IMG/VR virus record: IMGVR_UViG_3300032323_001292
Length of the DNA stretch: 64,000 nt
DNA from: an uncultured virus (IMG/VR IMGVR_UViG_3300032323_001292)
Taxonomy: Duplodnaviria; Heunggongvirae; Uroviricota; Caudoviricetes
Direction: 5' to 3' (one strand)
A program made the translations under genes and the position numbers. Below, one piece after another: positions 1 to 64,000 of the stretch (positions are counted from its first letter, which is position 1; the number at the start of each line of letters is the position of its first letter). Under the pieces are notes generated by a model. It was not told the DNA's origin. It saw only the letters and a list, made by a program, of their open reading frames with translations, and searched no databases.

Positions 1-1
1 T

Positions 2-151
2 AGCCAATCTTTATATGAACTTGGAAGATGCCTTTCAGCTTATGAAAAAAATAGAGAAGATGTTTATTTACAAGAAGCTCTTACTGGAGCAGAAGCTTTA
101 CATGCAGTTTTAGATGAATTACATAATAGGACTATTAAGCCAACACGCTAA
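2..151 (+). CDS. 3' end of hypothetical protein (truncated by window start)
   Basis: Open frame from nt 2 (SQSLYELGRCLSAYEKNREDVYLQEALTGAEALHAVLDELHNRTIKPTR*) ending TAA at 149-151. Confidence 0.6.
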   Translation, partial: SQSLYELGRCLSAYEKNREDVYLQEALTGAEALHAVLDELHNRTIKPTR

Positions 152-239
152 CTGATGTCGGAACATCTACTATTAACGACTATATGTAATAATAGATATG
201 CCTCTCTTCCTTTCTCTCCCGTGTGGTGGCGGCACTCTT

Positions 240-272
240 ATGGCCTGGGTTAACTCCTAGGCCATTAGTTTT
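240..272 (+). terminator. Hairpin/intrinsic terminator upstream of tRNAs
   Basis: ATGGCCTGGG-TTAACT-CCTAGGCCAT stem followed by TAGTTTT. Confidence 0.55.
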
Positions 273-274
273 AG

Positions 275-346
275 GCCTCGATAGCACAGCGGTAGTGCAT
301 CCGCCTTGTAAGCGGAAGGTCGTCAGTTCAATCCTGACTCGAGGCT
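275..346 (+). tRNA. tRNA-Thr(UGU)
   Basis: Acceptor GCCTCGA/TCGAGGC, anticodon arm TCCGC-CTTGTAA-GCGGA, T-arm GTCAG-TTCAATC-CTGAC; no encoded CCA. Confidence 0.95.
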
Positions 347-352
347 CTCTGA

Positions 353-425
353 TGTCCTGTAGCTCAATTGGCAGAGCACTCGACTGTTAATCGAGTGGTT
401 ATTGGTTCGAGTCCAATCAGGACAG
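353..425 (+). tRNA. tRNA-Asn(GUU)
   Basis: Acceptor TGTCCTG/CAGGACA, D-arm GCTC..GAGC, anticodon arm CTCGA-CTGTTAA-TCGAG, T-loop TTCGAGT; no encoded CCA. Confidence 0.95.
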
Positions 426-469
426 CATATTGGTTAAACTTAAACTATCGTGTTAAAGAATTGGAAAAA

Positions 470-2065
470 ATGAACGAGCCAGAATTAGAACTTCTTGAAG
501 AGAACGAAGAGCTTTTAGAAGAAGAGTTTGAAGAAGATGAAGATGACCTTCCTCCCGAAGAGGAAGACGAACTTGATGAGTTATCTAAAGAATTTGTTAT
601 TAAATTAGTAGATAGAACTATGCAGTTTATGGAAGCCCTTGTTGGCCATGACCTTCACCCATATCAAAAACCTTTAGCACGTCGAATTATTGAATCTGTA
701 ATTATTAATGATGGTGAAGAAGTAACCGCTCTAGCTGCACGTCAATCAGGTAAATCTGAAACTATTGCTAATACAGTTGTTACTCTCATGGTTTTATTAC
801 CAAGACTTGCAAAGATGTATCCAGATTTACTAGGTAGATTTAAAACTGGTATCTGGGTAGGAATGTTTGCTCCAGTTGAAGGTCAGGTTGAAACTTTATT
901 TGGACGCGCTGTTAACAGGCTTACTAGTGAAAGAGCGCAAGAAATATTAGGTGACCCAGAAATAGATGACAGCCTTGGTAAAGTTCCTGGAGTTACTAGA
1001 CAGATTAAACTAAAGAACTCTGGTTCTACTTTAATGATGATGACAGCTAACCCAAGAGCAAAAATTGAATCTAAATCTTTTCATCTTATTGTTATTGACG
1101 AGTGTCAAGAAGCAGATGACTTTGTAGTATCTAAATCTATTTCTCCTATGTTGGCTTACTACTCAGGAACTATGGTTAAAACTGGTACTCCAACTACAAG
1201 TAAAAATAACTTTTACAGGTCTATTCAATTAAATAAGAGAAGACAAACAACTCGAGGCAGTAGACAAAACCACTTTGAATGGGATTGGCGCGAAGTAGCT
1301 AAAGTAAATCAAAACTACGGAAAATTTATTAAACGAGAAACTTTACGTATTGGTGAAGAATCTGACGAATTCCAAATGTCTTATTCTTGTAAATGGCTAC
1401 TTGAAAGAGGAATGTTTGTAACTTCTACAATTATGGACGAACTTGGAGATACTTCTCAAGAAATTGTCAAGGCTTGGCATCGTAGCCCTGTAGTAGTTGG
1501 AATTGACCCAGCAAGAAAACTAGATTCAACTGTAGTTACTGTTGTATGGGTTGATTGGGATAGACCAGATGAGTTTGGTTATTTTGACCACAGAATTCTT
1601 AATTGGCTTGAAATTCAAGGCGATGATTGGGAAGACCAGTATTTTCAAATAGTTAACTTCCTTTCTGCATACGATGTGATAGCTGTTGGAGTTGATGCAA
1701 ACGGAGTTGGAGATGCAGTAGCCCAACGTCTTAAGCTTTTGCTTCCAGGAGCCGAAGTTCACTCTCTAGGCAGTAGCCAACCAGAGCAGTCAAAACGTTG
1801 GAAACATTTAAAGGCTTTAATTGATAGAAGGATGGTCGGTTGGCCAGCTCATGCAAAGACTAGACGATTAAGAACCTGGAAACGTTTCTACCAACAGATG
1901 ACTGATTTAGAAACTAAATTTACTGGACCTAACTTTTTAGCCAAAGCCCCCGATGAAGCCCATGCTCATGATGACTTTGCTGACAGTTTGGCTATCGCTT
2001 GTAGTCTCACATTAGATTTAACAATGCCCTCAGTAGAGGTCAGTTCATCGCCTTTTTACAGGTAA
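470..2065 (+). CDS. terL: Terminase large subunit
   Basis: Walker A ARQSGKS, Walker B LIVIDE, coupling motif GTP, RNase H-like GIDPA...DDFADS. Start moved to ATG 470 because the ORF-track start lies inside tRNA-Asn. Confidence 0.93.
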   Translation: MNEPELELLEENEELLEEEFEEDEDDLPPEEEDELDELSKEFVIKLVDRTMQFMEALVGHDLHPYQKPLARRIIESVIINDGEEVTALAARQSGKSETIANTVVTLMVLLPRLAKMYPDLLGRFKTGIWVGMFAPVEGQVETLFGRAVNRLTSERAQEILGDPEIDDSLGKVPGVTRQIKLKNSGSTLMMMTANPRAKIESKSFHLIVIDECQEADDFVVSKSISPMLAYYSGTMVKTGTPTTSKNNFYRSIQLNKRRQTTRGSRQNHFEWDWREVAKVNQNYGKFIKRETLRIGEESDEFQMSYSCKWLLERGMFVTSTIMDELGDTSQEIVKAWHRSPVVVGIDPARKLDSTVVTVVWVDWDRPDEFGYFDHRILNWLEIQGDDWEDQYFQIVNFLSAYDVIAVGVDANGVGDAVAQRLKLLLPGAEVHSLGSSQPEQSKRWKHLKALIDRRMVGWPAHAKTRRLRTWKRFYQQMTDLETKFTGPNFLAKAPDEAHAHDDFADSLAIACSLTLDLTMPSVEVSSSPFYR

Positions 2066-2147
2066 ACTTGATTTTAGCCTGACATAAAGGTAAAAAAGCA
2101 GAACACTTTTATTAAGGTACCTTAAATAGAAATATGGAGTTTTAAAT

Positions 2148-2546
2148 ATGGCAATTGCACCAGCGCCTAAATTTCCAGAGCGCCCAGGTAATATCTATGA
2201 CCGTAAAATGGCCGGAGCAATTCCTGGTCAACGTGGACCTCTTCGTTTTGAAGAAGGATTAGCAACAGACACAGATATTCCACAGGAATTCTCTAACGGA
2301 GCCTCTCAAGGTTACACACCTGCAGCAGGACGTCCGAATCGTAATGCACCAGTTCACACTAAGCCAGCCGAAGAAACAATGCGCGAACGTGCACATGTTG
2401 GTTCAGCAGCTTGGGTAGAGGCACCAAATACTCTACAAGAATTTGCTACTGGTTCATTTGCTGATTATGCAGAAAACAAAATTGAAGAAGTTTTCCGCGA
2501 TGGTTCACATCAACAACGTTTGAACCCTGCAGTAGTACAAGACTAG
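2148..2546 (+). CDS. Hypothetical protein (head module)
   Basis: 132-aa ORF with GGAG RBS, between terminase and portal. Confidence 0.75.
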   Translation: MAIAPAPKFPERPGNIYDRKMAGAIPGQRGPLRFEEGLATDTDIPQEFSNGASQGYTPAAGRPNRNAPVHTKPAEETMRERAHVGSAAWVEAPNTLQEFATGSFADYAENKIEEVFRDGSHQQRLNPAVVQD

Positions 2547-2619
2547 TAATCTCACTTAACCTGTCTAACTAACTTGTGTATTGCAAGTTGGTCAGGCAGG
2601 TTTTGGAGCTTGAGGACAT

Positions 2620-2928
2620 ATGGCATTAATTTCAGGTAAAGAAGTAAAAGAGGGCCCTAAGCAGTTACCTGCTAACCCTAAAATGTGGAACATGCTTACT
2701 ATGCAAGCACGTACTAAATTTAATGTTTATCCTTCTCCAGCAGCAGCTCACTGGGTTCACGCTCGTTATACTCAAATGGGTGGAAAATTTGTTCAATCTA
2801 AAAAAGAAATAGACCCAAGATTTAGAGATTATGCAAAAGAAAAGCAAGACAAGATTAAAGAAGAACAAAATAAAAAAGTAACTAAGCCTGTTGGCAAAAG
2901 CCAACTTAAAGGCCAGCGCCACAGATAA
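2620..2928 (+). CDS. Hypothetical basic protein (head module)
   Basis: 102-aa ORF with GAGG RBS. Confidence 0.7.
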   Translation: MALISGKEVKEGPKQLPANPKMWNMLTMQARTKFNVYPSPAAAHWVHARYTQMGGKFVQSKKEIDPRFRDYAKEKQDKIKEEQNKKVTKPVGKSQLKGQRHR

Positions 2929-2997
2929 CCGTGGCGAAAAATATTAGTACAGTTAATAGTGCTAAGATATAACAAATAGTTTGGAGAGGATTAATAG

Positions 2998-4704
2998 GTG
3001 ACAAGCGGCCTAGACTTTTCCCCTCCTAGTTATAGGGCAGCGTCTTCTGATTTAACAATCTCTATATCCCCTCTTGGATTAGTAGAATTAGCTGATGAAG
3101 AATTTGAGGTTCACGGTCCTCGTCTAAACCGTTATTCATTGAACTGGGCTATGTACCTAGGTCATCATTATTCTTATCGCCGTCAAACTGGTGAAACCCA
3201 AATGGTGCTCAATTATTACAGAGCATTTACAGATTTCATTATTAACTTTACATTTAGTAAAGGTGTTCAATTTAGAAGCCCTAAAGAAACAGAAGCAATT
3301 GTTCCAGATTTATTAGAACGTGTATGGGAAGTAGACAACAACAAAGCAACAGTACTTTGGGAAATTGGTCAACAAGGTGGAGTATCTGGTGATTGTTTTA
3401 TTAAAGTTGCTTATGAAGAAGCATGGGTAGACCCAGCTGGTCGTCAACATCCAGGTCGTGTTCGCGTACTTCCATTAAACTCTTCTTTTTGTTTTCCAGA
3501 ATTCCATCCACATGACCGTGAACGTTTAATTAGATTTAAATTAAAATACCGTTTTTGGGGTACATCTCTAGAAGGTACACGTCAAGTATTTACTTATACT
3601 GAAATCTTGACTGATGACATTATTGAAGAATACATTAATGATGAACTTATTGACTCACGTCCAAATCCACTTGGTGTTATTCCAGTTATCCATATTCCTA
3701 ACATTCGTATTTCAGGTTCTCCTTGGGGCCTATCTGATTGCAATGACATTATTCCAATTAATAGAACTTACAACGAAGTAGCAACTGACATTGCTGACAT
3801 TGTTAATTACCACGCTGCTCCAGTAACTGTAATTATTGGTGCTAAAGCTTCTCAATTAGAAAAAGGCGCTAACAAAGTATGGGGCGGTCTACCAAAAGAT
3901 GCAAAGGTAGAAAATCTAGAAGGTGGCGCACAAGGTCTTAAAGGTGCAATGGATTTCCTTGCAATGATGAAAAAAGCAATGCACGAAATGGTTGGTGTAC
4001 CAGAGACTGCTCTTGGACAAGCACAACCTATTTCAAATACATCAGGTGTTGCTTTGTCTATTCAGTTCCAACCTTTAATGAATCGTTACCACCAAAAGAT
4101 TGTTCAATACGCTCATGGATTAGAGCGTATTAATGAACTTATATTATTGAACTTAGCGGTAAAAGAACCAGAAACCTTTACTTGGGACCCTAATACTGAC
4201 GTAGAACTAAAAGAAGGTCAAACTCCACAACTAGATACCAATGACCAATTAACATACCGTTCTTACGTACACTTCCCACAACCACTTCCATTAGACAAGT
4301 TAATTGCTCTTAATGAAATTCAATCATTGCTATCTCTTGGCTTAGAGTCAAAAGAAGGTGCTTTACGAGTTTTGGGTGAAGAATTCCCAGCAGAGAAGTT
4401 GAATGAAATCCGTAAAGAACTTCAAGACGACGCAATAGCCGATGGTGCTCTAAAACTTCTACAGACTCAAATTGAACAAGAAATTATGGAACTAACAGGA
4501 ACTACGCCACCTCCAGAACCAGGGGCCCCTAGTGCTGGTAAAGGCGCTGGGGCAGGTATGCCTACTCCTATGGTTCCTCCAACCCTTGATGATGCAGCCA
4601 TGGCTTCAAAACTAGGAGAGACTTCATTAAGGACACAGTTAGTAACTAAAGCTTACGGTACAAAACTTCCTCAACGAAGAGTTCCGCAAGAATACGAAAA
4701 ATAG
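2998..4704 (+). CDS. Portal protein
   Basis: 568 aa between TerL and scaffold/MCP; SPP1-gp6-like portal motifs (NPLGVIPVIHIPN, PWGLSD, SGVAL). Confidence 0.85.
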   Translation: MTSGLDFSPPSYRAASSDLTISISPLGLVELADEEFEVHGPRLNRYSLNWAMYLGHHYSYRRQTGETQMVLNYYRAFTDFIINFTFSKGVQFRSPKETEAIVPDLLERVWEVDNNKATVLWEIGQQGGVSGDCFIKVAYEEAWVDPAGRQHPGRVRVLPLNSSFCFPEFHPHDRERLIRFKLKYRFWGTSLEGTRQVFTYTEILTDDIIEEYINDELIDSRPNPLGVIPVIHIPNIRISGSPWGLSDCNDIIPINRTYNEVATDIADIVNYHAAPVTVIIGAKASQLEKGANKVWGGLPKDAKVENLEGGAQGLKGAMDFLAMMKKAMHEMVGVPETALGQAQPISNTSGVALSIQFQPLMNRYHQKIVQYAHGLERINELILLNLAVKEPETFTWDPNTDVELKEGQTPQLDTNDQLTYRSYVHFPQPLPLDKLIALNEIQSLLSLGLESKEGALRVLGEEFPAEKLNEIRKELQDDAIADGALKLLQTQIEQEIMELTGTTPPPEPGAPSAGKGAGAGMPTPMVPPTLDDAAMASKLGETSLRTQLVTKAYGTKLPQRRVPQEYEK

Positions 4705-4826
4705 GTAAAATAAGCATTTTAGGCTGAAAATTTCGTGTTGTAAGGCAAAATTAAATATAGATAGAAACGTTTGGTCAAATGTGTTATTAATTCGGAAAAC
4801 GACCCAGAGGACACTAAGGATAAACT

Positions 4827-5600
4827 ATGTCAGAAGTAACAGAAATGAATGTAGAGGCTTTCGCAGCCGAAGCAGAAGCAGTATCAACAGCACCTACAAT
4901 TGCTGAAACACCAGCAGTGGTAGAAGAATTAAAAGGCAAGAAATTTTACACAGAAGATGATTTGGCAAAAGTAAGAAGCCAAGAAAAAGAAAAGCTCTAT
5001 CCTCAAATTGATAAATTAAAGGAAGAACTTGAAATCTTAAAGAAGGACCGCGAAGAAAAATTGGCTCACAAGGCAGACATTGAAGCCGAAGAAGCAGCTA
5101 GAGCAAAAGCAAAAGCTGAAGAAGAACTTGAAGTGCGCGAACTTCTAAAAGTAAAAGAACAAGAATGGCAACAACAGCTAGAAGCTGAAAAGCAAGAACG
5201 CGAAAGAGCTTTTTCTTTATTAGAAAGAGAAAGACAATTCGCAGACCTACAGTCTTACCGTTCACAACGGTTAGAACAAGAACGGGAAAATATTATTCCT
5301 GAACTTGTTGACCTTATTAGTGGAAACACTAAAGAGGAAGTAGATGCAAGTATTGAGGGTTTGAAAGAACGCTCAGCACGCATCTTAGATTCGGCACAGG
5401 CAGCAATGCAAAGTGCACGAAAAGAAATGACTGGAACGCGTGTGACAACGCCTCCAGCAGGACCTATGGAAACTAATTCGGAACAACGTTCGTTCTCTGC
5501 ACAAGACATCTCGTCTATGTCAATGGAAGAATATGCGAAGTATCGTCAACGCCTCTTGAGCCCAAGTGCTCAAGGCAAAACGCGCGGACTGTTCGGCTAA
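4827..5600 (+). CDS. Capsid scaffolding protein
   Basis: E/K/A-rich coiled coil, C-terminal MSMEEYAKYR helix, directly upstream of MCP. Confidence 0.8.
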   Translation: MSEVTEMNVEAFAAEAEAVSTAPTIAETPAVVEELKGKKFYTEDDLAKVRSQEKEKLYPQIDKLKEELEILKKDREEKLAHKADIEAEEAARAKAKAEEELEVRELLKVKEQEWQQQLEAEKQERERAFSLLERERQFADLQSYRSQRLEQERENIIPELVDLISGNTKEEVDASIEGLKERSARILDSAQAAMQSARKEMTGTRVTTPPAGPMETNSEQRSFSAQDISSMSMEEYAKYRQRLLSPSAQGKTRGLFG

Positions 5601-5637
5601 ACCCACAAATACAAAACTAACAAGGAGTCCAATCTAA

Positions 5638-6708
5638 ATGGCATCTGGTATTACGGGTACCGGCAATCTCGCCGCATCCCCAACAGCGTACTCAGGTACA
5701 AACACACAATTGACTCAAGCGATTCAGACAATCTGGTCAAAGGAAATCCTTTTCCAGGCTATGCCTATCCTTCGCTTTGAACAATTTGCAGTTAAGAAAA
5801 CTGAACTTGGTGTTGCACCTGGTTTACAAATCAATTTCATGCGTTACAACAACTTGGGATTTGCAAGTTCCCTAGTTGAAGGTGTACGTATGAAAACAAA
5901 CGCATTAACAGCACAACAATTCTCAATTACAGTATCTGAACACGGCTATGCATTAGCAGTTTCAGAATTGTTATTGAACGCTTCCTTCGATGACGTAATG
6001 GCTTCTGCCTCACGTCTTCTTGGACGTAACATGGCAATTTACCTAGACCAATTGAGCCGCGATACTCTGTACAGCGCAACCTCAACAATCTACGGTGAAG
6101 ACCGCTCAGCTCTATCTGCAGTTAACAACTGGTATGCCTATGGCACAACAGCTGCTAACCGTGCAGCAATGACAGGTGCTTTCTACTTAACACCTCACAC
6201 AGTTAAGGATGCAGTAGAAACACTATCAACCAAGAACATCCCAAGGTTAGGCGAAACCTACGTTGCGTTTGTTCACCCACATCAATCACGTCGTCTACGC
6301 GACATGCCTGAATTCATCGAAGTAACGAAGTATGCCGCTCCAGGTAACTTCATGCTTGGTGAAATCGGACGTTTGTACGATTGTGTTTTCATCGAAACCA
6401 CACAAGTACTAAAGGTTACAGGCGGTGCTGGTGCAGGTTACTCAGCTGATACAGCTGTTGCTAGCCCAACAGTAACTCCTGGTGGAGGTTACACAACACC
6501 AGCTACCTTTACAGGTAACGGTGCAGCTGACCGCTACGATGCAATCTTCATTGGAGATAACGCATTTGGTCACGCAATCTCACTTCCAGTAGAACTTCGC
6601 GATGGCGGAATTCTAGACTTCGGTCGTGAACACGCATTAGCTTGGTACTCAATCTTCGGACTTGGTCTAATCACTGACCAATCTGTAGTTATTGCAGAAA
6701 CCAACTAG
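5638..6708 (+). CDS. Major capsid protein (N4-gp56-like family)
   Basis: 356 aa, AAGGAG RBS, high-expression codon bias, motifs YVAFVHP, GEIGRLYDCVFIET, DFGREHALAWY. Confidence 0.88.
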   Translation: MASGITGTGNLAASPTAYSGTNTQLTQAIQTIWSKEILFQAMPILRFEQFAVKKTELGVAPGLQINFMRYNNLGFASSLVEGVRMKTNALTAQQFSITVSEHGYALAVSELLLNASFDDVMASASRLLGRNMAIYLDQLSRDTLYSATSTIYGEDRSALSAVNNWYAYGTTAANRAAMTGAFYLTPHTVKDAVETLSTKNIPRLGETYVAFVHPHQSRRLRDMPEFIEVTKYAAPGNFMLGEIGRLYDCVFIETTQVLKVTGGAGAGYSADTAVASPTVTPGGGYTTPATFTGNGAADRYDAIFIGDNAFGHAISLPVELRDGGILDFGREHALAWYSIFGLGLITDQSVVIAETN

Positions 6709-6719
6709 TAAGTAATTCC

Positions 6720-6750
6720 GTTGGGGGCGGTTCAAAAAACTGCTCCCAAC
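6720..6750 (+). promoter_or_regulatory. Stem-loop after MCP (mRNA stabiliser or weak terminator)
   Basis: GTTGGGGGCGGTT..AACTGCTCCCAAC; no U-tract. Confidence 0.5.
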
Positions 6751-6784
6751 ACAAACAACAGCTATTAATACGGAGGATATAAAA

Positions 6785-7141
6785 GTGGCAAAGGTAAACG
6801 ATTTCACCGGCCGTCAAAAAGAAGCTCTTCAAAAACAATTTGCCGAAGAGCAAGCACAACGTGCTACAGAGATGTCATTAGCAACTGCAGAAGCCCAAAT
6901 TAAATTGGAAACTGAAGTTATTGATGCAACAAAACCATCAGTAGCAACCGTCATTGTTGAAGATATAACAAAGATATCTACCCAAGATGACACAGTAGTT
7001 ATTAGAGTAGTTGAAGATATTGAAAACATGACTTTAGGTATCGGAAACAACTATAGTTTTAAGGCAGGACAAAAGTACCAAGTTACTAAGGCAGTAGCCA
7101 CCCATTTACAGGAAAAAGGCTATTTAGCTGGCGTAATTTAA
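6785..7141 (+). CDS. Hypothetical virion-associated protein
   Basis: 118 aa, GGAGG RBS, GTG start, follows MCP. Confidence 0.7.
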   Translation: MAKVNDFTGRQKEALQKQFAEEQAQRATEMSLATAEAQIKLETEVIDATKPSVATVIVEDITKISTQDDTVVIRVVEDIENMTLGIGNNYSFKAGQKYQVTKAVATHLQEKGYLAGVI

Positions 7142-7157
7142 TAAAAGAGTTACACAG

Positions 7158-7189
7158 ATAGCGGGCTCTTGTAGCCCGCTATTTTGTTT
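7158..7189 (+). terminator. Rho-independent terminator
   Basis: ATAGCGGGCT-CTTGT-AGCCCGCTAT then TTTGTTT. Confidence 0.8.
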
Positions 7190-7246
7190 ATAAAGATTTT
7201 TTAAGTAATAACTGACAAGATTTAGTGGTAGCGTGAGGAGTAATCT

Positions 7247-8311
7247 GTGGCCCTACTAGCAGACCTACTTTCTAGGGTCCGTCTAGAACTCGGTGACGAG
7301 GCTAAGCAATTCGTATATTCATCCACTGGTGATGGAACGAATACTAGATTCTACGTAAACGCTAAACCTGTTGAATTAGACAACCTCACAGTGTTGGTTG
7401 CTGGAACTCCTATTCCATATCCTGCTGGATATACCATTGAACAAAAAACTGGAATTATTACTTTTGCTGTAGCTCCTGCTAATGGAGCCAGTGTGAACGT
7501 AACAGGCGTAACCAATAGATACTTTTTAGATGATGACCTTTGTATTTTTATAAATACTGCAGTAATTCAACATTCTCATAATAGGACTGATGGCACTGGA
7601 AGTGCTATAACTTTAGCATCTATTCCAGCAGTAGAGGAATACCCAGTAGCAATTCTTGCTGTTATTGAAGCCTTATGGGCATTAGCAACTGACGCTGCAT
7701 TTGATATTAATATATTTGCTCCAGATGGAGTAACAATTCCTCGTTCTGAAAGATACCAACAATTAATGCAAACTATTAATCAACGTTGGGAACAATACAA
7801 TCAACTGTGTCATGCATTAAATATTGGTCTATGGCGTTTAGAAATAGGAATACTGCGTAGAGTATCTCGTCTTACAAATAAACTTGTTCCTGTATATATG
7901 TCACAAGAAATTGATGATGGTAGAAGACCAGAACGTGTTTATATTACAAATGACCTTAATGGTAGAACGCCAACACCATCTACTGCTCAAAATTATGACA
8001 TTGTTCTTTATCAAGGAGATTCATATGAATGTACATTTAACTTTCCATTTAATACAACTAACTTAAACTTTAAAGCACAAATTAGAACTTATCCTAATGC
8101 TCCAGCATTATATGGAACATTTACAGTAACTAAAGTATCTCAAACTAATGCTTTAAGTGTTGTTAAAATTGAACTTACTAATTCTGAAACTGAATACTTA
8201 CCTAGAAGAGCTTTCTGGGACTTACAAGCAACATCCACTGTAGACCCTGATTTCCAACAAACTTATATTAAAGGTCAGGTGTTTGTTACACAACAGGTGA
8301 CACTTGACTAA
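7247..8311 (+). CDS. Putative head-tail connector/neck protein with extra beta domains
   Basis: N-terminal LLSRVRLELGD and FLDDDL typical of head-tail adaptors; position after MCP. Confidence 0.55.
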   Translation: MALLADLLSRVRLELGDEAKQFVYSSTGDGTNTRFYVNAKPVELDNLTVLVAGTPIPYPAGYTIEQKTGIITFAVAPANGASVNVTGVTNRYFLDDDLCIFINTAVIQHSHNRTDGTGSAITLASIPAVEEYPVAILAVIEALWALATDAAFDINIFAPDGVTIPRSERYQQLMQTINQRWEQYNQLCHALNIGLWRLEIGILRRVSRLTNKLVPVYMSQEIDDGRRPERVYITNDLNGRTPTPSTAQNYDIVLYQGDSYECTFNFPFNTTNLNFKAQIRTYPNAPALYGTFTVTKVSQTNALSVVKIELTNSETEYLPRRAFWDLQATSTVDPDFQQTYIKGQVFVTQQVTLD

Positions 8312-10338
8312 TGCCTTGTAACCAAGACCCGTGCGTGTGTGGTGCTCAAGGCATCACTGTAACTCCTCAATCTCCTATTGTTATTACTGTTAATTCTCAA
8401 CAAATAAATCAATCTGTTCAATCTCCTATAAATGTTAATAATGGAACACAAGGAATTCAAGGAACTCAAGGATTACAAGGCCGTCAAGGTTTACAAGGTA
8501 ACCAAGGTTCTCAAGGTAGCCAGGGCGTACAAGGATTACAAGGTAATTTAGGTCCACAAGGTATACAGGGTTCACAAGGGATACAAGGTGAACGTGGATT
8601 ACAAGGCAGACAAGGTACACAGGGAAACCAAGGTACACAAGGTTTACAAGGTTCCAATGCAACAATGCAGGGAACGCAAGGTATTCAAGGTTCATTAGGT
8701 AATCAAGGTATACAAGGATTACAAGGTCAACGTGGATTACAAGGTTTTCAAGGTTTACAAGGTGATTTAGGTTTACAAGGTTTTCACGGAGCGCAAGGTA
8801 CAACTGGTTCTGGCGCTCAAGGTATACAAGGTATTCAGGGACAACGTGGTTTACAAGGATTCCAAGGTTTACAAGGTGTACAAGGTTCTAGAGGAAATCA
8901 AGGAACGCAAGGCGCACAAGGAACTTTAGGTTCTCAAGGTTTTCAAGGAACATTAGGTGCGCAAGGTACACAAGGCTTACAAGGCCAACGTGGTATTCAA
9001 GGATTTACCGGAACACAAGGCACAGATGGTTTACAAGGTAATCAAGGACTTCAAGGTCAGCGTGGTGTACAAGGTAATCAAGGAACACAAGGTCGTCAAG
9101 GTCTACAAGGTGAAATTGGTTCGCAAGGTTTACAAGGTATTGGAATACAAGGTTTTCAAGGTATTGCTGGCGCAGTAGCTGCGCAAGGAATTCAAGGAAG
9201 ACAAGGAACGCAAGGTTCATTAGGTTTTCAAGGTTCGTTAGGTTTTCAAGGTATATCTGGCGCATTTGCTGGTCAAGGTGTTCAGGGAACGCAAGGTATT
9301 CAAGGCGATGGTATTCAAGGTGCGCAAGGTCTTCAAGGATTTAACGCAGGAATTTCATTTGGTCCAACTCCCCCACCAAGCCCATTAATTGGTGACAGAT
9401 GGGTTGACTCTAATAGTGGAATTGAATACACATGGATTAACGATGGCACTAATCAAACTTGGGTTGAAGTAAGTGCAAGTGGTTTTTCTGGCGCACAGGG
9501 TGTACAAGGCTCTACTGGAGCTGGTACACAAGGTATCCAAGGTGTTCAAGGTAACTTTGGTATTCAAGGTATACAAGGTGGATTTGGTTTACAAGGTTTA
9601 ACTGGCGTTGGGTTCCAAGGTTTACAAGGTATCCAAGGTTTACAGGGCGAAGCAATACAAGGTTTACAAGGTATTGCAATACAAGGTGCGCAAGGACCAA
9701 ATGCTGCTATTTCATTTGGACCAACACCTCCAATATCTCCTTTAATTGGTGATAGGTGGGTTGACTCAAATACAGGTATTGAGTACACATATATAAATGA
9801 TGGAACAAATAATACTTGGGTTGAAGTTTCAGCTTCTGGATTTGCTGGTGCTCAGGGTATTCAAGGTCCTGCGGGAAGTATGCAAGGTACACAAGGTGTA
9901 CAAGGTTTTGAGGGTCCTGGAACTTATACAATTTCTGCAACACCACCAGTTGCTCCAGAAACTGGAGATACTTGGTTAGATTCCGATACAGGAAAGCTTT
10001 ATATTTGGGACGGAATTGAGTGGTTTGAAGCTTACGGAAACAACGATGGTTTACAAGGCACTCAAGGTGTTCAAGGAAGTGTTGGTATTCAAGGTCTTAA
10101 TGGACTTTTTGCTGGTCAGGGTGTACAAGGTCCACAAGGATTACAAGGTAATCAAGGCCTTGGTTTACAAGGAACTCAAGGTCTACAAGGTAATCAAGGA
10201 CCAATTGGATTAAGTGGAATACCTGTTGGTGGTTCAACTGGTCAAATCCTTGCTAAAAATTCTGCTACTAATTACGATACAATTTGGGTAGACACTGATT
10301 TAAATCAAATAAGCCCACTACTACTAATGGGAGCATAA
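8311..10338 (+). CDS. Collagen-like (Gly-X-Gln) fibre protein
   Basis: Long G-x-Q triplet runs interrupted by GDRWVDS modules; ends SPLLLMGA. Confidence 0.85.
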
Positions 10339-10674
10339 ATGGCTGTTGCATATAAAGTCCTAGGTCAAGTTACATCTACAGGAACAATTTCAACTTACGA
10401 CACTATTGGTGCTCAGGTAGGTGCTGGTAAATCTTGGTTAGTTTCTACAATTTCTATTTGTAATCAAACTGCTTCTGCAGTAACTTATCGTCTTGCAGTA
10501 ACTTCAGCACTTGCTCCAGCAACGTCAGAGTTTATTGTTTTTGGTTCAACTGTTCCAGCAAACGATACAGTTACATTAACTCTTGGTATTACTATGGAAG
10601 CTGGGAAATATTTAAGATGTTCTTCATCTTCTTCTAGCGTTTCATTTTCCGCATTCGGCACAGAAATCTCATAA
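10339..10674 (+). CDS. Small beta-rich virion protein (fibre adaptor?)
   Basis: 111 aa abutting the collagen gene. Confidence 0.65.
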   Translation: MAVAYKVLGQVTSTGTISTYDTIGAQVGAGKSWLVSTISICNQTASAVTYRLAVTSALAPATSEFIVFGSTVPANDTVTLTLGITMEAGKYLRCSSSSSSVSFSAFGTEIS

Positions 10675-10677
10675 CAC

Positions 10678-11622
10678 ATGGCAGTAAGAAGAGCGCAAGC
10701 ATCTATCTTATCTGGTGTTAATTCAGCAGCTAATGGTTTAATTTTAGATTCAGGTTACGCACGTACTAGTGCTGGTTACATTCCAACTTCAACATCTTCT
10801 GTAACTGCTTACACAACATCTCAAACTTGGACAAGACCAAATAATGTTCATTGGATTGATATTGCTTTAGTTGGTGGTGGGGGTTCTTCTGCTCAAACAG
10901 TAGGCGGTACTAGACGTGGCGGCGGCGGCGGTGGTGGCGCTGTAATTCAAGTTAATCAATTTTATGTAGGAGATTACGATACTTGGTTTATAATTATAGC
11001 TGGTAATAGCGCACTTGCTACTTATGGAAATAGTGACTGTAATGGTAACTCTTTTGGTAAATCTGGAAATCCAACTATTTTTTCTCCTATTTCTTCTTCT
11101 TATGCAATAACAAGTTTAAGTGGCGCTGATAATTCAAATTTAAGAAGAACACTAATAGCACCTGGTGGTGGAGGCGGTGGCCATCCATGTGGTTCTTCTG
11201 GAGCATTTTCTTTAGCAACTGCTGGAGGAACTGGTTCAAATAACAATCAGACTACACACTGGACTATTCCTGGTGGATTTGGTGAAACCTTTGTTGGTAA
11301 AAAAGCATGGCAAGGTTACGGCGGAGTTGGTGGTATATCCGGAGACGTTAACGCAGCTGGTGGTGGTGGTGGTGGAAGTGGGTCTTCTGCAAGTGGTTCA
11401 ATAGCAGGTACTGGAAGAACTTTAACTTCTCCATTTTCAGGTTGTTATGGTGGAGGCGGAGCTGGTGGAAGTGGTACTTCAGGAGGTTGCGGTGGGGGTG
11501 GTTCTGGAGGCGCTGGAACAAATGGAACTGGTGGAGGTGGTGGAGCCGGTGGTGGAGCGTTTACTGGTAGTTTAACTGGCGGCACTGGTCGTATAGAAAT
11601 TAGGCAGTGGTTTTCATCATGA
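10678..11622 (+). CDS. Glycine-rich fibre/receptor-binding protein
   Basis: TWTRP..V..IDIALVGGGG...GGTGRIEIR glycine-rich domain pattern of phage fibre tips. Confidence 0.7.
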   Translation: MAVRRAQASILSGVNSAANGLILDSGYARTSAGYIPTSTSSVTAYTTSQTWTRPNNVHWIDIALVGGGGSSAQTVGGTRRGGGGGGGAVIQVNQFYVGDYDTWFIIIAGNSALATYGNSDCNGNSFGKSGNPTIFSPISSSYAITSLSGADNSNLRRTLIAPGGGGGGHPCGSSGAFSLATAGGTGSNNNQTTHWTIPGGFGETFVGKKAWQGYGGVGGISGDVNAAGGGGGGSGSSASGSIAGTGRTLTSPFSGCYGGGGAGGSGTSGGCGGGGSGGAGTNGTGGGGGAGGGAFTGSLTGGTGRIEIRQWFSS

Positions 11623-12545
11623 GCATACGGCGTGCAAGTACTTCATATTTACATTCTTTAGATAATCCACTATCTTTTGGTACGCAAAAAAGAAAGTATT
11701 CAAATGTAACTGCAGGATTAAGTAGAGCACAATTTTTTATTAGTAGTTCAACTTGGGCAAGGCCAACTAATGTTAATTATATAGATATTGTTTTAGTTGG
11801 TGGCGGCGGAGGAGGGGGACAAAATAACTTTGGCGGAGGTGGCGGTGGAGGTGTTATTACTTACATAAAAAAGTTTTATGTAGGTAATGCAAATACTTGG
11901 TACTATCAACTTGGTTTTGGTGGAGATGCTGGTGGAACTAACTCAGGAGTTGGAATATCCGATACTAATTCTTGGGGAGAAGCTGGTGGCCCAACTATGT
12001 TTGGTACTAACTCATCTATATCTTCTTTTACATACTCTTCTCTTAATCCCATAAATGACCCAACAATTTTAATTTCTCCGGGAGGAGGAGGCGGTGGTCC
12101 GGGAGGTAATCTAGGATACTTTGCTGGAACTGGAGGAGGTTCTGGTAATGGGGCTAGTGGTTCATGGGGCAGAATAAGTAACGATGAATTTTGGACAACT
12201 GGACATGGTTTTAATGGAGGCGCTGGTAGCGGTTCTTCCGGAGGTGGTGGAGGCAGTAGTACAACAGCAGGCTCAGCAGGTTCTGGTAATACTGGTGGTA
12301 ATGGAGCAGATGGTCCAAATTTATTAGCACCACTTCCTGCGACATTTGTTAATTCAGCATCTCAAACAATTACCACAAGATTTGGTGGCGGCGGCGGCGG
12401 AGCTGGAGCGTCTGTTAACGGAACTGGTGGGGTTGGTGGTGGGGGAAACGGCGGTTCTAATGGAACTGCAAACACTGGCGGAGGCGGAGGCGGAGGCGGT
12501 AACGGCGGCTCTGGATTAATAATTATTTGGGAGCACACATCATGA
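11619..12545 (+). CDS. Glycine-rich fibre/receptor-binding protein (paralogue)
   Basis: TWARP..V..IDIVLVGGGG...GGSGLIIIW; ATGA overlap gives start 11619. Confidence 0.7.
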   Translation: MSIRRASTSYLHSLDNPLSFGTQKRKYSNVTAGLSRAQFFISSSTWARPTNVNYIDIVLVGGGGGGGQNNFGGGGGGGVITYIKKFYVGNANTWYYQLGFGGDAGGTNSGVGISDTNSWGEAGGPTMFGTNSSISSFTYSSLNPINDPTILISPGGGGGGPGGNLGYFAGTGGGSGNGASGSWGRISNDEFWTTGHGFNGGAGSGSSGGGGGSSTTAGSAGSGNTGGNGADGPNLLAPLPATFVNSASQTITTRFGGGGGGAGASVNGTGGVGGGGNGGSNGTANTGGGGGGGGNGGSGLIIIWEHTS

Positions 12546-12823
12546 TTAGAAATTTTGCAGCAATAAATGAAGAAAATAAAGTTACTTCAGTAATTGCAGG
12601 AGAAACGTTAGAAGCAATACAATCAATGTTTCCTGATGTAAAATGGGTAGAGACTTACGCTAATTTAGAAGGTAAAACATTAGCCGGGGTTGGATTTAAA
12701 TATAATGAAGCAGAAGATGATTTTATAGGTCCTAAATACATAATTGATTGGGATGCGCATGAATCCTGTAACTGCAACGAAGTATTAAATCATCTTATAT
12801 TAGACACGAATTGGGATAAATAA
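12542..12823 (+). CDS. Small protein after glycine-rich fibres (possible fibre chaperone)
   Basis: NFAAINEENKV...AGVGFKYN..DDFI; ATGA overlap. Confidence 0.55.
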   Translation: MIRNFAAINEENKVTSVIAGETLEAIQSMFPDVKWVETYANLEGKTLAGVGFKYNEAEDDFIGPKYIIDWDAHESCNCNEVLNHLILDTNWDK

Positions 12824-15768
12824 TGCCATTTGGATTTCCTTTAACTCCTTCCATAGGCCAGACGTATTCAGCGGCTGGTCGTACTTGGATTTGGAATGGA
12901 ACCGCTTGGGATTCTTTAGGTACTGCTCAAGGTCTAACAGGTACTCAAGGTTCACAAGGTGACCCAGGCGCACAAGGTGCTCAAGGTTTATTAGGCTTTC
13001 AAGGAATAGATGGTCTTGCTGGCGCAGCAGGGCTTCAGGGTATTCAAGGTTTTCAAGGTCCAAATGCTGCTATAAGTTTTGGTGCAACTCCTCCACCTTC
13101 TCCACTTATTGGTGACCGCTGGGTTGATTCTAATTCAGGAATTGAATATACCTGGATTGATGATGGAACTAACCAAACATGGGTAGAAGTTAGTGCATCT
13201 GGTTTTGCAGGAACACAAGGTATTACTGGTGCACAAGGCTTTCAAGGTATTCAAGGTTCCGATGCAAATATGCAAGGAACTCAAGGTATACAAGGTATAC
13301 AAGGCAGCGGTGTACAAGGTATACAAGGTGTTGCGGGAACTGCGCAAGGTATTCAAGGTCCACAAGGTTCTAATGCATTAATTACTTTTGATGTTGTCCC
13401 ACCAGTGTCTCCATCAGTTGGAGATAGATGGATTGATTCTAATTCTGGAATTGAATATACATATGTAGACGATACTACAAATCAAACTTGGGTTGAAACT
13501 TCTGCTTCAGGATTCTCAGGTGTACAAGGTTTGCAAGGTATACAAGGTATACAAGGTTCAGATGCAACAATGCAAGGTACACAAGGAACAATCGGTGCAC
13601 AAGGCGCAACTGGTACGGGCGGTTTAGATGGTGCACAAGGTTTAACAGGTTTTCAAGGCACACAAGGTTTACAAGGTTTTAATGCAGGAATAAATTTTGG
13701 TTCAACACCACCAGTATCACCTTTACTTGGAGATAGATGGGTAGATTCAAATACAGGAATTGAATATACATTTATTGATGACGGTACAAATCAAACTTGG
13801 GTAGAAACTTCTGCTTCAGGTTTTTCTGGTGTACAAGGTATTCAAGGACCAACAGGTGCAGGATTACAAGGTGCACAAGGCATACAAGGCGCAGGAACTT
13901 ACACAATATCTCCAACTCCACCACTATCACCATCAGTTGGTGATACTTGGTTAAATGAAGATGACGGAACTATTTCTGTATGGAATGGTTTTGAATGGTT
14001 CGAGTCCAACACAAACTTATCTGGTTTGCAAGGTATTCAAGGATTGCAAGGATTATTTGGTTGGCAAGGAACTCAAGGCTCTAATGGTCCGCAGGGTATT
14101 CAAGGTGTACAGGGATTACAAGGTAACCAAGGTGTGCAAGGTTTAGGAATTCAAGGTTTACAAGGTAATGCCGGAACTGCTCAGGGTACGCAAGGTATTC
14201 AAGGCGACCAAGGTGTGCAAGGTATTCAAGGTTTATCAATTCAAGGTACTGCTGGATTGTTTGCTGGTCAAGGAGCAAACGGTACTCAAGGTTCAACAGG
14301 TTCTCAAGGAACTCAAGGTTCACAAGGATTTGGTTTACAAGGACCTCAAGGTCTTAATGGAACTCAAGGTATTTCAGGATTATCTGGATTGAATCAAACT
14401 AACTTTTATGATGTTGTAAGAGACTATGCAGTAGTTTCTGGAGAAGCAGATTCATCATCAAAAATACAATTAGCTTTAGATGATGCTAGAGATGCTGGTG
14501 GTGGAACTGTGTATATTCCATCTGGTTTATATAACTTACAAAATAGATTAGAGATTTATACAGGAACTACTCTTTTACTATCTCAAAAAGCTGTTATGTT
14601 TAGAGAACACAACACCAATATGATTATTAATGGAGACGGTGGAGGTTCTTATACCGGATACGATGGGCAAGCAAATATAAAGATTATTGGCGGTATTTGG
14701 GAAAATAGAGCAACAGCATTCCCAACTACACCTGCTATGTGTATAAGCATTGGTCATGGTCAAAACATTATTATTCAAGACTTAACTGTTACTAACGTTG
14801 GTGGATACCACGCTATAGAAGTTAACTCTAGTAAAAACGTAAGAATAACTAACTGTAGATTCTTAGGTTATTTAGATACTGGAGGGCGCGGTTATTCAGA
14901 AGCAATTCAAATAGATTTAGCTAAAAGTTCTGCAGTTTTTGGTGCGTTTGGTATTTATGACGACACCCCTTGTGAAGATGTAGTAATTGATAATTGTTAT
15001 TTTGGAGCTTCTGGAACATCTGGAACTACAGCCTGGCCTACAGGTATTGGAACTCATTCTTACACAGCCGGCTATTACCATACCAACGTCAAGATGGTTA
15101 ATAATCAGTTTGATGGATTAACAGAATATGCAATTAGAACTTTTGTAATGTACAAGAATTTAATCATTGCTAACAACACAATTAACTCTTGCTATGGAGG
15201 AATTGCAATAGGACTTGATGGTGGGGCGGACGATACTACAACTACTCAAACAGTTCCTCAACAAAGTCAAAATATAACTATTAGTAATAACATTATTCTT
15301 AATACAAATGGAACTAACGCTATTGCTCTTTGGAACGTAGATGGAGCAGTTGTTACAAATAATCAAATACAAAATGTGACAAGGACTGGTTCTAATCTAG
15401 GAGATGGAATCCTATTTGTTACTGTTGTTGATGGGGTTATTGCTAATAACAGAATTGAAGACACTTCTCAAGATTGCATAGATGTTAGAACAAATTCTTC
15501 TGCCGTAATGGTTGCAAACAACATAACTAAAGACCCAAGCCAAGTTACAACCAACGCTCATAACCATATCTACTTTAGTGATTCAGTAACTAATAGCTCT
15601 ATAATTGCTAATAGAGGATTTAAACAAGGTTCTAATATAGCTTTATCAGGTATTTTAATAACTGGTACATGTAGCGGTATGAGAGCTTTTGGTAACCACT
15701 ATGGCTCAGCAGCAACTACTGCATTTTCAGACGCTAGCAGTGCCGTAACAACAACTACAAACGCATAG
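12823..15768 (+). CDS. Collagen-like fibre with C-terminal pectate-lyase-like parallel beta-helix (tailspike/depolymerase)
   Basis: G-x-Q runs plus three GDRW modules, then VRDYA..DSSSKIQLALD..GGGTVYIPSGLY and I.NN.I beta-helix repeats. Confidence 0.85.
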   Translation: MPFGFPLTPSIGQTYSAAGRTWIWNGTAWDSLGTAQGLTGTQGSQGDPGAQGAQGLLGFQGIDGLAGAAGLQGIQGFQGPNAAISFGATPPPSPLIGDRWVDSNSGIEYTWIDDGTNQTWVEVSASGFAGTQGITGAQGFQGIQGSDANMQGTQGIQGIQGSGVQGIQGVAGTAQGIQGPQGSNALITFDVVPPVSPSVGDRWIDSNSGIEYTYVDDTTNQTWVETSASGFSGVQGLQGIQGIQGSDATMQGTQGTIGAQGATGTGGLDGAQGLTGFQGTQGLQGFNAGINFGSTPPVSPLLGDRWVDSNTGIEYTFIDDGTNQTWVETSASGFSGVQGIQGPTGAGLQGAQGIQGAGTYTISPTPPLSPSVGDTWLNEDDGTISVWNGFEWFESNTNLSGLQGIQGLQGLFGWQGTQGSNGPQGIQGVQGLQGNQGVQGLGIQGLQGNAGTAQGTQGIQGDQGVQGIQGLSIQGTAGLFAGQGANGTQGSTGSQGTQGSQGFGLQGPQGLNGTQGISGLSGLNQTNFYDVVRDYAVVSGEADSSSKIQLALDDARDAGGGTVYIPSGLYNLQNRLEIYTGTTLLLSQKAVMFREHNTNMIINGDGGGSYTGYDGQANIKIIGGIWENRATAFPTTPAMCISIGHGQNIIIQDLTVTNVGGYHAIEVNSSKNVRITNCRFLGYLDTGGRGYSEAIQIDLAKSSAVFGAFGIYDDTPCEDVVIDNCYFGASGTSGTTAWPTGIGTHSYTAGYYHTNVKMVNNQFDGLTEYAIRTFVMYKNLIIANNTINSCYGGIAIGLDGGADDTTTTQTVPQQSQNITISNNIILNTNGTNAIALWNVDGAVVTNNQIQNVTRTGSNLGDGILFVTVVDGVIANNRIEDTSQDCIDVRTNSSAVMVANNITKDPSQVTTNAHNHIYFSDSVTNSSIIANRGFKQGSNIALSGILITGTCSGMRAFGNHYGSAATTAFSDASSAVTTTTNA

Positions 15769-15779
15769 GAAGGTGAGCC

Positions 15780-17126
15780 GTGGCAATTGATTTCCCCAAT
15801 ACCCCGTTTTTAAATCAAACTTATACATACTCCGGGCGCACCTGGTACTGGAATGGCGTTTCTTGGAGAGCAGTTGGTACTGCACAAGGTGTTACAGGCT
15901 TTCAAGGTATTCAAGGATTGCAAGGTCCACAAGGTTTACAAGGTATTCAAGGTGATTTAGGTATTGGTGTTCAAGGTATTCAAGGTAACCAAGGACCAAA
16001 CGCTGCTATTACATTTGACCCAAATCCTCCAGTAAGTCCTTTATTAGGAGACCGTTGGGTAGATTCAAACTCTGGTATTGAATACACATATTTATTTGAT
16101 GGAACAAATTACTCATGGGTAGAAGTATCTGCATCTGGTTTTGCTGGAGTTCAAGGTTTAACTGGAATTCAAGGTTCACAAGGAATTCAAGGTTTGCAAG
16201 GTTTAGATGGTGCGTTTGCTGGACAAGGTGTACAGGGAACACAAGGTAATTTAGGTAACCAAGGTATTCAAGGCTCTAACGCGATAATGCAAGGTACACA
16301 AGGGCCACAAGGTCTATTAGGTTTTCAAGGAATTGCTAATCAAGGTGTTCAAGGAACTCAAGGTTTTATTGGATTACAAGGTTTTAATACTACAATAAAT
16401 GTAAATTCTCCTATAACTAACTCAGGAACTACAACTGCTGCTGTGGTTGGTATAAATGCAGCTACAACAAGTGTGGTAGGAGCTGTTCAGTTAGAAGATT
16501 CTGTATCAAGCACAAGTGTTGTTAAAGCAGCTACTCCTAATTCAGTAAGAACTGCTTATGTTTTAGGTTCTGGATTTTTAGCTAATTATCAAACAAAAGT
16601 TGGGCAATCATCTTCTGCTATTGATGTGCCAGATAGATATAACGTTCTTCATTCTTACAATGGTTACTCAGGTTATATAACTTTTTCTTTTTTTACTCCA
16701 TTAGAAACAATGACAATATCCCAAATAACTATGGGTAACTCAAGCATCCCCGCTGCTTCTTGTACTTCAGCAAGAATGGGACTTTATACATTTGATGGCA
16801 CTACAGCTACTTTAGTAGCTCGTACAGCAAATGACACAACTTTATTTAACAGTCTTTATACATCTTATACACGTTCATTATCAACAACAGGTGGTTATCC
16901 AGCTACTTACACATTAACAGCTGGAACTAGATATGCTTTTGCTTACATTGTCGTTGCAGCTACTATGCCTACTATTTATAACGCGCCTCTTGGAGACAAC
17001 AACGCTGGTGTAATTGGGGCTTTAAGTCCTCGTATAAGCGGCGTAAGAACAGGACAAACTGATTTACTAGCAAGTACAACAATAAACGGTCCTTCGGACC
17101 AAGTCCCATGGTTTAGAGGTTCATAA
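15780..17126 (+). CDS. Collagen-like fibre with tail-fibre repeat and C-terminal beta domain
   Basis: G-x-Q runs, one GDRW module, ATTSVVGAVQLEDSVSSTSVVKAATPNSV tail-fibre repeat. Confidence 0.8.
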   Translation: MAIDFPNTPFLNQTYTYSGRTWYWNGVSWRAVGTAQGVTGFQGIQGLQGPQGLQGIQGDLGIGVQGIQGNQGPNAAITFDPNPPVSPLLGDRWVDSNSGIEYTYLFDGTNYSWVEVSASGFAGVQGLTGIQGSQGIQGLQGLDGAFAGQGVQGTQGNLGNQGIQGSNAIMQGTQGPQGLLGFQGIANQGVQGTQGFIGLQGFNTTINVNSPITNSGTTTAAVVGINAATTSVVGAVQLEDSVSSTSVVKAATPNSVRTAYVLGSGFLANYQTKVGQSSSAIDVPDRYNVLHSYNGYSGYITFSFFTPLETMTISQITMGNSSIPAASCTSARMGLYTFDGTTATLVARTANDTTLFNSLYTSYTRSLSTTGGYPATYTLTAGTRYAFAYIVVAATMPTIYNAPLGDNNAGVIGALSPRISGVRTGQTDLLASTTINGPSDQVPWFRGS

Positions 17127-17251
17127 TGGCTACAGAAGTAAAATTAGTTGATTTAGGGGTTATTGACGGCTTGAGAGTTACAGAAGTCAGGGACGCTAAA
17201 ACCAATGAGGTTATTGGTTATAACAAAACTGATGAAACTCCAAGAGAATAA
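17126..17251 (+). CDS. Small hypothetical protein (41 aa)
   Basis: TAATG-coupled ORF MATEVKLVDLGVIDGLRVTEVRDAKTNEVIGYNKTDETPRE*. Confidence 0.55.
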   Translation: MATEVKLVDLGVIDGLRVTEVRDAKTNEVIGYNKTDETPRE

Positions 17252-17314
17252 CACAATAATTCTTTAAATAAACTCGTATACTTAAAACTAACATCTAGAA
17301 GAAGAGTGCTCTAA

Positions 17315-17821
17315 ATGCCAATTGATTTTCCCAATACGCCGACCCCGGGTCAGGTATATACATTTGGAAGTCGTACCTGGACATGGACAGGCTATGGCTG
17401 GCAAGCAACAACTACAACTCTAGGACCTCAAGGCCTTCAAGGATTACAAGGTGTACAAGGTGTAGCAGGCGCAGTATCTGAAATACAAATCTTAGATTCA
17501 TTAGACAACCAGTTTGATGGTTCAGAAACAAGGTTTTTGTTAACCTATAATGGAGACCCTATTACGGTTAGCAATTCATATAGACTCTTGGTAAGCTTGA
17601 ATGGTATAGTTCAAATTGTCAAGAACTCGTTTGTGACATGGGACAACCCAATGGCACCAACGAATGGAATTAGAGTAGATGACGACGGTTATCTGGTGTT
17701 TTTAACGCCTCCTGCAGCAGGTACTCTTTTTGAAGGAAGAGTTTTAGTGGGCCCTACTACTACTACTTTAACAACGACTTATCCGTTCGCGGCGGCGGAT
17801 TTATTGATGGGAGCTTTTTAG
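17315..17821 (+). CDS. Short fibre/adaptor protein
   Basis: N-terminal MPIDFPNTP module, short G-x-Q run, ends DLLMGAF. Confidence 0.7.
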   Translation: MPIDFPNTPTPGQVYTFGSRTWTWTGYGWQATTTTLGPQGLQGLQGVQGVAGAVSEIQILDSLDNQFDGSETRFLLTYNGDPITVSNSYRLLVSLNGIVQIVKNSFVTWDNPMAPTNGIRVDDDGYLVFLTPPAAGTLFEGRVLVGPTTTTLTTTYPFAAADLLMGAF

Positions 17822-17824
17822 CAC

Positions 17825-20800
17825 ATGGCAAGAAAAACATTAACCGAAGGTGGTTACTTTTTAACCCCTTCCACAAGAACTTTTGTAATTCAAAATAAAA
17901 TTGTTCCTCAAGAACGTCTTGTTTTAATCACTAATGATAGAACTAACCAAGTCGTTTACAACTTTTCTGACCCTTCATTAAGAGCAACTTCTTACTCTTT
18001 CTTTGGAACCGGTCAATTAACTACACAAATTACTGGTGCTGCTACAACAGGTACAGCAATAACATTCACTGCAGCAAACACATTTACACCTGGACAAATT
18101 ATAACAATTACAGGTGCAGTACCAAACTCATTTAACTTAACTGGTGTAACAGTAACTGCTGCAACACCAACAACATTTACAGTTGCGTCTACAGTAACTG
18201 GTACATTTGTTCAAGGCGGTCAAGTCGCTGTTAATGAAAATACAGTAATTGTTCTTAATTACAACACAGGTTCAATGCTTTCAACAGATAAGTTCCAAAT
18301 TGTTATTGATGAATTTAACGAAAGAATAAATCCATCAGAAGAACTTACTGACCCAGTAGGAAAATTACGTGTTTCTGAAGCACAATCTCTTATTGATACC
18401 GATTTTGAATACGGTACACAAGCATCTAAATGGGAAACAATTAGCACAACTAACTTGCGTCCTTATGCTGCACACCAACTATTTAACCAATTGCCTATTT
18501 CAGATATACAAACAAGCACTGCTGGTACTAAGACAATTACAGTTACTCAAACAACCACAACAGTAGCAACTACTGCAACTGGTGTTCAAGGTAACGGTAC
18601 TTACATGTACTACACAACAGCTTCTGCCCATAACATTAACCCAGGTCAATATGTAACTATTACTGGTGTAACTGCTTCTGGATATAACACTACATCTGGT
18701 ATCCCAGCATTAGTTCTTGCAGTTCCTTCTGCAACAACATTCGTTATTGCTGGTTCTACAACTGGTCAATCAACAGGTGCTGGAACTGTAACAATTAACG
18801 TTGCTCCTCCAATTGGAACTCCAGTATTAATTTCTGATACTTATAACTTAGGTGCAAACGGTAACTATCAAGTTACAGGTAGAGCATCTGAAACTTCATG
18901 GTCTTACGTTGCAAGAGGCTCAACACCAACAGGATGGGCATCTCAAACAATTTTTGATGCAAACAAGACTGTTGTAATAAGTGGACCTCTATTTAAAGAT
19001 GCGTTCTTAATTGGTGCATCTGCTTTTACAAACTCAGGTCAAATCGTAACTGTTACAACTTCAACCCCACACGGGTTGTCAGTTGGTAACGAAATTGCAG
19101 TACACGGCTCAACTGCTTCAACAAACGCTCCTAACGGAAACTATGCTGTAACCGCTGTAAACAGCCCAACAGTATTTCAATACGTTGCTGACGCAACTCC
19201 AACAGGAACAATCTCACACAACCCATTAACAACTACTGCAACCGCTTCTATAGGTTCCTCATATCTAACATGTGCTTCTGTAGCAAACGTATTAATTGGT
19301 ATGCCTGTTGCTGGTGCTGGTATTCCTTCAGGAACTGTGGTAACTGGTGTACAGGGAACAGTGGTTTCAATTTCACAAACAACAACTGCAGCCTTGTCAA
19401 CTACGACAATTAACTTCTTTACAGCTATCTATGCTCGTTCTCAAGGTCAAGTAATCCACCGTGCATTTGATGGTGGAGTTCTTTTCTCTTCAAACGCAGG
19501 AAGCAATAACGTATCTTTGGTTCGCCAAACACGCCGTTACTTCCGTTACCAATCAGGTAAAGGTATCCAAGTATCTTCAGGAACTATCTTAAAACCTACA
19601 ATCAGCCTTGATTCGCTAACAGTTTCTGGCGCACTTGTAGCCGCAAAAACTAAAGAGCGTCATAATTTACAACCTGGTTATATCGTTAATATCTCTGGTG
19701 CTAACGAAAACGGTTATAACGGAAACTTTACAGTAGTTGGTGTGACTGGTCTAGACACATTTACATACGCTCCAACTGCAACACCTGCAGTATCGCCTGC
19801 AACAGGTAACGCAACTATGGCAGTTGATACCTGGGCTGGCGCATCTGCTCGTTTAGGTATTTTTGACCAACAAAATGGTATGTTCTTTGAATATGACGGA
19901 CAAGTACTATATGCAGTTCGTCGTAGCTCAACATTCCAAATTGCAGGTCGTGTATCTGTAACTAACAACTCAAGTACTGTATCTCAATTCAATGCTGCTC
20001 AAACACCTACATTGTTTACAAAACAATTAGTGCCTGGAGACTTTATTGTTATCCGTGGTCAGTCATACAGAATTGATAACATTGCATCTGATACTTCTAT
20101 GACAATCACACCTCCATACCGTGGTTCAACTGCTAACAACGTAGTTGTTTCAAAGACAGTCGATGTTAGAACACCACAGTCTGCATGGAACTTAGACAAA
20201 GTTGATGGAACAGGTCAATCTGGTTACAGACTAGACCTAACCAAAATGCAAATGTTCTACCTTGACTATTCATGGTACGGCGCAGGCTCAATTCGTTGGG
20301 GATTCCGTGGACCAAGAGGCGAAGTAATTTACTGCCACAAAGTTCAAAATAACAACGTTAATACATCTGCTTACATGCGCTCTGGTAACTTACCAGCTCG
20401 TTATGAAACAGTTGCTCAACCTGCAACTACTCAAACAACTGCAACAGTTGGCTCTGCCGATACTACAATTACCGTTGCTGATACAACTGGTTTCTACCGT
20501 CCAACAAGTGCAACAACAACTTGTACTGGTTCAAATGGTTTGCCAACTATCGTGGTTGCATCAACAACTGGTATTACAGTAGGTATGTTTGTTAACGTAT
20601 CTAACGTAACTGCTGGAACTGTAGTAACTGCAATTAGCGGTACAACACTTACATTGTCTGCAAACAACACAGGTGCTGTATCTGGTTCAGTTACATTTAG
20701 CGCTTACCCAGGAAATGCAACAATTAGAAACGGTTCAACTACTGAAATTGTTACATACACAGGTTTAACTTCAAACACATTAACCGGTGTAACTCGTGCA

Positions 20801-21943
20801 GGAACTGGTAACACCTCTCTTGCTCTAACAATTGCAGCTGGTTCAAACGTTGCAACAGTAGGCTCTGCAGCTAACTTACAAGTTGGTCAAAGAATTGTAA
20901 GCCCTGTATTTGCAGAAGGTACTAAGATTGAATACCTACAAGGTACAACTTTGGTATTGTCTTCATCTGCAGCTACTGCAAACCCAACAGTAATTGTTCC
21001 ACCATTGAGTCCTACAGGTCAAACCTTTACGTTCTCAGCAACTGCTCCAACAACTGTTGAACAAGCCTTCCCAACATTTGCTCCAACTATTAGCCACTGG
21101 GGTACTTCTGTAATCATGGATGGTCGCTTTGATGATGATAAGTCATTAAACTTCACATATGGTCAAACAGTACCTACACAGCTAGCTCCTCTTGCTGGTA
21201 CAACAGCAACTGGAACAACATCTGGTTCATCTGTAAACGTCACACTTAGCGCATCCAACACAAACATTGTGCCTGGTATGTATGTAACTGATGCTGGTAC
21301 AGCAGTCCCAAGAGGTACATTTGTAGTGTCTGTAACTTCAGGTACAGCAATTGTTCTTAACAACGCTGTGTCACTTGCATCAACTGCACTTACATTCTCA
21401 GGTGCTTCAACCAAGGCCTTGTTGTCAATTCGTATCGCCCCATCTATTGACAACGGTGTTCCTGCAGCATTTGGTGCTCGTGAAATTCTAAACCGTACTC
21501 AGCTACAACTAAGAGCACTTGGTGTATCCCTCTTATCCACTACAACAGGTAACGTACTTGTACAAGTATTCTTAAACGGTACCCCGTTCAATCCATTAGC
21601 AGCAACTAGCTTGTTATGGACTGATGCAATTAGAGGTCAGAGATTCACTCCAAACTCAACCTTCTCTCAAATTGCTGACTACTCAACAATTGCAGCAACA
21701 GGTAGCCCTGTAATACTACAAGGTGGTGAAGTAACAGGAGGATTCTTAACAAACGCAACAACTACACTTGATTTGTCAGATGTTCGTGACTTAGGAAACT
21801 CAATCCTTGGCGGTGGAACACCTTATGTAAATAACGGTGTCTACCCAGACGGCCCTGATACTTTGACAATTGTTGTAACTAACATTTCAACAACTGCCCA
21901 ACAAGTAGTAGGACGCTTAACCTGGACAGAAGCTCAAGCATAA
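17825..21943 (+). CDS. Large Thr/Ser/Gly-rich virion structural protein (1372 aa) with repeated small beta domains
   Basis: Repeats of type VTT..PHGL..G..I...G....NG.Y.VT..; conserved-looking core YSWYGAG.IRWG. Confidence 0.75.
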   Translation: MARKTLTEGGYFLTPSTRTFVIQNKIVPQERLVLITNDRTNQVVYNFSDPSLRATSYSFFGTGQLTTQITGAATTGTAITFTAANTFTPGQIITITGAVPNSFNLTGVTVTAATPTTFTVASTVTGTFVQGGQVAVNENTVIVLNYNTGSMLSTDKFQIVIDEFNERINPSEELTDPVGKLRVSEAQSLIDTDFEYGTQASKWETISTTNLRPYAAHQLFNQLPISDIQTSTAGTKTITVTQTTTTVATTATGVQGNGTYMYYTTASAHNINPGQYVTITGVTASGYNTTSGIPALVLAVPSATTFVIAGSTTGQSTGAGTVTINVAPPIGTPVLISDTYNLGANGNYQVTGRASETSWSYVARGSTPTGWASQTIFDANKTVVISGPLFKDAFLIGASAFTNSGQIVTVTTSTPHGLSVGNEIAVHGSTASTNAPNGNYAVTAVNSPTVFQYVADATPTGTISHNPLTTTATASIGSSYLTCASVANVLIGMPVAGAGIPSGTVVTGVQGTVVSISQTTTAALSTTTINFFTAIYARSQGQVIHRAFDGGVLFSSNAGSNNVSLVRQTRRYFRYQSGKGIQVSSGTILKPTISLDSLTVSGALVAAKTKERHNLQPGYIVNISGANENGYNGNFTVVGVTGLDTFTYAPTATPAVSPATGNATMAVDTWAGASARLGIFDQQNGMFFEYDGQVLYAVRRSSTFQIAGRVSVTNNSSTVSQFNAAQTPTLFTKQLVPGDFIVIRGQSYRIDNIASDTSMTITPPYRGSTANNVVVSKTVDVRTPQSAWNLDKVDGTGQSGYRLDLTKMQMFYLDYSWYGAGSIRWGFRGPRGEVIYCHKVQNNNVNTSAYMRSGNLPARYETVAQPATTQTTATVGSADTTITVADTTGFYRPTSATTTCTGSNGLPTIVVASTTGITVGMFVNVSNVTAGTVVTAISGTTLTLSANNTGAVSGSVTFSAYPGNATIRNGSTTEIVTYTGLTSNTLTGVTRAGTGNTSLALTIAAGSNVATVGSAANLQVGQRIVSPVFAEGTKIEYLQGTTLVLSSSAATANPTVIVPPLSPTGQTFTFSATAPTTVEQAFPTFAPTISHWGTSVIMDGRFDDDKSLNFTYGQTVPTQLAPLAGTTATGTTSGSSVNVTLSASNTNIVPGMYVTDAGTAVPRGTFVVSVTSGTAIVLNNAVSLASTALTFSGASTKALLSIRIAPSIDNGVPAAFGAREILNRTQLQLRALGVSLLSTTTGNVLVQVFLNGTPFNPLAATSLLWTDAIRGQRFTPNSTFSQIADYSTIAATGSPVILQGGEVTGGFLTNATTTLDLSDVRDLGNSILGGGTPYVNNGVYPDGPDTLTIVVTNISTTAQQVVGRLTWTEAQA

Positions 21944-21962
21944 CCATTCAATAAGCCGAGCG

Positions 21963-21999
21963 CTACCCCATCAGGAAACTGGTGGGGTAGACTTATTTT
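21963..21999 (+). terminator. Rho-independent terminator
   Basis: CTACCCCATCAG-GAAA-CTGGTGGGGTAG then ACTTATTTT. Confidence 0.7.
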
Positions 22000-23007
22000 A
22001 TGAACCTTGTACAAAGAGCCGTTCAATACGGTGGAGAACTAGCACCGTTAGTTATATCTAAAGGCCTTACATCAGGCACAGGTTTAATGAACCCATCTAT
22101 TTTTATTGATAATGATGGAGATATTTTAGTCAATCTAAGACACGTTAACTACACCCTTTACCATGCTGAAAATAAACAATTATTTTCTTCTAGGTGGGGT
22201 CCACTTTCTTATTTACATCCAGAAAAAGATTTAAGATTAGTTACTACTAATTACCTATGTCGTCTTGATGAGAATTTAAAAATGACAGACTATGCCAAAG
22301 TAGATACCTCTGCTCTAGACGTACCTCCTATATGGGAATTTGTAGGAGAAGAAGATTGCCGTTTAGTTCAATGGGATAACGACTACTACTTAATAGGAGT
22401 TAGAAGAGATACGACAACTAATGGCGAAGGTCGTATGGAACTATCTAAGATTGAAATAGATAAGGCAAATTGGAATGTTAAAGAAGTATCAAGATTACGT
22501 ATTCCAACCCCTGGAGATAATTCTTCTTATTGTGAAAAGAATTGGGTTCCTATATTAGATAAGCCCTATCATTTTATTAAATGGTGTTCTCCAGTAGAAG
22601 TAGTTAGGGCTCATCCAACAGAGCCTAAATGTGACCAAGTATCTTTTAGACAGAACTTAACTCCCCCATCAGACCAACGTGGTAGTTCTCAATTAATACG
22701 TTGGGGAAATATGTATATATCTATCCATCACGAAGTTATATTGTTTAAAAATTACTTAGGACAAAAAGATGGTCTATACTTTCATAGGTTGGCAGTTTGG
22801 GATGACCAATTAAATCTGGTAGGGTTATCTCCTAACAAGTTTACATTTCTTGATGGCCGCGTAGAATTCTGCGTGGGTATAGCAGAGTTTCAAGGTGATT
22901 TACTAATCAGTTTTGGATTCCAAGATAATGCTGCATTTGTTTTAAGAACCCCTAGAGGCGTAGTAGAAGACATGATTATGGAGGCTTTGACTTATGAGTT
23001 CAATTGA
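22000..23007 (+). CDS. Putative five-bladed beta-propeller, glycosidase-like protein
   Basis: NPSI, GEEDCRL, EKNW.P, VEFC.G, ISFG.QD motifs as in GH130/GH43-like propellers. Confidence 0.6.
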   Translation: MNLVQRAVQYGGELAPLVISKGLTSGTGLMNPSIFIDNDGDILVNLRHVNYTLYHAENKQLFSSRWGPLSYLHPEKDLRLVTTNYLCRLDENLKMTDYAKVDTSALDVPPIWEFVGEEDCRLVQWDNDYYLIGVRRDTTTNGEGRMELSKIEIDKANWNVKEVSRLRIPTPGDNSSYCEKNWVPILDKPYHFIKWCSPVEVVRAHPTEPKCDQVSFRQNLTPPSDQRGSSQLIRWGNMYISIHHEVILFKNYLGQKDGLYFHRLAVWDDQLNLVGLSPNKFTFLDGRVEFCVGIAEFQGDLLISFGFQDNAAFVLRTPRGVVEDMIMEALTYEFN

Positions 23008-23563
23008 AGAGTTAGTTAAGTCTGCTGCTCATGATATGTATAACCCAGCACTTAATTTTGAAATTGCTAAAAAATATGATGAATTAAGCCAGACTGCTTC
23101 TGCTGTTTCTTTTTATTTAAGAACTGCAGAGTATGGGTATGAATCACATCCATTACTTGCTTATAGTGCATTATTAAGAATGTCAGTATGTTTTGATGAC
23201 CAAAAAGATAGAGCTCACACTGTAAGTAATTGCATACTTCAAGCTATTTCTCATATACCTAACAGACCAGAAGGATATTTCTTTTTATCTAGATTTCATG
23301 AAAGAGCTGGTCAATGGCAAGAAGCCTATACTTTTGCTCAAGTAGGATTAACGTTTTCTAAATTAGAATTAGAACCTTTACCTATGAATACTGATTACCA
23401 CGGAGAATATGTTTTACTATTTGAAAAAGCAGTGTCTGCTTGGTGGATAGGTCGCAAAGACGAATCAGCAGAAATATTTAAACAACTAGATGTTATGGAT
23501 ATATCTCCTGACTATAAAGCATCGGTTCAGAGTAACTTAGCGAGGATTAATGTTGCTGTTTGA
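22994..23563 (+). CDS. TPR-repeat protein
   Basis: Helical repeats, AISHIPNRPEGYFFLSRFHE TPR-like segment. Confidence 0.65.
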   Translation: MSSIEELVKSAAHDMYNPALNFEIAKKYDELSQTASAVSFYLRTAEYGYESHPLLAYSALLRMSVCFDDQKDRAHTVSNCILQAISHIPNRPEGYFFLSRFHERAGQWQEAYTFAQVGLTFSKLELEPLPMNTDYHGEYVLLFEKAVSAWWIGRKDESAEIFKQLDVMDISPDYKASVQSNLARINVAV

Positions 23564-24218
23564 TATTGGAGCTAATAGAGGAGACGCTACTTTAGCGGGA
23601 TTAAAAAAAGGCTATGAAGTAATAGCATTAGAGCCTGCTCCTAGGGTCTATGCAGAACTAGTAAAACAATTTATTTATCACCCATTAATAACTCCTCTTA
23701 GGTTTGCTGTGTCTGATACTAATGATGATTTAGTTGAGTTTTATGAATGTGTAGAAGATGGATTGTCTACTCTTAATAAAGACTGGTTAACTAGTTCAGA
23801 GCTACCTTATGCTGGTAAAGAATTTAGAACTATAAAAGTATCTACTATTACATTAGATAGATTAGTTGAAACTTATGGAAAACCTGATTTAATAAAAATA
23901 GATGTAGAAGGCGCTGAATGGGCTGTGTTTAAAGGAATGACTCAACATCATGGAAACCTTTGTTTTGAATGGACTAAAGAGACAGTTCCTGACCACGTTA
24001 ACCAATTAAAATATTTACAAGGATTAGGTTACACAGAATGGGCACCACAATTTATTGTTAATCATTTAGATGAACCTACTATTAACTACATTTCTTTAGA
24101 TAAAGCAGAAGAATTGCCTAAATGGGTTGAGGAAAACGCACCTATTTGGGAAGCTGGATTGTGGCAAGAAGCAGGTCTTAGACCTACTGCAGATGTTGGG
24201 ATGATTTGGGTTAGATAG
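23550..24218 (+). CDS. FkbM-family SAM-dependent methyltransferase
   Basis: FDIGANRG, ALEP, ITLD, LIKIDVEGAE motifs. Confidence 0.9.
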   Translation: MLLFDIGANRGDATLAGLKKGYEVIALEPAPRVYAELVKQFIYHPLITPLRFAVSDTNDDLVEFYECVEDGLSTLNKDWLTSSELPYAGKEFRTIKVSTITLDRLVETYGKPDLIKIDVEGAEWAVFKGMTQHHGNLCFEWTKETVPDHVNQLKYLQGLGYTEWAPQFIVNHLDEPTINYISLDKAEELPKWVEENAPIWEAGLWQEAGLRPTADVGMIWVR

Positions 24219-24245
24219 AAGGCAATTAAAAGATAAACTAGTTTA

Positions 24246-24815
24246 ATGCGTGCACATAAACCAGGCGGCCGTTTTGATGCCGATTTTGAGACCGATAGCA
24301 TCCTTATTGGTTTTAATGAAGATTATCAACGTCCTGTAGGTACACAAGCGCTTTGGTATGTATACGACCCCGCAGTATCAACCGTAGACCCAATTTATGA
24401 TACCGCTGGAACTGACCCAGGTGTAGGACGTTATTGGAAAGGCCCATACGCTCTTCCTGTATTAAGAGCAGTTATTACTCAAGGCCCAGTGCCAAACTCA
24501 GAACGAGGCTTCTACGGTGGAGATTACCTACACTTAACATTGCACGGAGAAGATTTAAATACTATTGCACCAGGTGTTCTTGGTAATCCTGATGTGCAAA
24601 ATAGAGGTAGAATTATATGGCAGGGACAAGTCTACAGACCGTATAAGGTTCAACAAAAGGGAATTGTTGCTGAACGGTTTACTCTTGTTGTAGTTGACTG
24701 TATTCAAATTATGCCTGAAGAAGCAGTTAACGATACTCAATTTTTGGCTTACGCATCTGCTAATGACGGCTATGATGCAGGAGCTTACAACGAAGATACG
24801 TATGGAGATGAATAG
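24246..24815 (+). CDS. Putative head-closure/neck protein
   Basis: 189-aa beta-rich ORF in virion block; function inferred from context. Confidence 0.4.
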
Positions 24816-25666
24816 TGCCACTTATTAAACCAGTTGTTGGTGCTTCTAATTGGGGCACAACTCTTAATACAGCTTTAGATTATTTAGACGCAAAACTTGG
24901 TACGCAGGGAATTCAAGGCAGACAGGGTACACAAGGCGTACAAGGACGTCAGGGAACACAAGGCTTACAAGGTGGTGGATTTAATCAATCACAAGGTACT
25001 CAAGGTATTCAAGGCAATCATGGTGCGCAAGGCGCACAAGGAACTTTAGGTATTCAAGGTAATCGTGGTGTACAAGGAATACAAGGAATTCAAGGACAAC
25101 GTGGTACGCAAGGTACTCAAGGCACACTTGGTATTCAAGGAAATCAAGGCGTGCAAGGTGTGCAAGGTAACCAAGGTTCTAATGCAACCATGCAAGGTGT
25201 GCAAGGCATACAAGGAGGACAAGGAACACAAGGTGTTCAAAGTGCAAGAGGGTTTCAAGGTTTTCAAGGAACTACCGGTACTCAAGGTTTACAAGGTCCT
25301 CGTGGAAATCAAGGTGTTCAAGGTCTACAGGGATTAGAAGGTTCACAAGGTGTTGGTAACCAAGGTGTACAAGGAAGAACTGGTAACCAAGGTTTACAAG
25401 GCACACTTGGATTACAAGGAACTACAGGAGCTCAAGGTACACAAGGAACTACAGGTATACAAGGATTAGTTGGTACACAAGGCTTACTTGGTACACAAGG
25501 TTCAACAGGTTCTCAGGGTACAAACGTACTAAGCAACAATCAATTAAATATACTTAATAGTACAGCTCCAGTTGCAAACATTGCTGGAGGAATTCTGTAC
25601 GTAGAAAGCGGAGTTCTGAAATACAGAGGCTCTTCTGGAACTGTTTCCACAATAGCTCCAGCGTAG
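24815..25666 (+). CDS. Collagen-like (Gly-X-Gln) protein
   Basis: [14 protein letters not shown]-terminus, long G-x-Q run, C-terminal [20 protein letters not shown]. Confidence 0.85.
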
Positions 25667-25681
25667 AAAAGGAAATAAATA

Positions 25682-25963
25682 ATGTTAAATCATGCAGCGT
25701 TTACTGTAGGCACTAGCCCAGTTTTATTAGTAACTCTTGGACCAAAAGAACCAAAAACTGCAGTTACAATCGTCAATGACGACAACAACTCTATTTACGT
25801 TGGTGACTCAGCAGTTGCTACATCTGGTGCAGACAAAGGTGTTACTGTAAAAAAAGACTCTCAATTCATATTTGAACTTAATGCTGGAGATAGTATATAT
25901 GCTAGAGCCGCTTCAGCTACAGCCGCTAACGCAGTTTCCGTTCTATACTCAACACTATTCTAA
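25682..25963 (+). CDS. Small beta-rich hypothetical protein
   Basis: 93 aa, AAGGA RBS. Confidence 0.65.
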   Translation: MLNHAAFTVGTSPVLLVTLGPKEPKTAVTIVNDDNNSIYVGDSAVATSGADKGVTVKKDSQFIFELNAGDSIYARAASATAANAVSVLYSTLF

Positions 25964-25980
25964 TAAAAAAGAGATAATAA

Positions 25981-26151
25981 ATGAAAAAAGCAAAAGGAAC
26001 TAAAAAAGTTCAAAAAGTAATGCATGAGTATAAAGCGGGAACACTAAAGTCTGGTAAAAAAGGACCTGGTAAAGGAGCTAAAGTTACCTCTCGTCAACAG
26101 GCTGTTGCAATCGCTATGAGCGAAGCAGGAATGGCTAAGAAGAAGAAATAA
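25981..26151 (+). CDS. Small Lys-rich protein, DUF6496-like (56 aa)
   Basis: MKKAKGTKKVQKVMHEYKAGTLKSGKKGPGKGAKVTSRQQAVAIAMSEAGMAKKKK; KVMHE.K.G.LKSG...QA.AI.SEA pattern. Confidence 0.7.
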   Translation: MKKAKGTKKVQKVMHEYKAGTLKSGKKGPGKGAKVTSRQQAVAIAMSEAGMAKKKK

Positions 26152-26348
26152 TGCCTAAAAAAATTTATAAAACAAAGAAAACAGTGGTTTCTGCGGGAAA
26201 GAACTCTAAAGAAAATATAGAGACCAACCTAGAACAAATCAAACGTTCTACTGGCGCAACCCCTAGAAGAAGGAAAGGCGCTATAATAAGAAAACCAATA
26301 GCGTCTATTAGAAGTAAAGCGAAGGGTATAAATGCCAAAAAAAGATAA
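26151..26348 (+). CDS. Small Lys/Arg-rich protein (65 aa)
   Basis: TAATG-coupled. Confidence 0.6.
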   Translation: MPKKIYKTKKTVVSAGKNSKENIETNLEQIKRSTGATPRRRKGAIIRKPIASIRSKAKGINAKKR

Positions 26349-26499
26349 ACCTGTTTGGGAAAAGAAAGACCCAACTGGTAAAGATAAAAAACTATCGCCA
26401 AAGCGGAAAGCATCTGCTAAGGCCCGAGCAAAAGCAGCAGGCCGTCCATATCCTAATCTAATTGATAATATGGCAGCCGCTAGGAAGAAGAAGAAATAA
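26332..26499 (+). CDS. Small Lys-rich protein (55 aa)
   Basis: MPKKDKPVWEKKDPTGKDKKLSPKRKASAKARAKAAGRPYPNLIDNMAAARKKKK; stop coupled to next ATG. Confidence 0.65.
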   Translation: MPKKDKPVWEKKDPTGKDKKLSPKRKASAKARAKAAGRPYPNLIDNMAAARKKKK

Positions 26500-26687
26500 T
26501 GTGTGCATTATGCGGATGTGGTAAGAAAAAAGGCCAACCAGGATTTGGTAAAGGTCCTAAGAAAAAAGCTGCTAAAAAGACTGCTTCAAAAGGCATGTCA
26601 TCTAAGCAAAAGAAATTAGATGTAGACAAAGACGGCAAGCTAGAAGGTTCTGATTTTGCTGCCCTACGCGGAAAGAAGAAAAAATAA
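26499..26687 (+). CDS. Small Lys-rich protein with CxxCGC and EF-hand-like loop (62 aa)
   Basis: MCALCGC...LDVDKDGKLEGSDF; TAATG-coupled. Confidence 0.65.
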   Translation: MCALCGCGKKKGQPGFGKGPKKKAAKKTASKGMSSKQKKLDVDKDGKLEGSDFAALRGKKKK

Positions 26688-26827
26688 TGTGCGCTACTTG
26701 TGGTTGTATGCAACCAAAAAACAAACACGGTAAGAAAACATTAAAAGCTGCTAACAAAGCATTTGCTAAAAAGGCTTCTCCTTCAAAAGGTAAAAAGTCT
26801 TCAATGGTCCGTAAAAAAGGCATGTAA
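26687..26827 (+). CDS. Small Lys-rich protein with CxxCGC (46 aa)
   Basis: MCATCGCMQPKNKHGKKTLKAANKAFAKKASPSKGKKSSMVRKKGM; TAATG overlaps at both ends. Confidence 0.65.
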   Translation: MCATCGCMQPKNKHGKKTLKAANKAFAKKASPSKGKKSSMVRKKGM

Positions 26828-27117
26828 TGGCAAAGACACCAGCGTTTATGAAAGGTAAGTATACGAAGTCTAAAGATGAAAAAATGGACTCTCGTTTAAT
26901 GAAAAAAGCTGGGTTTGATAAAGAAGACAAAGCCAAGTTTGAAAAAGCTGATAAAGCTCACGGTAAGAAAAAGAAGCCTGCGACTATTGCTGAAGACCGT
27001 AAAAAAGACGATGCAATAATCAAAAAGATTAAATCTAAAGAAAAAGCTCACGAAAAACGCGAAGGTAAAAAAGGCGAAAAAGCCGAAGACAAGATGGAAA
27101 AAAAGAAAAAGAAGTAG
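26827..27117 (+). CDS. Lys-rich protein (96 aa)
   Basis: TAATG-coupled, followed by terminator. Confidence 0.7.
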   Translation: MAKTPAFMKGKYTKSKDEKMDSRLMKKAGFDKEDKAKFEKADKAHGKKKKPATIAEDRKKDDAIIKKIKSKEKAHEKREGKKGEKAEDKMEKKKKK

Positions 27118-27124
27118 CCTTAGT

Positions 27125-27153
27125 AAGAGCCCCTTCGGGGGCTCTTTTCATTT
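27125..27153 (+). terminator. Rho-independent terminator
   Basis: AAGAGCCCC-TTCG-GGGGCTCTT then TTCATTT. Confidence 0.9.
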
Positions 27154-27229
27154 ATCCTATAAGTAAGGCCCATGCGGGGTCTTGAGAAGTACCATGCGAA
27201 GTAACCTGCTAGCTCCTTTGGAGATTGCG

Positions 27230-27322
27230 ATGTTTATTTTAACCTGCTTAAAAACAGGAGTATGGACATCTCTACTCATAGGTAAGTTAACTTGGGTTAC
27301 TAAGGCGGTGTCTTCTATATGA
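27230..27322 (+). CDS. Possible 30-aa hydrophobic peptide
   Basis: GGAG RBS, MFILTCLKTGVWTSLLIGKLTWVTKAVSSI*, ATGA overlap with next gene. Confidence 0.4.
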   Translation: MFILTCLKTGVWTSLLIGKLTWVTKAVSSI

Positions 27323-27648
27323 TTGAAACTGTAATGTTCGACAGCATTGTTGATAAAAATTTTTCTGCTGTCCAAGGTATCCTTAGCCAAAAACTACAAA
27401 AAAGTGCCTCAGAAGCAGGCTGGCCTCAACATATCGTTAACGTACTTTATATTGATTTTATGAATGGAACTGGGGAAGTAGAGTACCCAGAAGAATACGC
27501 TAAAGAGATAGAAGATTTAGAATACGGAACTCCAGGGCAACCCCCTAAACCATTCCTTAGATTATTTAAAAAACACACAGAATCTTATAACGAATTTTTT
27601 GAAAACACTATGATGGAAATTTTATTTGATTCAGGGGTGATATTTTGA
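27319..27648 (+). CDS. Putative neck/tail-completion protein
   Basis: LEYGT..QPPKPFLR motif similar to HK97-gp10-like proteins; upstream of sheath. Confidence 0.5.
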   Translation: MIETVMFDSIVDKNFSAVQGILSQKLQKSASEAGWPQHIVNVLYIDFMNGTGEVEYPEEYAKEIEDLEYGTPGQPPKPFLRLFKKHTESYNEFFENTMMEILFDSGVIF

Positions 27649-28259
27649 CATTTATATTAGCTGAAGATACGGCTCTTAAATCTTTACTTCAAGGTATATC
27701 TGTTGTAGATGAGAAGTCAATATCAAGACCTGTAAAAGTGTGGTTTGGATTTCCTGATGTTGAAGTCCGTGCTCAAGACTATCCATATATGACTATTGAA
27801 TTACTTGATGTATCTCCATCTAATGAACGACAACACTCAGGGTTTTTATATGATAACGACTTTAGAGGTACTATTGCCCCAGTAGAAGGTATTAGTTACG
27901 AATATGAGTACCCTGTTGCTTACGATTTAATTTATCAAGTAACTAGCTATGCTCGTCACCCTCGTCACGACAGAGCAATTATTTATCAATTTTTAAATGA
28001 AAAAGTTCCACATAAATTTGGACAAATTGCAATACCTAATGAACTCGGTACTGAAACATCGTACCGTCATATATTTCTAGATGGGTTTATTAAAAGAGAC
28101 CTTATCGAAGAAGGAAGGCGCTTATTGCGCAATGTTTTTACAGTAAGAGTTGTAAGCGAAATGACACCTGCTCAAGCCGCTACTGCAATTGGAACTGTAG
28201 AAGAAGTCAATATCAATATCGAAACAAGTCATATCCCGTCGGAATACAACCCAATCTAA
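27645..28259 (+). CDS. Putative tail terminator/sheath stabiliser
   Basis: Directly upstream of sheath; YP..TI...D, PVAYDL.YQV motifs. Confidence 0.55.
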   Translation: MTFILAEDTALKSLLQGISVVDEKSISRPVKVWFGFPDVEVRAQDYPYMTIELLDVSPSNERQHSGFLYDNDFRGTIAPVEGISYEYEYPVAYDLIYQVTSYARHPRHDRAIIYQFLNEKVPHKFGQIAIPNELGTETSYRHIFLDGFIKRDLIEEGRRLLRNVFTVRVVSEMTPAQAATAIGTVEEVNINIETSHIPSEYNPI

Positions 28260-28297
28260 AACACGTACTACAGGAAACTACCTAAAGGAGATAATCA

Positions 28298-29788
28298 ATG
28301 GCTATTTATTTAAGGCCAGGTGTTTATGTTGAAGAAACATTAAACGCTTTAGCACCAGCTGTGGGACCAAACTCACAAACTGTTGCTGCATTTATTGGTG
28401 CAACTGACCGCGGTCCTGTTGTTCCTACCCTAGTAAATTCATGGAGCGAATACATAAGTCTTTATGGCTCATGGAATGTTCGTGCTTCAAATGATTTACC
28501 AATCGCTGTACTATTATTCTTTTCAAATGGTGGAAGCCAAGCTTACATCCATAGAGTTGTAGCTAACAGCACTAAAGCAACTCTTACAATGATTGATGCT
28601 AATGATTTAGATACATTACGAGTTACTGCAAAAAACCCAGGTCGATGGGGAAATGATATTTCAATCAGTATTTTTAATAATTCTGGACAAAATACATTTG
28701 ATTTAACAGTTAACTATCAAGGTGCAACTGCAGCTTTTGTTGTTGAAAGATTTAATGACTTAAGTATGGAAGCACTTGATGATAGATACGCAGTATCAAT
28801 TATTAATTCTCAATCTAAATACCTTGATGCAACTGATATGAACTCTGCAAGTACTCTACAAGATAAGAGACCTATAAATATTACGGTTCAAAATCTTTCT
28901 GGAGTATCAACAGATGGAACAGTTACTGCAACAGCTATTTCTGGAGCGGTAAGTGCTTTTGATATTGTATTAAATTCATTAGTATTAAACGCACCTGGAA
29001 TTACAGATACTACTGCTGTTAATCAAATTATTGCTTATGCAGCAGCTAGAGAAGATGTGTTTGTTGTGGTTGACCCAGAAGCTAACGTAACAGTGTCCTC
29101 TGTATTAGCAAAAGCTCTTACATATGGAGACTCTTCTTACGCAGCTGTTTATTACCCAAGAATAGTAATGAAAGACCCAACAGTAACCACTCCAAATATT
29201 ACTTTGACAGTGGCACCTGGTGGAGCTATTGTTGGAAAATACATTTCAACTGATTCTGCACGTGGAGTATTTAAAGCACCTGCTGGTTTAGATACTCGTA
29301 TTGCTGGAGCTGTGTCTGTTCCATCTTTAACAAATACAGAATTAGATACCTTAAACTCAACTGTTCCTCCAGTAAATGCAATTCGTTTTATACCTGGTTC
29401 AGGAATTGTTGTAATGGGTGCTCGTACACTACGAGGCAGCTATTCAGACCGCTATGTTCCAATACGTCGTACACTTATCTACTTGCGAAAAGCGTTAACA
29501 GACTTAACAGAATTTGCAGTATTTGAGCCAAACGATGCACGTCTATGGCGTCAACTAACAGCTGTGACTTCAGGATTTTTAACTGAATTCTGGAATCAAG
29601 GTGGCTTAAGAGGAGATACTCCAGACCAAGCTTACTTTGTTAAATGTGATGATGAAACTAATACACTAGCTTCAATCGACAACGGTGAAGTTAGATTAGA
29701 AATCGGTGTGGCTCTACAACGCCCTGCTGAATTCGTAGTCATCAAAATTGGTCAGTTCGATGGCGGAACAACCGTCACGGTAGAATAA
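28298..29788 (+). CDS. Tail sheath protein
   Basis: YLRPGVYVEE, RGVFKAPAG, VMGART, YVPIRR, VFEPND, RPAEFVVIKI. Confidence 0.95.
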   Translation: MAIYLRPGVYVEETLNALAPAVGPNSQTVAAFIGATDRGPVVPTLVNSWSEYISLYGSWNVRASNDLPIAVLLFFSNGGSQAYIHRVVANSTKATLTMIDANDLDTLRVTAKNPGRWGNDISISIFNNSGQNTFDLTVNYQGATAAFVVERFNDLSMEALDDRYAVSIINSQSKYLDATDMNSASTLQDKRPINITVQNLSGVSTDGTVTATAISGAVSAFDIVLNSLVLNAPGITDTTAVNQIIAYAAAREDVFVVVDPEANVTVSSVLAKALTYGDSSYAAVYYPRIVMKDPTVTTPNITLTVAPGGAIVGKYISTDSARGVFKAPAGLDTRIAGAVSVPSLTNTELDTLNSTVPPVNAIRFIPGSGIVVMGARTLRGSYSDRYVPIRRTLIYLRKALTDLTEFAVFEPNDARLWRQLTAVTSGFLTEFWNQGGLRGDTPDQAYFVKCDDETNTLASIDNGEVRLEIGVALQRPAEFVVIKIGQFDGGTTVTVE

Positions 29789-29802
29789 GGAGATAAACAC
29801 TA

Positions 29803-30420
29803 ATGGCAACTGACAGTATTATAAATAGGTTCTCTACCGTAGCAACGGACCCTTTAAGAAGTTTTCGATTCTACGCAGAGTTCAATCCAACTAAAGACGG
29901 TGTATTTAGTTCTAAGATAAAAACCGGCTCTAGTAATAACTACAATGCTGCTGATGGAAGCTCTACTGGTTTTATTGGTGGTTTTACCAATATCAGTGGT
30001 CTTTCTATTAACACACAACCAATTCAATACCGTGAAGGTGGCTACAACACTACTGTTCATCAAATTCCTGGTATGACAACATTCACCCCTGTATCTTTTC
30101 AAAGAGGTGTTTTGTATGGAAATGACCAAGCAATTACATGGATGCGTGGATTGTTCGCTGTTGCCTCTGGAGAAGGCATTGCTTTAGGTACAAAAGGGTT
30201 TAGATGCGATGTTGACATTTATGTCTTATCTCATCCAAACGCAACAGATAAAAACATTTCTAGAATGGGATTCAGACTAAGAAATGCATGGATTAGCACT
30301 TTGAATTATTCAGATTTAAATTCTGGTGACAATCAAATTCTGTTTGAATCAATGCAACTAGTTCACGAAGGATTGTCAGTATTCTTTACTGATAATAACT
30401 TTAACGCAATAACCAATTAA
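29803..30420 (+). CDS. Tail tube protein (T4 gp19-like)
   Basis: DPLRSFRF, GF..ISGL, YREGG, PG.T.F.PV.FQRG. Confidence 0.9.
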   Translation: MATDSIINRFSTVATDPLRSFRFYAEFNPTKDGVFSSKIKTGSSNNYNAADGSSTGFIGGFTNISGLSINTQPIQYREGGYNTTVHQIPGMTTFTPVSFQRGVLYGNDQAITWMRGLFAVASGEGIALGTKGFRCDVDIYVLSHPNATDKNISRMGFRLRNAWISTLNYSDLNSGDNQILFESMQLVHEGLSVFFTDNNFNAITN

Positions 30421-30443
30421 ATTAATAAAAAGGAGCATTAAAA

Positions 30444-31247
30444 GTGATAAACAAACAAGTCATTACTGACGAGGACTTAGTAAAACAATTTGCAGAAAAA
30501 GCATTAGAAGAACCAGCTAAAGAAATTAAAACAGAAACTCCAACTGATTTAATAGTAGCGCTTCCTGGGGGATTTATTACCCAGGAAGGTTCTTTAATCA
30601 AACAAGCAAAAGTTCGAGAGTTAACTGGAGTAGATGAAGAAATTATTGCTCGTTCTGAAAGTGAAGCTAAAGCTTTACAAGTAATTCTTCAAAGAGGTTT
30701 AGAAGAAATAGGTGACAAAAGACCTAGTGAAAACGATTTAGATTCTCTTTTAGCTGGGGATAGGGACGCAATACTTTTAGGTATTAGAAAAGCAACTTTT
30801 GGAAGAACTGTGGAATATAAAATTAATGGATGCAATAGTTGTTCAGAGCCACAATCTTTTGAAATTGATTTAGATACAGATGTTAAAAATACAGAATTAA
30901 AAGACCCATATGAAAGAACTTGGGAAATAGAACTTAAAAATGGAAAAGCAGTAGTTGCTTTACCTAATGGATTGGTTCAAAGAAAATTAGGACAAAGTGT
31001 TTTAAACAAAACAATGGCAGAATTAAACACTATTTTATTGTCTGGGTGTGTTCTTTCAATAAACGGAATTCCTACTGTAAACACTGAAGATGTATTAAAT
31101 CTTGGAATGGCTGATAGAGAAAAAATTGCCACGGAATTGCTTGAAAGAAATCCTGGCCCTCGCCTTATGGAGGTGAGCAAGGCTTGTAAGGCATGTGGAA
31201 AAGATATAAATCTTCCACTGTCCTTAGCTGCTTTGTTTCGCATATAA
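30444..31247 (+). CDS. Tail/baseplate-hub assembly chaperone (T4 gp26-like)
   Basis: VRELTG.DEE, L..GDRDAILL.IR..TFG, two CxxC motifs; between tube and tape measure. Confidence 0.75.
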   Translation: MINKQVITDEDLVKQFAEKALEEPAKEIKTETPTDLIVALPGGFITQEGSLIKQAKVRELTGVDEEIIARSESEAKALQVILQRGLEEIGDKRPSENDLDSLLAGDRDAILLGIRKATFGRTVEYKINGCNSCSEPQSFEIDLDTDVKNTELKDPYERTWEIELKNGKAVVALPNGLVQRKLGQSVLNKTMAELNTILLSGCVLSINGIPTVNTEDVLNLGMADREKIATELLERNPGPRLMEVSKACKACGKDINLPLSLAALFRI

Positions 31248-31386
31248 AGACGAACAGTATCAAGAATTGTACGACCAGTTTGAAGTAATTGCAAGAGCTT
31301 TTAATGGTTTTACTTTAGGTGATATTAAAGGAATGACTGTTAAAGAAAGAAAAAACTGGATAGAGCGTTCAGGAAGATATAGGTAG
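31237..31386 (+). CDS. +1-frame extension of tail chaperone (probable frameshift product)
   Basis: Frame FAYKDEQYQELYDQFEVIARAFNGFTLGDIKGMTVKERKNWIERSGRYR* opens just before TTT CGC; no evident RBS. Confidence 0.6.
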   Translation, partial: FAYKDEQYQELYDQFEVIARAFNGFTLGDIKGMTVKERKNWIERSGRYR

Positions 31387-31400
31387 ATTGGAGGTGTGCT

Positions 31401-33221
31401 ATGGACAAGATTAATCAAGTAACTAATGCCATTACTGGTGGTTTAGCTGGCGCTAAACAACACATTAGAGAAATAACTAATGATTTAAAGGAAATGGCAC
31501 GCCAAGCTAATTTATTTTCTTCAACCATGTCAGGAATGGGTGGAACTGGCGGAGGCGGAGATTTAGGGGTAGGTGGCGGAGGTTCTGTATTTAATAATAA
31601 TCCGTCATTTGGTGGAGCTTCTGGTGGTCAGCCAAGTGGTTTTGGAATTAGTCAAGGTGCTGTAAGAGCAGGTGGTGCAGCATTTGCTGGATTGCGTGCT
31701 GCTCTTCCGGGAGCATCTACTGCTATTACTACTGATGCAGTAATTAATTATCAAAGATTTTTTGGCAATTTAACTGGACGACAACCTCAAGCTTTATTAA
31801 ATAATTTAAATAGGCAAGGCTTACCTACAAGTAGAACAGATGCTGCTGGAGCTTTATTAGAAGCTCAAAACTTTGGTTTTACTGGGCAAGGTAATTTTTC
31901 TACAACTATGGCTACAGGTTTTGCAGAAGTTTCTAGAACTCTTCCTGGAGCTGGCCTTACTGGTGGTGTTCAAGTAACTGGAACTATGAATCAAGCGCGT
32001 ACTGTAAATATGGCTCGTATGATTGGCATTCAAATTCGTGACCCATTTACTGGACAACCTAAAAAACCTACAGAAGTAGCTGACCAAATTTTTCAAATGA
32101 TTACAAATAACTTAGGAAGAACTCCTACTAAAAAAGATATTAATAGTTCTTTGTTACCTGGTCAAGGTTTATATAACTTTTTAAATGATTTATTTCCTGG
32201 CGATGACCTAACAAAAAAGTTTGTTATTAGAGCTTTACTTCAAAGAGCCCAAGGTGGAGATTTTAGCGCTGCAAGTCTTCTTGAAACAGGTGCTACAACA
32301 TCAACTCAACAAATACTTGGAAAAGTACAAGGAGCGTTGGGTGGAATAACTGCAGCTACTTCTCCTTTTATTTCAGGATTAGTAGGTGGTGGAGGTAACG
32401 TACTAGGTGGAGTACTTGAAGGACTTTTAGGTCAATTATTAAGAATATTTAAAATTCCAGGTCTTCAAGATGGTGGAGAAGCTAAAAAGGGAAAACCTTA
32501 CATAGTTGGAGAAAAAGAAGCAGAAATATTTGTTCCTAAAGAAGATGGAGTAGTTGTACCTTCTGGTGGTAAAGGCGGTCCTTTTGATAGAGCTGGTTGG
32601 GCTAAAAAAATATTAGGTGGTATGGGCGCACCTTCTAGTGAAACTAACGTACAAGCAATGATGCGTTGGATGGCTCAAGAAGGTGGGCATTCTAATAACA
32701 GTGCTTATTTCAATCCTCTAAATACAACTAAATCAATGCCAGGAGAACTTGGTGTTATGAACAGCCATGGAGTTAGAAGGTATGCTAACTGGGACATGGG
32801 GTTTGATGCCACATTAAAAACTTTAAATTTAAATTATTACAAAGCTGTAGTAGATGCATTTAGGTCAAACGCTGACCCTAAAGAAATTTATCACGCAATT
32901 GTTACAAGTAAATGGGGAACTAAAAATTTGCCTGCTTCTGGTGCTCAAGGCCTTTATGATTCAAGTAAGTACGGAGGCGGTGGCGGTGGAAGTGGTATAG
33001 CCACAAGCGGTGGTTCAGAAAGTAGCGGCGCTGGTGGTGGAGGTGCGGCTCTAGGTGGATTTAGAGCAGATTCATCAGACCCATTTAGAGCAGGTTCTGT
33101 TAATTATGGAGGAGTAAGTATTAGTATTAACGGCGCTAACATTTCAGCACGAGATTTGGTAGAAGAAATTAAGAAACAATTAAAGTACGATAATATAGTA
33201 TCTATGATAGGTGCATCATAA
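31401..33221 (+). CDS. Tape measure protein with C-terminal lysozyme-like domain
   Basis: GGAGG RBS, position after chaperone, GG...G.PYIVGE.EAE.FVP motif, WMAQEGG...FNPLNTT...GVRRY segment. Confidence 0.75.
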   Translation: MDKINQVTNAITGGLAGAKQHIREITNDLKEMARQANLFSSTMSGMGGTGGGGDLGVGGGGSVFNNNPSFGGASGGQPSGFGISQGAVRAGGAAFAGLRAALPGASTAITTDAVINYQRFFGNLTGRQPQALLNNLNRQGLPTSRTDAAGALLEAQNFGFTGQGNFSTTMATGFAEVSRTLPGAGLTGGVQVTGTMNQARTVNMARMIGIQIRDPFTGQPKKPTEVADQIFQMITNNLGRTPTKKDINSSLLPGQGLYNFLNDLFPGDDLTKKFVIRALLQRAQGGDFSAASLLETGATTSTQQILGKVQGALGGITAATSPFISGLVGGGGNVLGGVLEGLLGQLLRIFKIPGLQDGGEAKKGKPYIVGEKEAEIFVPKEDGVVVPSGGKGGPFDRAGWAKKILGGMGAPSSETNVQAMMRWMAQEGGHSNNSAYFNPLNTTKSMPGELGVMNSHGVRRYANWDMGFDATLKTLNLNYYKAVVDAFRSNADPKEIYHAIVTSKWGTKNLPASGAQGLYDSSKYGGGGGGSGIATSGGSESSGAGGGGAALGGFRADSSDPFRAGSVNYGGVSISINGANISARDLVEEIKKQLKYDNIVSMIGAS

Positions 33222-34243
33222 TGGCAAACCCAAAACAAGTTATTAAATCATATAAAGCTTCTTGGCCTTCTGGATATAAATTTAATTTACCTCCACATAG
33301 TTGGAGTTTACCTGTTCCCGCAATAGAACATGAACAATTACCTTCTAGAACAAGAAATGGTGTTATTAATAGAGGACGGTCAACAACCGATAGAAATAGA
33401 AGAGGAAGAATTTGGAGATACGCTGACTTACCTAATTTAGTAGATAGTTCTGACCCTGTAGTTTCAAGTAAATGGGCGTTTTGGTCTGCTGTTGCAAGTA
33501 ATGCTAGCTCATTTAAACCGAATCCAATTAGTGCAGGTTTGGTTGGAAAAAAAATTCTTGATAGTTTTAGACAAAGTCAAAATCAACAAAGCACTCCTCT
33601 TGGTATTACTAGAGCATCAAGAGAACAAGAAAAATATGGGTTTCAATTTATGTGGAATCCAACAACTTATACTACTAGCACTGGTATTTCTTTTAACGTT
33701 ACTCCTTCTGCTACTGACTCTTTAGCTTTTTTAAACATGTTTCAAGGAACTGGAGCAATAAGATTTGAAATAGAACTAAACAGAATAAATGATTTTGCTT
33801 GTTTTAAATCTAAAACTAGTTCTAATTTTAGTCAATTTTATGGCCCTTTATGGAGCGGTAATAACTCAGATTACGGAAGTTTAATTGCTGATTTAAAAAA
33901 TAGAGGAACTTTAGCTGATTTAGAATATTTATATAAAACTGTAAATGGCCCTTATCTCAAAAACATAGCTCAACAAGATACTTCAGATGTTGGTATTTTA
34001 ATTCCCACTTTAGTTAGAGTTGATATTGGCCCATATACTCAAGTTGGATATATTTCAAACTTAACGGTAACACATAAAATGTTTACTCAAGACATGATTC
34101 CAATACACAGTACAGTAACAATTGATTTTTCAATGCTTAGTTCTTATGGTTTTGGAAATCAAGACCCAGAAAATGCAGAAAATGTTGGAAATCCAACTAC
34201 GGGAACAGAACCTAAAACTGGTCTGTTTGATTTTTTTAGGTAG
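33221..34243 (+). CDS. Putative tail tube initiator/baseplate protein
   Basis: YGFQFMWNPTT, GYISNLTVTH.MF..DMIP....V.I. Confidence 0.6.
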   Translation: MANPKQVIKSYKASWPSGYKFNLPPHSWSLPVPAIEHEQLPSRTRNGVINRGRSTTDRNRRGRIWRYADLPNLVDSSDPVVSSKWAFWSAVASNASSFKPNPISAGLVGKKILDSFRQSQNQQSTPLGITRASREQEKYGFQFMWNPTTYTTSTGISFNVTPSATDSLAFLNMFQGTGAIRFEIELNRINDFACFKSKTSSNFSQFYGPLWSGNNSDYGSLIADLKNRGTLADLEYLYKTVNGPYLKNIAQQDTSDVGILIPTLVRVDIGPYTQVGYISNLTVTHKMFTQDMIPIHSTVTIDFSMLSSYGFGNQDPENAENVGNPTTGTEPKTGLFDFFR

Positions 34244-34249
34244 GGCTAA

Positions 34250-34534
34250 ATGATATCTAAAAATTCTAGGTATGAGTATTCTATAATTGATTATTTTGCT
34301 TTAGAAAAAAACGCTGACGTACATCCAGTTTTATTTTATCCAATGCCTGATATAGGAACTATTAACTATTTTGAATACGCTGTTGTAAAAGGAGATAGAT
34401 TAGATTTAATAGCAGAAAGATTTTATGGAGACCCATCTGTTTGGTGGTTTATATTACAAAAAAATCCACAAATAAAAGACCCAAATAATATACCTATTGG
34501 AACCATTATAAAAATAGAAGCAGTGGGTGAGTAG
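34250..34534 (+). CDS. LysM/gpX-like baseplate protein
   Basis: YAVVKGDRLDLIAERFYGDPSVWW.I...NP.I.DP..IPIGT.IKI. Confidence 0.9.
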   Translation: MISKNSRYEYSIIDYFALEKNADVHPVLFYPMPDIGTINYFEYAVVKGDRLDLIAERFYGDPSVWWFILQKNPQIKDPNNIPIGTIIKIEAVGE

Positions 34535-34536
34535 AG

Positions 34537-35898
34537 ATGTCTAATAAAACAATTAGTGTTTCTTTTCCTTCTTTAAAATTAAAAAAAAGACCTATAGTTT
34601 ATTCAGCAAAATTAAAACAAGACAGATATAAACATGACGTTGGAACTATTGTTTTTAGAAATTGGGATTTATCTGAAAAAATGATACCACCTGGAACTCC
34701 TATGTTAATAACATTAAATAGCATTAGAGGAATAGATTCATATCCAGGGTTTGTACATCATGTAAAAAAAGTAATGGATACTGAAAAACGATTTGTAGAA
34801 GTTACTTTTATAGGTGCATCTTACAGGATGAAACAAAAAACTCAAAAAGTTTGGAAAAAAGTAACTGTTTCTCAAGTAGCTAAAACTATTGCAAAAAAAT
34901 ATAAACTTTCTTTTGATATAACTCCTCATAAAAGAGTGTTTTCTCAGTTAGCTCAACATGGAGAAAGTGATTGGCAATTTTTAGTTAAATGTGCTAAAAA
35001 ATGTGGTTATTTATTTAGAGTAGATGGAACTACTTTAATTTTTAAACCAATTGATGAAATTTTTAATAAATATAAAAACTATGCTCCAACTTACAATTTA
35101 AGTAATCTAACAGTAAGTGGGGCTGGTATAAAAGGTTCTGATATTTATTCATTTACTCCAATTGTTGGAGAATCTATTCCTTTTCCAGACGCAACTAAAA
35201 GTTTTCAATCTTTTAATGGGGTAAATCCTATTACTAAAAAATCTAATTCATTTAGTAAACAAAACTACAAAAATGGTAAAAGAAGAAAAATGAAAGCTCC
35301 TTTATTTGATAGTTTTGATACAGATACTGTAGTTCCTGGTATGGACATAGCAAAATCTCATTCTGATGCTTTTGCAGAAATGATTAAATTTCCGTACAGA
35401 GCAAATGGAGCTGTTGTGGGAACGCCAACATTAATACCAGGTATGCCTATTTATTTAACAGGAGTGGGTGATGAATATAGTGGTCATTGGATAATTCTTT
35501 CTCTTGAGCATGTAGTTCATTATATAAATTTAACTGAAACAAAATATACGACTAATATAGAAATAGGTATTGATTCTCTTGGAGAATCTTTAAAAAATAT
35601 ACAAGATGTTTCAAATATGTCAGAATATGAAAATTCAGTGTATGTAGAACCAAATGTTAGACAAACACTTAGAAAACCTAAATCATTTATTAAAACAAAA
35701 AGAATTCCTACTCAAAATGATTCTAACATAACTTTAGGAAAAGTTAAAAATTTTGATAAAACTATTTCAAGAGCTAAAAATGAATCTTACTCATATTGGG
35801 AAAGTGAAATAACTGATGTTAGACTAAGGCAAAATAAACCAAGTAATAGAAGTATTTTTGTTGCTCAAAGGCTTAGACGGAGGCTGTGCTGTTGTTAG
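34537..35898 (+). CDS. Baseplate hub protein (gpD/late-control-like)
   Basis: Q..ESDWQFL..CAKKCGY.F, G.P.L.PG..I.L.GVG..YSG.W.I. Confidence 0.8.
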   Translation: MSNKTISVSFPSLKLKKRPIVYSAKLKQDRYKHDVGTIVFRNWDLSEKMIPPGTPMLITLNSIRGIDSYPGFVHHVKKVMDTEKRFVEVTFIGASYRMKQKTQKVWKKVTVSQVAKTIAKKYKLSFDITPHKRVFSQLAQHGESDWQFLVKCAKKCGYLFRVDGTTLIFKPIDEIFNKYKNYAPTYNLSNLTVSGAGIKGSDIYSFTPIVGESIPFPDATKSFQSFNGVNPITKKSNSFSKQNYKNGKRRKMKAPLFDSFDTDTVVPGMDIAKSHSDAFAEMIKFPYRANGAVVGTPTLIPGMPIYLTGVGDEYSGHWIILSLEHVVHYINLTETKYTTNIEIGIDSLGESLKNIQDVSNMSEYENSVYVEPNVRQTLRKPKSFIKTKRIPTQNDSNITLGKVKNFDKTISRAKNESYSYWESEITDVRLRQNKPSNRSIFVAQRLRRRLCCC

Positions 35899-36272
35899 GC
35901 GGAGAGGTAGATAAAAAATTTTATGGCATCTATAGAGGTATTTGTTTAGATGTTAAAGACCCTATTTCTAAAAGCAGAATTAGAGTAAAAGTGCCTCAAG
36001 TTCTTGGAGAACAAGTAACTGATTGGGCATGGCCTTGTCTTCCCGCTTCTGCTTACCAAACTCATCTAAACCATGTAGTGACTATAGGTTCTGGCGGCAC
36101 TCCTTCTCATAGTCATTCGGCAACAGTTACTAGAGCCTCTGCGTCAGACCCTAGAGATACAGGCTCTTCCCAGCACACAGTTCACTATAAAACCCCTAAA
36201 CTTAATGATGGGGTATGGGTTATGTTTGAAGGCGGAGACCCTAATTTTCCAGTTTGGATGGGAGTGTTCTAA
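35886..36272 (+). CDS. Baseplate spike (gp5/gpV OB-fold)
   Basis: GIYRG....KDP..KSRIRVKVP, VWVMFEGGDPNFPVW; His-rich insert; exact start uncertain. Confidence 0.85.
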   Translation: MLLLGGEVDKKFYGIYRGICLDVKDPISKSRIRVKVPQVLGEQVTDWAWPCLPASAYQTHLNHVVTIGSGGTPSHSHSATVTRASASDPRDTGSSQHTVHYKTPKLNDGVWVMFEGGDPNFPVWMGVF

Positions 36273-36676
36273 TGGCTACTCAAAGAGCTATATCTTTACC
36301 TTTTTCTTTAAGTGAGTCCTATGGCATATCTTTTACAACTAATCAAAATAAAATATATAAAGATAGAGTATTTTTGGCTGTTATGACTGCTTTTAATGAA
36401 CGGGTAATGAGGCCTACTTATGGTAGTCAAGTAAAAACGGTTACTTTTGAACTTGAAGAAGACGCTACTGCTATAGTAGATTCAAGCGTTAGAGATGCTT
36501 TTGCTAATTGGTTGCCTTCTTTAGTTTTATTAGATTTAACGTCAGAACTGGATATAGAAAATATGCATTTTAATATTACAATAAACTATAAGCTTCCAAA
36601 TGAAACAACAGATGAAATAAGAATAAATACAGGTACCTTTACTAGGTCCGGAGATTTGCTTGAAGGGAATAACTAA
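36272..36676 (+). CDS. Baseplate wedge protein (gp25/GPW-like)
   Basis: T..NERVMRPTYGS motif; TAATG-coupled start. Confidence 0.85.
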   Translation: MATQRAISLPFSLSESYGISFTTNQNKIYKDRVFLAVMTAFNERVMRPTYGSQVKTVTFELEEDATAIVDSSVRDAFANWLPSLVLLDLTSELDIENMHFNITINYKLPNETTDEIRINTGTFTRSGDLLEGNN

Positions 36677-38376
36677 TGGCTGAACCAAATGTAATACCTC
36701 AAATAGATTACACATCTAGAGACTTTGAGGCTATTAGAGATGACATGATATCTCTAATTCAATACTTTTTACCTGAATGGAAGAATAGAGACGCTTCTGA
36801 TTTTGGTATTACTTTAATTGAATTGTTTGCCTATATGGGCGACATTATGAGCTTTTATATAGATAGAGCAGCTAATGAATCGTTTATATTAACCGCCAGT
36901 CAAAGAGACAGCGTTCTTAGAATGGCTAGATTATTAGGATACACCCCTACACCTAGCACTCCAGCAACAGTTACTTTATCTTTTAGTACTTTTGCTACTT
37001 CTTCACAAGTTGTTCCTGCCGGAACTCAAGTATCTACTACAAGCATTGTTAGTGGAGAAAATGTTGAAATAATTTTTGAAACAAATTCTTCTGTAACTGT
37101 CCCAGCTTCTGGCGATGGCGGTTTAACAGCAGGCTCCCCAGTAACAGTAACTGCTACTCAAGGCTACACAGTTGAAGAAACCGGTATAGACGCACTTGGA
37201 GTTTCAAATGGTTTAGCAGACCAAGTTTTTCTTTTAGCTGATTTTCCTGTTATTAAAGATAGCATTGAAATCACAGTTGATAACGTAGTTTATACATTTG
37301 TTGATTATTTAGTAGATTACTCAGGAAATGACCCTATTTATACAATTGATGTAGATGGTGAAGATAGAACTTATGTTATTTTTGGAGATAACGTTGGTGG
37401 ACGTATTCCCCCAAGAAATGGAACTATAGAAGCAACTTACAGAGTTGGTGCTGGAGATGCTGGAAACGTTGCAGAAAATACATTAACTGAGATAGTAACT
37501 AATTATCAAGTAGGTCTTCAGGTAAACAATGAAGACCCCGCTTCAGGAGGTTCTGATTCAGAATCTACTGATTCAGTAAGATTAAATACTCCAATCAGTA
37601 TTAGGTCATTAAACAGAGCGGTTACTTTAGAAGACTACGCGTCTTTAGCCGTCCAAATTTTAGGAGTAGCAAAAGCAAATGCAATTGCTAACACATATAA
37701 CAGCATAACTTTGTATTACGCACCTTCTGGTGACCCTGGTGTTGAAGATGATAATGTTACGCCTACATTAGTGTTTACTAATCTACAACCTACAGTTCAA
37801 ACATTTTTTGCAGATAAAATGCCTCCTACTACAACGTTAACTTTACAACCTCCTTCATATGTAGATGTAAACATAGAAATTGACGTTCAAGTTCTAGACC
37901 AATACAGACAAAGTACCGTTACAAATGCAGTTCAAGCTGTATTAAGTAATTTTCTTGCTTTTGATAACGTTAACTTTAAAGATAGAATAACTTTGCAAGA
38001 TTTGTTAACAGAGGTATCAACAGTATCTGGTGTAGCTTACTCAACTATAACTTTATTAGATAGAGACAATTCTATTACGGCAGCGGCTCGAGCTTCTGGC
38101 TCACCAACTATTACTCTTACTACTTTAAAACCTCATAATTATGTTGCAGGAAATAGAGTAACTATAGCTAGCGTAGATGCAACTGTAAACGGAAATTATT
38201 CTGTTGCATCAGCTCCAACATCAACTACATTTACTATTACAGGAACAGCTACTACTCTTCTAGCTTTAACAGGACTTACAGGAACAATAGAAGCAGTAGT
38301 AGACATCATATGTTCTGACAATGAAATACCTCAAGCAGGAACCTTAACAATCACACCATCCGGTGGAATAGCCTAA
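36676..38376 (+). CDS. Baseplate J/gp47-like wedge protein
   Basis: IDYTSRDF..IR, DFG..LIELFAY.GD, A.GGSD.ES..SVR...P, RAVT..DY. Confidence 0.9.
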   Translation: MAEPNVIPQIDYTSRDFEAIRDDMISLIQYFLPEWKNRDASDFGITLIELFAYMGDIMSFYIDRAANESFILTASQRDSVLRMARLLGYTPTPSTPATVTLSFSTFATSSQVVPAGTQVSTTSIVSGENVEIIFETNSSVTVPASGDGGLTAGSPVTVTATQGYTVEETGIDALGVSNGLADQVFLLADFPVIKDSIEITVDNVVYTFVDYLVDYSGNDPIYTIDVDGEDRTYVIFGDNVGGRIPPRNGTIEATYRVGAGDAGNVAENTLTEIVTNYQVGLQVNNEDPASGGSDSESTDSVRLNTPISIRSLNRAVTLEDYASLAVQILGVAKANAIANTYNSITLYYAPSGDPGVEDDNVTPTLVFTNLQPTVQTFFADKMPPTTTLTLQPPSYVDVNIEIDVQVLDQYRQSTVTNAVQAVLSNFLAFDNVNFKDRITLQDLLTEVSTVSGVAYSTITLLDRDNSITAAARASGSPTITLTTLKPHNYVAGNRVTIASVDATVNGNYSVASAPTSTTFTITGTATTLLALTGLTGTIEAVVDIICSDNEIPQAGTLTITPSGGIA

Positions 38377-38387
38377 AAGGAGAAAAC

Positions 38388-38876
38388 ATGGCCGCAACCT
38401 ACCCAGGAGCTATAAAATCATTTCAAACAAAAAGTAATTTTACTGAAATTGTAGATTCCTCTCACGTAAACTCACTTCAAGATGAAGTAGTTGCAATTCA
38501 AACAAATTTAGGAACAAATATTGCAACTTCTACTTCCCCATCTGCAAGTGGAACATTTAATACAGCATCTCAAAACTATGGGACATTAAACGCAAGACTT
38601 GCAAACATTGAAACTGGTGTGATTGCAGACTCACATAATCAATACGTTCATAAAGTAGGAGGAGACACAATACTTCCTTCTGCTACAAACGTAGTTGGAC
38701 TAAATGTTAGAGCAGCTGCTGGACAATCTGCTAATCTTCAAGAGTGGAGAAATAGTTCAAATTCAGTTAGAACTTGGATTGATGCAAACGGTAATTTAAA
38801 TACAACCACAGGTGTTGCTGCAACTTCAACAGACGTTCAAGAGTTATACGGTTTAGTTATATCTGGCGTATTCTAA
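38388..38876 (+). CDS. Hypothetical fibre-attachment protein
   Basis: 162 aa, AAGGAG RBS, HVNSLQDEVVAIQTNLG. Confidence 0.55.
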   Translation: MAATYPGAIKSFQTKSNFTEIVDSSHVNSLQDEVVAIQTNLGTNIATSTSPSASGTFNTASQNYGTLNARLANIETGVIADSHNQYVHKVGGDTILPSATNVVGLNVRAAAGQSANLQEWRNSSNSVRTWIDANGNLNTTTGVAATSTDVQELYGLVISGVF

Positions 38877-38884
38877 GGTAAACG

Positions 38885-41377
38885 ATGGCAAAATACGGTC
38901 GAGATTATTACGGTATAGGTTTTTACGGTCCATTTACAGTAAGTGACTTTAATGCCTATCCTTTTACAGCCTTTCCTTCTGGGTATGGTCGTATCTCTTT
39001 GTCATGGACTAATCCTACTGGTAACTGGTCTCAAATTAGGGTAATTAGAAATTCATATGGTTTTCCCACTAGTGCAGCCGATGGAATTGTTATAGTTGAT
39101 TCTTTTGTTAACTCAGCTCCTACTGAATATGTAGACGCTGGAGATATTATAGATGGAGAAGTGCAATTTTTAACTGAAGGTAAGTTTTACTATTACAGTG
39201 TATTTGTAAGAGAAAACATTAATTTTACATGGTTAAGAGCAGCTAACGCTGTAGGTATTTCTGTTAAAGACTTTAATACTTCTAATGATTTATATGATTA
39301 TTTACCTGATTCTTATAAAGTGAATTCTTTAACTGGAGATGTTTTATCAGAAGCTGACAATTTATTTTTAAAAAACTTTTTAAAAATATTTGGTTTTGAA
39401 TATGATATTGAAAAAACTTATGCATTAAACTTTTTAGATTTATATAAGATAGATTCTTTACCCGGCCAACTTCTTCCACAAATGTTAGAACAATTTGGAG
39501 GATGCTTTGAGCCAGAGGTAGGGCTTAAGCAACAAAGAGTTTTATTAAGAAATTTATTTAATATTTACAAAGAAAAAGGCACTTATGATGGTTTACTAGC
39601 TTTTATAAAAAGTTTTAGTGGATACGACTCTATTGTTGAAAAGGGTAAAAATTTATTTCTTGATTACAACGACTCTTCTTTTGAAGAATCTATAGGAAAT
39701 TGGACAATATCTTCTGGAGGGACTTTAACACGATATATAGGTGACCCTTTAATAATAGAACCTTACGAAGTAACAGCCCCGGTTGGATATCCAAGTAGTG
39801 ACAACGGAATGCTTAGATTTACATCAACTGGTACTGGGTCTGTTTCGTTTACTTGTGGCGTTAATAATCCTATTACTAAAGGTATACCAGTAACTGAAGG
39901 TGAAACATACACATTTAGTATTTTTAGTGCTGCTAGTACAACCACAAGAAATATAAGATTAGGTATTCAATTTTATGACAGATTTGGTGTAGCTTTAGGA
40001 ACTTTACAACAGGGAGTTCCTGTATCAAATGCTACTTTAGCTTGGGACAGCCCAACCCTTAGACCTTTTGCAACAGCTATAGCTCCAACAGACGCGCATT
40101 ACGCAAGCGTTGCTGTAAATATTAGTAATACTGCAGTTAGTGAAGTCCATTATTTTGATGCCGCTCAATTTGAAGAGGCAATTTCTAAAACTGCTTTTGA
40201 AGACGCAAGAAGAATTAATATAACACTTAAAGCTAATAGAATTAATGAAATTACAAACCCTTCTTTTACTCTTTCATCTAGTCCTTGGGTTGCAACAAAT
40301 GCGGCTTTAACTTTAGACTCTTCAAAACCAGGAGTAGATATTAGAGAGTTTGTTGTTGTAAACAAAGAATTAAGTTCTAATACAGCTACTTTAACAGTAA
40401 GTGATTCTTATCTTCCTATATTTATTGGAGATAATATAGTTGTTTCCGGAGTTGGCTCTCCATTTGATGGGGCATATGTTGTTACAGCTTCAGACCCTAT
40501 TGGTAAAACTGTTTCTTACGCTAAAGTAAACGCTCCTATTTCAAGCACTGCTGTATCTCCAAGTGGACTTGTTTCCATCGCAGGAGATTCTTTAAAAGTT
40601 ACCCCTTCTGGGTCTTCTTTAGTATCGGTAGTAGGGCACACATCAACTGCTAATTATTTTAATGTTCTTGCTGATAATGATTATACTTTTAGTGTTTACG
40701 TAGAGCCAGAAACAGCCAGTGAATTAGTTACTGCTTCTATAAGCTGGTATACGAGTTCAAACACTTTAATTTCAACAGTTAACGGATTGCCAACTCAATG
40801 CCCACCTACATATAATATTACACAAGCTGTTTTAAGTGGAAACATAGCAACTATAACTTTAAATGAACCTTACGAATTTTTAAACTATGCTGGTAACGAT
40901 AAATCTTATATTTTAGTTAGTGGATTAGGTTCTCCATATGATGGTACTTGGGAAATATCTTCTATTTTAAATAACACGGTTAGTTATGCTAGAGTTAATA
41001 CAAATATAGCTTTAGCTACAGTAAGTGGAACTGCTTCCCCAGTTGGGATTTGGTACAGAGTTTCAACAACTGATACTGCCCCATCTAACGCTGCAAAAGC
41101 GTCTGTGAGATTAAGTTGGACACCTTCTACCTCCGGAGCTGTGGTTTATTTAGAAGATGCTTTGTTTGAAAAAGCTTCATTTGTTTTAGATTATTTTGAT
41201 GGGTCTCGAAGTGGTCAAGAAGATTCTCTTTCACTTATTTGGGAAGGGGCTGTAGAAGCCTCAAGAAGCCATTTTTATAAAAATAAATTTGCTGTAGAGG
41301 ATAGGTTAAAAAGAGAAATAAGTAAAAATATATTACTTGGTTCTACTTTTGCCCTATATTTTGCTCAACCAGACTAG
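38885..41377 (+). CDS. Baseplate wedge/tail protein with carbohydrate-binding-like domains
   Basis: LYDYLP, IYKEKGT..GL..F (gpI-like); NPSF/YTFS.Y/YFDAAQFE CBM-like repeats. Confidence 0.65.
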   Translation: MAKYGRDYYGIGFYGPFTVSDFNAYPFTAFPSGYGRISLSWTNPTGNWSQIRVIRNSYGFPTSAADGIVIVDSFVNSAPTEYVDAGDIIDGEVQFLTEGKFYYYSVFVRENINFTWLRAANAVGISVKDFNTSNDLYDYLPDSYKVNSLTGDVLSEADNLFLKNFLKIFGFEYDIEKTYALNFLDLYKIDSLPGQLLPQMLEQFGGCFEPEVGLKQQRVLLRNLFNIYKEKGTYDGLLAFIKSFSGYDSIVEKGKNLFLDYNDSSFEESIGNWTISSGGTLTRYIGDPLIIEPYEVTAPVGYPSSDNGMLRFTSTGTGSVSFTCGVNNPITKGIPVTEGETYTFSIFSAASTTTRNIRLGIQFYDRFGVALGTLQQGVPVSNATLAWDSPTLRPFATAIAPTDAHYASVAVNISNTAVSEVHYFDAAQFEEAISKTAFEDARRINITLKANRINEITNPSFTLSSSPWVATNAALTLDSSKPGVDIREFVVVNKELSSNTATLTVSDSYLPIFIGDNIVVSGVGSPFDGAYVVTASDPIGKTVSYAKVNAPISSTAVSPSGLVSIAGDSLKVTPSGSSLVSVVGHTSTANYFNVLADNDYTFSVYVEPETASELVTASISWYTSSNTLISTVNGLPTQCPPTYNITQAVLSGNIATITLNEPYEFLNYAGNDKSYILVSGLGSPYDGTWEISSILNNTVSYARVNTNIALATVSGTASPVGIWYRVSTTDTAPSNAAKASVRLSWTPSTSGAVVYLEDALFEKASFVLDYFDGSRSGQEDSLSLIWEGAVEASRSHFYKNKFAVEDRLKREISKNILLGSTFALYFAQPD

Positions 41378-41392
41378 TAGTACTATAGAAGT

Positions 41393-41656
41393 ATGTTAGA
41401 ACTAATATTATCTGCTTGCTTTGCAGCTTTCTTTTTAGCTGTAATAGAACAACTAATTGATTTAAGGATTTATAGAGCTATTGCTGCTCTTGCTTTATCT
41501 GCAGTAGGGGTTGGTTTAACAGGGGTTACCTCTATACCTTTGTTTATAGTTACTACCTTTGCTAGTGGGTTCTTATCCCCTTTCTTGGTTGTACTAGCCG
41601 ATAGCATTACCTCCTATAGACCCGCCGTTACCCAACCAACTCGACTAGACCGCTGA
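41393..41656 (+). CDS. Small membrane protein (holin-like?)
   Basis: 87 aa with about three hydrophobic segments at end of the tail module. Confidence 0.5.
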   Translation: MLELILSACFAAFFLAVIEQLIDLRIYRAIAALALSAVGVGLTGVTSIPLFIVTTFASGFLSPFLVVLADSITSYRPAVTQPTRLDR

Positions 41657-41686
41657 GGTTGATATAGTCTTGGTCTAGGAGGGCCA

Positions 41687-42280
41687 ATGACTTACTACGT
41701 AATCGTTGCAGGAAACGGGAAAACATCTCGTACAAATATCGAAGTACTTTTAGAAGACCACTACCATGCAGAAGGTGATGGTGGGGTTTTAGTTTTACCT
41801 TATGAAAAACATCCAAGTGAAGGTCAAACTTGGGCTTCTCAATTAGCTAAAGATAAAAACAAAGAAGTAGTTGTAATAGATAAACCTAATGCTATTAAAG
41901 AAGCTTTAAAAACAGTTAAAGGTTCAAAAGCAGCAGCGTTTTTACTATGGAACGATGAAGACGAAGATTGTCTTAACGTTTTATCAGAATGTAATGATGC
42001 TGGAGTTCCTTCTTTTGATTTAACTGATGGGTTAATCCAAATTAATACTAAAGGGTCTTTAAAGGTAGAAGAAAGACCTCAACCACCTATTCAAGAACAA
42101 CTATCTATGGAAGTACCAAAGCACATAGATTTTAATGTAGAAGAAGATGAAGACGAAGATGACGAAGATGAAGAATATGAGATTGATGAAGTCGATTCTT
42201 TATATATTGCATTAGATGAAATAGCAAGAGTATTTGCAACTATGGTCGTTACTCACGTTAAGGACCAACTTAAGAAATGA
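41687..42280 (+). CDS. Hypothetical protein with acidic tract
   Basis: 197 aa, GGAGG RBS. Confidence 0.7.
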   Translation: MTYYVIVAGNGKTSRTNIEVLLEDHYHAEGDGGVLVLPYEKHPSEGQTWASQLAKDKNKEVVVIDKPNAIKEALKTVKGSKAAAFLLWNDEDEDCLNVLSECNDAGVPSFDLTDGLIQINTKGSLKVEERPQPPIQEQLSMEVPKHIDFNVEEDEDEDDEDEEYEIDEVDSLYIALDEIARVFATMVVTHVKDQLKK

Positions 42281-43134
42281 TGTCATTGAGTGCACTTGGA
42301 TTATTGACTTATTTAAAAAATAACCCAAATGTAAACATAAGCGCACGTTCTTTAGCAAAGGTTCTTAAAGAGGGTAGGTGTGCTATTACCACGGCTATTA
42401 ATGAACTAAAAGCTTTAGGATTACTTGAGTATAAAGTTCAAAATATAAATGGAAACCCTGTAGGAGTAAATACATGGGTAGTGGTTGAAAATCAGCCAAG
42501 GGTGGCTGAAAATCAACCGGGGTGGTTGAAAACCGAGCCACTGTTATCACTGAATATGCTAACTAATACTAGTTCTAAACATATAAATATATTAGGTCTT
42601 TATTCGGACGGAGTCCGAATGGAGGAAGGGAATGAGATGGGATATAAATTCTTTTCTAATAATTCGGAAGATGAATTTGAAAAAGAAGTTAAAGAGGCTA
42701 ACCAAAAGTTAAAGGCTCAAAAGAAGAAAGAGTTTAATGCAGCCAAAAAAGCTAAACAAGAAAAAGCAAAATACAACCGTGCCAATAAACCAGTTAAAGA
42801 CTGGAGTCCACAGGATTGTGCTTATGAGTTTGCTCGCCGTATAGAAGAACTTTGGAACATATCTCCCATTTCTCTTACAGAAAGTAATTTTATTCCGGCT
42901 TTAGCTGGGGCTAGAGTTAAGAACGACACCAATGGGGAACTTGAGGTTGAAATGATGAACATATTTTTTAGTAGTCTTACAGATGGAAAGTACTCAGATG
43001 GAAATATTCTTTGGAGAATGTTTATATCAAGATTCTCTGCACTTGCGGCACAGGCTAAAACTAGGATACATTCCGAAGACGAGATACAGAAAGCCAAAGA
43101 GCAGTCTGCTAAATCATGGGAAGGAATCCTTTAA
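42277..43134 (+). CDS. Putative replication initiator (N-terminal winged HTH)
   Basis: LSALGLL.YL...SARSLA....EGR.AI..AI.ELK..G; upstream of DnaC-like ATPase; internal iteron-like repeats. Confidence 0.6.
   Translation: MMSLSALGLLTYLKNNPNVNISARSLAKVLKEGRCAITTAINELKALGLLEYKVQNINGNPVGVNTWVVVENQPRVAENQPGWLKTEPLLSLNMLTNTSSKHINILGLYSDGVRMEEGNEMGYKFFSNNSEDEFEKEVKEANQKLKAQKKKEFNAAKKAKQEKAKYNRANKPVKDWSPQDCAYEFARRIEELWNISPISLTESNFIPALAGARVKNDTNGELEVEMMNIFFSSLTDGKYSDGNILWRMFISRFSALAAQAKTRIHSEDEIQKAKEQSAKSWEGIL
42481..42539. repeat. Three tandem quasi-palindromic repeats (iteron-like)
   Basis: GTGGTTGAAAATCAGCC (42481), GTGGCTGAAAATCAACC (42502), GTGGTTGAAAACCGAGCC (42522). Confidence 0.8.
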
Positions 43135-43823
43135 TGTTTAAGCCCGAGGACCTTAAGGTTCGTAGAAGGTCTTGGATTCAACTAGCCAACATTCCTTGGA
43201 AAAGAGTTGGGTGGGGATTAGAAGACTGTACAGACGCCCCATTAGAGGTCCTAAATGGCCTAAAATCGTGGATTTCGCGAGTCAGTGAAGGTAGGGTCAT
43301 TAAAGAGGCCTCAGACCGTCTCTGTGGCCGTGGAATTCTTTTATACGGGGCTCCGGGTAGAGGAAAGACTACTTTGGCGCTTTCTGTCATTCAAGAGATG
43401 CTTAAAGAACTACCTCTAGCCTCTTTTAAACCAGGTGAAGGAAAAGTTTTAGTTCGTCCTTGCTACTTCATAACTTATAACGACGTATTAAACTTAAAAG
43501 GTAAAGATATACAAAACGACTTGACCGAAAGTGAAGATGTTTTACTTGCCGGTTTGTTTGGTGAAGCAGAAGATGATGCTTACAACATCAGAGTTTTAGT
43601 TCTTGACGACGTTGGTAAAGAACACGTTTCAAAACACTCAGAGTGGCAGAAGTCTATGCTCCACCATTTACTTAGAACTCGTTTTAACAACGGCTTGCCT
43701 ACTATCGTTACAACCAACGCTTCACTAGATAATTGGGCTAGCCTATATGGTGACGCTACAGAAAGTTTTGCAAGAGAAGCGTTTTCATATTTAGTCGTAG
43801 ACGGCAGTGATTTAAGAAAATGA
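43134..43823 (+). CDS. DnaC/IstB-like AAA+ ATPase (helicase loader)
   Basis: GAPGRGKT, LVLDDVGKE, R...GLPTIVTTN. Confidence 0.88.
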   Translation: MFKPEDLKVRRRSWIQLANIPWKRVGWGLEDCTDAPLEVLNGLKSWISRVSEGRVIKEASDRLCGRGILLYGAPGRGKTTLALSVIQEMLKELPLASFKPGEGKVLVRPCYFITYNDVLNLKGKDIQNDLTESEDVLLAGLFGEAEDDAYNIRVLVLDDVGKEHVSKHSEWQKSMLHHLLRTRFNNGLPTIVTTNASLDNWASLYGDATESFAREAFSYLVVDGSDLRK

Positions 43824-44134
43824 GAGGTAAGTACGTGGACGAAGACTCACGCTTAGTTCAAGTTTTTTTAAGTCAAACTCAATCACCAGGCCCTAACATT
43901 CACGAAGTTAGTGTAAAAGAAAATGGTAGTCTTTTCTGCACTTGCCCAGGATTCCAAGGAAGGCTAACCTGTAAACATGTCAAATTTGTTAAAGCAAGAA
44001 TTGACAACAACAACGGAACTTATCCTTTGGAAATCTCCAACAGAGCAACTGATGATGAAGCCTTTAAAGCCAAAGAATCAAATAGTGCTTTTAGAGAATT
44101 CGTTATCAAGTTTGGAAAAATCGAGGTCTTTTAA
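43820..44134 (+). CDS. SWIM zinc-finger protein
   Basis: CTCPGF.....CKHV. Confidence 0.75.
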   Translation: MRGKYVDEDSRLVQVFLSQTQSPGPNIHEVSVKENGSLFCTCPGFQGRLTCKHVKFVKARIDNNNGTYPLEISNRATDDEAFKAKESNSAFREFVIKFGKIEVF

Positions 44135-44137
44135 TTC

Positions 44138-44545
44138 GTGTATAAAGGGGACTTAAGTAACGAATTACCTAAAAGGGTAATAGTCGTTATGGATGTATTT
44201 ACAAACGTTGAACCTAGAATTAAAAAAATTCTTAGGTTAATACCAGTGTCAGACGAAGAAATATCTTATGACCGTCAAATACTTAGCAAACTTTATTTAT
44301 TTGCTGACCGTAAAGGTTACACTTTAGAATTAGCTTCATTTGATAAAAACGCTAAACAATTACAAAAAGAAATAGAACTTATAGATGAGCAGGGTACTAA
44401 TCCTTTTAGATACGTTACCCCTTACAAATCTGTCAATCACCTAGTTAACGAATTGCCCTATAGACCAGAGGTTGTAGGTGTGTTAGATTTACCTGATAGG
44501 CTTCTAAGATATGGACATTGGGGAATGGACTACTCACAGATATGA
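44138..44545 (+). CDS. Hypothetical protein (replication module)
   Basis: 135 aa, GTG start. Confidence 0.65.
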   Translation: MYKGDLSNELPKRVIVVMDVFTNVEPRIKKILRLIPVSDEEISYDRQILSKLYLFADRKGYTLELASFDKNAKQLQKEIELIDEQGTNPFRYVTPYKSVNHLVNELPYRPEVVGVLDLPDRLLRYGHWGMDYSQI

Positions 44546-45774
44546 ACAATGAGACTCGTTTAATAAATAAAGCAATAAAGGATAGAAACTTAACACCTTT
44601 ATTTTCTAGAGGAGTTAACGAAAAGTGGTTTTCAGAAGAAGATGATAGAAGACTGTGGCTATTTGCCAGAGAACATTTTTCTAAATATGGAGAGTCTCCA
44701 AGCCTAGAGGTAGTATCAGCTAATTTTCCAACTTACAAATTTGTAGAAGTACAAGATTCAATTGATTATTTAATTGACGACATAATTAACATTAGAAGAA
44801 AGTTTGCTACTTCTTCTATGATTCAAGATGCTATTCAAAGTATTGAAAAGAAAAAAGACCACGAAGATGCTTTATTAGTTTTACAACGAGGTTTAATTAA
44901 ATTAGAAGAAGATGGTCTAACGTTAAGTTCTGACGTAGACATTACTTCTGACCCAGACCGCCGGTGGGATGAATATCAAGAGCGCAAACTACTCCCCAAT
45001 GGTTTACGCGGCATCCCTACCGGCTTCCCAACTATTGATAAAGCAACTAGTGGCTTACAGAATGGGCAGCTTATTGTTATCGTTGCTCCACCTAAAGTTG
45101 GTAAATCAACTCTTGCAATGCAGATTGCTCACAACGTTCATTACTATTCACAAAAGACTCCAATGTTTCAGTCATTTGAAATGAGTAATTTAGAACAAGA
45201 AAATAGATACGATGCAATGAGGGCTAAACTTTCACATCAAAGATTATTAACAGGAACTTTAACTTCAGAAGAAGAATCACGATACAAAGCAGTCCTTAAC
45301 AGACTAAAAGAAGAGAAACAAAAGTTTTGGTTAGTAGATTCTGCAGCAGGTTCTACCGTGTCAGGTATTGCTAGCAAGATTCAAACACTTCAACCACATG
45401 TAGTTTTTATTGATGGCGTATACCTAATGATGGATGAGCAATCAGGAGAATCAAATACTGCTCAAGCCCTTACTAACATAACTCGTTCACTTAAAAAAGT
45501 AGCACAGAGATTCCAACGTCCTATAATTATTACTACCCAAGTTCTTAATTGGAAAATGAAAAAAGGCAACGTAACAGCAGATTCAATTGGTTATTCATCT
45601 TCATTCTTACAAGACGCTGACGTATTACTAGGTCTTCAAAAAGAAGATGAGAATGTAGAAGACACTCGTTTATTAAAAGTTATTGCAAGCCGTAACTCAG
45701 GTCCCGCAGAAGTATCGCTTTTATGGGATTGGAACGAAGCTCAGTTTAGAGAGATTGACGAAACAGATTTATGA
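44542..45774 (+). CDS. dnaB: DnaB-like replicative helicase
   Basis: GIPTGF..ID..TSGL..GQLIVI.APPKVGKS, SFEMS, FIDGVYLM, QDAD, SRN. Confidence 0.92.
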   Translation: MNNETRLINKAIKDRNLTPLFSRGVNEKWFSEEDDRRLWLFAREHFSKYGESPSLEVVSANFPTYKFVEVQDSIDYLIDDIINIRRKFATSSMIQDAIQSIEKKKDHEDALLVLQRGLIKLEEDGLTLSSDVDITSDPDRRWDEYQERKLLPNGLRGIPTGFPTIDKATSGLQNGQLIVIVAPPKVGKSTLAMQIAHNVHYYSQKTPMFQSFEMSNLEQENRYDAMRAKLSHQRLLTGTLTSEEESRYKAVLNRLKEEKQKFWLVDSAAGSTVSGIASKIQTLQPHVVFIDGVYLMMDEQSGESNTAQALTNITRSLKKVAQRFQRPIIITTQVLNWKMKKGNVTADSIGYSSSFLQDADVLLGLQKEDENVEDTRLLKVIASRNSGPAEVSLLWDWNEAQFREIDETDL

Positions 45775-46715
45775 CCTTAGAACAAATGGAAACAATACTA
45801 GGACGTTTAGGTATTGAAGTTGTAAATGTTAGAGGTTCAGAAATTCAATCATATTGCCCTGCTCATAAAGAGCGCACTGGGAAAGACGACCGTAATCCTT
45901 CTTGGTATATAAATTTTGAAACTGGAGCACACATTTGTTTTTCTTGCGATTACCGAGGAAGTCTATATAGCCTTACTGCTTACTTAAAAGATATGAAAGA
46001 TAATTTTGGATTTTTTGATTATGGACAAGCTAAAGAGTGGTTAGAAATACCAGAAGATTTATCTACTGTTTGGGAAAGAACTACTAAAGTTACAGTAGAA
46101 CCAGAGACTCCAAAAATTACTGAAGCTGCTTTAAAAGCTTTTGTTAACCCACCTATTGAAGCATTAAAAGCTAGAGGATTAACTTTAGAGTCTGCAATTA
46201 AATATGAGATTCTTTGGGACAGTAATAAAAGCAATTGGATTATTCCTATAAGAGACCCATATACAAAAGAATTAATGGGTTGGCAAGAAAAAGGTTTTAC
46301 AAATAGATTTTTTAAAAACTTTCCAACGGGAATAGTAAAGAGCGACGCCTTGTTTGGGTTTAAACAGCTTGATGGTGAAAGAGTTATAGTTGTTGAATCT
46401 CCTTTAGATGTTGTAAGACTTGATTCAGTAGGTATAACGGGAGGGGTTGCCGTGTTTGGTGCAATCATTTCTAATCAACAAGTAAAACTTATTAAAAGCG
46501 CTAAACAAATATTTATGGCTATGGATAATGACGAGGCTGGTAAAAAGTCTTCAGTACAAATGCTAAAGCTTGCTAAAGAAAAAGGTTTTGAAGTTTGGTT
46601 TTTTAATTACGATGGTATTGATGTTAAAGACGTTGGGGCTATGAGTAAGGCAGAAATACTACAGGGATTAGAAACAGCACGTCATTCATTGCATGGAGAG
46701 AAAGCAATAGTATGA
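45771..46715 (+). CDS. dnaG: DNA primase (CHC2 zinc finger + TOPRIM)
   Basis: CPAH...CFSC; VVES.LD; DNDEAG. Confidence 0.88.
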   Translation: MTLEQMETILGRLGIEVVNVRGSEIQSYCPAHKERTGKDDRNPSWYINFETGAHICFSCDYRGSLYSLTAYLKDMKDNFGFFDYGQAKEWLEIPEDLSTVWERTTKVTVEPETPKITEAALKAFVNPPIEALKARGLTLESAIKYEILWDSNKSNWIIPIRDPYTKELMGWQEKGFTNRFFKNFPTGIVKSDALFGFKQLDGERVIVVESPLDVVRLDSVGITGGVAVFGAIISNQQVKLIKSAKQIFMAMDNDEAGKKSSVQMLKLAKEKGFEVWFFNYDGIDVKDVGAMSKAEILQGLETARHSLHGEKAIV

Positions 46716-48301
46716 GTTTTAAAGGAACTCTTCTTCCTTATCAACCAGAAGCTGTAGACAAAATGTGCCAAAGAACTAAGATGCTTGTTGCATACGATTT
46801 AGGTCTTGGTAAAACTGTTATAACTATTGCTGCTATTGAGCGGTTAATGGATGAAGGAAAAGTAAAAGAGCCTGGAATAGTCGTTTGCTTATCTAGTCTT
46901 AAATATCAATGGGCTAATCAAATTAAAAAATTTACTAATGATACTTCTAAAGCCATAGTCATAGATGGTTCTAAAGCAAAACGCCAGTCTCAATACCAAG
47001 AAGCGTATAACTGGAAAGAAACCAAAGTAGATTATGTAATTATGAATTATGAACAAGTGGTTAACGATTGGGATTTGATTAAAAAATTACCAAGAGGGTT
47101 TGTAGTATTAGATGAGGCTACTGCTATTAAGTCTTTTAGGTCTAAGCGCTCTAAGTACACCAAGCGTTTAGGAACTTCTCCATTTAAGTTTGCTCTTACA
47201 GGCACACCTATTGAGAATGGTAAACCAGAAGAGTTGTTTAGTATTATGCAGTTTGTAGATGCCGAGGTATTAGGAAGGTTTGATTTATTTGACCAAGCGT
47301 TTATTGTCCGTAATAACTGGGGCGGTGTTGAGCGTTATAGGAATCTTCCTACTCTTCATACTCGTCTTAGTACAGCTTGCGTACGAAAAGCTCAAAAAGA
47401 CCCGGACGTTGCCCCATACCTTCCAGACACTATCCATAATGACCCGCTTGTCGTCCCGTTCGACAGAAAAAGCGCAAAACTATACGAAAAAATAAAGACT
47501 GACCTTTTATACGATTTACAAGAAGCTCAAGATTTATTTGGTAGTTCTTTTAACATAATGTCTCATTACGGACTTGAATCTAAATCTGGTGGACCAGAAG
47601 ACGAGATGCGTGGAAAAATTATGTCTAAAATTGGTGCATTGAAAATGTTATGCTCACACCCAGACCTATTAAGAACCAGTGCTCAAAAGTTTAAACAAAT
47701 GAATGGTGAAGGCTCTTCTTACGCTAATGAGTTGTTTGAAAGCGGTTTATTAGAAGATATAAAAATTTCTAATAAATTAGAAACAATGACAGAATATGCT
47801 TTAGATTTTTTAGAACAAAATGACAACCATAAGGTTGTTATATTTGCTTCTTATGTAGATATGTTGGATAAGATTGCTGAGAAACTAGGGCCTAAAAGAT
47901 GTAGGCTTTATTCAGGAAAATTAGACGCTAAAACTAAAGAGGAAAATAAAATTGCGTTCAACGAAGATTCTTCTGTGCGTGTACTTATTTCTAGTGACGC
48001 TGGTGGTTACGGCGTCGATTTGCCTGCAGCTAATCTCCTCATAAATTACGACCTTCCTTGGTCATCAGGTTCGGCAGCTCAACGTAACGGCCGTATTAAA
48101 CGAGCATCTTCTACTTGGGAATCTATTGTTATTCAAGATTTACTTATGGGTGGCTCAATAGAAGTTAGACAACATGACATGCTTCAACAAAAGAATGCTG
48201 TTGCAAACGCCGTTATTGACGGAGAAGGTATAGATGACAAAGGCGGTGTTAAACTTACTGTACAAAGTTTAAGTAAGTTCTTACAAGGAGAGTCGGTTTA
48301 A
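46712..48301 (+). CDS. SNF2-family helicase
   Basis: DLGLGKT, LDEA, LTGTP.EN, DAGGYGVDL, QRNGRIKR. Confidence 0.92.
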   Translation: MSFKGTLLPYQPEAVDKMCQRTKMLVAYDLGLGKTVITIAAIERLMDEGKVKEPGIVVCLSSLKYQWANQIKKFTNDTSKAIVIDGSKAKRQSQYQEAYNWKETKVDYVIMNYEQVVNDWDLIKKLPRGFVVLDEATAIKSFRSKRSKYTKRLGTSPFKFALTGTPIENGKPEELFSIMQFVDAEVLGRFDLFDQAFIVRNNWGGVERYRNLPTLHTRLSTACVRKAQKDPDVAPYLPDTIHNDPLVVPFDRKSAKLYEKIKTDLLYDLQEAQDLFGSSFNIMSHYGLESKSGGPEDEMRGKIMSKIGALKMLCSHPDLLRTSAQKFKQMNGEGSSYANELFESGLLEDIKISNKLETMTEYALDFLEQNDNHKVVIFASYVDMLDKIAEKLGPKRCRLYSGKLDAKTKEENKIAFNEDSSVRVLISSDAGGYGVDLPAANLLINYDLPWSSGSAAQRNGRIKRASSTWESIVIQDLLMGGSIEVRQHDMLQQKNAVANAVIDGEGIDDKGGVKLTVQSLSKFLQGESV

Positions 48302-48522
48302 TGGAAGACTGGAAAGATTGTTCTGCAGAAGTGACCACAGCCAAATCTGATATAGCCATGGAGATTCAAAGGTACGCAGACCATTGCTTAAAAATAGGCC
48401 TATCAAACAACTTTGTTGCTGGGCTACATGTGGCTGCTGACATCGTTTTAAACGGCCTTCCAAAGGCAGAAGTGCCTTATCAAGAACCTATGTGGGCTAC
48501 AGAGCCACACAGCGCTCCCTAA
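48301..48522 (+). CDS. Hypothetical protein
   Basis: 73 aa, AAGGAG upstream. Confidence 0.55.
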   Translation: MEDWKDCSAEVTTAKSDIAMEIQRYADHCLKIGLSNNFVAGLHVAADIVLNGLPKAEVPYQEPMWATEPHSAP

Positions 48523-48541
48523 TTCCTATAACCTAGGGTGT

Positions 48542-48712
48542 ATGCCTAACGCCCCAAAAACCCCTACTCGCACTATTCGGGTAGCCGATGACCTATGGCA
48601 AGCTGTCCAATATAAGGCCGCTGCCGACGAACGCACTGTTACCAGTGTTATTATTGAGGCTTTAGAAAAATATTTAGCAGAAGACGTTGTGTACGAAGAG
48701 GATATTTTTTAA
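48542..48712 (+). CDS. Ribbon-helix-helix DNA-binding protein (56 aa)
   Basis: MPNAPKTPTRTIRVADDLWQAVQYKAAADERTVTSVIIEALEKYL; classic RHH pattern; not in ORF track. Confidence 0.75.
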   Translation: MPNAPKTPTRTIRVADDLWQAVQYKAAADERTVTSVIIEALEKYLAEDVVYEEDIF

Positions 48713-48849
48713 TGGGAAAACATTTAGATAAAATTGTTAAATCTTTAGAAATTAGAAAAAAGCATGTTCCTAAAAAGTCGGGCTATCATGTCCCAGGAAG
48801 CATGAATAAGAAAAAGACAGGATACCGAGGAAACACCGGAAAGCGATAG
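48712..48849 (+). CDS. Small basic protein (45 aa)
   Basis: TAATG-coupled MGKHLDKIVKSLEIRKKHVPKKSGYHVPGSMNKKKTGYRGNTGKR*. Confidence 0.55.
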   Translation: MGKHLDKIVKSLEIRKKHVPKKSGYHVPGSMNKKKTGYRGNTGKR

Positions 48850-48906
48850 TTGCATCTCCTTTTGGCTAGTGGTAAGTTATTCACGTAGCCTAGAAGGGGG
48901 TACAAG

Positions 48907-49317
48907 ATGTCTTTAGAAAAACTTAAAGAAGAAGTTAAACAATACATAGTACTTAAAGATGAAGTTGAATTTTTAAATCAACGCCAAACTGAAATTAAAA
49001 AACGAGTTATTGAATCGTTATTAGAAATAGGCGAAGAAGATAGTCGTGGGCACATTGTTGCTGAAATTAATGACGAAAAATCTGGTTTAACCAGAATTAC
49101 TGTTGTTCATCAAAAAAGGATTTCTAAATCTTTAGATATAGATAAAGCAGAATCTATTCTTGATGCAAAAGGAATTAAAGACCGATGCATTAAGTTAGTA
49201 CCTACTATTAATGAAGATGAGATTATGGCTGCTTACTATGAAGGTTTAATCACCGAACAAGAAGTAGATGAAATGTTTCCATCAAAGATTACTTACGCGT
49301 TATTAGTCAAACAATGA
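48907..49317 (+). CDS. Hypothetical protein (N-terminal coiled coil)
   Basis: 136 aa, AGGGG RBS. Confidence 0.7.
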   Translation: MSLEKLKEEVKQYIVLKDEVEFLNQRQTEIKKRVIESLLEIGEEDSRGHIVAEINDEKSGLTRITVVHQKRISKSLDIDKAESILDAKGIKDRCIKLVPTINEDEIMAAYYEGLITEQEVDEMFPSKITYALLVKQ

Positions 49318-49796
49318 CCGAAGAAAATATTGAAAAGTTTTTTAGCGATATAGATATTTACTATCCAGGTAGTAAAAGAAAACGCAAAGAACCTAAACCA
49401 AAAAAAGAAGTACAAATACTAGATTGGGATTCCAAACCTAGAAAAACTACTTTGCCTAACGGTACACAGGTTGATATGTTTCTTATTGGTTCTTTATGTA
49501 AAGCTTTAAACAGGCCGTTAGTAACTATACGGTCATGGATTAAGGAAGGGTATCTTCCCCAATCCCCTTATAGACTTCCTTCCACGACAACTAAGTCAGG
49601 GGAGGAATACCGAGGTCGTCGTTTGTACAGCAGACGTATGATTGAGGCAGCTGTTGAGATATTTAATCAGAATAGACTTTTTGAAGAAAAAAGGATAAAC
49701 TGGTCTCAACATCAACAGGTTACAAAAAGCCTAGTTGACTCGTGGAATAAAATTCGCGAGGATGAAAATAAGATGACAACAGATGAAAAGAGATGA
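49314..49796 (+). CDS. MerR-like HTH DNA-binding protein
   Basis: IG.LCKALNR..VTIRSW.KEG.LP...R....G.RLYS. Confidence 0.7.
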   Translation: MTEENIEKFFSDIDIYYPGSKRKRKEPKPKKEVQILDWDSKPRKTTLPNGTQVDMFLIGSLCKALNRPLVTIRSWIKEGYLPQSPYRLPSTTTKSGEEYRGRRLYSRRMIEAAVEIFNQNRLFEEKRINWSQHQQVTKSLVDSWNKIREDENKMTTDEKR

Positions 49797-49800
49797 ATAA

Positions 49801-50445
49801 ATGGCTATACAACAAGAAGTACCAGGCATTGACACATATATGGTTGATGCAAGACCTGAACAAGCAACAAGTTCAGCAGTTCAATCAGGCTGGGAAGCTG
49901 CGGAGAAATTAACACCTCCTACTGGCGATTTTCCAGTTGAATTTAAACACAGCGAAGAATTACAAGTGGTTAAGTTTCTTGACCCTAATGGTCCGTTCGC
50001 AAGTTACAGACAGCATTTCTTGACTGAAAAGGCTGGTCGCAAATCTTATGTATGTTTGGGTGCAGAATGCCCATTATGTCTTAAGTTGCGCCATCGCCCA
50101 GAAGACAAGCGTGGGTTTACTGTTGCTAACTTAAGCATAACTCCAGCGCAGAAGCAAATGATTATCGCTTCTCCTCGTTTGTTTAAGACTTTGCACATGG
50201 TTAACTCAACACCACAAGGTCCTTTAAATAAAAATTATTGGGCAATAAGCCGTTCGGGCGTAAAACAAAGCACTGTCTACCATGTAGTCGCAATTAAAGA
50301 ACGCGACTTGGCAGAAGATTATGGTATCGACCCAGCAACTGCTGCAAATGCAATTGCTTCAATGGAACCATTTTCTTATTCAACAATCAAGCAAACTTCT
50401 TACACAGATTTGCTTGCCATTGCTGAAGAACTAATGGATAGATAG
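49801..50445 (+). CDS. Putative ssDNA-binding protein (gp32-like, Zn-binding)
   Basis: VVKFLD, YRQHF, SYVC..ECPLC; upstream of polymerase. Confidence 0.6.
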   Translation: MAIQQEVPGIDTYMVDARPEQATSSAVQSGWEAAEKLTPPTGDFPVEFKHSEELQVVKFLDPNGPFASYRQHFLTEKAGRKSYVCLGAECPLCLKLRHRPEDKRGFTVANLSITPAQKQMIIASPRLFKTLHMVNSTPQGPLNKNYWAISRSGVKQSTVYHVVAIKERDLAEDYGIDPATAANAIASMEPFSYSTIKQTSYTDLLAIAEELMDR

Positions 50446-50509
50446 GCAAACATTAGACCGCTCAGGGGCTGACTCTCCCCTTTCTCAGCTCCTGGGCCCT
50501 AAACTATTT

Positions 50510-52486
50510 ATGAATATAATTACTACTACTTACCAATTAAACGAAATGGTTAGTCATTATCTAACTCAAGATGCTTTTGCTTATGACGTTGAAACAGTAG
50601 GTCCACGCAGAGGCGTTACAGTCGTTAATGAAGTTTTATGGATTACCCTTGCAACCTATGGTAGATGTGATGTTATTCCCATGGGACATCCAAACGGAGA
50701 ATTTTTAGAAGAATTATTTCCCCTTACTGGTCAAGGTGAGAAGCGTGTTGCTAAAGGATTAGAAGTAAGACCAAGTGATTACTCAAGAGATAAAAGAAAG
50801 TCAACTGTTTTATTTGGTGAAGCTCCTAAACAATTGTTTCCGGCTGAGGTATTTAAAGCATTAAAACCTTTAATGTTTAATAAAGATATTTTAAAAATAG
50901 GTCACAATCTTGTATTTGATTTAACTTCTGTTGCTAAATATTTTGACAACAAAGTTCCAGTAGGTCCTTACTTTGACACAATGATTGCTTCATTTATTGT
51001 AGACAACCGTAATAAAAATAAAGTAGGTCTTGACGATTGTTTAAAGAGAGAGTTTAACTATGAGATGGTTAAAGGTATTGGAAAAGAAGTAGAGAAGTAT
51101 TCTTTTACTGAGGTTGCTAAGTATGCTTATCTAGATTCTAAATACACATTTATGTTGTGGAAAGTTTTAACACCAAAGATTAAAGAACAAGCAGTACATA
51201 ATGTATTTAAATTAGAGATGGACGTTCTAGCAGTCCTTTGCGAAATGAAGCTTACTGGTGCACCAATAGATATGAAAGCCCTACAAGAACTTAAAGATTT
51301 ATTAGAAGTTGATATAGAAAAAGCAAGAGAAACTATTTACAAAATTGCTGGATTTTTTAATATTAATTCTAACCAAGAAAAGCAAGCAAAGTTATATGGT
51401 CCTAAAGACCAAGGTGGCCGAGGTTTAAAGACCCACGTTTTAACAGGCAAGGGGAAGAAAAAAGATGACGAAGGTATAGATTTATCAGTATCAGATTATT
51501 CAGTGTCTTCTGAAGCCCTTGAGGCTTTTAGAGGTAGAGACGAATTAGTAGACGCTCTTTTAGAATATTCAGATTTAAATAAATTATTAACAACTTATGT
51601 TATTCCTTATTTAGGCGGGGAAGTAATTAGAACTGTTAATGGAAAATCTAAGACCGACTATAAAGAAAGTTTATTAGTAGATGGTCGCATTCATTGTGAT
51701 TTCATTCAACACGGAGCTGAGACAGGTAGATTCTCAAGTCGTAACCCAAATTTACAAAACGTACCAGCCCCTCATACAGCCCATGGTAAAGCTATTAGAA
51801 ATTTATTTATAGCTCCAGAAGGTTATAAGTTGATTGTTGCTGACTATTCACAGATTGAACCTCGCATTATTGCTTCTATGTCAGAAGACCCAATTATGTT
51901 AAAGAACTACCAAGAAGGTGGAGATATTTATACAACCGTAGGAAACACTATGGGAGTAGATAGAAAAGCTGGGAAGGTACTAGTGCTAGCGATGGCTTAC
52001 GGAGTAGGTCCAGACAAAATAGCTAGGCAAATAGGTTGCAGCGTACGAGAGGCTAGAACATTACTAGATGATTTTGGGGCTAACTTTACTTCAGTAAATA
52101 GATACAGACAAAAGATTATTGGTGTTGCTAGAAACAGTAGGCCGCCTCACATAACCACAATTTTAGGTAGAAAGAGATATTTACCAGAATTACTATCACG
52201 AGACCCAGGGTTAAAAGCAGGTGCTGAACGTCAGGCGTTTAATACTCGTATTCAAGGCACTGCTGCAGACATTATTAAAGTTGCCATGGTGAGGGCTAAC
52301 GCTGCTTTACCAGAAGGCGCGAAACTCTTATTAACGGTTCACGACGAACTAGTCACACTTACTCCTGATAGGCTGGTTGAAGAATCAACGACTGCAATTA
52401 AAGATGCTATGGAAGGTATAAAAGTGTTAAACATTCCTTTAGTAGCAGATATAAAAGTAGTTCAAAAATGGGGAGAAGCTAAATGA
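50510..52486 (+). CDS. polA: DNA polymerase, family A (3'-5' exonuclease + polymerase)
   Basis: DVET, GHNL.FD, TGRFSS.NPNLQN, ADYSQIEPR, K...L...YG, N..IQGTAAD, VHDEL. Confidence 0.96.
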   Translation: MNIITTTYQLNEMVSHYLTQDAFAYDVETVGPRRGVTVVNEVLWITLATYGRCDVIPMGHPNGEFLEELFPLTGQGEKRVAKGLEVRPSDYSRDKRKSTVLFGEAPKQLFPAEVFKALKPLMFNKDILKIGHNLVFDLTSVAKYFDNKVPVGPYFDTMIASFIVDNRNKNKVGLDDCLKREFNYEMVKGIGKEVEKYSFTEVAKYAYLDSKYTFMLWKVLTPKIKEQAVHNVFKLEMDVLAVLCEMKLTGAPIDMKALQELKDLLEVDIEKARETIYKIAGFFNINSNQEKQAKLYGPKDQGGRGLKTHVLTGKGKKKDDEGIDLSVSDYSVSSEALEAFRGRDELVDALLEYSDLNKLLTTYVIPYLGGEVIRTVNGKSKTDYKESLLVDGRIHCDFIQHGAETGRFSSRNPNLQNVPAPHTAHGKAIRNLFIAPEGYKLIVADYSQIEPRIIASMSEDPIMLKNYQEGGDIYTTVGNTMGVDRKAGKVLVLAMAYGVGPDKIARQIGCSVREARTLLDDFGANFTSVNRYRQKIIGVARNSRPPHITTILGRKRYLPELLSRDPGLKAGAERQAFNTRIQGTAADIIKVAMVRANAALPEGAKLLLTVHDELVTLTPDRLVEESTTAIKDAMEGIKVLNIPLVADIKVVQKWGEAK

Positions 52487-52923
52487 CCGATTCTTTACAT
52501 CCTATTCCTTTTACCACTTTAGTTAGGTGGTATTTGTACGATTTAGAAGTTGTACATCCAAATAAAATTGCAGAAATTCTTGGATTAAATCCTATTAGCC
52601 AAGAAGGAGAAGAAAAAGAAATAGAAGACAGCGATAATCGTATGTCTGAATTAGTTAGTTTATTACCATTTATAGATAATATTTCTGAAATTAATGCACA
52701 AGTTTTAGTTGCTGTTCAAAGGCCTTCAACAGAAATATTAGTAAATGGTTCTAATGGAACTTTAAATCTTGAAGAGATGGAAGAAAATTTAAGAAATACT
52801 TTTAGACACATATCATTTTCAGCAATAACTGCAGCTATTTCAGCAGGTATGGAACTTGCCATACTTGACCACGGTGGGGCTGAATTTGAAGAATACGAAA
52901 TCGAGGAGCTAGATGAGCAGTAA
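52483..52923 (+). CDS. Hypothetical acidic protein
   Basis: 146 aa, ATGA overlap. Confidence 0.7.
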   Translation: MTDSLHPIPFTTLVRWYLYDLEVVHPNKIAEILGLNPISQEGEEKEIEDSDNRMSELVSLLPFIDNISEINAQVLVAVQRPSTEILVNGSNGTLNLEEMEENLRNTFRHISFSAITAAISAGMELAILDHGGAEFEEYEIEELDEQ

Positions 52924-53290
52924 TTGGTGGGCAAATAAATTAGGTACAACTCCTACAAATCAACCACAACAGCAACAACCAAGGCAATTTACAACGCCTC
53001 CAACTCAACAACCAACTCAACCTTATTATCCGCAAGAACAGATACAAGACCGCAGACTTCCTGAAAGTGCAACTACTATTAACCGTTGTCCAGGTTGTGG
53101 TAGTGGTAATTACGGAAGTGGTGCGCCCGGAGTAAGACCTCGTTGTTATGACTGTGGGTATCCAATAACACAATCTGGTACAGGAATGCCAGGTGCAAGA
53201 GTCCCAGTAGATGGACCAACTCAAGCAGCAAAACAAATATCAACTACAAATAACTTTAACCCACAAGGCATCATAGGAAAGATTGAATAA
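52913..53290 (+). CDS. Hypothetical zinc-ribbon protein
   Basis: Q/P-rich N-terminus, CPGCGS.NY...CYDCGYP. Confidence 0.7.
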   Translation: MSSNWWANKLGTTPTNQPQQQQPRQFTTPPTQQPTQPYYPQEQIQDRRLPESATTINRCPGCGSGNYGSGAPGVRPRCYDCGYPITQSGTGMPGARVPVDGPTQAAKQISTTNNFNPQGIIGKIE

Positions 53291-54342
53291 TGAGTCTAAT
53301 AAAAGTACTGGCAAATATTAATAAACAATTTGGTGATAACACAGTAATTCTTGGGTCTGAAATTAGAGAAGACTATATGAGCCGTATGCCTTCTGGCTCA
53401 CTTGCTTTAGATGTAGTTTTAGGTGGGGGATGGCCAGCTAATCAATGGCATGAAATTGTAGGAGAAGCAAGTAATGGTAAAACTGCTATTGCTTTAAAAA
53501 CTATTGCTGCTAATCAAAAACGTGACCCTAACTTCACAACCGTATGGATTGCCGCAGAACAATGGGTTCCTGCATATGCTGAAATGTGTGGAGTAGATGT
53601 CAGTCGTATATATGTTGTATCTACAAATGTTATGGAAGAAGCTTATTCAGTTGCTATAAACCTTGTAGAAACTAAAGAAGTAGATTGCGTTGTTATTGAT
53701 TCACTTCCAGCATTAGTTCCAACAACTGAAGAAGAAAAAGATATGGATGAAACAACCGTAGGACGAGGTGCTTTATTAACAGGTAAGTTCTTTCGCAAAG
53801 TAGAGCATGTTGGTAAAAGAAGTATGGTTGAAAAAGAAAGACCATTTATTGGAATTATTATTAATCAATATCGTATGAGTATTGGTGTTATGTACGGAGA
53901 CCCAAGAACTACCCCAGGTGGTAAAGCTAAAGATTATTTCTTCTTCACTCGTCTTGAAGTAAAAAGAGATGAATGGTTAGAAGAAGGAACTGGACAAGAA
54001 AAACGTCGCATAGGACAGACTATAAAGATTCGTAGTCTTAAAAATAAATCAGCCCCTATATCAGAGCCAGCATTTGTTGATTTTTATTTTGCAGAAGGTG
54101 GAATAGTACCTGCTGGGCACTATGACTTTGCTAAAGAAATAGTTGCTTTAGGTATTTTAAATAAAGTTATTGTTAGAGCCGGCGCGTATTACCGATACAG
54201 CGGAAAGCAATGGCAGGGCGCAGATGCTATGCTAGATAGTATCCGGGAGGATATTGACCTTCGCGAGAACCTTGAACGTGACGTTTTAGAAAGCGTCAAA
54301 GTTGGGTCTAAGCATGTTGCTGAGTTGGAAAATGCCAACTAA
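53290..54342 (+). CDS. recA: RecA-like recombinase
   Basis: SGSLALD..LGGG.P, EIVGEASNGKT, VVIDSL.AL, INQ.R..IGVMYGDP.TTPGG. Confidence 0.95.
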   Translation: MSLIKVLANINKQFGDNTVILGSEIREDYMSRMPSGSLALDVVLGGGWPANQWHEIVGEASNGKTAIALKTIAANQKRDPNFTTVWIAAEQWVPAYAEMCGVDVSRIYVVSTNVMEEAYSVAINLVETKEVDCVVIDSLPALVPTTEEEKDMDETTVGRGALLTGKFFRKVEHVGKRSMVEKERPFIGIIINQYRMSIGVMYGDPRTTPGGKAKDYFFFTRLEVKRDEWLEEGTGQEKRRIGQTIKIRSLKNKSAPISEPAFVDFYFAEGGIVPAGHYDFAKEIVALGILNKVIVRAGAYYRYSGKQWQGADAMLDSIREDIDLRENLERDVLESVKVGSKHVAELENAN

Positions 54343-54670
54343 GGGACAACGTCAGTCTAGGAAGCACGAGGACCGATTAGCAAAAGTTATCGGCGGCAAA
54401 AGAAATGCTGCAAGCGGTGGCTTTTGGAATCGTAAAGGCGATGTCCGTTCAAAAGATTTATTGATAGAACATAAATGGACTGGCAAAGCCTCCTTTACCG
54501 TAAAGGCAAAGGTCTTAGAAAAGATTGTTGAAGAAGCAATTCTTGACAGTCGAATGCCCGTCCTTGGCTTCCACCTAAATGACGAAAATTATGTCATGTT
54601 GTTAGAGGACGACTTCCTAAGCCTGCGCCACAGACTTCAGGAGTGTTCTTGTACGAAGGCAACGAAGTAA
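54332..54670 (+). CDS. PD-(D/E)XK Holliday-junction-resolvase-like endonuclease
   Basis: HE..LAK, SGG...KGDV....LIEHK. Confidence 0.75.
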   Translation: MPTKGQRQSRKHEDRLAKVIGGKRNAASGGFWNRKGDVRSKDLLIEHKWTGKASFTVKAKVLEKIVEEAILDSRMPVLGFHLNDENYVMLLEDDFLSLRHRLQECSCTKATK

Positions 54671-55008
54671 ATGATTGGCGTTATAAAGCCAAATGTCGCG
54701 GGCTTGACACCGAATTATGGTATCCCCCAAGAGACAAGACTAAATATAAAAAAATTGCAGATAAAGCAAAAGCTGTTTGCTTTGGTAAAGATGGTGCACC
54801 AGAATGCCCTGTGCGTATTGCATGCTTGTTATATGCAGATAGTATGGACGAACAGCACGGTATCTGGGGCGGTCTCAGTCATAGGGAGAGGAACGCTCTT
54901 AAACGTAAAGCCATACGTAATGGTAAAACGTTAGAAGAGTGGGTAAAAGAAAATGACAACAAAGTACAAACCGTCAAAAGCACTAAAGCAGTTCATCGAC
55001 GTGGGTAA
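54643..55008 (+). CDS. whiB: WhiB-family Fe-S transcription factor
   Basis: W...AKC...D.ELWYP, AKAVC...CPVR..CL, GIWGGLS..ER. Confidence 0.93.
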   Translation: MFLYEGNEVNDWRYKAKCRGLDTELWYPPRDKTKYKKIADKAKAVCFGKDGAPECPVRIACLLYADSMDEQHGIWGGLSHRERNALKRKAIRNGKTLEEWVKENDNKVQTVKSTKAVHRRG

Positions 55009-55828
55009 AAAAGATACAAGAGTAATTAACTCAATAGAAAGATATTTATTATCTAAACCACAGAATACTGATAGAAGACAAGATGTACTTCATCCATCAG
55101 ATATGGTTAAACCCTTTTGGTGTCATAGAACTTCTTATTATAAATTGCAAGGATATACACCAGCTGATTCTTCTTTTAGGTCTCCCTTAAAACGAGAACT
55201 AATGTTTGAAGAAGGCCACAGAATACATGCTAAGTGGCAAGAGTGGTTTAAAGATATGGATAAAATTATTGGTTCATGGCTTTGTAGTCATTGCAATGAA
55301 CTTTTTTGGGGATTACATAGTCAGGCAAAAGAACAGTGTGTTGGACCTTTTACTTATAGAGAAGTTTCATTATCTTACGAACCTTTAAAAATTAGTGGCC
55401 ATTCCGATGGTTGGTTAGTTGGATTTGGGGACCCATTACTATTAGAAATTAAATCGTTAGGAATTGGAACTGTTAGATGGGAAGACCCCGACTTGTTAGT
55501 AAAATACGACGGGGATTTTGAGAAAATTTGGAAATCCATGACTGCCCCCTTTTATAGCCATCAAAGACAAGCCCAGTTATATATGAAACTTATGGAATTA
55601 ATTGGTATGGAAGATGCTCCTCAAGAAGCAGTTATTATTTATGAGTCTAAATTAAATCAAGAGGTAAAAGAGTTTATTATACCTAAAAGTGATTTTGGTA
55701 TTACAGAGTTACTAGACGCAGCTCAAATGATTGTGACTGCTGTTGATACCAAAACTCCACCTATTTGTAATTTAAAAGGGATAGATGGATGTAAACAATG
55801 TAAGGAGTTCGAGTATGTCACTAACTAA
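54953..55828 (+). CDS. Cas4-like/PD-(D/E)XK exonuclease
   Basis: HPS..C.R, G..IH, GHSDG, LEIKS, Q.QLYM, C-terminal C..C..C. Confidence 0.8.
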   Translation: MTTKYKPSKALKQFIDVGKKDTRVINSIERYLLSKPQNTDRRQDVLHPSDMVKPFWCHRTSYYKLQGYTPADSSFRSPLKRELMFEEGHRIHAKWQEWFKDMDKIIGSWLCSHCNELFWGLHSQAKEQCVGPFTYREVSLSYEPLKISGHSDGWLVGFGDPLLLEIKSLGIGTVRWEDPDLLVKYDGDFEKIWKSMTAPFYSHQRQAQLYMKLMELIGMEDAPQEAVIIYESKLNQEVKEFIIPKSDFGITELLDAAQMIVTAVDTKTPPICNLKGIDGCKQCKEFEYVTN

Positions 55829-56315
55829 ATTAGTATCTGAAGAGAGTTCAACAACTTTAGATTCCCTTAAATCTCAAGGGTTTTTAATAGAAAGAGAAAC
55901 TTTTATTGATACCCCCAGAGTTCCATCAGATGTAACAAGTTTAGGTGAAGAAGAACTGATGGAGTTATTTACACATTTAACCTCTTATCTAGCTTTCATC
56001 AATACTCAACTAGCGTGTGCAGAAATTGATGAATTAAATACAAAAAAACAGTTAGATTATGAGGTGGGATTGCTTACCCTATCTTTAACAACCGGAAGTA
56101 ATGCGGAAAAGATAACGGTAGCTAGGCTAAAGGTAGCCACAGACCCAAAGATAGTTGAAATAGAAGCTGAACATATGAAACGTACAAGTTATACAAAGTT
56201 AGTATCAATGATGTATGACAACGTTAATAAAGATTTAGCTTTAATAAGCAGAGAGTTGACTAGACGCACTGCTGGAGATTCATACAAAACAAGAAAGAAG
56301 AGCTTTAACCTCTAA
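55815..56315 (+). CDS. Hypothetical helical protein (possible recombination mediator)
   Basis: Coiled-coil-like, ends ISRELTRR; start moved to 55815. Confidence 0.55.
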   Translation: MSLTKLVSEESSTTLDSLKSQGFLIERETFIDTPRVPSDVTSLGEEELMELFTHLTSYLAFINTQLACAEIDELNTKKQLDYEVGLLTLSLTTGSNAEKITVARLKVATDPKIVEIEAEHMKRTSYTKLVSMMYDNVNKDLALISRELTRRTAGDSYKTRKKSFNL

Positions 56316-56881
56316 TGAAAACATACGGCCCAGGAATACCTTCGGGTCATTCAGTTTATATGGGTATAGACCAATCTTATGGTGGATTTTCTATTACCTA
56401 CATATCCAAAGAAGACCCTACAAAATACAAAACGGTAGTTAAAAAATTTGAGGGAGGGGGAATTACTAGGTTAGTAGCCGTTGCTGAGTTTATTGTTGAG
56501 TCTTTAAATAGCGTTACTACAGATAAAAACAAAGTGCTAGACGCAGCTATAGAAGGTTACGCCTATGGTTCTCAAATGTCCCATATGTTAGGTGAGTTGG
56601 GAGCTATTGTTAAATTAGTTTTATTTGATAATGGAATGTTCCCACTTATTATTCCTCCTACTACATTAAAGAAATATGTAGCAGGAAAAGGAAAAGATGT
56701 AAAGAAAAGCCAGATGCTACTTGCAGTGTTTAAGAAGTGGGGCGTAGAATTAACAGATGACAATGCTGCCGATTCTTACTCATTAGCTCGTATAGCTTCT
56801 GGATACGCAACGGTAGATTATGAAAAATCTATACAAGGTAACTTAAAGGACCCAAAATACAGGGAGAAACAAAATGGATAA
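56315..56881 (+). CDS. RuvC-like resolvase
   Basis: MGIDQS, AIEGY, P.TLKKYVAGKG..KK, DDNAADS. Confidence 0.85.
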   Translation: MKTYGPGIPSGHSVYMGIDQSYGGFSITYISKEDPTKYKTVVKKFEGGGITRLVAVAEFIVESLNSVTTDKNKVLDAAIEGYAYGSQMSHMLGELGAIVKLVLFDNGMFPLIIPPTTLKKYVAGKGKDVKKSQMLLAVFKKWGVELTDDNAADSYSLARIASGYATVDYEKSIQGNLKDPKYREKQNG

Positions 56882-57092
56882 AAAAGTAAAACTAATATTT
56901 AGCCCATATATGACAGTAGAAGAGTTTGTACAGTTTTTTACAAGAACTGTTGCGGCTTCAGTAAATAGATTCCACCCAACGGAAGACCATAAATACCACG
57001 TAGAGGACCTAGCTGTAGCTGCTTCTATAGCATCAGATAGCTTTCTATATACAATAGAATCGATACCATGGGAAATAACGAAGAAAAACTAA
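56874..57092 (+). CDS. Hypothetical protein
   Basis: 72 aa, GGGAG RBS. Confidence 0.55.
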   Translation: MDKKVKLIFSPYMTVEEFVQFFTRTVAASVNRFHPTEDHKYHVEDLAVAASIASDSFLYTIESIPWEITKKN

Positions 57093-57307
57093 ACTCAATT
57101 CCAATTAGCGAAGTAGTCCCAGATTACAAAAACGCTATGGATTTAAGAGGTACCCCAACTTCAGTATGCGTTTGCGGTTCAACTGTATTTAAAGTAAATT
57201 GCATGTTTGATGGAGATGGTATTTCAATGTACTTTTTAGACATGGAGTGTACATTCTGTGGTAGCAAAGCCACTGCCCCAACTCCTATAGATGGAGAGGA
57301 GGATTAG
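57068..57307 (+). CDS. Small zinc-ribbon protein
   Basis: DLRG.PT.VC.CGS...EC..CGS. Confidence 0.65.
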   Translation: MGNNEEKLNSIPISEVVPDYKNAMDLRGTPTSVCVCGSTVFKVNCMFDGDGISMYFLDMECTFCGSKATAPTPIDGEED

Positions 57308-57426
57308 TGTCAGTTCGTATTACTTCTACCTTGCCTTGTGGATGCAAAATAGAAGCAAATAGCCTTGTAGAATATGAAAATTTAAGGGATAAACACACCT
57401 GCCCGCTTAGCCCCATTAAAAAGTAA
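57307..57426 (+). CDS. Possible small protein (39 aa)
   Basis: GGAGG RBS, GTG overlapping previous TAG; VSVRITSTLPCGCKIE...HTCP. Confidence 0.4.
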   Translation: MSVRITSTLPCGCKIEANSLVEYENLRDKHTCPLSPIKK

Positions 57427-57470
57427 TTCTTTGACATACTTTTAAGACCCGGAACACTTAAAGGAACAAT

Positions 57471-57752
57471 ATGTCTGAAGAACAAAAAGAAGAACAAATA
57501 CTGCGCGTATCTAGCGGCAGTAACCCTCAAGCGGTAGCCTCAGCAATAGCCCACAGTATCTATGAAAATCGTACCTGTAAAGTCCGTGCTGTAGGCGCAG
57601 GGGCCGTAAATCAAGCCGTTAAAGCCATTGCAATAGCCCGTGGGTACGCAGCCCCAAGAGGACTAGACCTCGTCTGTGTTCCTGGTTTTGCGTCAATTGA
57701 AAGCCACGATGGACAGATTTCTGCAATTGTATTTTCAATTATTGCTAGTTAA
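57471..57752 (+). CDS. spoVS: SpoVS-family protein
   Basis: ILRVSS.SNP.AVA.AIA, RAVGAGAVNQAVKAIAIARGY, P.F. Confidence 0.9.
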   Translation: MSEEQKEEQILRVSSGSNPQAVASAIAHSIYENRTCKVRAVGAGAVNQAVKAIAIARGYAAPRGLDLVCVPGFASIESHDGQISAIVFSIIAS

Positions 57753-57820
57753 GCATTTGTAAAAATCAATAAAGCACTACCGTAGTTAATAGTAACTCTT
57801 AGGCCAAGAGAAGGTAGTAA

Positions 57821-58156
57821 ATGGAAGATTTCGTATCGAAGTCAGCTAAAGCTAGTGATTTTGAAACTATGGGCAACGTAGTTTCAAAAGGTGCTGCAAA
57901 AGCTGCTACTCCGTCAAAACATACAAAACTTATGAAAAAAACTGGTAACGCTAAGGGTGGAACAGACCCATATAAGCAACCAAAGCCTTCACGTACTAAT
58001 AAACTACGTGAACGTTCAGGAGCACGTTACGGTGTAAGTGTTAAGATGCCAAAAGGAACAAGCCCAGAAGCTGGTTATACACAAGGCAATGGTCGCATTA
58101 TTCCTTCAGCAGTTAATCGTTCTCGTCCCAACTTCAACGCTGGTATGACCGAATAA
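57821..58156 (+). CDS. Basic low-complexity hypothetical protein
   Basis: 111 aa, high-expression codon usage. Confidence 0.65.
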   Translation: MEDFVSKSAKASDFETMGNVVSKGAAKAATPSKHTKLMKKTGNAKGGTDPYKQPKPSRTNKLRERSGARYGVSVKMPKGTSPEAGYTQGNGRIIPSAVNRSRPNFNAGMTE

Positions 58157-58203
58157 TTAATTGAATATATAGGGCATCTGCCACCTGCCTGGCATCCCTG
58201 TTT

Positions 58204-58240
58204 AAACCCCGCGAGCAAAACTCGCGGGGTTTTCTTATTT
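58204..58240 (+). terminator. Rho-independent terminator
   Basis: AAACCCCGCGAG-CAAAA-CTCGCGGGGTTT then TCTTATTT. Confidence 0.88.
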
Positions 58241-58314
58241 GCATACTAAATAACATTGGTGTAATCTTGTGATAAGATTTAAAACTACATGGCGAACCAT
58301 GGGAGAGGCACAAT

Positions 58315-58545
58315 ATGTTAGAACAAGTATTAAAAGATTTCGTAAGCGCACCAACAGAAGGTTGCGTTGTTAACAGATGGATTAACCAACAAACGCCAGG
58401 CGTACAAGAATTACTAGAACAAGCAAGAACTAAAAAAGATGTAAATTTACACACGTTATTTAAAGTGATGAATAAAGCAGCGGAATTGCCATTCAAAGTA
58501 ACCATATTTAGGATGCATATCGGAGGTCAATGTAAATGTCAGTAA
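58315..58545 (+). CDS. Hypothetical protein (possible Zn-binding DNA-binding)
   Basis: C..., H...QCKC; overlaps the phosphoesterase start. Confidence 0.55.
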   Translation: MLEQVLKDFVSAPTEGCVVNRWINQQTPGVQELLEQARTKKDVNLHTLFKVMNKAAELPFKVTIFRMHIGGQCKCQ

Positions 58546-59546
58546 CAAAAGATTTAGATGATTTATTTTCAGTAATTAAAGCTCAATTAGAATCACCAGT
58601 AGAAGATGGTGTTGATTTAACTCGCGTAACAGCAGCAAAATTATCAAAGCCAGTAAAACAAAAAAATAAAAAAGATGGAGATTGGAAGTTAGCAGTACTT
58701 CTTCCAGATGCTCAAATAGGATTTCGTAAATTTAATGACGGAGAGTTAGACCCGTTTCACGATACAAAAGCTATAGATGTAGCTTTACAAATTACAGCTG
58801 TATTAGAAGAAGAATATGGCGTAGACGATATTATTAATTTAGGTGACACATTAGACTTACCTAATTTTGGTAAATATATGCAAGAAGAATCAATGCAAAA
58901 TTCTGTAAATGAAAGCTTACGCGCAGGTCATGCTTTTTTTGCAGGTCAAAGAGCAGCTTCTCCACACGCAAGAATTGTTTACTTAGAAGGTAACCATGAT
59001 TGCCGTATGGAACGATACTTAAGAGATAAGGCACCAGCAGCAAGAAATGTTCGCAGAGTAAATGATGATGAATTTCCAGTTATTAGCATGCCTCATCTTT
59101 TAGCTTTTGATGAACTAAGAGTTGAATACGCAGGTGGGTATCCAGCAGGTCATATTTATTTAAATGAAAATTTAATAGCCATTCACGGAACTAAAGCTCA
59201 AAGCAATGGTTCTACTGCATATAAATATATAAATGCAAACCCACACGTTACAACACTGTTTGGTCATTCACATAGATTTGAATTGGCTTATAAAACACAT
59301 TCAACAATGAACGGTCCAAAGCAAAACGGTGGGTTTAGTCCAGGATGCCTATGTCGTATAGATGGGGCAGTTCCGTCTTATAAGGGTGGAATCAATATGG
59401 ATGAGAAACCAGTACAACAATGGGAAAATTGGCAACAAGGTATGGGCTTAGTTTGGTATAAAACCACAGGTGAGTTCAGTATTGAACCAGTTCACATCAT
59501 GGATGGTTGGGCTATTTATTCAGGCCAAGAGTTTAGGGCTAAGTAG
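58536..59546 (+). CDS. Calcineurin-like metallophosphoesterase
   Basis: PDAQ, LGDTLD, GNHD, IHG, GHSHR. Confidence 0.88.
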   Translation: MSVTKDLDDLFSVIKAQLESPVEDGVDLTRVTAAKLSKPVKQKNKKDGDWKLAVLLPDAQIGFRKFNDGELDPFHDTKAIDVALQITAVLEEEYGVDDIINLGDTLDLPNFGKYMQEESMQNSVNESLRAGHAFFAGQRAASPHARIVYLEGNHDCRMERYLRDKAPAARNVRRVNDDEFPVISMPHLLAFDELRVEYAGGYPAGHIYLNENLIAIHGTKAQSNGSTAYKYINANPHVTTLFGHSHRFELAYKTHSTMNGPKQNGGFSPGCLCRIDGAVPSYKGGINMDEKPVQQWENWQQGMGLVWYKTTGEFSIEPVHIMDGWAIYSGQEFRAK

Positions 59547-59572
59547 TAATTAAATAGGCATAAACTTGTTTT

Positions 59573-60106
59573 ATGCCTGGTAACCATCAAAATATACAAA
59601 GTCTCGGCGCCTCGGGACTTTCTGGTACATACACTAATTACGGTGGCGGTGGTGTTCCTGTTGCTCGTTCTGAGCTTGATTTTCTACGCATCGGCGTAGG
59701 TCGTGAACCACAAGCAGAGTACCCAGATGGTTACTTAGGCACTATTCGTTCCCGACGCGATGACAGAGGACGTCCTTCAAGTACATCTGATAAAGTTATG
59801 GACTCGCTCAAGAGTCGCGTCGGACAACGCTCGTATCAACGTGGCGTTCATCGTGGTGAAAGAATTGACCCATCAGATTATTATTATCCAGGTGGGTTAG
59901 AAGCAGACCGCGGAATTAAAAGACAAATGAAAGCAGTTAAAGACGGAAACGTTATGCGTGCTAAACGTAACACAGAAGCAACAACTATTGTTCCTACTCC
60001 ACATTTAGTTAATGATGGTAAAGCTAATATTAAGAGCACATCTCCTGCTGAAATTAATCAACGACGTGTAGACCAATTTGCACGTATGAGACCTCAATGG
60101 CAATAA
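59573..60106 (+). CDS. Hypothetical protein
   Basis: 177 aa, Arg/Gly-rich; AEYPDGYLGTI.SRR. Confidence 0.7.
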   Translation: MPGNHQNIQSLGASGLSGTYTNYGGGGVPVARSELDFLRIGVGREPQAEYPDGYLGTIRSRRDDRGRPSSTSDKVMDSLKSRVGQRSYQRGVHRGERIDPSDYYYPGGLEADRGIKRQMKAVKDGNVMRAKRNTEATTIVPTPHLVNDGKANIKSTSPAEINQRRVDQFARMRPQWQ

Positions 60107-60457
60107 GTGGCAGGTAAATATGCAGACGGTGTTTATTCCCGTAAACCTTGGATAACTCCAGAAGAAGCAGCGTTCCCACCTCAAGCTTATATTGGACCTT
60201 TTGCAAGCAATCAAGAACGTTTAATGACACAAGCAATTGCTGTTGGGTCAATGACTAGCGAAGAAGTGCAAGAGTATGTTCGTCCAAACTTACCTCAGAT
60301 TGAACTATTCCCAGATAAGTATGGGTATGTCACAACAGAAGTAGGCATAAAGGATATTGTGGAGTTGACAGGCAGAAGCGTTCAACGTAAAGATTTCTCA
60401 GGCGAACCAACTACTCAAGAATCTACAAGCAGAAACACGTTAGGAAAATCAATCTAA
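60107..60457 (+). CDS. Hypothetical protein
   Basis: 116 aa, abuts previous gene. Confidence 0.65.
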   Translation: MAGKYADGVYSRKPWITPEEAAFPPQAYIGPFASNQERLMTQAIAVGSMTSEEVQEYVRPNLPQIELFPDKYGYVTTEVGIKDIVELTGRSVQRKDFSGEPTTQESTSRNTLGKSI

Positions 60458-60696
60458 TGACCCAAGACCCAGGATTATTCACAGACTCAACTGGTGAAGG
60501 TACGGTTGGTGGAACTGACGTACGCTTCAGCACCCAACAAGAGTTAAAAACCAAATATAATGGTTCTAAGCACTGCAAGGATTGTGGTTATACCCTTGAC
60601 CCATATCAATCATTGCTTAATGAACTTTGCCCTTCCTGTTCAAGGCACAGTAAGGCAAAACTAGTAAAAGGTAGGATGACTAATGACCGTTCGTAA
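60457..60696 (+). CDS. Small zinc-finger protein
   Basis: CKDCG...CPSC. Confidence 0.6.
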   Translation: MTQDPGLFTDSTGEGTVGGTDVRFSTQQELKTKYNGSKHCKDCGYTLDPYQSLLNELCPSCSRHSKAKLVKGRMTNDRS

Positions 60697-60889
60697 AGTA
60701 CGTTCAGAAAACGCAGAATTAAACGAAGGCGCAACAGATGGTAAATACCGTAAGCGCCGTCCAAACACAACTGTAGCCGCAGGCATGGGTGACCAAAAGG
60801 TTGTACAAAACCGTGCAGGCTTACATCCATATATGAATTATGGATTTATCAACTCAGAAGAAGCAGCAAAAGTAAACCCAGGCGCGTAA
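60683..60889 (+). CDS. Hypothetical protein
   Basis: 68 aa. Confidence 0.6.
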   Translation: MTVRKVRSENAELNEGATDGKYRKRRPNTTVAAGMGDQKVVQNRAGLHPYMNYGFINSEEAAKVNPGA

Positions 60890-61045
60890 ATGCCTAAATC
60901 TAATCCTGCTGATAAATCAAAAGTAGAAACTAGAAAGTATAAATCTACAAATAAAGATATTGATACTTTTAAAGATGCTTATCAATCAGGAAAAGTTGTA
61001 GAAATAGGTTCACAAGGTTTATATAGTGTTAAGAAAGGCAAGTAA
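60890..61045 (+). CDS. Small basic protein (51 aa)
   Basis: MPKSNPADKSKVETRKYKST...; fills the gap, stop coupled to next ATG. Confidence 0.5.
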   Translation: MPKSNPADKSKVETRKYKSTNKDIDTFKDAYQSGKVVEIGSQGLYSVKKGK

Positions 61046-61554
61046 TGAAAAAAGTTAAAGTCTTTGCACCAACAGACTCCGTACCTGTTAAAAGTGGTAC
61101 AGGACGTAAGATAGTACGCAAAGCACAATCTGAACTTGCTCAAATTAACTATCGTGAAAATATGGCTAAACAAATGGAACCATATAAAGAACGTAATTTA
61201 ATGGTTCATAAAGTTGAAAAATACAAAGGAGCACCAAGAGGATTTAATCCAGATGCTCCAAAAACAGAAGATTATCCAAAACCAACAAAACGCGTTGGAC
61301 AAGAATTAGAAAAACATTATGGTAAATTTTTAGCTTCAAGTGGTGCAGAAAGAGAATCCGCTAGAGCCGCATATCATAAACAAGCATCTGCAAAAGGTTA
61401 CCCAAGTGGACAGCCTGGTCCATGTGCTGGAGCAGGATGTTCAAACGTTAGTACTTTTAAAGATGAACCAACTTGCCCAACATGCACATCAAATGAAAAG
61501 AAGCTACAAAGCATGAAAGCAGATGTAGCAGGAGCGTCAAGAAGTCGTAGATAA
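61045..61554 (+). CDS. Basic hypothetical protein with Cys cluster
   Basis: 169 aa, C....C...CPTC. Confidence 0.55.
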   Translation: MKKVKVFAPTDSVPVKSGTGRKIVRKAQSELAQINYRENMAKQMEPYKERNLMVHKVEKYKGAPRGFNPDAPKTEDYPKPTKRVGQELEKHYGKFLASSGAERESARAAYHKQASAKGYPSGQPGPCAGAGCSNVSTFKDEPTCPTCTSNEKKLQSMKADVAGASRSRR

Positions 61555-61607
61555 GCAGTATTACCTACATCTGGTAATATAAACCGTACTACTATTAGGA
61601 GCATTAT

Positions 61608-62150
61608 ATGGCAGATATACCTATTCTTGGGGAAACCGCTAAACCCACAGACGAGTCCCAAATAAGATTATTAGTCTGTCGCACCTGTAAAACTATTGAA
61701 GAACTTCCAGATTATGAAGGACGTCCTTCTGACGACTTATTATTAAACATATCTGTAGAAAAACATCAACGCCCTCAACCTCACATAGGTAATTTACTTA
61801 AATTCCCACTTCGTTATTGGGTTGTTCCTAAAATTCGTGAAGAAATTATTAAACAAATTAACGTAGGTTCAACAGGATTAGACGTATTTGGAACTAATTT
61901 TTATGACGTAAAGATGACATTCCACGAAGATGCAATGAAGTGTTACAAAGAGCACAACAGACCACAAGGTCAATGCCCAGACTACAAGTCAGAAAAGAAA
62001 AGACTTAAGCCAGGAACAGATAAAGAGCGCCGTGAATTAGGTTTAGGTAGAGCAGAGGCTAAAGGTCCAAAGGTATACCTTTGCGATTTCTGCCCAGTCA
62101 AATCATTTAACATGCATAAGTTCAATGAATCGAAAGGATTGAATAAATGA
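61608..62150 (+). CDS. Cys-rich hypothetical protein
   Basis: CRTC, C..H.RP..C, YLCDFCP; AGGAG RBS. Confidence 0.7.
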   Translation: MADIPILGETAKPTDESQIRLLVCRTCKTIEELPDYEGRPSDDLLLNISVEKHQRPQPHIGNLLKFPLRYWVVPKIREEIIKQINVGSTGLDVFGTNFYDVKMTFHEDAMKCYKEHNRPQGQCPDYKSEKKRLKPGTDKERRELGLGRAEAKGPKVYLCDFCPVKSFNMHKFNESKGLNK

Positions 62151-62380
62151 GTGAAGGTGGCATGATAGAAGCACAAGAACAGCCAGATGCCGAGACTGCG
62201 TTTATAATTATTAAAGAGCTGGATGGTTCGTTTAGAGCTACAACAGACCTAACATCTGCGTTTTTGGTTGTTAGAGACGCTACAAGAGCTGATATTAGAC
62301 AGGCTTGTAGGGATTTATCAGAAGCAATAGCTCAAGACGAGTTGTCCGAAAGAGTAGTAGCAAGGCTTAAACAAGAATAG
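62147..62380 (+). CDS. Hypothetical protein
   Basis: 77 aa, ATGA overlap. Confidence 0.6.
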   Translation: MSEGGMIEAQEQPDAETAFIIIKELDGSFRATTDLTSAFLVVRDATRADIRQACRDLSEAIAQDELSERVVARLKQE

Positions 62381-62389
62381 AGAGCGCCC

Positions 62390-62590
62390 GTGTTCTTTGA
62401 AATGAACTGTACATGTGAGGCGTCCTTTCACGTCGATGCTGACGGTCATGAAGAAGAATTATGGTTAATGGCTAACCGATTTATAGCCTCACACATCAGC
62501 TGTGGTTATATGGCCCCACTAAAAGTGGATAATCAAGAAAGAACAAAGCCATATAATATTGCGTTTAATAAAGAAGAAAAGGAGTCGTAG
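62390..62590 (+). CDS. Small hypothetical protein
   Basis: CTC...H..CGY. Confidence 0.55.
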   Translation: MFFEMNCTCEASFHVDADGHEEELWLMANRFIASHISCGYMAPLKVDNQERTKPYNIAFNKEEKES

Positions 62591-63519
62591 TGGATTATTA
62601 TCAAGCACTGTTATCCCAGGCTTCATCAGTAAAAGCTGAACCTTCTGAAACCTCCTATTTCAGCACCCCAGAGCCAGGGCTAGACCCTCGTCTATTTAGA
62701 AACAAGAAGTTAATATCATCTGTTAGAGATGCAATATTATCGATTCTTTTTACGCATTTAAACAAAAATTATCAAGATGCCGAGAGCTGGTCTAATGTTT
62801 GGCTAGCTGGTTCAGGGGTATCGTTTAGCTGGGCTGCAGCTAGAGAACCCGCTGATTTAGATTGTCTTATAGGCATTGATTATGTAATATTCCGTAGTTC
62901 TAATCAAAACTACGTTAGATTTAGCGACAGAGAAATAGCTTCTATGCTAAACGAAGGGTTTAGAAATGAGCTGCATCCCTTTACTAACAAGTTTTTAGAT
63001 TCATTTGAATTAACATTTTATGTAAATGTTATTGCTGATATTAAGAAGATTAAACCCTACGCAGCCTATTCATTGACTGCAGATGATTGGACAGTTGACC
63101 CAGTCATAGAGACAGTGAACCCAGACAAGGTATGGATAAATAAAGCACAAAGAGATAAAAGCATGGCTTTAGAAATATTAACAAGATACGAACAAGCCTT
63201 AACTCAAGCAAGTGGTGCTAAATCTGATGCCGCAAGATTAAACGCAGAAGCAACTTTAAGGTTGGCTGTAGACCAAGGTTCTGCTTTGTTTGAAGATATA
63301 CATAAAGGTAGAAACTACGCCTTTAGTCCAGAAGGATTAGGATACGCTGACTACGCTAATTATCGTTGGCAAGTCGGTAAGTCATCTGGAATAGTACAAG
63401 CATTAAAAGCATTAAAAGATATTTCTAGCAAAACACGCAGAGAATTTGAGGCTCAAACCTACGGCGCAGAACTACCTGATGCTAGTCTATTGATACGCAG
63501 GGCTGTTACTCGAAAGTAA
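62590..63519 (+). CDS. Pol-beta-superfamily nucleotidyltransferase-like protein
   Basis: LAGSG.S......ADLDCLI and later ELTFYVN. Confidence 0.7.
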   Translation: MDYYQALLSQASSVKAEPSETSYFSTPEPGLDPRLFRNKKLISSVRDAILSILFTHLNKNYQDAESWSNVWLAGSGVSFSWAAAREPADLDCLIGIDYVIFRSSNQNYVRFSDREIASMLNEGFRNELHPFTNKFLDSFELTFYVNVIADIKKIKPYAAYSLTADDWTVDPVIETVNPDKVWINKAQRDKSMALEILTRYEQALTQASGAKSDAARLNAEATLRLAVDQGSALFEDIHKGRNYAFSPEGLGYADYANYRWQVGKSSGIVQALKALKDISSKTRREFEAQTYGAELPDASLLIRRAVTRK

Positions 63520-63540
63520 CAGATATAAATACGGAGCACA

Positions 63541-64000
63541 ATGGCGATACTAATAACCTTAGACGATGTTTTACGCATCAAGAAAAAACCTATAGTTTCT
63601 GGTGTTGCCCTTTACCGTTGTTTGAATGAATTTCATAGAGTATTTATTTTATGTGAAGATAAAGCTGAAGCCGAGAACTGGCTAGTCAGTAATAAAATAA
63701 GCAAAGTTGATAATCTAATCGATAAAGAGTATGTTCAAAAAGAATATGGAAGAAGCCTTTTAAAGCGACAGGTAGATTACGCCAGGTCACAGGGTAAAGT
63801 TGATTTTGTAGTTACTTCAGACACTGAGTTAGCAAAAGATTTATTAGAAGAAGGCATTGAAACTTTACTGTTTCTACACCCACAGTACATACGACCTGAA
63901 TTTAGACCAGATATGGCACAAGGCGTAAGACGTTGGGCTGATATACAAGCAGAAATTGATAAACAAAACGAAATGTACTTTGAAGACAAACGGGTTAAAT
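63541..64000 (+). CDS. HAD-like protein (truncated by window end)
   Basis: GGAG RBS; MAILITLDDVLR degenerate HAD motif I; open to end of window. Confidence 0.55.
   Translation, partial: MAILITLDDVLRIKKKPIVSGVALYRCLNEFHRVFILCEDKAEAENWLVSNKISKVDNLIDKEYVQKEYGRSLLKRQVDYARSQGKVDFVVTSDTELAKDLLEEGIETLLFLHPQYIRPEFRPDMAQGVRRWADIQAEIDKQNEMYFEDKRVK

Follow-up and report, generated by a model that had tools for sequence, protein, structure and literature searches.

Why should a tailed phage keep six very small, strongly basic genes side by side within its structural block, and where would their products act? The question is raised by a stretch of 64,000 nt (hereafter the window) from an uncultured virus of the Caudoviricetes (IMG/VR IMGVR_UViG_3300032323_001292), a myovirus-type phage genome in which every gene lies on the + strand. 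Among the window ORFs, we assigned a terminase (368-2065), a portal (2998-4704) and a major head protein (5638-6708); several collagen-like fibres and a tailspike, then a virion protein of 1372 aa, are encoded 5' of the six small ORFs. On their 3' side there are a gene for a 109-aa protein, the tail terminator (27645-28259) and the sheath (28298-29788), then tube, baseplate and, later, a replication module (~42-56 kb). Evidence on the host comes from a WhiB gene (54643-55008; Pfam E 2.6e-16), which is indicative of actinobacteria, and from the public runs with near-identical DNA: most of these bear a freshwater or lake metagenome label, and nine a fungus metagenome label. On the gene and the lake metagenomes together, we consider a freshwater actinobacterium the probable host. 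Of the virus records, the nearest (G001) is a 29-kb fragment that does not include the cassette region.

The six ORFs (here o1 to o6) abut on the + strand between 25981 and 27117. An earlier note on this DNA had described them as strongly basic, 46-96 aa long, mostly joined by TAATG, ending in poly-Lys in four cases and closed by a strong terminator, and all of this was borne out: the coordinates are correct, and each protein carries a net charge of +14 to +18, with a pI of 10.0-11.7. The five most Lys-rich of the 86 window ORFs are all members of the cassette (five of its six), the mean Lys content of the remaining 80 being 6.3% (sd 4.4%). Four of the five junctions are TAATG, in which the stop codon shares one base with the following ATG; the fifth, between o2 and o3, is a 17-nt overlap with an A7 run inside it, and in the distant relative L086 the same two genes abut without overlap. 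The poly-Lys C-termini are KKKK in o1, o3 and o4 and KKKKK in o6. That these ends are a by-product of a purine-rich ribosome-binding site for the next gene was rejected, since o6, which has no next gene, and nearly all the family members also end in poly-Lys. Exactly three of the ORFs (o1, o3 and o5) fall below 60 aa, the length at which the ORF lister cuts off by default.

Relatives were retrieved by means of the sheath protein. L002 holds all six genes, L003 and L007 hold five; o1 is missing from relatives that are 92% identical in DNA over the region aligned from o2 onward. When o1-o6 were compared with L002, 21 synonymous and 3 non-synonymous codon differences were counted, distributed 5/0/19 over the three codon positions; for o2-o5 against L003 the counts were 24 and 2, distributed 2/0/24. 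Taken gene by gene, o1 differs from L002 by 6 synonymous and 1 non-synonymous codons, o2 from L003 by 10 and 1, while the o5 protein is 100% identical in L002, L003 and L007, with only 3-4 synonymous changes. The earlier note had proposed dN/dS across relatives as a check, and the sum of the two close comparisons, 45 synonymous against 5 non-synonymous differences, is its outcome: judged by this excess of synonymous and third-position changes, the six ORFs are real genes under purifying selection in the frames given here. In two studies there are three RNA libraries whose contigs match parts of o2-o6 at ~87-99.6% identity and leave 27220-28107 uncovered; this is a weak hint of transcription, because such contigs reveal neither the expression level nor the absence of DNA, and an uncovered interval in them is not an absence. 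A promoter-like site directly 5' of o1 was considered and dropped, the number of such sites being at chance level (10 against 11.7 expected).

To evaluate the position of the cassette we fetched 68 further loci of the o6 family, which brought to 75 those holding an o6-family gene, two contigs being counted twice. In 69 of the 75 this gene lies at most four genes upstream of the homologue of the 109-aa protein or of the tail terminator, followed by sheath and tube, so that the synteny that the earlier note had asked about is found across the relatives, just 5' of the neck and tail genes; of the other loci, two end too early to tell and four differ. The content of the cassette is variable and partly dispensable: it ranges from a single Lys-rich gene (L047, L048) to about seven (L085, L063, L064), with o6 as the last recognised family member in nearly all loci; L012 and other relatives have DUF6321 as an additional member. 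Among cultured phages, Streptomyces phage GiJojo and its kin are the closest by sheath (~40% identity), and they lack the cassette. Searches of the deposited phage records with the cassette, o3, o4 and o6, as DNA and as protein, gave no match, although the low-complexity filter of BLAST probably masks these queries.

The strong closing terminator is an intrinsic one (27125-27146, + strand) with a 9-bp stem containing 6 G-C pairs, a TTCG loop and a T-rich tail. A hairpin after o6 is also present in the relatives with different stem letters, and at each of 4 predicted pairs 3 to 8 of 24 sequences have changed on both sides. Immediately beyond, on the same strand and 5' of the neck/sheath operon, there are a conserved intergenic motif and a second hairpin (27151-27183); TTTATCCTWWWAGT and CCATGCGGG each have a single exact match in the window, at 27151-27164 and 27170-27178, respectively. 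The loop motif of the second hairpin recurs in 32 of 46 distinct regions downstream of o6, its outermost stem pair covaries (AU 8, GC 6, UA 4), and Rfam gave no match within 25600-27700.

The two middle genes, o4 (26499-26687, + strand, 62 aa) and o5 (26687-26827, + strand, 46 aa), have the most peculiar N-termini. Both begin with MCAxCGC, as the earlier note had seen, calling them paralogous metal-binding starts; o4 continues with an Ala/Lys linker, an EF-hand-like loop and the poly-Lys end, o5 with a basic body. The cysteines at positions 2, 5 and 7, directly after Met1, have the spacing of the N-terminal nickel site of HypB, defined as CxxCGC in PMC12284835, and both proteins match NCBIfam HypB_prefix_1 below its cut-off of 30 bits (o4, E 0.0014, 20 bits; o5, E 0.0013, 20 bits), as does the L011 homologue with an E of about 1e-3. 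The same source reports that the three cysteines of HypB, together with the N-terminal amine, bind Ni(II) with picomolar affinity and that short peptide models of the motif change structure with Zn(II) and Ni(II) (PMC12284835). The metal-binding start can thus be sharpened, on its residue spacing, to a HypB-type Cys2/5/7 head. HypB itself, however, carries a GTPase domain and belongs to a hydrogenase context, whereas o4 and o5 are proteins of 46-62 aa lacking both: neither a GTPase domain nor a hydrogenase maturation context was found among the window ORFs scanned.

The second peculiarity of o4 is its loop. An EF-hand is defined by a loop of 12 residues (DxDxDG, acidic at position 12) that lies between helices; residues 41-53 of o4 fit the EF-hand loop pattern of PROSITE. 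The loop that the earlier note had pointed out is therefore real as a sequence, but it stays below threshold in Pfam (EF-hand_1, E 0.028, 14.4 bits, cut-off 25.4; Dockerin_1, E 0.0026), and o4 has one such loop only, with no paired hands. Of 64 distinct family members searched with a regular expression for the loop, 25 contain it, and the cysteine heads joined to it are of three kinds or more.

The last gene of the cassette, o6 (26827-27117, + strand, 96 aa), has a conserved core of ~55 aa with three DxxxD repeats and a C-terminal extension rich in Lys and Glu, and its homologues are 82 metagenomic proteins, none of them from NCBI or UniRef; F38, K40, D42, D57, D61 and K69 are invariant in their alignment (A1). 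The core occurs bare, with a minimal MCxxCGC head, with an o4-type head, with heads of 7-9 cysteines, behind a whole o5 body in single chains (P0069, P0079) and behind the o4 tail, also in a single chain (P0061). Among the 82 homologues, 47 start with MCxxCGC, 5 with another MCxxCG head and 30 without a cysteine start. The o4, o5 and o6 of the window are, on these forms and head counts, one arrangement of shuffled heads and bodies, and to call o4 and o5 paralogous is an understatement, the heads appearing from their distribution as portable modules on several different bodies. As for the mechanism, 42 of 61 distinct gene starts of the MCxxCGC type are TAATG overlaps with the upstream stop and the remaining 19 have a stop 0-8 nt upstream; therefore, the loss or gain of a single stop codon would interconvert separate genes and fusions. 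A search for longer fused forms of o6 gave one weak match only.

The cysteine heads could also suggest that o4 and o5 are primarily metal handlers, which would sequester or deliver nickel or zinc during infection, their basic bodies being incidental. The exact Cys2/5/7 spacing at the very N-terminus, the HypB_prefix_1 scores of o4, o5 and L011 (E about 1e-3) and the frequency of the heads in the o6 family, some with 7-9 cysteines, are consistent with this. Against it, the heads are optional, being absent in 30 of the 82 o6-family members, they sit always on polycationic bodies within the structural block, and the window ORFs scanned include no gene for a nickel enzyme such as hydrogenase or urease. 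We consider a primary role in metal handling very improbable.

A module very common in viral contigs is o3 (26332-26499, + strand, 55 aa, KKKK end), which matches the PHROG profile phrog_34011 over its full length (E 2.5e-19, residues 1-55 on profile positions 1-54 of 55). Its family has an invariant GRPYPNL motif and is present in at least 583 stretches of viral contigs confirmed by tblastn; moreover, the module occurs in at least 1943 longer proteins, and among the matches listed 23 of 120 longer o3-bearing proteins also contain PF19846. The neighbouring o2 (26151-26348, + strand, 65 aa, rich in Lys and Arg, net +18) belongs to no named family, matches nothing in Pfam or NCBIfam and has homologues in 15 related loci only. 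A scan of the o3 neighbours at 31 loci (78 proteins) revealed a terminase, portal, capsid, fibre or virion protein in ~20 of them, often in the order terminase, small genes, o3, portal; replication or DNA-metabolism genes were found at 4 of the 31, and o3 often adjoins genes of DUF6496 and DUF6321.

Some o3 contexts are of another kind. In P0096 the module forms the tail of an M15 peptidase, in Planktothrix phage Pag-Yong1 a holin gene has an o3 or DUF6321 gene as its neighbour, and in pelagiphage HTVC204P such a gene follows one for an M15 peptidase. Together with the placement of the window cassette after fibre genes, these cases are what could be expected if the cationic modules bound anionic envelope polymers or membranes and, as peptides on their own or as tails of enzymes, assisted in adsorption, in the entry of DNA or in lysis. 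Such a role appears improbable to us: most o3 contexts are terminase, portal or capsid and not lysis, inspection by eye of the six translations made evident no signal peptide or membrane segment, and the two genes after the L012 cassette have no lysin match in Pfam or NCBIfam.

A link between the modules and the phage particle comes from the T4-like cyanophages. DUF6321 is found in 470 deposited phage records, one of which is gene 112 of cyanophage Syn1 (Syn1_112), labelled T4-GC119 and located between two terminase genes, near neck and sheath; the S-SM1 member (SSM1_115) is a protein of 495 aa with a module of the CWxGY family inside and DUF6321 at its end. Sullivan et al. 2010 (PMC3037559) enter T4-GC119 as 'Structural protein' in their Supplementary Table 8; in the first of three proteome columns it is detected, with 13 peptide counts, and in the other two it is given as not present in the genome and as annotated but not detected (PMC3037559). 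The column heads are lost in the extracted text of the table, and by our reading the columns are S-SM1, S-PM2 and Syn9, in which case the Syn9 member is in the genome and went undetected in virions. The cyanophage protein is known only as a hypothetical structural protein.

T4-GC119 resembles the cassette in several respects: it is a chain of Lys-rich modules, placed in S-SM1, Syn9 and Syn1 among neck, terminase and sheath genes; it draws on the same pool of modules (DUF6321 and CWxGY, with the o3 module joined to both in single chains, P0099 and P0133); and fusion and fission make its length differ between phages, from 276 to 2985 nt. No deposited phage record could be assigned to P0099, of which the DUF6321 part alone was matched. 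The differences are that T4-GC119 is one long chain instead of six microgenes, that it has no MCxxCGC head and that the six window families are undetectable in the S-SM1 and Syn9 members. In fact, the HMMs of o6, DUF6496 and o3 gave negative scores on SSM1_115 and Syn9 gp114, which match DUF6321 and the CWxGY family only, and for this reason the proteomic anchor reaches the window by a chain of two steps. The two matching families lie close to window-type genes, within 600 nt in 41 of 41 cases for CWxGY and 22 of 25 for DUF6321, counts that are biased because the loci were fetched with o3 or o6 as bait.

Taken together, these observations reveal cassette modules that are shuffled, split and fused among phages. 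We suggest, with a confidence just short of even, that a portable pool of small polycationic modules, maintained by aquatic phages among their late genes for particle building and packaging, is represented by the six genes in its split-gene form. Such free fusion and fission argues that the modules work in one place, and, by analogy with the virion protein of other water phages into which the same pool is also fused, the six proteins probably travel in the particle.

The first gene, o1 (25981-26151, + strand, 56 aa, net +15, KKKK end), was said in the earlier note to resemble DUF6496, and it proved to be a full member of that family (PF20106, E 1.5e-13, 51.3 bits against a cut-off of 24, profile positions 7-50 of 58). 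DUF6496 belongs mainly to cells, where its genes mostly stand alone on the chromosome: 325 stretches were confirmed in the genomes of bacterial species from many phyla, on contigs that reach megabases in length, and other cassette families lie nearby in only ~6 of 80 loci kept. With respect to these bacterial proteins o1 is minimal and sits inside a cassette. Some of them carry tails of Lys/Ala repeats that score as histone-H1-like HC2 (L105 with 47.9 bits, cut-off 40; L120 with 25.8 bits), others a Rho_N-like end below cut-off, while none of the six cassette proteins matched HC2 (PF07382) at E up to 1. In cyanophage S-CBS4 a DUF6496 gene lies between the portal and head protease genes.

The cassette proteins could act in the infected cell without being packaged, as small proteins associated with the nucleoid or with RNA: they would compact or organise replicated phage DNA, take the place of host nucleoid proteins, or serve as RNA chaperones late in infection. 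In addition to the chiefly cellular distribution of DUF6496, with the H1-like or Rho_N-like tails of some members, and to the replication or DNA-metabolism neighbours at 4 of the 31 o3 loci, this possibility is favoured by what the cassette proteins lack if compared to known packaged ones. T4-type internal head proteins have a capsid-targeting sequence that is cut by the prohead protease; neither a capsid-targeting sequence nor a protease site was seen in the cassette proteins, and no prohead protease gene or cleavage motif was identified in the window. On the other hand, the position of the cassette is fixed in the structural block (69 of 75 loci), sister modules are found inside a virion-detected protein, and the replication module of the window contains none of these families. 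We regard an intracellular role as unlikely, though it deserves serious consideration.

Structure searches led to no known fold. The AF2 models are plain helical, with a helix-loop-helix for o1 (pLDDT 78.5) and three helices for o6 (pLDDT 77); Foldseek against the PDB produced no match at E <= 0.001, a wide VIA structure search reached a best Z of 3.5 with no fold assigned, and the ESM Atlas returned only unnamed viral clusters. Searches of the literature found no description of such cassettes and, in the library searched, no paper mentioning DUF6496 or DUF6321.

We tentatively favour, at somewhat less than an even chance, that the six proteins are virion-associated polycationic peptides, partly metal-capped, that bind DNA. 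Packaging of the polycations is the reading that best fits the fixed place in the late block, the tight coupling of the genes, the H1-like DUF6496 fusions and the chain of sister modules detected in virions; what speaks against it is that none of the six families is detectable in that virion-detected chain, that DUF6496 is mainly cellular and that the cassette is variable. For these proteins we infer late expression, presence in the particle, DNA binding and metal binding. They would be made late, in a tightly coupled manner, and end in the virion, where, bound to the packaged DNA, they would serve as condensers or as counter-ions that cannot diffuse away, the charge being supplied by poly-Lys and Ala/Lys stretches; at infection they would leave together with the DNA. 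The three-cysteine HypB-type heads of o4 and o5 would hold Ni(II) or Zn(II), or form cross-links, to which o4 would add its single calcium-type loop. Counting against this reading, too, conserved motifs such as GRPYPNL speak for a specific partner more than for plain charge.

Small, very basic proteins associated with nucleic acid are well known, as in the case of the T4 internal proteins IPI-III, adenovirus VII, baculovirus P6.9, the protamines and HIV-1 NC, and cysteine or zinc features are present in protamine P2 and in the zinc knuckles of NC. The likeness of the cassette to these systems consists in small size, strong basicity, cysteine features and an expected place beside packaged nucleic acid. 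There is no sequence relation between the cassette and the T4 proteins or the condensers of eukaryotic viruses and sperm, and the cassette is Lys-rich, not Arg-rich. Tailed phages are thought to neutralise their packaged DNA mainly by small ions and polyamines, the internal proteins of T4 being treated as a special case.

A bolder proposal, speculative and in our opinion rather unlikely, is that freshwater and marine phages share a recombining kit of 'phage protamines'. In water poor in ions, the packaged microproteins would be trapped counter-ions. Outside the cell, metal or disulfide bridges formed by their cysteine heads, HypB-type or metallothionein-like, would keep the condensed DNA locked, and under the reducing conditions of the cytoplasm the heads would let it go; fusion and fission at the TAATG joints would set dose and mix.

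For annotation, the cassette indicates that pipelines miss a large class of microgenes below 60 aa, and it offers concrete candidates for the first functional work on DUF6496 and DUF6321. The o3 module alone is spread over hundreds of viral contigs and at least 1943 longer proteins, and some polycations of the pool carry metal-type heads that are candidates for metal binding. If packaging is true, widespread, modular and phage-encoded polycations would change the models of DNA pressure, of particle stability at low salt and of the first seconds of infection.

The gene o1 (25981–26151), a DUF6496-family member and one of the six abutting Lys-rich small ORFs of the cassette (25981–27117, plus strand), is polymorphic in nature, being either present or absent. 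In fact, a variant contig without o1 was found in a lake metagenome (run X3), with a joint from position 25964 to 26166, and this arrangement agrees with that of L003 and L007, two related loci that also lack the gene. The two following genes, o2 (26151–26348) and o3 (26332–26499, phrog_34011), overlap at 26332–26348, and the overlap contains a run of seven A. Since o3 is read in frame +1 with respect to o2, slippage at this run could in principle produce an o2–o3 fusion; in the distant relative L086, the two genes abut instead of overlapping.

At the related locus L015, a cysteine-rich gene of the type of o6, the last cassette gene, occupies positions 193–474 (L015:193–474); it apparently uses a non-ATG start immediately following the preceding gene's stop codon, and the ATG-based ORF call runs too far upstream. 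Two longer proteins, P0084 (625 aa) and P0154 (723 aa), carry the o3 module in two copies and one copy, respectively, each together with a family-6 module and DUF6321, a sister module known from the cassettes of relatives. Both show, close to the C-terminus, glycine-rich hydrophobic stretches which may be membrane-inserting segments.

Small basic ORFs are also found elsewhere in the window. A 102-aa protein (2620–2928; net charge +14, pI 10.3) is encoded between the terminase and portal genes, the slot where o3-type cassettes sit in other phages; a family search with this protein gave no match. Two Lys-rich ORFs outside the cassette, of 45 aa (48712–48846; 24% K) and 51 aa (60890–61042; 22% K), had no match in Pfam. 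Immediately 5′ of the terminase gene are tRNA-Thr and tRNA-Asn (275–426) and, because the listed TTG start of the terminase ORF (368) falls within tRNA-Asn (353–426), the gene probably begins at a more 3′ start codon.

An FkbM-type methyltransferase (23550–24218; Pfam E = 1e-19) lies among the fibre genes just 5′ of the cassette, and in the cyanophage S-CBS4 and several viral contigs DUF6496 or o3 genes likewise adjoin glycosyl- or methyltransferases. The replication/early region encodes a SpoVS homologue (57471–57752; E = 3.4e-30) and a WhiB-type regulator (54643–55008; Pfam E = 2.6e-16), on account of which the host was called actinobacterial.

On the 3′ side of the cassette terminator (27125–27146) there is a conserved intergenic block (27151–27207). 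Its first element is a TTTATCCT..AGT motif, followed by a hairpin (27165–27183) with CATGCGG in the loop region and by a second copy of CATGCG at about 27195; the two motifs searched for each gave a single exact match in the window, and the block had no match in Rfam. Among relatives, the outer stem pair of the hairpin covaries, and 32 of 46 distinct regions lying 3′ of o6 contain its loop motif. The block may act as promoter or leader for the neck/sheath operon, which lies 3′ of the cassette.
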